Shown: one piece after another, positions 1-5,439 of the stretch | How positions within the stretch are numbered: the stretch's first letter is position 1 | Layout: every line of letters begins with the position of its first letter | DNA from: Escherichia coli | GTDB lineage: Bacteria > Pseudomonadota > Gammaproteobacteria > Enterobacterales > Enterobacteriaceae | Length of the DNA stretch: 5,439 bases | NCBI RefSeq assembly: GCF_003334785.1 | Contig: NZ_QOWV01000044.1 | Strand: one strand, 5' to 3' | The notes under the pieces: generated by a model | The model's input: the letters and a program-made list of their open reading frames with translations, nothing else | What the model was told of the DNA's origin: nothing | Database searches by the model: none | Program-made: the position numbers and the translations under genes

Positions 1-60
1 GAATGGCCCTCCAACCGTGTTGACGAACTCCTGCCATGGAACGTAGTACTCACCAATAAA

Positions 61-92
61 TAAGCGTCAATACGGTGTTCCGTTGACGCTTA
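61..92 (-). terminator. Stem-loop, possible intrinsic terminator for leftward (minus-strand) transcription
   Basis: Seen in sequence: a perfect 10-bp inverted repeat, TAAGCGTCAA (61-70) and TTGACGCTTA (83-92), around a 12-nt loop that can itself form a 3-bp inner stem (CGG 73-75 with CCG 80-82). On the minus-strand transcript the stem is followed by UUUAUUGG (complement of 53-60). On the plus strand the following bases are not U-rich. It lies about 140 nt downstream of the 234-425 minus-strand gene. Confidence 0.35.
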
Positions 93-233
93 CTATAAAC
101 GTTTCCTGGGATGCGCTGAACACGGCATACAGTGAACACCCGGAGTGGTTTTCTGGGCTTGTCTCCGGGGATGAGAATTAATAAATGGATTATGCTGCCA
201 TCAGGCAGTGTGATTGCCGGCAGGGATTTCGTT

Positions 234-425
234 TTATTCTGTTTCTTCCCGGGGTTCGGGTTTGAATTTTCCCAGAAAGTTGTACATCGGTCGCATGCAG
301 GGATGCGGATAGCCGTCCCGCATAAACACCACCCGGGTTTCCTCAACACTGGTCACGGTGACAAGCGCACCATGATCGTCTTTGTATCGCTGATTGACTT
401 TCGGTAATGGAACATCTTCTGACAT
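234..425 (-). CDS. Small hypothetical protein, 63 aa; possibly DUF4222-like
   Basis: ORF with an ATG start at 425 and a TAA stop; an in-frame stop lies 8 codons upstream, so ATG is the only plausible start. No clear Shine-Dalgarno sequence. The translation (MSEDVPLPKVNQRYKDDHGALVTVTSVEETRVVFMRDGYPHPCMRPMYNFLGK...) is compositionally protein-like, with a YKDDHGALVTVT...RDGYPHPC pattern that I recall from small DUF4222-type proteins of enterobacterial islands and prophages. The family assignment is from memory only. The overlapping ORFs 50-349(-) and 132-407(+) are less protein-like. Confidence 0.5.
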   Translation of the reverse strand: MSEDVPLPKVNQRYKDDHGALVTVTSVEETRVVFMRDGYPHPCMRPMYNFLGKFKPEPREETE

Positions 426-1055
426 AAATTTTAGTACGGTAACAGTTAACTAAATTTTCATGTGGTAGCACTGAATCAGGAGACTGCGTTTCCTGATGTG
501 CGCTGTTAATTTTCTGTTTTTACGAAACATTTTCCCCTTCTTCCTGTGTATTTTATTGCGCTCCTCCTTTCATGTCCTTCCCATATCCTGAAACTCACTT
601 AAATGCTGTTGAATCGTCACGCATTGCAATTTTCAATGACTGAAATCAAAAATTGCTACTTTTTAGGCTAACCAACTGTATTAAAAGCATTCAGTGGAAT
701 AATTTTCTGCACTTTTCCATTAATTATGGTTATAAATTTTGCAATGTGCTGTTTTTGCGATATGTGACAGAATAAAGAACTGTTCATTTGTGCTATATCG
801 ATCGATAAATCTGTCATATTGCTGTAGTTCAGATCATTATTCTATAATGATCAAAAATAAGTCAGCTAAAAATTGGCAGATTTATTGCTCAGCATTCTGG
901 TACCGGTTGATGCGGGTAAATACCGGAAGGGCGGTAGCGTGCCATCGCAAAACATGGTGGGAGGTATCGTCAGGAGGCTGGTGATTGTTGGTATGACATG
1001 AATAAAAGGTTTTTCGTTTGACTGGAAAATTATGTTGCAGGAACGAGAGGGCTGA
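426..1055. promoter_or_regulatory. AT-rich non-coding region, likely promoter and silencing region
   Basis: Hand count of 661-780 gives about 30% G+C, against about 50% in a sampled stretch of the helicase gene (2281-2340). The only ORFs here (739-984 plus, 866-1102 minus) are Cys/Ser/Trp-rich and lack ribosome-binding sites. AT-rich tracts of this kind in horizontally acquired DNA are typical H-NS targets (established knowledge); binding is not shown by the sequence. Confidence 0.4.
819..848 (+). promoter_or_regulatory. Candidate sigma70-type promoter (-35 TTGCTG, 18-bp spacer, -10 TATAAT)
   Basis: Seen in sequence: TTGCTG at 819-824 and a perfect TATAAT at 843-848, oriented rightward toward the tpsB remnant and helicase gene. 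AT-rich DNA contains many chance promoter-like hexamers, so this is weak. Confidence 0.15.
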
Positions 1056-1517
1056 GGAACAAAGCTTATTCCGGCGCTGTCCGTCCTTGCTGTCACTGAC
1101 ACTGATGTCTGTTTTATTATCGCCTTTATCTCTTCAGGCCGCGGATATCAGCGCCAGCTGAGCAATACCCCGCTGACCCCACAGGAACAGTTTGCCATCG
1201 GTAACCGCTGGACGGTTCGTGGTTTTGACGGGGAGCGAACGCTGAATGCCAGTAACGGCTGGTATATCCGCAACGACCTGGCCTGGCGTACGCCACTGCC
1301 GGAGCAGGAGTTATATCTGGGAATGGATTACGGCGAGGTGGGGGGAGCCGGCAGTGAATACCTGGTGGGACGTCATCTGGCCGGTGGTGTTGTGGGGCTG
1401 AGGGGGCAACTGTTCAGTACGGATTATGACGTTTTCATCGGTCGTCCGTTTTCAAAACCGGCGGGTTTTATGACGAGTGATGTGACAGCCGGTTTTAATC
1501 TGTTCCGGGATTTCTGA
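1056..1517 (+). pseudogene. 3' remnant of an Omp85-superfamily two-partner-secretion transporter (TpsB; ShlB/FhaC/CdiB-like hemolysin-activator family)
   Basis: The reading frame is open from the stop at 1053-1055 to TGA at 1515-1517, but the first ATG is at 1323, with no credible start or signal peptide. The translation ...[59 protein letters not shown]...[25 protein letters not shown] contains the conserved (V/I)RG(F/Y) loop-L6 motif of Omp85/TpsB barrels (VRGF at 1215-1226) about 100 residues before a C-terminal aromatic residue (terminal F). Only about 150 codons are present; full-length TpsB proteins are about 550 aa. Confidence 0.6.
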
Positions 1518-1526
1518 GAAAATTTC

Positions 1527-3305
<1,779 letters not shown>

Positions 3306-3730
3306 TACCGGACCATTTTTTTATTCCGGACTTTCACCATACTGTTATTATCAGGTTTATTTAATTCACCATGAACCCATAATTTCACGATATTCAGATG
3401 CGTCTTTTTTATCTGAACCACTCTCCGCACTCCTGGCACTGGAATGTCAGATTCAGACCCCAGGAAGCCGTATATACTGGCAATGATACCTGTCATATAA
3501 TCATTACCTGTAATCAGTCAGGTTTTCATTTAACCAGGGACGGACAACGGCTGTTCACTGAGCGTTATATCAGAAACCTTAATGAGCTGTTACCTGTTCT
3601 GAAACGGCGGTGGGATGTGACGCCGGCAATTATCCGCGCGGTGGAATACCTTTCCCGGGTCCCGGTATCACACTGATGTTCTTTCCGTAACTGTTAATCA
3701 TGATTTAATACAGCAACACCGAATCTGCCG

Positions 3731-4804
3731 ATGACTTCTGAAGTGAAACTGAAAACCGGTGGTGACCCCCGGTCATTACCGGATTATGCTGCCCTGCGCG
3801 ATGAAATCAGCAAACTGACCCACCCGGCACGCCCGGATGTGGACTGGCGTTACGTGGAAACGCTCTGCCTGCGTCTGTATGAACACAATGGCGTGGAATT
3901 ACAGACGGCATCCTGGTACACCATCGCCCGGATGCATACAACAGGGTTAAGTGGCCTGAATGAAGGGCTGGCTCTGATTGTGGCGCTGACCCGGCATCAC
4001 TGGTCAGTGATGTGGCCGCTGAATACACACGCCCGGCTGGAAATTATTACCGGTCTGTTCAACCGTCTGCAAAAAACGCTCCGGGCCATGCCACCGGATG
4101 ACCGTGACAACCTGCCCCTGCTGTATCAGACCGAAACATTCCTGAAGGAACTGAGTGACACACTGGCCCGGTACGAACTTAAACAGAGCAGTAAAGTGGC
4201 TTTACCGGAAGCCATGGTGAAGGGATATATCACCCGTCTGGAAAATCAGCCGGTGCAGGGCGAAGCGTCGTCTCCGGTAACCCTTCCGGCTCAGGCACTC
4301 CGGTCTGATGCTCGGGACGTACAGGAACATCAGCCCCTGCCGCACTCCCGTCTGGTGTATGTTGTTTCTGAAACAAAAGCAGGGCCCACACCCTCCCTTC
4401 AAAAATCCCCTCCCACGTTTCTGAAACCGTTTGTGACTGGTGTCTGTGCGGCATTGCTGGCGGTCAGCGTGGCCATTCCGGGATGGCAGTATCTGACACA
4501 GCCATCACCGGCGGAGCAGCAACTCAGGGCGCTGCTGACACCACCACCGGATGTGCTTTCAGCAGACCAGATGACACAGCTCAGCAGAACACCCTCACTG
4601 TTAAATCATGCGTCAGAGTGGATAACCCTTTCCGGTCAGCAGATAACGCGACTGACAGAATTACCCCCGGCATATAACCTGCAGCGCAGTGCGCAGTTGC
4701 TGCAGCAACTGATGGTACTTTTCCCCGACAATCGTAAGCGTAAACTGACCGCCGTATGTAGCCATCAGACGAGAATTGGTAACTTAGACGCCCATCTGAT
4801 ATAG
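3731..4804 (+). CDS. Type VI secretion-associated ImpA_N-domain membrane protein (VasL/TssA-like); 3' end apparently replaced by IS66-family terminal sequence
   Basis: ORF of 357 aa. The N-terminal roughly 130 aa (GGDPRSLPDYAALRDEISKLTHPARPDVDWRYVETLCLRLYEHNGVELQTASWYTIARMHTTGLSGLNEGLALIVALTRHHWSVMWP) fit the ImpA N-terminal domain pattern of TssA/VasL proteins, as recalled. A single predicted transmembrane segment FLKPFVTGVCAALLAVSVAIPGW lies at about 4418-4486, consistent with VasL-like topology. The last 23 codons (from about 4733) are encoded by sequence starting with GTAAGCG, which I interpret as the IS66-family terminal inverted repeat, so the native C-terminus is probably lost. No strong Shine-Dalgarno sequence precedes the ATG. 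Confidence 0.55.
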   Translation: MTSEVKLKTGGDPRSLPDYAALRDEISKLTHPARPDVDWRYVETLCLRLYEHNGVELQTASWYTIARMHTTGLSGLNEGLALIVALTRHHWSVMWPLNTHARLEIITGLFNRLQKTLRAMPPDDRDNLPLLYQTETFLKELSDTLARYELKQSSKVALPEAMVKGYITRLENQPVQGEASSPVTLPAQALRSDARDVQEHQPLPHSRLVYVVSETKAGPTPSLQKSPPTFLKPFVTGVCAALLAVSVAIPGWQYLTQPSPAEQQLRALLTPPPDVLSADQMTQLSRTPSLLNHASEWITLSGQQITRLTELPPAYNLQRSAQLLQQLMVLFPDNRKRKLTAVCSHQTRIGNLDAHLI

Positions 4805-4818
4805 ACGGACATCTAAGT

Positions 4819-5244
4819 ATGGAATTACAGGACTGGCGAAAAGAACCTCGTAAAAACTATTCGAATGAATTCAAACTTCGTATGGTGGAACTGGCATCAC
4901 AACCTGGAGCTTGTGTTGCACAGATTGCACGTGAAAATGGCGTCAATGATAATGTTATTTTCAAATGGCTCAGGCTCTGGCAGAACGAAGGGCGTGTTTC
5001 GCGGCGTCTTCCGGTAACGACCTCTTCTGACACTGGCGTTGAATTATTACCTGTAGAAATAACGCCGGATGAGCAGAAAGAACCTGTGGCGGCCATTGCG
5101 CCGTCTTTATCCACTTCCACTCAGACCAGAGTCAGTGCCAGTTCCTGCAAGGTGGAATTCCGTCACGGTAACATGACGCTGGAAAATCCATCGCCAGAGC
5201 TGCTCACAGTGTTGATCCGTGAACTGACCGGGAGGGGAAGATGA
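4819..5244 (+). CDS. tnpA: IS66-family accessory protein OrfA (TnpA), 141 aa
   Basis: Translation MELQDWRKEPRKNYSNEFKLRMVELASQPGACVAQIARENGVNDNVIFKWLRLWQNEGR... matches my recollection of IS66/ISEc8-type orf1 proteins, which carry a helix-turn-helix-like N-terminal region. The stop overlaps the orfB start. Confidence 0.85.
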   Translation: MELQDWRKEPRKNYSNEFKLRMVELASQPGACVAQIARENGVNDNVIFKWLRLWQNEGRVSRRLPVTTSSDTGVELLPVEITPDEQKEPVAAIAPSLSTSTQTRVSASSCKVEFRHGNMTLENPSPELLTVLIRELTGRGR

Positions 5245-5439
5245 TCTCACTCCCATCAGGTACCCGTATCTGGCTCGTTGCCGGCGTTACCGATATGCGT
5301 AAATCCTTCAACGGACTGGGAGAACAGGTACAACATGTGCTGAATGATAATCCCTTCTCCGGTCACCCGGAGCAACACCTCCGCCCCTTCCGGGGTATCC
5401 TGCAGGCGGATGCGTTCACAGGTTACGACAGGTTGTTCA
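5241..5439 (+). CDS. tnpB: IS66-family OrfB (TnpB) N-terminus, partial at window edge; apparently fused in-frame to a transposase (TnpC)-like segment
   Basis: Translation MISLPSGTRIWLVAGVTDMRKSFNGLGEQVQHVLNDNPFSGH matches the IS66 orfB N-terminus as I recall it. The following residues PEQHLRPFRGILQADAFTGYDRLF do not match the expected continuation (LF.FRGRRGD...), and instead resemble the G.LQ.DGY.GY motif region of IS66 DDE transposases. The ORF is open to the window end. Confidence 0.6.
   Translation, partial: MISLPSGTRIWLVAGVTDMRKSFNGLGEQVQHVLNDNPFSGHPEQHLRPFRGILQADAFTGYDRLF

Follow-up and report, generated by a model that had tools for sequence, protein, structure and literature searches.

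The hairpin at the right end of an ISEc47-like IS66-family insertion sequence in Escherichia coli is most likely a lineage-specific by-product rather than a terminator

The IS66 family of insertion sequences (ISs), whose literature is said to include Han et al. (2001) and Gourbeyre et al. (2010), has terminal inverted repeats (IRs) with tips that reportedly start with GTAA, a rule attributed to ISfinder and to Gourbeyre 2010. In Paracoccus, experimentally captured members of the family carry direct repeats of 8 bp and imperfect IRs measuring 22/20 and 35/26 bp (PMC3281130, Table 2). Hairpins at IS ends are familiar from IS200/IS605, where HUH/Y1 transposases act on single-stranded DNA (ssDNA) and hairpins are present at both ends, with no IRs and no target site duplications (TSDs). 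Here, we analyzed a hairpin at the left edge of a 5,439-nucleotide (nt) stretch of E. coli DNA (the whole of which is termed the window herein). Bases 1 to 93 are the right end of an IS66-family IS, annotated as ISEc47-like; as such, it is a typical representative of a known family rather than a new element.

The plus strand at the left edge reads ...CTCACCAATAAA, the stop codon TAA, GCGTCAATACGGTGTTCCGTTGACGCTTAC, and then TATAAACG.... The original prediction was that frame 1, open from the start of the window to this TAA (translation EWPSNRVDELLPWNVVLTNK*), may be the 3' end of a plus-strand gene located largely beyond the left edge, and this proved to be the case: the gene is an IS66-family tnpC, according to the annotation of E. 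coli TW10722 and to matches with NCBIfam and Pfam models. Positions 1 to 600 are 100% identical to the TW10722 chromosome (locus L001), and positions 1 to 63 are identical to the end of L001 5008 to 6063, annotated as "IS66-like element ISEc47 family transposase"; positions 1 to 60 encode the final 20 residues of TnpC. The 351 TnpC residues available score 371 bits against NF033517 (IS66 family transposase; cutoff, 180 bits), and Pfam identifies DDE_Tnp_IS66 (PF03050; 1e-96) and DDE_Tnp_IS66_C (PF13817; 4.5e-16). Upstream of tnpC in TW10722, a transposase/TnpA (L001 4143 to 4577) and an IS66 TnpB (L001 4574 to 4924) are annotated, both outside the window. Leftward extension in TW10722 revealed, in addition to the open reading frame (ORF) ending at position 63, a matching left IR (IRL) and a TSD.

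The right end of the element (...ACGGTGTTCCGTTGACGCTTAC) lies at L001 6093, corresponding to window position 93 (...GCTTAC), and its left end (GTAAGCGTAAAGCCAATGCCGT...) lies at L001 4058; at the right end, C93 is the terminal base, reading 5'-GTAAGCGTCAA... on the other strand. The right IR (IRR) corresponds to the element's own IRL (GTAAGCGTAAAGCCAATGCCGTCTGTAAC, L001 4058), the two being imperfect repeats of each other (IRL GTAAGCGTAAAGCC... from L001 4058 and IRR GTAAGCGTCAACGG..., as the reverse complement from window position 93 down). The tip GTAAGCGT and an inner CCGTAT... block are common to the IRR, to its own IRL, and to the IRL of a second IS that starts at position 4734, with the inverted repeat between 70 to 96 and 4731 to 4757 spanning 27 nt at 81% complementarity. 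The empty target site (...cttttaTATAAACGtttcc... and, in another excerpt, ...cttttaTATAAACGtttcctggg...) is uninterrupted in E. coli strain 300709. There it lies inside an intact gene for a protein of 77 amino acids (WP_000124185; L002 2858 to 3091), and the ORF at 95 to 181 of the window is therefore the 3' remnant of that gene. Exact 8-bp TSDs were also found at independent insertions of two related elements (TTATTTAC at L004 and GAACGAGA at L013). Coordinates of the features are given in Table 1.

Table 1. Features at the left edge of the window
Feature	Position	Strand	Description
tnpC 3' end, last 20 codons + TAA	1-63	+	IS66-family DDE transposase; this copy is a pseudogene
Hairpin	61-92		arms 61-70 / 83-92, inner stem 73-75 with 80-82, loop 76-79, bulge 71-72
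Right terminal inverted repeat (IRR)	64-93		inward from tip: GTAAGCGTCAACGGAACACCGTATTGACGC
IRR inner box	65-75		CGTCAATACGG
IRR tip box	86-93		ACGCTTAC
Right TSD copy	94-101		TATAAACG, 8 bp; identical left copy next to the IRL at L001 4050-4057
3' remnant of IS-interrupted small hypothetical gene	95-181	+	pseudogene fragment, L001 6095-6181

The IS copy in TW10722 is 2,036 bp long, compared to about 2.5 kb for intact copies. Its tnpC is annotated as lacking the N terminus, and relative to the elements at L003, L004, and L007, it has an internal deletion of 488 bp that lies outside the window; because this part of tnpC is missing, the copy is defective and unable to transpose alone. The first ∼410 nt of the copy gave no blastn match to the intact elements at L003, L004, and L007, and its left end may, on this comparison, be a mosaic. 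Just upstream of the tnpA start in the same IS, a strong 9-bp hairpin (TAGAACTCC...GGAGTTCTA) was observed at L001 4109 to 4139, and the left end (L001 4058 to 4145) folds at −25.7 kcal/mol (z, −4.7).

The hairpin in the window does not extend beyond the right end of the IS. The 10 perfect pairs of its stem join positions 61 to 70 (TAAGCGTCAA) to their exact reverse complement at 83 to 92 (TTGACGCTTA), enclosing a 2-nt bulge and an inner stem of 3 to 4 bp (CGG with CCG) closed by a TGTT loop. As originally predicted, the stem begins at this stop codon. The codon, that of tnpC, forms the first three pairs, and the hairpin folds better than shuffled sequences. The 5' arm is made up of the stop codon and the start of the inner IR box, and the 3' arm is the IR tip; with 4 GC pairs, the 10-bp stem is moderately GC-poor. 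The RNA fold reaches −17.7 kcal/mol on the plus strand (z, −3.4; none of 200 shuffles as good) and −19.8 kcal/mol on the minus strand (z, −2.7), the stem energy ranging from −16 to −20 kcal/mol, and as ssDNA the hairpin folds at −12.7 kcal/mol (z about −6) on both strands. It is the sole perfect stem of ≥10 bp with a loop of 3 to 15 nt in the whole window. Markov-shuffled windows contained a mean of 0.07 such stems, and 5% of them contained at least one, so that the stem exceeds window-level chance. An Rfam scan of positions 1 to 1000 at an E value of ≤1 gave no match at the hairpin.

To place this fold within the family, we compared right ends. In complete E. coli genomes, the 93-nt right end was located at 12,372 places, spread over 4,515 of 5,426 genomes, where the annotated features are ISEc47, ISEc23, IS682, and ISEc43; strain E2348/69 is among those with an identical end. 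We fetched 80 loci encoding TnpC relatives (47 to 98% identity), together with ten right ends taken from records of E. coli and Klebsiella. The tip ACGCTTAC and the box CGTCAATACGG were invariant or nearly so in a set of 17 distinct enterobacterial right ends, and both could still be recognized in relatives down to about 50% TnpC identity. The perfect stem occurred only in ends annotated as ISEc47, ISEc23, or IS682, in a common chromosomal remnant, and at L003, L004, L005, L007, and L052; ISEc47, ISEc23, and IS682 elements keep it although their last 93 nt differ elsewhere. Right ends with about 90 to 93% nucleotide identity have one to three stem mismatches, and ISKox1-like and other enterobacterial ends have at least four, folding at only −3 to −8 kcal/mol. 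Compensatory changes were absent from the 17 distinct right ends (0 of 13 pairs changed on both sides); alignment pairs 16-41, 20-37, 25-34, and 26-33 were broken in 10 to 15 of the 17 sequences, and the paired fraction was 75.1%, compared to a column-shuffle expectation of 75.0%. A family-wide fold survey of 33 distinct right ends found no shared tip-pairing hairpin: the whole tip was paired in a stable stem only in the ISEc47/ISEc23/IS682 lineage and its one-mismatch neighbor L063 (7 of 8 tip bases), and a few others paired 5 or 6 of 8 tip bases in weak, nonsignificant folds. No comparable hairpin was found in the IRLs (z, +0.9 for positions 4734 to 4790). The conserved objects are two sequence boxes, a pattern that would be expected if the transposase recognizes duplex DNA, and the fold is lineage specific and not a conserved structure.

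Other kinds of hairpin and other hosts were also seen among the relatives. IS66-family relatives in MAGs of Acidobacteria and Solirubrobacterales (L056 at about 4060 to 4150, L022, L024, L027, and L037) have long near-perfect hairpins between the tnpC stop and the IRR, for example, ...CGTGTCCACAA...TTGTGGACACG..., which are separate from the IR tip. Given these stop-to-IRR hairpins in distant relatives, there may be a recurrent use for a hairpin close to the tnpC 3' end. ISEc47-like transposase sequences, 90 to 97% identical, were present on contigs L004, L005, L006, L052, L063, and L077, binned as Clostridia, Lachnospiraceae, Collinsella, Bacillota, and Segatella MAGs; such contigs are most likely mis-binned Enterobacteriaceae or the result of very recent transfer.

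Compared to ISKox1-like ends, ISEc47-like ends differ by several substitutions on both arms that all raise complementarity, in a comparison that is unpolarized. Because all of these substitutions increase pairing, we suggest that the self-complementarity arose as a by-product of IRR sequence drift or possibly by quasi-palindrome correction. A template-switch event, or else selection for folding, could explain this pattern on both arms, and the intermediate mismatch numbers at L087 to L089 would argue for stepwise change. The tip of the IR in this lineage (...TTGACGCTTAC) would simply happen to be complementary to the stop codon and inner box (TAAGCGTCAA...), giving the hairpin. The sequence itself would act as double-stranded DNA, with TnpC binding both IRs at their tip and inner boxes and cleaving at the ...TTAC end; since conservation in the two IRs falls on the tip and inner box, these are the putative transposase binding sites. 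The reading that we regard as probable is, thus, that positions 1 to 93 are the right end of a nonautonomous IS66-family IS whose foldability is most likely a by-product specific to its lineage, without a function of its own and with no role as a terminator for the flanking genes, and not a conserved RNA or DNA structure. Weighing against the by-product part of this reading are the excess of the stem over window-level chance, its perfect retention in elements that go by several IS names, the substitutions that all raise pairing, and the stop-to-IRR hairpins of distant relatives.

The original prediction had proposed a terminator, for the rightward gene, for the leftward gene at 234 to 425, or for both. 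A consensus promoter and terminator scan found no site at 1 to 110 on either strand. As predicted, the only U-run is on the minus-strand side (TTTATT, from AATAAA at 55 to 60). By d'Aubenton-Carafa-type scores, which are rough here (an rrnB T1 control was negative owing to the hairpin-boundary setting), the plus-strand tail (CUAUAAACG, or CUAUAAACGUUUCC) has a T-score of about 0.9 and d of about −51, and the minus-strand tail (UUUAUUGGUGAG) has a T-score of 3.3 and d of about −9, compared to +30 for a trp attenuator control in the same rough reimplementation. The plus-strand tail is flanking target DNA: because the IS boundary lies at position 93, the sequence following the stem on this strand is different at every insertion.

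Native termination of the leftward gene, which encodes a DUF4222 protein, is not supported either. The region of this gene, from base 90 on, was found without the IS in at least 12 E. coli genomes among the matches listed, one of which was read directly, and 1,361 genomes cover ≥80% of the 600-nt query, presumably mostly from base 90 on. The insertion is strain specific, and so the DUF4222 gene does not have this hairpin as its native terminator. Between the IS end and this gene lie 87 nt of the interrupted gene (95 to 181), and a spacer of 50 nt (184 to 233) separates the stop of the convergent hypothetical gene (179 to 181) from the stop of the DUF4222 gene (234 to 236). The spacer holds its own hairpin at about 192 to 222 (CUGCC...GGCAG region), followed by a U-rich run on the plus strand, which is a better candidate for the terminator originally sought.

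The minus-strand tail does leave room for another reading, which we consider unlikely, namely, that the hairpin and its UUUAUU tail form an inward-facing intrinsic terminator, borne by the IS, against transcription from the right flank that runs antisense to tnpC (at this site, read-through from the DUF4222 gene). UUUAUU directly follows the minus-strand stem of −16 to −20 kcal/mol, and this tail lies inside the IS, where it is carried by every copy as the reverse complement of the conserved AAT AAA codons. However, it is short and continues with GGUGAG, its d of about −9 falls far from that of the trp attenuator in our rough reimplementation, and the consensus scan made no call. Moreover, sister elements retain the AATAAA tail and lose the stem without compensation, and such a terminator is therefore not a conserved requirement. 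Weak incidental leftward termination at this tail is possible.

A related but somewhat bolder proposal would be that the right IR of the ISEc47/ISEc23/IS682 lineage was selected to fold on itself, with a hairpin that sequesters the tip as a regulatory device. If so, it might block antisense transcription as an insulator or terminator facing inward, or act as an ssDNA or RNA switch for right-end use or tnpC expression, and a folding right IR could have aided the success of ISEc47, ISEc23, and IS682, the commonest IS66 lineage in E. coli. We think this improbable and leave it a small share of our confidence because the lineage is so abundant. A full-text literature search did not find a description of the IRR hairpin.

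Still less likely is a role at the RNA level, in which the hairpin would protect the 3' end of the tnpC mRNA from exonucleases, or sequester the stop codon and so couple translation termination to IRR occupancy, an arrangement that would favor a cis-acting transposase. The stop codon does form the first three stem pairs, different hairpins directly follow the stop in some distant relatives, and the Mahillon and Chandler review of 1998 reportedly describes a transposase stop codon within or beside the IRR as a common IS layout. Against this role, the whole hairpin is present only in transcripts that reach at least the IS tip, covariation is absent, and close relatives lack the stem.

Very doubtful, too, is a hairpin or cruciform in a single-stranded end (for example, on the lagging-strand template) that masks or exposes the IR tip and thereby modulates use of this end: the ssDNA fold is strong on both strands, the stem includes the cleavage-proximal tip, and IS66a transposases reportedly bind the beta clamp and show an orientation bias (PMC3971601), but the hairpin exists at one end only, being absent from the IRL, is not conserved in the family, and belongs to an element with a transposase of the DDE type, which acts on duplex ends. 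Finally, a terminator of tnpC itself, or a bidirectional one shared by convergent genes, is just as doubtful, since its stable stem at a stop codon between convergent ORFs comes with no plus-strand U-tract and a tail of variable target DNA, and since the site is IS-free in other strains, so that the arrangement is not an evolved intergenic terminator, and the natural spacer has the hairpin and plus-strand U-rich run described above.

Two promoter candidates at the same place were tried and rejected. TTGACG at 83 to 88 was considered as the −35 element of a circle-junction promoter; the best −10-like hexamer of the IRL, TAAACT, would need a 5-bp linker versus the 8-bp TSD, and this idea was dropped because a mobilome study reported no circle junctions for the IS66 member ISEc22. 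An outward hybrid promoter reading from TTGACG into the flank has no −10 element at a suitable distance, as TATAAA starts only 5 nt downstream.

Several features of the wider window were noted alongside. Positions 4734 to 5439 are the left end of the second IS66-family element (ISEc23 family by annotation in the matching genome), with IRL GTAAGCGTAAACTGACCGCCGTATGTAGCC from 4734 and tnpA at 4819 to 5244 (NF047595/NF038385 matches); this IS truncates a TssA/ImpA-like ORF (3731 to 4804), the last 23 codons of which are read from the IS. The two IS66-family elements have the same orientation, bracketing the 4.6-kb segment from 94 to 4733 like a composite transposon. Compared with TW10722, 2,114 bp (L001 7575 to 9687) are absent from the window, with a 9-bp overlap at the junction (window position about 1566 to 1574). 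The deletion removes most of a toxin-activating lysine-acyltransferase gene and a frameshifted GIY-YIG nuclease gene, and it joins the acyltransferase start codon in frame to a gene annotated as "3'-5' exonuclease" (UvrD/PcrA-like helicase matches), giving a fused ORF of 592 amino acids (1527 to 3305). On the plus strand, positions 890 to 941 have a subthreshold Rfam match to the JUMPstart RNA (RF01707; 21.3 bits versus a gathering threshold of 35; E value, 0.06), upstream of a ShlB/FhaC-family fragment and the acyltransferase start, a placement that plausibly fits a candidate ops/RfaH element.

For annotation, the left edge of the window should be read as a mobile-element boundary and not as a gene-regulatory terminator, and the ORF fragment at 95 to 181 should be read as a gene broken by insertion. 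The bracketing of 94 to 4733 by IS66 elements bears on the rearrangement of an E. coli island, and the self-complementarity of the IRR in this lineage could help in the design of TnpC binding and transposition assays.

How the locus compares with known systems can now be stated. The cluster of substitutions that perfects an imperfect inverted repeat, as seen between ISKox1-like and ISEc47-like IRRs, resembles the quasi-palindrome correction or template-switch mutation described by Ripley and, for E. coli, by the Lovett laboratory. Intermediates exist at L087 to L089, however, and quasi-palindrome correction is offered as a possible origin only. In having a hairpin at the very IS end, the element recalls the terminator hairpin at the left end of IS200 and the subterminal hairpins of IS200/IS605 that are bound by the Y1 transposase, but here the enzyme is of the DDE type, the IRs are classical, the TSD is 8 bp long, and the hairpin is present at one end only. 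Like intrinsic (Rho-independent) terminators, the hairpin has a stable stem with a 4-nt loop located at a stop codon, and one strand carries a short U-rich run. It differs from them in that the strand of the gene ending there lacks a U-tract and the other strand has only a weak and interrupted one, in its moderately GC-poor stem, and in pairing that is not conserved in sister elements. The IS66 family itself (ISEc47, ISEc23, IS682, ISEc43, and ISEc8-type elements) matches in layout and sequence. Intact copies differ from the element described here, which carries the 488-bp tnpC deletion and has a first ∼410 nt unmatched in the copies compared, but they share with it the tnpA-tnpB-tnpC layout and DDE_Tnp_IS66 transposase, the imperfect IRs starting with GTAAGCG, the 8-bp target duplication, and a right end whose 93 nt are 95 to 100% identical to thousands of annotated copies.

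Follow-up and report, generated by a model that had tools for sequence, protein, structure and literature searches.

The 5,439-nucleotide stretch of Escherichia coli DNA analysed here (the window) carries the end of a TpsB transporter gene directly upstream of a NERD-helicase gene, in the place where a TpsA partner would be looked for, which raises the question of what this fragment is and what became of the rest of its locus. The window sequence belongs to an E. coli island and has 100% identity with bases 541-5979 of a draft contig at NCBI (GCA_012211965.1, here L006), and closed genomes of human enterotoxigenic-type strains, for example 214-4 and TW10722, match it at 99.8-99.9% identity, indels aside. 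IS66-family sequence flanks it (1-93 and from 4734), and the ORF map places a DUF4222 gene on the minus strand at 234-425 and an ImpA_N/VasL-like ORF of 357 codons at 3731-4804. The relatives referred to most often in the text are strain 214-4 (NZ_CP025840, L001), strain P393-F10 (L003) and strain H22 (L010). We conclude that positions 1018-1517 are almost certainly a recently inactivated class IV cdiB gene, with a 1240-bp microhomology deletion inside it and a further deletion of its partner genes.

The part of the gene that is recognisable as TpsB is the 3′ fragment (1146-1517, plus strand), corresponding to codons 457-579 and the stop codon of a 579-codon gene, and covering loop L6 together with the final barrel strands. 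The 123-residue translation of 1146-1514 (Y457-F579) matches positions 226-311 of the 311 positions of the Pfam ShlB model (PF03865, ShlB/FhaC/HecB; E = 9.2e-27), that is, the C-terminal end of the barrel. At the DNA level, 1146-1574 differs from L003 by one synonymous mismatch, giving 99.8% identity to intact cdiB. The VRGF motif of loop L6 can be read directly from the plus strand at 1215-1226 and its four residues (V480, R481, G482 and F483) are invariant in an alignment of 12 sequences, while the last residue of the fragment is Phe, at a terminal position that varies among homologues (F, Y, W or G). An earlier sequence-only reading had described a TpsB C-terminal fragment ending at 1517, with the VRGF loop motif, a C-terminal aromatic residue and a first ATG at 1323, and all of this is borne out. 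Its estimate of about 150 TpsB codons was too generous: 123 codons are derived from TpsB, and what 1056-1145 encodes in that frame is an out-of-frame reading of the gene's own 5′ end. A search of NCBIfam returned no family for the cdiB fragment or for CdiC.

How little of the transporter is left can be judged from its full-length relatives. The closest solved structures to a full-length relative are those of CdiB from A. baumannii (6WIL, E = 2e-79) and CdiB from E. coli EC93 (6WIM, E = 3e-53), followed by FhaC, and all close homologues of the full-length protein carry POTRA_2, POTRA_3 and ShlB domains. The full-length relative aligns with 6WIL from end to end; compared with the solved TpsB transporters (6WIL, 6WIM and FhaC 4QKY and 3NJT), the remnant is a C-terminal segment that includes the (V/I)RG(F/Y) motif of L6, keeps about 21% of the full protein and has neither POTRA domains nor N-terminal strands. 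The DNA that encodes PF08479 and PF17287 in intact homologues is absent from the window, and of the barrel domain only the last 86 of the 311 ShlB model positions are present, positions 1-225 being missing. Alignment to 6WIL and FhaC, together with a low-confidence AlphaFold model, suggests that the strand content of the remnant is L6 plus about five terminal strands; the AlphaFold2 prediction of full-length CdiB, made with the 12-sequence alignment, had a pLDDT of 47, too poor for a fold search. Having lost its POTRA domains and roughly three quarters of the barrel domain, and with the signal peptide and the barrel fragment in different, disconnected frames, the remnant is unable to encode a TpsB.

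The missing part of cdiB is accounted for by comparison with intact alleles. An uninterrupted 579-codon cdiB ORF is found in L003 and L010, and window positions 90-1149 are colinear with the DNA upstream of intact cdiB in both (98.7% identity). Relative to L003, window 90-1149 corresponds to 6706-7764 and window 1146-1574 to 9001-9429, and the 1240 bp between the two L003 blocks are absent from the window. Relative to intact alleles the deletion is exactly 1240 bp; it removes codons 45-456, joins codon 44 to codon 457 and, not being divisible by three, shifts the 3′ fragment out of the frame of the 5′ stub. In a three-way comparison with the L003 and L010 parents, the junction in the window reads GCGGATATC/AGCGCC (the slash marks the join), the left parent reads GCGGATATCCGG and the right parent CCGGTATCAGCG, and the join therefore used a 4-bp TATC microhomology at 1146-1149. 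The sequence-only reading had proposed an internal deletion of roughly 1.2 kb, for which the size was right; its placement, directly after 1021, was not. The same junction is present in L001 and L006-L009, and was found in 5 of the 5426 complete genomes of E. coli, as well as in a few draft contigs.

The codons lost in this illegitimate deletion encode the N-terminal plug helix, the linker, the two POTRA domains and the greater part of the barrel. Beginning at the native start codon, translation would then yield only the signal peptide and six residues, a product of 47 residues or fewer, leaving the 123 barrel codons (L6 with VRGF and the last strands) untranslated. Because the fragment is too small for a 16-stranded barrel, the remnant presumably has no transporter function, and the 64-codon ORF that begins at ATG 1323, without a signal peptide, would give an unstable fragment, if it is made at all.

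The 5′ end of the gene survives as a stub at 1018-1149 (plus strand; codons 1-44), which encodes the signal peptide followed by ADI, shows no differences from L003 7633-7764, and has a frame that stops at TGA 1159-1161. The signal peptide was identified by eye and by homology, with its hydrophobic core and an LQA/AD cleavage site at 1069-1143. It lies in a frame other than that of the 3′ fragment, and the statement that no signal peptide is evident was thus wrong. Candidate start codons are TTG 1018, which begins the longest cdiB frame, TTG 1087 and ATG 1105. In support of the first, GTG or TTG is kept at the position equivalent to 1018 in alleles L011 and L012, and alignment pairs (M)TGKLCC with MAGKIYC..., the N-terminus called for L011. 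The RefSeq start of the E. coli orthologues is the ATG matching window position 1105 (P0022). An annotated class IV cdiB without a signal peptide has been described, for which a UUG 18 nt upstream was proposed as the start (Halvorsen et al., PMC8510554); if the ATG annotated there is that of RefSeq, the proposed UUG is TTG 1087. For every candidate start, the signal peptide falls within 1018-1140.

Upstream of the stub is a long, AT-rich non-coding region (430-1017, plus strand) that has been kept unchanged and that presumably contains the cdi promoter, a Pcdi promoter having been predicted upstream of cdiB (PMC8510554). A scan of 400-1700 for consensus promoters and terminators did not locate it, the counts being no higher than in shuffled sequence. 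A repeat search of the same interval found nothing beyond short repeats at chance level, and an Rfam scan of the whole window gave no matches.

The fate of the partner genes follows from the same kind of comparison. In H22, the genes downstream of DUF4222 are, in order, cdiB, a 175-codon “toxin-activating lysine-acyltransferase” gene (cdiC) and a 3010-codon cdiA frame beginning MNRNCYRIIFNKARGMLMVV..., after which come a DUF596 gene, an orphan VENN fragment with a small gene, a GIY-YIG nuclease pseudogene and the NERD helicase. The order of TpsB gene, HlyC-family gene and giant TPS/ESPR gene is also kept in distant loci of Salmonella, Phytobacter and metagenomes. The comparison with related genomes that the sequence-only reading had suggested thus reveals an intact cdi locus at the same island position, and agrees with that reading both in that the TpsA partner is missing and in that a NERD-helicase gene lies downstream: intact relatives have cdiB-cdiC-cdiA (3010 codons)-cdiI upstream of the same helicase. 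In the window, cdiC is reduced to its first 16 codons, including the start codon (1527-1574, plus strand), which are identical to the cdiC start of L001, L003 and L010, and the adjacent giant cdiA and cdiI are absent. A second junction at 1566-1574, in an imperfect 9-bp microhomology, TCCGG(T/G)GAG, joins cdiC codon 16 in frame to helicase codon 5-6. Everything that H22 carries from cdiC codon 17 to helicase codon 5 is missing, and the deletion amounts to 2122 bp relative to L001 and to about 12.5 kb relative to H22. This second deletion explains the missing TpsA; the helicase occupies the TpsA slot because it has always been the next neighbour of the CDI locus, and was brought against the cdiB stump by the deletion.

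The outcome is a chimeric ORF of 592 codons (1527-3305, plus strand), comprising 16 cdiC codons and then the NERD+UvrD helicase from codon 6. The native MTSGE is exchanged for the cdiC N-terminus MRNGKYDVLSPLYSGE, and the other 577 residues are those of the native protein, with no mismatches to the native L001 helicase after the junction. The chimera carries the Pfam NERD and UvrD domains, matches the PADLOC model PDLC01087 (“NERD+UvrD”, E = 7e-138) and is encoded in exactly this form on at least nine public contigs. Strain 214-4 combines the 1240-bp cdiB deletion with a 10,355-bp deletion that starts at the 3′ end of cdiC and reaches into the orphan region, and it retains the GIY-YIG pseudogene and the native helicase start; judged by its sequence, it looks like an intermediate toward the window arrangement. 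The partners could have been lost in two steps, via an intermediate like L001, or in a single step of 12.5 kb. In either case the lost DNA comprised cdiC, the cdiA gene of about 9 kb, cdiI, the orphan toxin module and the GIY-YIG pseudogene. The helicase would now begin at the cdiC start codon and ribosome-binding region, its own upstream sequence having been lost, and, if expressed, would probably be transcribed from the cdi promoter through the remnant. Of the activity that marks class IV loci, growth inhibition with the LPS core as receptor, none is expected from the window locus, because cdiA is absent.

Other explanations of these features have been considered. The sequence-only reading speculated that the short ORF at 998-1021 (plus strand; MNKRFFV) could be the vestigial start of the original signal peptide, with the deletion directly after it. 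Both this ORF (ATG998 to TGA1021) and the AGGAGG at 972-977 exist, the latter separated from ATG998 by 20 nt, a long spacing for a Shine-Dalgarno sequence, and the TGA (1019-1021) overlaps the TTG at 1018-1020. We nevertheless regard this origin as unlikely. The mini-ORF is identical in the intact loci L003, L010 and L012 and equally out of frame in these, and therefore was not created by the deletion, the junction of which is at 1146-1149; the hydrophobic core and cleavage site at 1069-1143 are in another frame than the mini-ORF; and the homologues of Salmonella, Enterobacter, Lelliottia and Phytobacter lack an MNKR extension, their first residue lying 22-26 residues ahead of the predicted cleavage site (in allele P0073, about 39). 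What speaks for an ancient role is the distant allele L011, whose homologous ATG shares the cdiB frame and opens the sequence MDNRLRFFVAGKIYC..., resembling MNKRFFV followed by LTGKLCC, and to which the E. coli alleles show a net difference of 4 nt at this place. On account of this in-frame ATG, at a single locus, the mini-ORF may represent an earlier start that was put out of use by an independent frameshift, one shared among the intact E. coli loci.

It is considerably less probable still that the 64-residue ORF at 1323-1517 is a conserved stand-alone small gene instead of gene debris, even though it is open, has an ATG and is called by automatic gene finders on contigs L008 and L009. Everywhere else, its sequence forms the last 64 codons of a 550- or 579-codon cdiB, and it stands alone solely in the lineage with the 1240-bp deletion, in the five complete genomes and few draft contigs mentioned above. 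It has no signal peptide, is made of terminal beta-strands, and lies in a region that PGAP handles as a pseudogene. An assembly or chimeric-contig artefact of the surrounding IS66 repeats has a negligible chance of being correct: both junctions are in unique sequence far from the IS copies, the first is present in five closed genomes, and both recur in four independent assemblies from different projects, against which can be set only that IS66-family sequence flanks the window on both sides and that the contigs carrying the arrangement are short (5-8 kb). The reading of the remnant as an inactivated class IV cdiB is thus the one that we adopt.

Class IV loci have the organisation cdiBCAI, with CdiC lipidating the receptor-binding domain of CdiA (PMC8510554). 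[quoted passage not shown] 2021, PMC8510554). Like class IV loci, the intact island relatives run from cdiB through an HlyC-family cdiC and a giant cdiA to an immunity gene; CdiA of L003 is of the Ntox25 type (“polymorphic toxin type 25”), as is that of STEC4; and the start-codon problem, an annotated ATG without a proper signal peptide, is common to STEC4 and to the cdiB described here. Unlike the STEC4 locus, the window has a frameshifted cdiB without codons 45-456, a cdiC of 16 codons, and no cdiA or cdiI. A pseudogene in the RefSeq annotation of 214-4 (CXX41_RS13115, NZ_CP025840) is identical to the remnant in its deletion junction and sequence, and is described by PGAP as [quoted passage not shown]. 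Strain 214-4 differs from the window in having, between the remnant and the helicase, the GIY-YIG pseudogene and a cdiC ORF of 176 codons, the last ~100 bp of which have been replaced at the 10,355-bp deletion junction; the window has lost 2122 bp more. A natural class IV cdi locus with an inactivating mutation in cdiB and a defective cdiC is known from Salmonella enterica S-1643 (PMC8510554). There, the damage consists of the cdiB mutation and a frameshift in cdiC, and cdiA is kept, whereas in the window it consists of large deletions.

A near full-length cdiB of this type is present in 191 of 5426 complete E. coli genomes, compared with about 1280 of the 5426 that have at least a 5′ stub of the gene. 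This makes decay the usual condition of the locus, and in this respect the remnant is nothing out of the ordinary. It is also already known, in that the same pseudogene is flagged in RefSeq relatives, which makes the finding real but ordinary. A literature search for cdiB pseudogenes in E. coli returned nothing on this locus.

The position of the left breakpoint is a separate matter. Codons 43-46 of intact cdiB contain a perfect 10-bp palindrome, CGGATATCCG, within the site GCCGCGGATATCCGGCG, and the left breakpoint of no fewer than six distinct rearrangements, found in E. coli genomes and metagenomes, lies at most 3 nt from the palindrome centre. Metagenome contigs were scanned with the 20 nt to the left of the site, yielding about 53 true cdiB flanks, and the classes were pooled with those of complete genomes. 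Class a, GCGGATATC/AGCGCC, has cdiB codon 457 as its right partner, and is that of the window and five complete genomes. Class b, GCGGATA/CCAGATC, leads into the interior of IS911 orfB (parent GGCGATA/CCAG) in 358 complete genomes, and class c, GCGGATA/AGTGGCC, leads into the interior of the ImpA_N gene, equivalent to window position 3949, in 43 complete genomes including O104:H4. The right partner of class d, GCGGATA/ACCCTTT, is the VasL region (window ~4624), as found in metagenome contigs L021 and L070. The two remaining classes join IS66 genes at interior positions: class e, GCGGATAT/GCGAAAT, enters tnpB in metagenome contig L064, and class f, GCGGATA/CCTGACC, enters tnpC in the complete genome of strain CUPS TF 6/1_01 (L080). 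In a seventh class the break is 9 nt further on, in a GATGTC allele without the palindrome.

The right partners differ across all six classes. In classes a-d, for which the right parent is known, the junction microhomology to GGATATC is 2-5 nt; that of class e was inferred from a related IS66 copy. A SNP in the left flank, eight nucleotides upstream, is C, A or T depending on the class, which points to three or more genetic backgrounds. The sample also has left breakpoints elsewhere in cdiB, and these are scattered (+308, +497, +962 and probably +105 and +638). This pattern of breakpoints suggests something other than random microhomology deletion, from which it would not be expected. When 200 nt with the site in the middle served as the query, both sides were retained in 867 genomes and the left half alone in about 410, while no genome with the right half only was seen among the sampled rows, so that the deletions all appear to run downstream from the breakpoint. 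As the metagenome search was anchored on the left flank, and leftward deletions are undetectable in it by design, this polarity is drawn solely from the 200-nt genome query.

We tentatively raise the possibility, which we rate at somewhat less than even, that the site is a polar deletion hot spot, where the DNA is broken or nicked, or replication pauses, in a site-specific manner, with repeated destruction of the CDI locus as the result. Candidate mechanisms are a sequence-specific nick or break, a gyrase cleavage site, and a polar replication pause with forward template switching. Extrusion of a hairpin or cruciform was dropped as a cause, because single-strand DNA folding of the hot-spot region gave no stable hairpin (z = -0.5). 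Restriction of the EcoRV type (GATATC) is unsupported, since none of the right partners is a GATATC site, and a GATGTC allele gave rise to one nearby class. IS-mediated adjacent deletion was rejected as the general cause, because the fixed breakpoint coincides with no IS end, and the joins to IS partners fall in their interior.

As a gene, the remnant carries little weight, being one more decayed contact-dependent inhibition locus that has already been flagged as a pseudogene. It is of modest use as a worked example of how a toxin-delivery locus of about 14 kb can be erased stepwise by microhomology deletions. That the 592-codon “NERD helicase” is a chimera with the start of cdiC is relevant to studies of this candidate defence gene. 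The breakpoint hot spot is the sole aspect that might repay further work: should the breakpoint in cdiB, recurrent and one-directional as it is, prove to have a mechanistic basis, it would offer a natural setting in which to study how site-specific illegitimate recombination proceeds in E. coli.

[quoted passage not shown] In the window the breakpoint falls at 1144-1149, and the corresponding intact site lies at approximately 14158-14167 in the locus of strain H22 and at 7757-7766 in that of strain P393-F10. Deletions from this breakpoint are one-directional, and at least six different right partners (cdiB codon 457, IS911 orfB, the ImpA_N gene, the VasL region, IS66 tnpB and IS66 tnpC) are each joined within 3 nt of the palindrome centre; a seventh junction is 9 nt off the breakpoint. 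Among complete genomes, the junction with the interior of IS911 orfB (class b) is found in 358 and that with the interior of the ImpA_N gene (class c) in 43.

The likely start of cdiB, a TTG at 1018 within GTTTGA, is overlapped by a mini-ORF, MNKRFFV (998-1021), that is kept in intact E. coli loci. Comparison with a distant allele of the cdiB locus (L011, 2970-3010) shows that there the ATG homologous to the mini-ORF start is in frame with cdiB. The mini-ORF may be an ancestral start that has since been disabled, or else a leader ORF coupled to cdiB.

The NERD+UvrD helicase ORF at 1527-3305 is a natural in-frame chimera, in which the acyltransferase gene cdiC supplies the translation start and first 16 codons; from there on the ORF does not differ from the native 581-codon gene. 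The PADLOC candidate-defence model PDLC01087 “NERD+UvrD” matches it at E 7e-138. In relatives a gene for a GIY-YIG nuclease, a pseudogene in all genomes examined, lies upstream of the helicase.

The 357-codon ORF at 3731-4804 has an N-terminus like that of ImpA_N/TssA proteins (TIGR03362 matches below its cutoff, E 2e-23) and a C-terminus resembling VasL; further type VI secretion genes are absent from its surroundings. This gene is broken up differently in strain 214-4 (L001), locus L002 and EDL933; in EDL933, cdiB 5' sequence is fused to a piece from inside cdiA and to part of the ImpA_N/VasL-like gene, giving what is annotated as a “POTRA domain-containing protein” of 348 aa. The 3' end of the ORF in the window carries an IS66 insertion, at 4734. 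IS66-family sequence lies at both edges of the window, as an element end at 1-93 and at 4734-5439, where tnpA (4819-5244) is followed by tnpB (from 5241) and the match jumps at 5364-5367 to another part of the element, a tnpC region. Because of these boundaries, draft contigs carrying the region are just 5-8 kb.

RefSeq/PGAP calls several features across single intact class IV genes (P393-F10, 7633-9372; H22, 14022-15770 and 16311-25340). For the uninterrupted 579-codon cdiB there are two features, one a pseudogene labelled “POTRA domain-containing” and the other a shorter ShlB CDS; the uninterrupted 3010-codon cdiA frame of H22 appears as two pseudogene pieces and a “hemagglutinin repeat-containing protein”. 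The splitting seems to be an artefact of annotation, not a sign that the genes are truly broken.

Follow-up and report, generated by a model that had tools for sequence, protein, structure and literature searches.

A decayed class IV cdiBCAI locus in Escherichia coli and its probable control region, a sci1-type Fur/Dam promoter joined to an RfaH/ops leader

What is the role of an AT-rich block that contains no apparent gene and lies next to a broken one? Such a block is found in a 5,439-nucleotide stretch of Escherichia coli DNA (contig NZ_QOWV01000044.1 of assembly GCF_003334785.1), which is referred to below as the window. The block is very probably the control region of a class IV cdiBCAI locus which has since decayed. 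It is read here as a promoter of the sci1 type, with predicted control by Fur and Dam, followed by a leader carrying an ops element for RfaH. The features on which this reading is based are as follows (positions in the window; "no strand" where none applies):

234-425, minus strand: DUF4222 gene, divergent; left boundary of the block
426-866, no strand: AT-rich promoter region, homologous in alignments to the sci1 (T6SS-1) promoter region of EAEC 042
626-656, no strand: 8-bp inverted repeat, arms GCAATTTT (626-633) and AAAATTGC (649-656), 15 nt between them
800-803, no strand: GATC-III (Dam site), upstream of the -35
819-848, plus strand: sigma-70 promoter, -35 TTGCTG (819-824), 18-nt spacer, -10 TATAAT (843-848)
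832-835, no strand: GATC-II (Dam site), between the -35 and the -10
843-861, no strand: putative homologue of Fur box F1, TATAATGATCAAAAATAAG, overlapping the -10 and GATC-I
849-852, no strand: GATC-I (Dam site), inside Fur box F1
867-1017, plus strand: cdi-specific 5' leader, with no homology to the sci1 leader in alignments
930-941, plus strand: ops element (RfaH loading site), GGCGGTAGCGTG, at the 3' end of a JUMPstart-like motif (890-941)
1018-1161, plus strand: N-terminal cdiB remnant (signal-peptide region), with possible starts TTG 1018, TTG 1087 and ATG 1105
1161-1517, plus strand: C-terminal cdiB remnant, 118 aa, in a different frame from the N-terminal piece

The original prediction, which had been made from the letters of the window, lacked the ops element, the cdiB pseudogene, the Fur box that overlaps the -10 and all three Dam sites.

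The block differs clearly in composition from the genes behind it. G+C is 0.375 over 426-1055, 0.306 over 600-880 and 0.30 over 661-780, compared with 0.515 over 1160-5439; the value of about 30% that had been counted by hand for 661-780 is reproduced. No long ORF is present: the longest mechanical ORFs reach 81 aa (739-984, from a TTG) and 78 aa, which bears out the earlier view that the block holds no credible coding sequence. The divergent DUF4222 gene presumably has its own promoter within 426-600. Limits of 426 and 1055 had been assigned to the block. The features named do lie between them, but the right edge at 1055 does not hold: the non-coding leader runs to the start of the cdiB remnant, which is either TTG 1018 or TTG 1087/ATG 1105. 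Region 426-1055 matches 1,424 of 5,426 complete E. coli genomes; at least 80% of it is covered in 1,266, mostly at 95-99% identity. This promoter-plus-ops module is present in ~23% of complete E. coli genomes. The homology of other genomes to the window mostly stops at ~1150, which is a deletion junction.

The deletion can be read from the two cdiB pieces. The N-terminal remnant is identical to A41 CdiB up to ...LQAADI (window ~1018-1150); near 1150 the deletion junction introduces a stop that terminates this reading frame. The C-terminal remnant (encoded by window 1161-1514) agrees at 118 of 118 residues with residues 242-359 of A41 CdiB (359-aa query); in TW10722 it is annotated as a ShlB/FhaC/HecB pseudogene. 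The pieces match one protein in different frames and are therefore the product of an out-of-frame internal deletion. Neither cdiC nor cdiA is present in the window. A41, NC101 and STEC1590 carry the same upstream block followed by cdiB-cdiC-cdiA, annotated as frameshifted; the genes after the block in these strains are those for a ShlB/FhaC-family transporter and a toxin-activating lysine acyltransferase, and a gene of the filamentous-haemagglutinin type. The order cdiB-cdiC-cdiA defines class IV CDI loci (Halvorsen et al. 2021, PMC8510554). Such a locus comprises an intact cdiB, a cdiC encoding an acyltransferase of the TAAT family, cdiA and cdiI, in that order. This arrangement is not found in the window, which is classed as a remnant and not as a class IV member because it holds just two out-of-frame cdiB fragments.

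The promoter had been predicted as a TATAAT at 843-848 with a TTGCTG -35 at 18-bp spacing, and both hexamers are present exactly there. It is judged real because of homology and conservation, and not because of the hexamers themselves: TATAAT occurs on either strand in 52% of dinucleotide shuffles of the block, and TTGCTG is a weak -35 that agrees with TTGACA at 3/6 positions, which is why the pair is missing from the output of the consensus promoter scan. The conservation alignment covers ten loci, seven of the cdi type and three of the tssB type. The -10 is invariant in all ten homologues aligned, and CTATAATGATCAAAATTAA, which takes in the -10, F1 and G1, is nearly invariant across them, even in a copy that is ~75% identical overall. 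Transcription is predicted to start near 855. A promoter-like site on the minus strand, at 578-550, was also given by the consensus scan.

The homology in question is to a promoter of the type VI secretion system of enteroaggregative E. coli (EAEC). [quoted passage not shown] 2011, PMC3145626). A follow-up from 2026 locates G2 in the interval from the -35 to the -10, puts both F2 and G3 on the upstream side of the -35, and reports that this architecture gives bistable ON/OFF expression (PMC13262931). Control by Fur and Dam has been demonstrated experimentally on the EAEC sci1 copy (PMC3145626, PMC13262931). EAEC 042 can be aligned with the window from 426 to ~866 at 62-100% identity per 40-nt window; homology is then lost, ~10 nt past the predicted start. 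The upstream neighbours (DUF4222, zinc-ribbon and Gp2 genes) are common to both. Other E. coli matches cover just 426-865, at 75-80% identity, and lie upstream of tssB.

The details of the core agree as well. The Fur site of EAEC 042, TATAATGATCAAAATTAAA, scores 13/19, as published, and TATAATGATCAAAAATAAG matches the Fur consensus at 12/19 positions. GATC-III, GATC-II and GATC-I are spaced by 32 and 17 nt, identical to EAEC 042, and overlap with CGATCG/ATCGAT, TCAGA and TGATCA, respectively. Among the homologues, G3 is lost in CFT073 only (GACC) and is kept in the window; G2 is lost in CRE1540 only. Because the three GATC sites with their 32/17 spacing and the Fur box over the -10 are retained, the TTGCTG/TATAAT pair is, on sequence grounds, a promoter of the sci1 type; its position agrees with that of the putative -35 and -10 of sci1 (PMC3145626). 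By analogy, we infer that Fur/Dam control carries over from EAEC to the copy in the window. The CFT073/042 Fur ChIP-exo supplements (Fur pan-regulon paper) hold no entry under c4518 or EC042_4524. The position of the junction, ~10 nt after the sci1 start, suggests that a T6SS promoter was joined to a cdi leader by recombination.

The leader beyond this junction (867-1017) is 88-100% identical in NC101 and ~97-98% identical in CFT073. It contains the sole ops of the window, GGCGGTAGCGTG, which conforms to the consensus GGCGGTAGnnTG and lies on the plus strand, i.e. the non-template (coding) strand; in shuffles of the whole window, the 8-mer core of ops is expected 0.08 times. The sole match in the Rfam scan is the JUMPstart motif (RF01707; 890-941, plus strand), scoring 21.3 bits where the gathering score is 35. 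Its 3' half is the perfect GGGCGGTAGCGTG and its 5' half is weak; the score falls below the gathering score because the spacing is 32 nt, compared with 18 in the model. The ops begins 82 nt beyond the end of the -10 (848) and ~75 nt beyond the predicted start, and it ends 77 nt ahead of TTG 1018 and 146 nt ahead of TTG 1087, within the untranslated leader.

Variants of the element are found in homologues: ...GTA in STEC1590 and GPEC1176, ...CATG in NC101 and AGCGG... in A41. Conservation of ops is no proof of selection, as the cdi-type leaders (93-100% identical) conserve its flanks equally. With other ops leaders of CFT073 (c1882, tssH) this leader has just the ops motif GGGCGGTAGCGT in common. 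No ops-like core was found on the coding strand upstream of cdiB in any of 80 loci of CdiB relatives from other genera, including Erwinia, Pantoea, Photorhabdus, Providencia and Haemophilus. The ops leader thus appears, from these comparisons, to be specific to the E. coli lineage; the idea that ops is ancestral to class IV-like cdiB leaders was rejected, since it is missing from these 80 loci outside E. coli.

Direct data exist for a near-identical copy. Window 400-1150 is collinear with the region upstream of c4518 in uropathogenic E. coli (UPEC) CFT073, at ~98% column identity in the alignment. Hustmyer et al. (2022, PMC9765446) list c4518-c4511 as one of eight RfaH-bound loci. Its ops, GGCGGTAGCGTG at 4304090-4304101, is RfaH-bound in ChIP-seq (Data set S2) and is separated from the first gene by 157 nt; counting the same 157 nt onward from the beginning of the window's ops leads to TTG 1087. 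The ...GTA and ...CATG variants of ops are the RfaH-bound sites of c1882 and hlyC in CFT073 (PMC9765446). The region upstream of c4518 is H-NS-bound in the wild type in ChIP-seq and is silenced by H-NS/StpA, and the promoter is cryptic in rich medium. [quoted passage not shown] The gene is named there as "ShlB family hemolysin secretion protein", and the available part of the report makes no mention, for c4518, of CDI, of its identity as a cdiB remnant or of a Psci1-like promoter. By our comparison, c4518 of CFT073 is a cdiB remnant and not a haemolysin transporter.

These published data on the ~98%-identical homologue lend support to the idea of an H-NS-silenced cargo promoter, both in its claim that the neighbouring cargo is regulated from this block and in its claim of silencing by H-NS, which ChIP-seq shows for the homologue. 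Overall, the original prediction was supported as to regulatory region, promoter and H-NS; its inverted-repeat operator and its sRNA were not.

The operator had been proposed from the repeat at 626-656, and as a description of the sequence this was accurate: the arms are exact reverse complements, 15 nt apart. That such a perfect 8-bp pair exists at this spacing, and that the intervening 15 nt are well conserved, could be taken to mean that a dimeric regulator of the cargo binds there. However, 32% of dinucleotide shuffles of the block yield at least one perfect 8-bp inverted repeat whose loop is no longer than 30 nt, so a regulator site fails the chance test. Related genomes, whose conservation of the repeat had been made the touchstone of the original prediction, mostly lack it: one arm is mutated without compensation in 7/9 aligned homologues (7784, STEC1590, GPEC1176, NC101, EAEC 042, 116333 and CRE1540), including 3/3 of the tssB-type copies. 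What is conserved is the spacer TTTCAATGACTGAAATCAA and not the arms, and the repeat lies ~200 nt upstream of the -35. An operator at this site is very unlikely, and it was rejected on the basis of the shuffles and the uncompensated arm mutations. It is hardly credible, too, that an sRNA missed by annotation, or a small protein like that of the 42-aa ORF at 873-1001, is encoded in the block, for all that PGAP annotates a 42-aa "hypothetical protein" there in CFT073, A41 and other strains. Rfam scans in E-value mode, run on the whole window and on 800-1100, gave no family besides the JUMPstart/ops motif; a consensus scan for promoters and terminators detected none of the latter in the block or leader, and the fold of the leader is unremarkable (z = -1.54). 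The sRNA reading was rejected on these three points. As to a protein, the 42-aa ORF spans the ops, which is RfaH-bound in the CFT073 homologue, and according to PMC9765446 RfaH binds ops in untranslated leaders only, with 0/22 ops-like sites on the non-template strand of coding regions bound. This argues against translation of the ORF, and the "hypothetical protein" with which many genomes are annotated at 873-1001 is probably spurious.

If the promoter-like hexamers and the inverted repeat are each to be expected by chance, and if the AT-rich composition suits binding by H-NS, then the block might be inert spacer DNA kept under H-NS. Against this stand a perfect 12-nt ops on the right strand and in the right place, base-by-base homology to a promoter that has been dissected experimentally, and sigma-70 and RfaH ChIP data for the CFT073 homologue (PMC9765446). 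An inert spacer is extremely improbable; both it and a small protein were rejected as explanations of the block.

As the control region of a class IV cdi locus, the block would operate at several levels. H-NS and StpA would bind the AT-rich DNA and silence initiation, as shown for the CFT073 homologue (PMC9765446). If EAEC is a guide, iron-Fur on F1 over the -10 would repress initiation, and Dam methylation of G1 and G3 may modulate Fur binding; together, Fur and Dam would decide whether sigma-70 polymerase starts at ~855. The polymerase would then pause at ops, ~75 nt downstream, exposing the element on the non-template strand, where RfaH would load (loading was shown for the CFT073 homologue, PMC9765446) and persist. 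Bound RfaH would suppress pausing and Rho- or H-NS-dependent termination along the long downstream operon and, going by general RfaH biology, probably helps a first gene that begins with UUG to be translated. In the window the operon has collapsed, and RfaH-modified transcription would read into the cdiB remnant and the genes behind it.

Because this operon is a wreck, the region is either a fossil or feeds the downstream genes. It is possible, with less than even chances, that the same regulatory region has become a functionless fossil, which persists because the deletion that removed cdiBCAI is recent. The destruction of cdiB and the loss of cdiC and cdiA fit this, as do the other genomes: most homologous loci are likewise decayed or IS-interrupted, and in strain 7784 (an O157:H7-like match) an IS3 element lies between the leader and cdiB. 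The promoter is also silent in wild-type CFT073 (PMC9765446). [quoted passage not shown] There are also intact-looking genes downstream, namely a NERD-UvrD helicase gene in the window (1527-3305) and those for KAP NTPase, QatC and QatD in CFT073. A tentative and rather unlikely reading goes further: class IV CDI would have been placed on a composite switch, with bistable initiation under Fur/Dam and elongation under RfaH, and the promoter would have been reused for defence-type genes after the locus decayed. The defence-type genes meant are the helicase gene of the window and the KAP NTPase gene, qatC and qatD of CFT073. RfaH drives synthesis of the LPS core, and the LPS core is the receptor of class IV CdiA.

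Read as the control region of a decayed class IV locus, the block is a regulatory region already known from characterised copies that are near-identical or homologous to it, and novelty is low. The understanding of RfaH or of Psci1 is unchanged; rather, two published stories are linked. The modest new point is that, judged by alignment, a Psci1-type Fur/Dam promoter and an RfaH/ops leader have been joined upstream of class IV cdiBCAI. Three regulatory layers would be stacked in one region (silencing by H-NS, initiation under Fur/Dam and elongation under RfaH). Such a region can also serve two different weapons used between bacteria, T6SS-1 and class IV CDI, which are exchanged at a point just after the start. 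Full-text literature searches returned no paper naming RfaH together with CDI, cdiBAI, cdiA or TPS, and what they returned for RfaH and hemagglutinin was irrelevant to a link between RfaH and CDI.

The system can be compared with four known ones. In the class IV cdiBCAI locus of STEC_O31, the probable initiation codon of cdiB is a UUG that precedes the annotated ATG by 18 nt (PMC8510554); the same layout is found in the window, at TTG 1087 and ATG 1105. Of that locus the window retains just two out-of-frame cdiB fragments. The work on STEC_O31 used cloned constructs, and the native promoter and leader are absent from that paper (PMC8510554).

The CFT073 c4518 region is the nearest relative. 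Its ops 12-mer is identical to that of the window and stands equally far ahead of the first gene. Both regions have the DUF4222 neighbour, the ShlB/POTRA remnant and, downstream, a remnant of the T6SS TssA/ImpA type (VasL in CFT073). The deletions have different end-points: in CFT073 the VasL remnant is joined directly to the N-terminus of cdiB and followed by the KAP NTPase gene, qatC and qatD, whereas the window has N- and C-terminal pieces of cdiB followed by the NERD-UvrD helicase gene.

Psci1 and the window have the -10, F1 with G1 inside it, G2 and G3 at identical spacing, and the window carries the same diagnostic restriction sites at its three GATC sites as those published (PMC3145626). 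They differ in the -35 (TTGAGA in Psci1, TTGCTG in the window), in the F1 score (13/19 and 12/19), in the leader, which is ~40 nt without ops in Psci1 and ~160-230 nt with ops in the window, and in the downstream gene, which is tssB (sciH) in the one and cdiB in the other.

Comparison with the classical RfaH targets concerns the leader. Classical RfaH/ops (JUMPstart) leaders precede the rfaQ, rfb/wzx, hlyCABD, kps and tra operons; to our knowledge, a two-partner-secretion/CDI operon is not a classical RfaH target. The upstream half of the classical JUMPstart is matched weakly in the window, where the spacing is 32 instead of 18 nt. In other respects the likeness is close. The ops of the window is identical to those of rfaQ, wzx and wza; as in the classical leaders, it is a 12-nt element on the non-template strand, in the 5' leader of a horizontally acquired operon, and the operon type to which it belongs shares with the classical targets the trait of being long, H-NS-bound and devoted to a cell-surface or toxin function.

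In the window, the remnant of cdiB, the first gene of the decayed class IV cdi operon, leads directly into a helicase gene, and the window also carries the remnant of one type VI secretion system (T6SS) gene and, at its ends, IS66-family sequences.

1527-3305, + strand: NERD + UvrD-type helicase, 592 aa, directly after the cdiB remnant
3731-4804, + strand: TssA/ImpA-like T6SS gene remnant (TIGR03362, E = 2e-23)
1-62 and 4819-5439: IS66-family sequences, at both ends of the window

The helicase is a full-length match to the PADLOC candidate defence model C3a187 'NERD+UvrD' (E = 7e-138). In strain TW10722, the cdiB remnant and the NERD-UvrD helicase gene are separated by cdiC and a GIY-YIG nuclease with a frameshift; the window therefore bears a further deletion relative to TW10722. 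The T6SS gene remnant and the IS66-family sequences are consistent with an island in which this promoter once preceded a T6SS cluster of the sci1 type.

Decay is also seen in other E. coli strains. The class IV loci of A41, NC101 and STEC1590 look complete, but all three share a common split in annotation: cdiB is annotated as a POTRA pseudogene and a ShlB ORF with an 18-nt overlap, and cdiA is in three pieces. This shared split suggests that a single allele, already decayed in an ancestor, is now widespread. Homology to the window ends at ~984 in strain 7784 and in hits H76-H83 from O157:H7 genomes. In 7784, the one genome of this group inspected, an IS3-family element lies at this point, between ops (the RfaH loading site) and the cdiB start, and its insertion separates the promoter and ops from cdiB.

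Other genes lie 3' of the cdiB remnant in CFT073 (4296883-4301442) and MS7163; these are a KAP-family NTPase gene, a hypothetical gene, qatC and qatD, all on the same strand as the remnant. The RfaH-bound span from c4518 to c4511 in CFT073, as reported in PMC9765446, takes in at least the KAP NTPase, the hypothetical gene and qatC, and an anti-phage system may therefore be transcribed from the RfaH-dependent promoter.

Three perfect ops 12-mers were found in the 601 kb scanned at loci with CdiB relatives in other genera, against ~0.07 expected by our own estimate.

Cedecea colo, 6125-6136 and 7325-7336, + strand: 12-mers identical to ops (GGCGGTAGCGTG), at the start of each cdiA-CT module
Pluralibacter MAG, 5122-5133, + strand: perfect ops 12-mer within the coding sequence of cdiC, where it is read in frame as GGSV

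The Cedecea colo locus has no full cdiA after cdiB-cdiC; two orphan-like cdiA-CT modules, one with a VENN motif and a C-terminal domain rich in Gly, are found in its place, each preceded on its 5' side by a repeated non-coding sequence. Three readings of the Cedecea colo 12-mer are possible: coding sequence (GGSV), a joint left by recombination, or a genuine site at which RfaH reloads.

The leader between ops and cdiB contains a short reading frame, which is identical in CFT073, A41 and NC101.

999-1022: 7-codon mini-ORF ATG AAT AAA AGG TTT TTC GTT TGA (MNKRFFV*), overlapping TTG 1018, just 5' of the cdiB signal-peptide region

Upstream of the promoter, alignment of cdi-type versus sci1-type copies reveals strongly conserved tracts at 629-735: TTTCAATGACTGAAATCAA, CTGTATTAAAAGCATTC, GGAATAATTTTCTGC and ATGGTTATAA. 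One of these may be the distal Fur box F2 of Psci1, the homologous sci1 T6SS promoter of enteroaggregative E. coli (EAEC). At the position of the third Dam site of Psci1, G3 (window 800-803), the alignment shows that CFT073 reads GACC instead of GATC. Loss of G3 might be one reason why c4518 is cryptic in CFT073, by analogy with Psci1 in EAEC, where G3 mutants are homogeneously OFF (PMC13262931).

Follow-up and report, generated by a model that had tools for sequence, protein, structure and literature searches.

The question raised by this locus is whether the 425 nt that lie between a helicase gene and a VasL-like gene hold a protein-coding gene and, if so, where it begins, whether this copy still works and to which of its neighbours it belongs. 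The window analysed here is a stretch of 5439 nt of Escherichia coli DNA (contig NZ_QOWV01000044.1), in which the interval in question occupies positions 3306–3730. RefSeq annotates three genes in the region 3200–3800: the helicase, of the NERD + UvrD type, under the name '3'-5' exonuclease' (1566–3305, + strand; PADLOC PDLC01087), a 'hypothetical protein' (WP_032215403.1) that corresponds exactly to an open reading frame (ORF) at 3398–3676, and an 'ImpA family N-terminal domain' pseudogene. E. coli TW10722 carries this region without a single difference (100% identity), and ~650 of 5426 complete E. coli genomes have matches to it. The 80–90% identity band accounts for 368 of the 659 matching records and includes the L003-type allele (see below); among the matches listed, each of those near 82.5% identity spans 393 nt versus 425 nt.

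Homology across all genomic contexts starts at the ATG equivalent to position 3371 (alignment of 11 diverse DNA copies), which is common to all copies, and the commonest length of the homologs is 101 amino acids, with a start 27 nt upstream of position 3398. The small gene is delimited here as 3371–3676 (+ strand), i.e. 101 codons plus a stop codon, and is EC042_4549-like by gene order. An uninterrupted frame from ATG 3371 to the stop is not present in the window copy: its codon 4 (3380–3382, + strand) is a premature TAA, due to a T>A change at 3381, where all other alleles examined have TTA (Leu); TAA is also found in L001, L002 and L023. What is left open is a 92-codon ORF that begins at the internal Met10 (3398–3676, + strand). 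It is this residual ORF, the one carried by RefSeq, that the initial annotation had reported, overlooking both the true start and the nonsense codon that interrupts the gene. Alleles broken in other ways were also found: L004 and L011 each have a 1-bp deletion, L003 has a 29-bp deletion and, in L015, the 3' end of the small ORF is replaced. The lesson for annotation is that the correct start is the ATG upstream of the RefSeq 92-amino acid call, and that the allele should carry an internal-stop flag.

The substitution pattern of the small gene is specific to its reading frame. In the 11-copy DNA alignment, the median Nei–Gojobori (NG86) dN/dS was 0.15 in frame, compared with 1.02 and 1.24 for the two alternative frames; a larger set (14 sequences, 89 pairs) gave 0.14 in frame versus 1.08 and 1.20 off frame. 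The positive controls analysed with the same script, the helicase gene and tagA (the VasL-like gene), yielded values of 0.11 and 0.32, respectively. Variable columns were distributed as 53/46/79 over the three codon positions and, in intact copies, the 101 codons are open in the ORF frame only. The small gene codes for a protein under purifying selection, a result which applies to the family as a whole and not to the window copy since its inactivation. Among 5.8 billion protein clusters searched, 28 matched, all from Escherichia; of the intact alleles, P0001 is the commonest (>500 contigs). The initial annotation had considered that a lack of homologs and of conservation would speak against a gene; homologs were found in these 28 clusters, in the ~650 complete E. 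coli genomes and in remote relatives. Two short contigs in a 'Collinsella sp.' metagenome-assembled genome (L023 and L025) also contain an E. coli-type small gene (98% and 74% amino acid identity); they probably reflect bin contamination and not an occurrence in a Gram-positive bacterium.

The residual ORF had been described as lacking a ribosome binding site, and this proved correct. The best values for a duplex with the anti-Shine–Dalgarno (anti-SD) sequence are +0.3 kcal/mol before ATG 3398 and −3.2 kcal/mol before ATG 3371, and no SD sequence is present in the E. coli copies of the small gene. However, the start of tagA at 3731 is equally bare (anti-SD value of 0.1) and, since that start is functional, the missing SD is no argument against coding. 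It had also been remarked that positions 3520–3676 are richer in GC than the rest of the ORF; the contrast with 3398–3519 is real but modest (0.516 versus 0.443). The accompanying view that the 5' half is not protein-like was mistaken. The most conserved stretch of the protein is in fact encoded by the 5' and middle part of the gene (EAVYIGNDxCHITIT...GFHLT) and forms the beta-sheet of the structural model presented below.

More distant relatives were identified by searching 1.84 billion representative proteins with a HMMER profile, which led to four metagenomic proteins (P0031, P0033, P0034 and P0035), ~30% identical to the small protein and aligned with it from residue 1 to the C-terminus. 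The motifs held in common are M-x-E-P-F/Y, W-x-Y-x-V-K, Y-I-G-x-D-x-x-H-x-T-I, G-F-H-x-T and W-D-x-T...A-L-E-W. In three of the four checkable metagenomic homologs, a good to strong SD sequence precedes the aligned start (−6.1, −9.1 and −11.3 kcal/mol). No T6SS (type VI secretion system) gene or informative neighbour was found on their contigs, which, at 0.5–2.3 kb, are too short for a judgement. A further candidate, a 980-amino acid repeat protein (P0032), was rejected as a relative; its match covered 32 residues of a repeated motif (E = 1.4e-5). The EC042_4549-like family is defined by the present alignment; no Pfam or NCBIfam model exists. All of its motifs (W-x-W/Y-x-V, E-A-x-Y-I-G-N/D-D, H-x-T-I, G-F-H-x-T and W-D-x-T...A-x-E-Y/W) are found in the window translation, which is similar over its full length to this family of ~100-amino acid proteins. 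Credible homologs are all 95–120 amino acids long, or 151 when an N-terminal hydrophobic segment is added, and their starts align with ATG 3371. In P0034 (L020 1288–1743), the N-terminus bears a hydrophobic, signal-like extension (MQFRNFRTGVAFLIIFLVGIFAVLS...), so that some relatives may be exported, unlike the E. coli protein (101 amino acids), which is predicted to be without signal peptide.

The AlphaFold2 model, computed from a ten-sequence alignment, is that of one compact domain (pLDDT 93.8, pTM 0.84), with a predicted helix at residues 3–14, five strands forming a beta-meander within residues 26–64, and two further helices (70–79 and 85–96). A Foldseek comparison with AFDB50 retrieved family members plus two uncharacterised relatives only, A0A956L1I3 (TM 0.87, 29% identity) and Q1DE95 from Myxococcus xanthus. 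No family was found for the small protein in NCBIfam, PADLOC, PHROGs or Pfam (searched with the single sequence and with all alignment members), a sequence-profile search of the PDB gave no match even at E = 10, and a phage collection contained no match. Searches of the family libraries, PDB and AFDB returned no family or fold match that points to a biochemical activity. A scan of representative genomes with the family alignment recovered Escherichia-type sequences only, the peptide pattern being too narrow to reach Myxococcus.

Is the residual ORF still a working gene? A 92-amino acid protein could be made from ATG 3398 and function as an N-terminally shortened allele, a reading that we regard as unlikely. 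The frame is open over 92 codons, its product is 95% identical to the protein of enteroaggregative E. coli (EAEC) strain 042 (5 differing positions), exactly this protein is called on 39 contigs, related 92-amino acid alleles exist, and Met10 is conserved in most alleles. The shortened form, however, would be deprived of residues 1–9, which make up most of predicted helix 1, and these residues are conserved even at ~30% identity (M-x-E/x-P-F/Y). Against it also stand the absence of an SD sequence before 3398 and the decay of its surroundings, where tagA is cut by an insertion sequence (IS) and T6SS core genes are missing; moreover, recurrence on 39 contigs can reflect clonal inheritance. In our assessment, 3371–3676 is probably a pseudogenised copy (pseudogene or truncated allele) of a genuine small protein-coding gene; this degree of confidence applies to the whole of the preferred explanation, i.e. 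a coding gene that forms a module with tagA, is a pseudogene here and has a putative accessory role with TagA.

The rest of the window agrees with this picture of decay. The tagA gene (ImpA_N + VasL family; 3731–4732, + strand) retains the first 334 of ~454 codons, 96% identical to residues 1–334 of the intact 454-amino acid TagA of STEC367, and gives a partial TssA/ImpA_N match in NCBIfam. Its homology to L021 and L022 stops at 4733, and at about this position (~4733) it is interrupted by an IS66-family, ISEc23-like element (4733–5439, + strand; tnpA at 4819–5244, tnpB from 5241). IS66 copies, a ShlB fragment and the IS66-cut tagA make up the neighbourhood, in which no T6SS core gene was found; the tagA fragment is all that survives in the window. 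Compared with TW10722, to which it is otherwise 99.9% identical, the window lacks two internal blocks, at 1527–1574 and 5364–5367. The first (~2.1 kb) comprises an acyltransferase gene, a GIY-YIG nuclease gene and the start of the helicase gene, and its deletion fuses the acyltransferase start codon (1527) to about codon 3 of the helicase via a 9-bp overlap; because of this junction, the N-terminus of the '592-aa helicase ORF' is chimeric. The second (~1.2 kb) lies within IS66. The window locus is thus a decayed genomic island and a T6SS relic, with a small gene that bears a nonsense codon and a tagA cut by IS66. The initial annotation had suspected the remnant of a disrupted gene, possibly of a T6SS cluster. 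This holds in so far as the stretch is coding, belongs to a T6SS cluster upstream of the VasL-like tagA and is disrupted in this copy. It does not hold as regards the 3' tail of a larger gene, since the homologs are ~100 amino acids long with starts that align with 3371, and the lesion is a codon-4 nonsense mutation; in addition, the stretch matched no Tss family. Of the other option offered at that time, a small accessory protein, the size is borne out: the product is a small stand-alone protein.

Two observations on the left part of the window concern the island as such. A DUF4222-family small gene (234–425, − strand) has a counterpart in strain 042 (L022 2178–2369), located ahead of the sci-1 promoter region, and therefore marks an island backbone common to both. 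An exact RfaH ops element (GGCGGTAGCGTG; 930–941, + strand), for which the chance expectation is 0.01 occurrences, is situated upstream of an internally deleted remnant of a ShlB/TpsB-type gene (~1018–1517) and falls within an Rfam JUMPstart match that stays below threshold (890–941; 21.3 bits, gathering threshold 35).

To which neighbour does the small gene belong? In all full clusters examined, it has tssE or the helicase insertion on its upstream side and tagA on its downstream side, and its pairing with tagA is constant within the Escherichia Sci-1-type lineage. The simplest order, tssE–small gene–tagA, is seen in L005–L007, L021, L032, L033, L035 and L037, and the helicase-less order is also that of the RefSeq genomes STEC367, A19, MEW, RM14721 and GXU-23-25-310. 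In L005–L007 it reads tssJ–vgrG–effector/immunity genes–tssE–small gene–tagA, where tagA is a continuous ImpA_N + VasL gene of 450–454 codons. The other order, tssE–(133-amino acid ORF–GIY-YIG nuclease)–NERD/UvrD helicase–small gene–tagA, is carried by L008/9, L013/14, EAEC 042 (L022) and the IncF plasmid L030 of Citrobacter sp. TSA-1. The distance from the ATG of the small gene to that of tagA is 360 nt in 21 of the 28 locus entries, and a megablast comparison of the window with the helicase-less L021 shows homology over exactly 3371–4733, from the ATG of the small gene to the IS66 insertion point. Homology of this extent, together with the fixed spacing, indicates that the small gene and tagA constitute one module and that the helicase gene is an upstream insertion. 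The 54-nt spacer between the two genes (3677–3730, + strand) is itself conserved in sequence across contexts; just upstream of tagA it contains a near-palindrome, TTAATCATGATTTAA (3694–3708), which could be an operator or merely part of an AT-rich leader.

The association is loose with respect to gene integrity. Over 20 distinct loci, both genes are intact in 10, tagA alone in 4, the small gene alone in 2 and neither in 4 (Fisher P = 0.16, calculated over the 20 loci without phylogenetic correction). Furthermore, L015 has, directly after tssE and without small gene, a TagA that is 32% identical to that of the window lineage; TagA, therefore, does not need such a partner in general. On a point of annotation, PGAP often splits continuous tagA ORFs of 450–458 codons into three 'incomplete' pseudogene pieces (ImpA_N, hypothetical/POTRA and VasL). 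This is seen in L021 (14847–16211), L022 (34071–35438) and L032–L037 and affects many E. coli genomes in RefSeq, among them strain 042, whose TagA has been the subject of experiments. This three-piece annotation is an artefact.

The helicase matches the PADLOC candidate defence family 'NERD+UvrD' (PDLC01087) over its full length (E = 7e-138), and the small protein could serve this anti-phage candidate and its GIY-YIG partner, for example as a regulator, sensor or antidote, instead of TagA. We give little credence to this reading. It is true that the small gene begins 65 nt downstream of the helicase gene in most E. coli copies, that L015 carries the helicase together with the 5' two-thirds of the small ORF away from tagA, and that the intact allele P0001 persists in islands without T6SS, in remnants where tagA is truncated. 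However, in at least eight independent loci tssE adjoins the small gene, and neither helicase nor nuclease is present. Homology between contexts starts at the ATG of the small gene, which places this gene outside the inserted block; the helicase itself is often IS-disrupted in P0001 loci, and the small protein has no PADLOC match. From the loci that lack it (L005–7, L021 and L032–37, where the small gene comes directly after tssE), the helicase gene is, as judged by gene order, cargo that was inserted after tssE and before the small gene. In 042-type clusters, a GIY-YIG nuclease gene precedes it (L022 29864–33646), and the pair looks like a defence-like cargo block in the T6SS operon, co-transcribed under RfaH/ops control.

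The 65 nt between the helicase stop codon and ATG 3371 (3306–3370, + strand; GC 0.34) form the 3' flank of the helicase module. This AT-rich flank was found only with the same helicase variant (L002–L004, L010, L015, L022 and L026) and is swapped for unrelated sequence in L005, L021, L008 and L013. It holds the inverted repeat CCGGA (3307–3311)/TCCGG (3324–3328), present as first described and put forward at that time as a weak terminator candidate. Like Rho-independent terminators, this repeat lies directly 3' of a stop codon; unlike them, it has a 5-bp stem with a 12-nt loop, is followed by ACUUUCACC without U-tract, and has a folding energy (−6.0 kcal/mol) within the range of shuffled sequences (z = −1.36; equalled or bettered by 20 of 200 dinucleotide shuffles). 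A terminator scan did not call it. The hairpin at 3307–3328 is no better than chance and is not a convincing terminator. Folding of the larger segment 3300–3410 gave z = −2.0, with 9 of 200 shuffles as good. The promoter scan of 3200–3800 returned zero sites, the single terminator-like site (3506–3523) is inside the ORF and within chance expectation, and Rfam gave no match in 3306–3730, even at E up to 1.

An intact ortholog is present in the sci-1 cluster of EAEC 042 (WP_001420595.1, 101 amino acids). It resembles the window copy in its sequence (95% identity over the 92 residues of the window), in the helicase gene upstream and in tagA 54 nt downstream; it differs in being intact and part of a complete, experimentally active T6SS, whereas the window copy has a codon-4 stop and is in a remnant island. 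In strain 042, four genes lie between tssE and tagA, and the tagA gene is presumably EC042_4550. The 'ops2' core GGTAGCTT is found at the 5' edge of the helicase gene (L022 31921), a location that fits the published ops2 site 'between EC042_4547 and EC042_4548'; from this motif and from gene order, the small gene of strain 042 would be EC042_4549. The EAEC genes in question have been named the T6SS 'accessory operon' in a 2025 preprint, in which mCherry served as a reporter at the junction of EC042_4548 and EC042_4549 and was expressed, with expression reduced in ops1, ops2 and rfaH mutants, and in which mutation of ops2 lowered sheath assembly without abolishing it (bioRxiv 10.1101/2025.02.08.637259). 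These data argue that transcription continues from the helicase gene through to the small gene and tagA, in agreement with the lack of terminator features in the window; the phenotype of the ops2 mutant is not attributable to the small gene as opposed to tagA. In the literature searched, EC042_4549 is mentioned only as a landmark for reporter insertion and no function is assigned to it. At the aligned position of the window (~1580, aligned to L022 31921), GGTGGCTT replaces GGTAGCTT, with an A>G change in the core; judging from this substitution, the RfaH-dependent ops2 element may have been inactivated in the window's lineage.

Strain 042 has a second, diverged and decayed module of a small ORF and a tagA-like sequence, downstream of the Aai/Sci-2 T6SS (L031 14730–15300). 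The small ORF, 'AaiR' (CBG37403.1, 86 amino acids, pheU island), is a paralog (~76% nucleotide and 77% amino acid identity), likewise followed by a tagA-like 5' end. It differs in that a 1-bp deletion leaves an 86-amino acid internal ORF and that the adjoining tagA-like sequence is heavily decayed. The 86-amino acid ORF is called on ~910 contigs under a name that comes from one source annotation, and no study of aaiR function was found in the literature searched. D3GV08 (86 amino acids, 78% identity), considered as the sci-1 copy of strain 042, was rejected, as it is this decayed paralog.

The remaining readings deny the small protein any part in T6SS assembly, or deny the gene itself. An orphan immunity-type or other cargo protein might simply be parked beside tagA, which appears improbable to us: no context shows an effector directly upstream, and no known immunity family was matched. 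A non-coding tagA leader in which an ORF arose by chance, or a remnant of the 3' end of what was once a larger gene, could draw on the absent SD sequence, the lack of a family assignment and the many RefSeq copies flagged as frameshifted, but both are so improbable as to be effectively excluded by the frame-specific substitution pattern, the full-length remote homologs with SD sequences, the confident single-domain model and, for the remnant, the lack of a longer homolog, the sole long match (P0032, 980 amino acids) being weak.

Under the preferred explanation, a coding gene that belongs with tagA and is a pseudogene in the window, the distal end of the T6SS-1 (Sci-1) cluster of Escherichia would ancestrally have had the order tssE–small gene–tagA. 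In the 042-type lineage, the 133-amino acid ORF, the GIY-YIG nuclease gene and the NERD/UvrD helicase gene would have been inserted between tssE and the small gene, with the hairpin-bearing segment 3306–3370 as the right-hand flank of this cargo block. In the lineage of the window, the T6SS would have been lost, leaving a relic that keeps the small gene (Leu4 changed to a stop) and an IS66-truncated tagA. Published data suggest that, in EAEC, the small gene may be transcribed without a promoter of its own, through RfaH/ops-dependent read-through out of the accessory genes that lie upstream.

TagA is an ImpA_N/VasL protein that binds TssA and ends sheath assembly (PMC6745524 and PMC7545191). 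Anchored in the membrane, TagA captures the cap formed by TssA, halts the extended sheath and keeps it in place. From position only, i.e. from conserved adjacency, we infer an accessory role for the small protein with TagA, where it might act as a binding partner or chaperone-like, non-essential factor. Like the T6SS 'tag' accessory genes, the small gene is found inside T6SS-1 clusters, co-oriented and tightly linked with tagA, and in EAEC it belongs to the RfaH/ops2-dependent 'accessory operon'. The small protein differs in that it has no sequence or fold in common with any Tss or Tag protein and is absent from other TagA lineages. More specifically, and quite tentatively, the 101-amino acid protein, with a fold unmatched in the PDB and AFDB, may be a lineage-specific T6SS accessory factor that has so far escaped recognition. 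Its site of action would be the distal end of the sheath, where it would act together with TagA, for instance by regulating or chaperoning capture of the TssA cap. It would then represent a sparse wider family (Myxococcus and metagenomes), with a conserved His/Glu/Trp surface as a binding or catalytic site.

The window itself matters little in this respect: its copy of an annotated hypothetical gene is dead and lies in a decayed T6SS remnant, and its hairpin is no functional signal. Of wider, if modest, significance is that in EAEC Sci-1, the best-studied E. coli T6SS, a small gene under clear purifying selection lies just upstream of tagA and specifies a predicted fold without matching family or structure. 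As genetic tools, sheath-dynamics assays and a tagA-deletion benchmark are available in EAEC, the hypothesis of an accessory role is directly testable there.

Follow-up and report, generated by a model that had tools for sequence, protein, structure and literature searches.

An open reading frame at positions 3731 to 4804 (plus strand) of the window, by which we mean the whole 5,439-nt stretch of Escherichia coli DNA analyzed here, begins as a T6SS-related gene and ends within an insertion sequence. This raises the question of which gene it was, what interrupted it, and whether the machine to which it belonged is still encoded around it. The frame consists of 357 codons, the first 334 of which are codons 1 to 334 of tagA, an accessory gene of T6SS-1 (Sci-1), while the remaining 23 are IS-encoded; the stop codon, TAG, is located at 4802 to 4804. 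We put at about 90% the probability that the feature is a pseudogenized tagA of the Sci-1 type, cut by an IS and residing in an island without the cognate cluster.

An earlier note, made from the sequence letters, had proposed an ImpA_N-like N terminus, a single transmembrane helix, and a place among VasL-type T6SS accessory proteins. The domain content of the product bears this out. ImpA_N (Pfam PF06812) was matched at amino acids 8 to 109 (positions 3752 to 4057, plus strand) with an E value of 6e-17. The Kyte-Doolittle hydropathy calculation gave one peak, FLKPFVTGVCAALLAVSVAIPGW, with a 19-residue mean of up to 1.99, which predicts a single hydrophobic membrane segment at approximately amino acids 230 to 252 (4418 to 4486, plus strand). 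The last native residues, 302 to 334 (4634 to 4732, plus strand), are the remnant of a VasL domain (PF12486) that occupies amino acids 302 to 443 in the intact protein; in the window product, the Pfam match extends over amino acids 302 to 338 and covers model positions 2 to 38 of 147 (E value of 4.9e-5). The NCBIfam equivalog models for core TssA, TIGR03362 and TIGR03363, gave 83.3 bits against a cutoff of 230.1 and 39.7 bits against a cutoff of 160.85, respectively. Since these scores are far below the cutoffs and the matches are confined to the N-terminal part, the product is an ImpA_N protein of the TagA/VasL class and not a core TssA. A complete VasL domain, absent from the window product, is present in the uninterrupted allele; therefore, the ancestral gene was a member of the TagA class, and the present product is its truncated derivative.

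The intact gene is an orthologue of tagA of EAEC 042, with gene order kept. The 042 frame has 455 codons, and 321 of the 334 retained residues (96%) are identical to its product; between the intact sister-strain allele and 042 TagA, 420 of 451 residues are identical. E. coli TagA is composed of ImpA_N, a membrane region, and VasL, and it interacts with TssA; the protein, which is membrane-associated, takes hold of the TssA cap and retains the Sci-1 sheath in its extended form, and ~12% of antibacterial activity is left in a tagA mutant (PMC6745524, PMC6730261, PMC7896307). The TssA of the 042 Sci-1 system is EC042_4540 (PMC6745524). The cluster of 042 runs in the order tssB, tssC, tssK, tssL, tagL-like, hcp, tssH, vgrG, tle1, tli1, PAAR, tssM, tssA, one gene, tssF, tssG, tssJ, and tssE, after which come a small gene, a GIY-YIG nuclease gene, a NERD/UvrD helicase gene, a small ORF, and tagA. 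Both in 042 and in STEC308, tagA is thus found five genes downstream of the tssE of a complete cluster. In 042, it is 10 genes after tssA, and we take it to be EC042_4550 by counting genes from EC042_4540. The protein is reportedly cytosolic and tightly membrane-associated; the periplasmic placement that the earlier note gave to the lost C-terminal region would be a prediction from the single putative helix.

In the RefSeq/PGAP annotation, the intact 454- to 455-codon tagA appears as three "incomplete" pseudogene pieces (042, L007 44071 to 45438; L002 12432 to 13796; L004 10001 to 11365): one with ImpA_N, a middle one labeled hypothetical, POTRA, or ShlB, and one with VasL. Even 042, the strain of the experimentally characterized TagA, is affected, and the three-piece annotation looks like a systematic artifact. 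Because intact tagA is split in this way, automated surveys undercount functional tagA and cannot tell real pseudogenes from artifacts.

What interrupts the gene is ISEc23, an element of the IS66 family, whose start is the GTAAGCG at 4734 to 4740. When positions 3300 to 5439 were compared by megablast with 5,426 complete E. coli genomes, many genomes matched up to window base 4733 and no further, and thousands more matched the rest of the query, which is annotated there as IS66-like ISEc23. Alignment to intact alleles delimits the native 5′ part of tagA at 3731 to 4733 (plus strand); with uninterrupted alleles, such as that of strain 300709 (L002), the alignment stops exactly at 4733, and the retained part is identical to the 300709 allele in 334 of 334 amino acids. 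From 4734 on, 634 bp match an ISEc23 copy located at another site in another strain (L009) with 100% identity. The 23-codon tail of the frame, RKRKLTAVCSHQTRIGNLDAHLI, ending in ...DNRKRKLTAVCSHQTRIGNLDAHLI, is therefore IS-encoded, as the earlier note had supposed when it placed the entry into an IS66-type repeat at 4734 and the stop 23 codons on.

The insertion is framed by an 8-bp target-site duplication. Its left copy, CGACAATC, is located at 4726 to 4733, and the right copy lies beyond the window, at 6600 to 6607 of the draft contig L016 and at 18967 to 18974 of the TW10722 locus (L001). In the complete genome of TW10722, ...CCCGACAATC is followed by a 2532-bp element that begins with GTAAGCG and ends with CGCTTAC and then by CGACAATC and CCCGT.... 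On contig L016, CGACAATC flanks, left and right, an IS shortened to 1326 bp by an internal deletion, beyond which tagA resumes with its 3′ part. Strain 300709, whose empty site reads ...TTCCCCGACAATCCCCGTGTT..., has the 8-mer there once. The other IS end and the 8-bp duplication, for which the note had advised a search, were thus both recovered.

The uninterrupted tagA of strain 300709 is a 454-codon frame whose product carries ImpA_N at amino acids 8 to 109 and VasL at amino acids 302 to 443, the latter with a Pfam E value of 1.9e-37. Truncation after residue 334 of 454 costs 120 C-terminal residues, i.e., 109 of the 142 residues (77%) of the VasL match. The suspected loss of the C-terminal region was correct in that full-length orthologues run 120 residues past residue 334, through a complete VasL domain, instead of ending at the same residue with the same tail. 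The truncated 357–amino acid product has most likely lost its function. Against such a loss, the product retains ImpA_N and the predicted membrane segment, and the N terminus of V. cholerae TagA by itself still binds TssA (PMC7545191).

The left part of ISEc23 occupies positions 4734 to 5439 (plus strand), and its imperfect terminal inverted repeat begins with GTAAGCGT at 4734. The termini read GTAAGCGTAAAC... on the left and ...GTTGACGCTTAC on the right, with 18 of the first 24 positions complementary. The IS66 accessory gene tnpA (141 amino acids) is located at 4819 to 5244 (plus strand) and was recognized by NCBIfam NF047595 with 83 bits against a cutoff of 74. At 5241 to 5439 (plus strand), the 5′ part of tnpB is fused to the 3′ part of tnpC; the junction, at 5364 to 5367, marks a 1.2-kb internal deletion, and the fusion product in the window lineage has 262 amino acids. 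The copy at tagA is thus 1326 bp long (L016 5274 to 6599) compared to the full 2532 bp at the same site in TW10722, where tnpA, tnpB, and tnpC are all complete. The internally deleted copy is defective and should be incapable of transposition on its own. A second IS66-family right end occupies window positions 1 to 93, ending with ...GACGCTTAC at base 93. With the right end of the ISEc23 copy it shares 95.7% identity; in the TW10722 annotation it belongs to a partial ISEc47-like transposase, and its insertion separates the DUF4222 gene from a small hypothetical gene. Strain 10 and PK8241 have IS66-family elements at other sites of the region.

All 5439 bases of the window are 100% identical to positions 541 to 5979 of L016 (an 8188-bp draft contig of assembly GCA_012211965.1) and to several other draft contigs, and they are nearly identical to TW10722, the closest complete genome, apart from two deletions. 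The junction of the first deletion (1566 to 1574) was found in none of the complete E. coli genomes. It lies in a 592-codon fusion ORF at 1527 to 3305 that joins the first 13 codons of an HlyC-type toxin-activating acyltransferase gene to NERD and UvrD helicase sequences. This ORF arose when 2.1 kb was deleted between 9-bp direct repeats, TCCGGTGAG, with loss of the remaining acyltransferase gene and of a PD-Lambda-1-like GIY-YIG nuclease gene; the helicase part matches the PADLOC candidate defense family C3a187 (E value of 8.7e-140). The acyltransferase-helicase fusion is present on at least nine public contigs and in 0 complete genomes. The possibility that the window is an artificial splice, considered in view of the two deletions relative to TW10722, was rejected: the fusion protein occurs on at least nine contigs, and L016 is 100% identical. 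Exact-protein look-ups show that the two deletions are natural. A look-up of the same kind found the 357–amino acid truncated product on at least 24 public contigs, gut metagenomes among them, which indicates that the allele is fixed in a lineage.

No T6SS core gene is present in the 5,439-nt window, exactly as the earlier note had stated. The note had left a choice between the edge of a T6SS cluster broken by IS activity and a degraded T6SS island. In 042 and STEC308, the same flanks enclose a complete Sci-1 T6SS. The left flank common to T6SS-bearing islands extends from 94 to 865 and includes the DUF4222 gene (234 to 425, minus strand), whose product has no NCBIfam match. Homology to 042 on this side stops at window position 865, 64 bp before the start codon of 042 tssB. 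In place of the 27-kb Sci-1 cluster, there is a segment at 866 to 1566 (plus strand) that contains a C-terminal ShlB/FhaC pseudogene fragment (1146 to 1517) and the first 13 codons of the HlyC-type acyltransferase. The correspondence can be followed in TW10722, where 1.09 kb (L001 10445 to 11537) with the ShlB/FhaC C-terminal fragment and the HlyC-type acyltransferase gene takes the place of 27.35 kb in 042 (L007 12813 to 40166), i.e., of the whole cluster. The right breakpoint (042 position 40167) falls inside the small gene after tssE (39864 to 40265). The TW10722 and 042 islands share hha, an inovirus Gp2-like gene, two zinc-ribbon genes, small ORFs, and the DUF4222 gene on the left side and the GIY-YIG gene, helicase, small ORF, and tagA on the right side; identity between the island types is ~86% in the left flank and ~95% in the right one. 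The pheU island of TW10722 spans ~67 kb, from tRNA-Phe with an integrase to an integrase fragment beside cadC, and no T6SS core genes are annotated between tRNA-Phe and cadC. A cluster edge in a degraded island therefore agrees with the synteny to 042 and STEC308 and with the missing cluster. In this lineage, neither breakpoint of the cluster replacement coincides with an IS end, and breakage by IS activity therefore holds for tagA alone.

In PK8241, the same slot (L010 1 to 2665) holds a fuller two-partner-secretion locus with ShlB, acyltransferase, and filamentous-hemagglutinin N-terminal genes. Given the ShlB/FhaC fragment in the window and this fuller locus, T6SS and two-partner-secretion modules seem to alternate in the slot. 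Directly upstream of tagA, a conserved 92–amino acid ORF (3398 to 3676, plus strand; annotated as 101 amino acids in 042) was found at every locus that we looked at, and neither NCBIfam nor PADLOC assigns it to a family. Nor did TagA, the acyltransferase, or the small gene that follows tssE match a defense family in PADLOC. Downstream of tagA, beyond the window (L002 14035 to 15468), there is an ORF with a long perfect tandem repeat encoding (AEV)n, which is frameshifted or length-variable across strains and is followed by KAP NTPase, QatC, and QatD genes. The position downstream of tagA is taken by Zorya II in STEC308 and by an ATP-dependent nuclease in 504239. The KAP NTPase and QatC/QatD genes mark the right side of the island as a phage-defense hotspot.

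To look for T6SS genes per genome, we used chimeric queries composed of a tagA anchor and pieces of T6SS genes and counted the matching places in each record; the genome-wide tests were run on TW10722. The Sci-1 tssC piece misses the 78%-identical metV-type tssC, as inferred from the counts, and the metV type was tested separately. The TW10722 chromosome gave no match to Sci-1-type tssC or tssF, with STEC308 as a positive control (3 places), and none to metV-type tssC in a chimeric query with a positive control. It does match tssC of the T6SS-2 type, which belongs to the aspV island, elsewhere in the genome. Hence, the cell is probably not T6SS-free, though its tagA is orphaned from the cognate system. 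T6SS-2 encodes a TagA paralogue of its own, 29% identical and with the same two domains. Strains 300709, WS4437A-1, and A14 had no match to any of the tssC types tested (Sci-1, metV type, and aspV type), and an intact 454-codon orphan tagA was verified in 300709 and A14. Intact tagA in strains without all three tssC types could reflect recent loss or some residual selection.

The same disproportion is seen at the population level. Sequence of the tagA type was found in 1508 of 5426 complete E. coli genomes (~28%); at least 80% of tagA is covered in 437 of the 1508, and many others hold fragments of 10 to 35%. Sci-1-type tssC at 90% identity or more was found in ~152 records, which makes tagA-type sequence ~10 times as frequent among complete E. 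coli genomes. It follows that tagA indicates that an island of this type was once present, but it is a poor indicator of a functional T6SS. Where Sci-1 was missing from a sampled locus, tagA was intact in 300709, E62, A14, and PAR but carried a frameshift or stop in RIVM_C039629, strain 10, PK8241, and A2. Pairwise dN/dS of tagA is 0.18 to 0.57 between lineages and 0.64 to 0.76 within the orphan clade, where it is calculated from 3 to 20 substitutions and so is not decisive. This range of alleles, from intact to broken, together with the dN/dS values, is what one sees when a gene has lost its machine and decays faster in some strains than in others, the ISEc23 allele of the window being one of the products.

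Other readings of the locus have to be weighed against these data. A contig misjoined at a repeated IS, with the gene really intact, would also produce such a junction, and the sequence is indeed carried by a short 8188-bp draft contig with IS66-family copies repeated nearby. An assembly artifact is nevertheless extremely unlikely given that the junction recurs in the complete genome of TW10722, where the 8-bp duplication is perfect, and that the contigs carrying the truncated protein, at least 24 in number and including gut metagenomes, are independent. It is very unlikely that Sci-1 was never part of the island in this lineage, i.e., that tagA and its neighbors are ancestral cargo next to which the cluster was inserted in other lineages. 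The T6SS-less arrangement is far commoner than the T6SS-bearing one, and the left and right flanks differ in identity between island types (~86% versus ~95%), both of which speak for this history. However, TagA has no known function other than binding the cognate long TssA from its own cluster (PMC6745524, PMC7896307), tagA usually accompanies TssA-long clusters, one per cluster (PMC7896307), and the right breakpoint inside the small gene after tssE looks like a scar of deletion or replacement and not like an insertion site.

A different question is whether orphan tagA has a role independent of T6SS-1, is kept by selection, and merely happens to be truncated here. It might serve the aspV-type T6SS-2, the tssC of which is present in TW10722, or act together with the 92–amino acid ORF, the NERD/UvrD helicase, and the PD-Lambda-1-like nuclease. 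The block of four genes, i.e., the PD-Lambda-1-like GIY-YIG nuclease, NERD/UvrD helicase, small ORF, and tagA, stays together across islands and outlives the T6SS in many E. coli. The frame is an intact 454–amino acid one in the Sci-1-less strains 300709, E62, A14, and PAR, of which 300709 and A14 are also without metV-type and T6SS-2-type tssC. Against this, many orphan alleles have suffered frameshifts or IS insertions or survive as 10 to 35% fragments, the higher dN/dS of the orphan clade (0.64 to 0.76 versus 0.18 to 0.57, from 3 to 20 substitutions) fits relaxed constraint, T6SS-2 has its own TagA paralogue, tagA is without a PADLOC defense match, and the window allele is itself disrupted. 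We consider such a role very unlikely. Its more specific form, in which orphan TagA would have taken on a membrane-associated role independent of T6SS, perhaps tied to the neighboring defense genes, is also very unlikely; if it were true, the IS-hit allele of the window would be a loss-of-function variant of that role.

For the preferred reading, a decayed tagA left without its Sci-1 cluster, we infer the following order of events. The 27-kb core, from tssB to tssE, would have been lost from a pheU/pheV-type island, of the kind that usually harbors Sci-1, with a 1.1-kb two-partner-secretion remnant in its stead. This would have left tagA and the phage-defense genes between tssE and tagA without a machine. 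ISEc23 would then have transposed into codon 335 of tagA, duplicating CGACAATC, and the copy would later have lost 1.2 kb internally. The resulting frame codes for ImpA_N, the membrane segment, and a stub of VasL, followed by 23 residues derived from the IS. Overall, the feature is already known biology, an ordinary decaying gene remnant. Its significance is small: it is one more case of reductive decay of an E. coli T6SS island, in which an accessory gene outlived its machine and was then hit by an IS.

The known systems can be compared with the locus as follows. The element is like ISEc23 of the IS66 family in its 100% identical 634-bp left end, GTAAGCG...CGCTTAC termini, and 8-bp duplication; the genes are ordered tnpA-tnpB-tnpC in the full-length TW10722 copy, and the copy of the window lineage differs by the 1.2-kb deletion and by the fusion of tnpB to tnpC. 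EAEC 042 TagA (Santin et al. 2018, as cited in PMC6745524) is an orthologue that shares the architecture of ImpA_N, hydrophobic segment, and VasL and is likewise preceded by the small ORF, NERD/UvrD helicase, and GIY-YIG nuclease. In the window gene, by contrast, ISEc23 cuts off everything beyond residue 334, including 77% of VasL, and the cognate Sci-1 cluster, including tssA, is missing from the window-type island. V. cholerae TagA/VasL (VCA0121; a class B TssA-like protein, for which the name TsmA was proposed) also has ImpA_N, a membrane region, and PF12486, and its reported role is to stop and stabilize the extended sheath (PMC6745524). It is a distant relative, the V. cholerae and E. coli TagA proteins being 19.3% identical (PMC6745524), and VCA0121 lies within an intact cluster. 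The TagA paralogue of the aspV-island T6SS-2 (ECs_0217 of O157:H7 Sakai) resembles the full-length protein with 29% identity (E value of 2e-48) and has both ImpA_N and VasL, but it belongs to another T6SS and adjoins tssM in its own cluster. Core TssA of the EC042_4540 type shares the N-terminal ImpA_N domain, whereas the window-type gene has a VasL C terminus and a membrane segment in place of the C-terminal ring domain of TssA.

Follow-up and report, generated by a model that had tools for sequence, protein, structure and literature searches.

Background

The insertion sequence IS66 makes 8-bp target duplications (as quoted in PMC6778807). ISEc23 is a 2,532-bp member of the IS66 family with the gene order tnpA-tnpB-tnpC, found for instance in Escherichia coli strains HS and TW10722. 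Its full TnpC (537 aa) comprises LZ_Tnp_IS66 (residues 60-130), zf-IS66 (138-182), DDE_Tnp_IS66 (196-486) and the IS66 C-terminal element. All three ORFs are reportedly required for transposition of the IS66-family element IS679, as Han et al. are said to have found in 2001. Shortened transposases can also take on a regulatory role: the Tn5 Inh protein and the Drosophila P-element KP repressor are inhibitors derived from a transposase by truncation or internal deletion. The papers found to mention ISEc23 contain nothing on deletion derivatives of this element.

Here we describe a copy of ISEc23 in a 5,439-nt stretch of E. coli DNA (contig NZ_QOWV01000044.1 of assembly GCF_003334785.1), referred to below as the window. 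Positions 4734-5439 of the window make up, with high confidence, the left two-thirds of an ISEc23 derivative, 1,326 bp long, that lies in an ImpA_N/VasL gene, carries a single internal deletion of 1,206 bp and is non-autonomous. Compared with the ISEc23 copies of HS and TW10722, the two arms that remain (left, 634 bp; right, 692 bp) are 100% identical, and the copy of TW10722 has the same GTAAGCG repeats, the same 8-bp duplication, an identical tnpA and the same insertion site. In contrast to these intact elements, the deleted copy lacks a complete TnpB and the N-terminal 317 residues of TnpC, and encodes a 262-aa chimera.

Methods

Megablast was used to compare window positions 4700-5439 with 5,426 complete E. 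coli genomes. A 100-nt junction probe was searched, with a coverage of at least 80%, in the same genomes and in 72,556 PLSDB plasmids, and a 30-nt exact junction string was searched in the genome_contigs, metagenome_contigs and viral_contigs collections. The junction was located in further assemblies by exact-protein look-ups. Protein products were compared with Pfam and NCBIfam models. Conservation in TnpC was assessed in an alignment of 71 sequences, made up of the ISEc23 TnpC and 70 homologues (33-48% identity) from a search of 1.84 billion representative proteins. The assignment to ISEc23 rests on copies so labelled in RefSeq, such as those of E. coli HS and TW10722.

Results

Structure of the element

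The features of the element are listed in Table 1. Window positions 4734-5367 are 100% identical to the left end of ISEc23, comprising the left inverted repeat (IRL), an intact tnpA and tnpB codons 1-42. Blast identity to ISEc23 copies begins at 4733, one base before the IRL; this base, the last of the duplicated target, matches as well. Membership in the IS66 family is indicated by the terminal repeats (5'-GTAAGCG), the 8-bp duplication, tnpA and the 100% identity to RefSeq-labelled ISEc23 copies. The tnpA product scored 83 bits against NCBIfam NF047595 (IS66 TnpA; cut-off 74), and the tnpA stop codon is overlapped by the tnpB ATG (ATGA). The tnpB remnant covers positions 2-35 of the 101 in the Pfam TnpB_IS66 model; with 42 of 116 codons left, it scored 29.9 bits against NF033819 (positions 1-33 of the 90 in the model), short of that model's cut-off of 50. 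A promoter and terminator scan of window positions 4600-5439 found none.

Table 1 Features of the deleted ISEc23 copy (window coordinates unless a contig is named)
Feature	Position	Strand	Basis or remark
Target-site duplication, left copy, 8 bp, CGACAATC	4726-4733		Flank comparison; in interrupted ImpA_N/VasL gene
IRL of ISEc23, begins GTAAGCG	4734-4760	+	21 of 27 positions match reverse complement of the right inverted repeat (IRR) in L003
tnpA, intact, 141 aa, identical to WP_000422741.1	4819-5244	+	ORF list; annotation of identical copies
Native tnpB ribosome-binding site GGAGG (5231-5235) and ATG (5241-5243)	5231-5243	+	Read from sequence
tnpB 5' remnant, codons 1-42 and first base of codon 43	5241-5367	+	100% to intact ISEc23
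Deletion junction, CACC microhomology	5364-5367		Three-way alignment
tnpC 3' part from codon 318, cut by window end	5368-5439	+	Identity to intact ISEc23; Pfam
Derivative, second site	L007 9494-10819; L008-L010 9207-10532; L011 1818-3143; L012 1281-2606; L013 28-1353

The deletion junction

Positions 5241-5438 are translated as MISLPSGTRIWLVAGVTDMRKSFNGLGEQVQHVLNDNPFSGH followed by PEQHLRPFRGILQADAFTGYDRLF, with the join between the two. The first 42 residues are identical to TnpB WP_000624722.1 of ISEc23, and the remainder within the window is identical to TnpC residues 318-341. The initial annotation had thus correctly recognised an IS66 OrfB start of about 42 codons and a tnpC-like, non-OrfB continuation past about 5365. 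At the nucleotide level, window positions 4733-5367 matched intact ISEc23 with 100% identity over 635 nt, and positions 5364-5439 matched tnpC of the same ISEc23, 1,206 bp further on, with 100% identity over 76 nt (E about 1e-35). Such a match of both arms lies far beyond chance expectation.

On the TW10722 chromosome (L002), window positions 1566-5367 correspond to 2867-6668 and positions 5364-5439 to 7871-7946, at 100% identity. The three-way alignment placed the part missing relative to the intact 2,532-bp ISEc23 of TW10722 at L002 6669-7874, which is 1,206 bp, or 402 codons, and exceeds the roughly 0.9 kb proposed at first. The switch between the parental sequences is clean and occurs inside a 4-bp microhomology, CACC, which is present at both deletion endpoints of the intact element and falls within the interval (5362-5368) where the breakpoint had been predicted. 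Megablast returned thousands of IS66-family matches, each of which either ended at query position 668 (window 5367) or was split in two. In the numbering of intact ISEc23, positions 635-1840 are absent, so that tnpB codons 43-116, the tnpB-tnpC spacer and tnpC codons 1-317 are lost. Because 1,206 equals 3 x 402 and tnpB and tnpC share a reading frame in ISEc23, tnpB codon 42/43 is joined to tnpC codon 317/318 in frame.

Occurrence of the junction in other assemblies

The window ends 72 nt past the junction, so that the intact right end can be read only from further assemblies of this clone. Since IS copies are repeats, the join could in principle be an assembly or chimeric-read artefact, and both the position of the window end and the rarity of the junction would fit that explanation. 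The 100-nt probe had no match in the 5,426 complete E. coli genomes or in the 72,556 PLSDB plasmids, and the 30-nt string was not found in any of the three large contig collections. By the same token, an intact element collinear with the window through this region was found in none of these genomes and plasmids, and the absence of the junction from them indicates that the deletion allele is rare. The artefact explanation is nevertheless contradicted by the presence of the same junction in several independent assemblies from different submitters and pipelines, at least three of them in addition to the window's own: GCA_012211965.1 (L003), GCA_012531155.1 (L004) and GCA_002190295.1 (L005). The exact 262-aa fusion protein is encoded on 12 contigs, including a 4.4-Mb contig and a unitig-based Logan contig seen in 8 samples, and a 592-aa ORF that lies upstream in the window is encoded on nine contigs from independent assemblies. 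A 4-bp overlap cannot give rise to a false k-mer join, which means that reads must cross the junction, and contigs L003 and L007-L012 cross the whole derivative into unique flanks on both sides. An artefact is therefore largely refuted and hardly credible.

The whole window is 100% identical to positions 541-5979 of L003, in which the ORF extends to its stop codon; L003 5781-6569 encodes exactly the 262-aa protein that was predicted from the window and TW10722. Taken alone, the window would also be compatible with recombination between two separate IS66-family copies, as part of a large chromosomal deletion or inversion, since the right end of the element lies outside it and a second IS66-like right end is present at window positions 1-93. 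L003 refutes this explanation, which we regard as having next to no probability: past the junction, positions 5904-8188 are 100% collinear with L002 7871-10155 and comprise tnpC from codon 317, the IRR, the matching duplication CGACAATC and, after it, the second half of this VasL gene. This continuity identifies the event as an internal deletion of one IS, as had been suspected from the window.

The interrupted VasL gene

The element interrupts a gene for an ImpA_N/VasL-domain (type VI secretion-associated) protein at window positions 3731-4804; the interrupted ORF runs 71 nt into the IRL before reaching a stop codon. The remaining 115-aa part of VasL is located past the IRR in both L003 and TW10722, where the 8-bp duplication recurs directly after the IRR. 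TW10722 has an intact, annotated ISEc23 (tnpA, tnpB and a 537-aa tnpC) in the same gene context. Among the matches listed for the IS-truncated 357-aa VasL protein, which include the draft and complete genomes of TW10722 and three metagenome assemblies, full tnpA-tnpB-tnpC was present in 10 of 10. We conclude from these ten matches that the intact IS is ancestral at this site and the deletion derived.

Two further features of the window were observed. At positions 1-93 lies the right end of a second IS66-family element, with the last tnpC codons (ending in EWPSNRVDELLPWNVVLTNK and a stop codon) and the IRR, which ends with GACGCTTAC at 93. This right end is 95.7% identical to that of ISEc23, and in L003 the element reaches 540 bp further upstream. 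At positions 1566-1574 (junction GAG, 1572-1574), 2,113 bp of TW10722 and related genomes are missing, with loss of most of an HlyC-type acyltransferase gene and of a frameshifted GIY-YIG/T5orf172 nuclease gene. This second deletion places the acyltransferase ATG (1527) in frame with a NERD/UvrD-helicase gene, giving a 592-aa ORF (1527-3305) in place of the usual 581 aa. Its junction was found in none of the 5,426 complete genomes and in all contigs of the window's clone.

The predicted fusion protein

The junction had been suggested to encode a chimeric protein, and an in-frame ORF for such a product is present: the predicted fusion has 262 aa, with TnpB residues 1-42 followed by TnpC residues 318-537. 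It retains DDE_Tnp_IS66 model positions 116-283 of 284 and DDE_Tnp_IS66_C, whereas LZ_Tnp_IS66, zf-IS66 and DDE positions 1-115 are gone. In the alignment of 71 diverse TnpC sequences, D268 was invariant, and D332, E463 and the four zinc-finger cysteines were at least 90% conserved. D268, the first catalytic Asp, and all four zinc-finger cysteines fall in the deleted part; D332, the second catalytic Asp (codon at window positions 5409-5411), and E463 are kept. A search for solved structures gave none matching TnpC or TnpB by sequence.

The fusion scored 222.8 bits against NF033517 (model positions 193-385 of 387), above the cut-off of 180, which probably explains why it is named 'IS66 family transposase' in its source; the 262-aa protein is already present in NCBI nr under this generic name. 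With the leucine zipper, the zinc finger and the first DDE Asp absent from the fusion, and with no complete TnpB expected to be made, the product is predicted to be unable to work as a transposase and the element to be unable to transpose alone. The earlier proposal of a non-autonomous IS therefore agrees with the loss of complete TnpB and of the first 317 residues of TnpC, although the loss of mobility itself is read from sequence. The native tnpB GGAGG and ATG are intact, and for this reason the fusion ORF is probably still translated by coupling to tnpA.

The same derivative at a second locus

Exact-protein look-ups also placed the 262-aa protein at a different locus, on contigs L007-L013, where the 1,326-bp derivative is 100% identical (Table 1). 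This second site is a ggt pseudogene flanked on one side by a phosphotriesterase-related gene near cobU and on the other by an ISL3 remnant, and the duplication is GCTTGAGC. The contigs represent one clone, with 0-1 mismatches over 12-15 kb. In E. coli HS and some 30 further complete genomes, exactly this position holds an intact 2,532-bp ISEc23; the second-site junction matched 34 complete genomes, 31 of them as one continuous match and three as two separated pieces. GPEC206-621, which has the intact element and is the nearest second-site relative, is 100% identical to the clone over the left flank and IS arm; on the right side, a single mismatch and a single gap separate the two over 4.6 kb.

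TW10722 is not among the 31 complete genomes with a continuous match and lacks an IS at the second site. Among the matches listed, the TW10722 chromosome is the only contig above 1 Mb with the IS-truncated VasL protein. Occupation of both sites in one genome found no support in the 31 complete second-site genomes or in the VasL protein matches listed.

An active non-autonomous element mobilised in trans would leave behind a pattern of this kind: the copies at the two loci are 100% identical, have both ends intact and are flanked by different 8-bp duplications, CGACAATC in one case and GCTTGAGC in the other. Both sites are, however, occupied by the parent in related strains. Intact ISEc23 with the same position and duplication is present at the VasL site in TW10722 and many drafts, and likewise at the ggt-pseudogene site in HS, GPEC206-621 and some 30 further complete genomes. 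The duplications at the two sites are accordingly attributed to the intact parent, and the pattern is not explained by the derivative simply having transposed. Contigs L003 and L007-L012 moreover traverse the derivative, which suggests that these genomes hold no helper copy. A MITE-like element would have copies at sites never occupied by the parent, and the two sites found are both occupied by intact elements in related strains. Mobilisation in trans is thus an unlikely origin of the two copies.

Two explanations are left: either the same deletion arose in parallel, or the deleted allele was transferred into another resident copy by recombination through the IS arms of 634 and 692 bp. Between the ISEc23 copies of HS and TW10722, IS positions 207 and 1327 are the only differences. 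The second of these falls in the deleted part, and the TnpA protein of GPEC206-621 is the same as that of TW10722, with no marker difference in the left arm; these SNPs are therefore uninformative on in-situ deletion versus an imported allele.

Other deletion derivatives

Two other types of deletion derivative of ISEc23-like elements were found. In plasmid pQ65-B (L001 3002-4945) and at least six further plasmids, 588 bp are lost within tnpC, with a 7-bp overlap at the junction. In strain AVS0969 (L026 1501-3481) and related chromosomes, 346 bp are lost from the 3' end of tnpB to the 5' end of tnpC, with a 4-bp overlap, and the derivative is joined to a 93%-identical IS682-like right part. Like the element of the window, both types have internal deletions, short junction overlaps and intact left ends, but their breakpoints differ and neither joins tnpB codon 42 to tnpC codon 318. 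In the NCBI annotation, the tnpC remnants of both types appear as partial genes for IS66-family transposases. In a more distant IS66 element recovered from the representative-protein search, a 418-aa protein (P0046) is an in-frame fusion of TnpB residues 1 to about 87 with TnpC from about residue 202 to the end. P0046 indicates that tnpB'-'tnpC fusions by internal deletion recur in the IS66 family with varying breakpoints, and together these cases show internal deletion and in-frame fusion to be routine decay in this family.

Discussion

The element in the window is genuine, and an ordinary example of a known IS, ISEc23, in defective form. We propose that one 1,206-bp deletion occurred between two CACC tetranucleotides of ISEc23, likely by replication slippage or another form of microhomology-mediated illegitimate recombination. 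The deletion left the two terminal inverted repeats and the 8-bp target duplication in place, along with tnpA and the start of tnpB translation, and fused the remnants in frame into the 262-aa ORF. For the resulting derivative to move, a co-resident intact ISEc23 would have to provide TnpB and TnpC in trans, and it would be an immobile fossil in genomes where it is the sole copy.

The deletion endpoints share only a 4-bp direct repeat. The IS holds 88 repeated 8-mers, 22 repeated 9-mers and 4 repeated 10-mers, which would be better slippage substrates than CACC. The duplex energy between the inner flanks is -12.6 kcal/mol, compared with a mean of -9.1 (sd 2.6) for random pairs of 40-mers from the IS, about 10% of which are as low. 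Neither repeat counts nor inner-flank complementarity revealed a deletion hot-spot feature in ISEc23.

The presence of the same deletion in a second resident ISEc23 copy of another clone means that one random deletion event alone is an insufficient explanation. Selection could account for the allele in two copies if the fusion protein were itself functional, for instance by inhibiting ISEc23 transposition in a trans-dominant manner. The in-frame fusion with its native ribosome-binding site and start codon, the retention of the C-terminal half of the catalytic domain and of the IS66 C-terminal element, and the presence of the same allele in two IS copies would be in keeping with such a role. 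The product may be likened to Tn5 Inh and KP, which are also encoded by an element or its deletion derivative and lack the N-terminal DNA-binding part while keeping C-terminal regions; inhibition is known for those proteins, whereas the case here consists of an intact ribosome-binding site, ATG and open frame. Against an inhibitor, the common frame of tnpB and tnpC means that one third of deletions would be in frame by chance; the 100% identity of all copies leaves no selection signal; and many other, different TnpC wrecks exist. We consider an inhibitory function very unlikely and retain the reading of the element as a defective ISEc23 copy.

Conclusions

The window contains a non-autonomous ISEc23 remnant whose 262-aa product is named 'IS66 family transposase' despite the loss of a catalytic residue and of the DNA-binding regions, and the copy should be flagged as defective. 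The two private junctions, the 1,206-bp deletion in the IS and the 2,113-bp deletion upstream, are useful clone-specific markers for a TW10722-like lineage. Beyond annotation, the significance of the defective copy is very small. The only feature of some interest is the route by which a single exact deletion allele reached two ISEc23 copies in two unrelated-looking clones. If recurrence, and not allele transfer through the IS arms, were the explanation, it would follow that ISEc23 has a directed or strongly favoured internal deletion that yields a TnpB'-'TnpC fusion, possibly selected as a self-made regulator of transposition; we consider this improbable.
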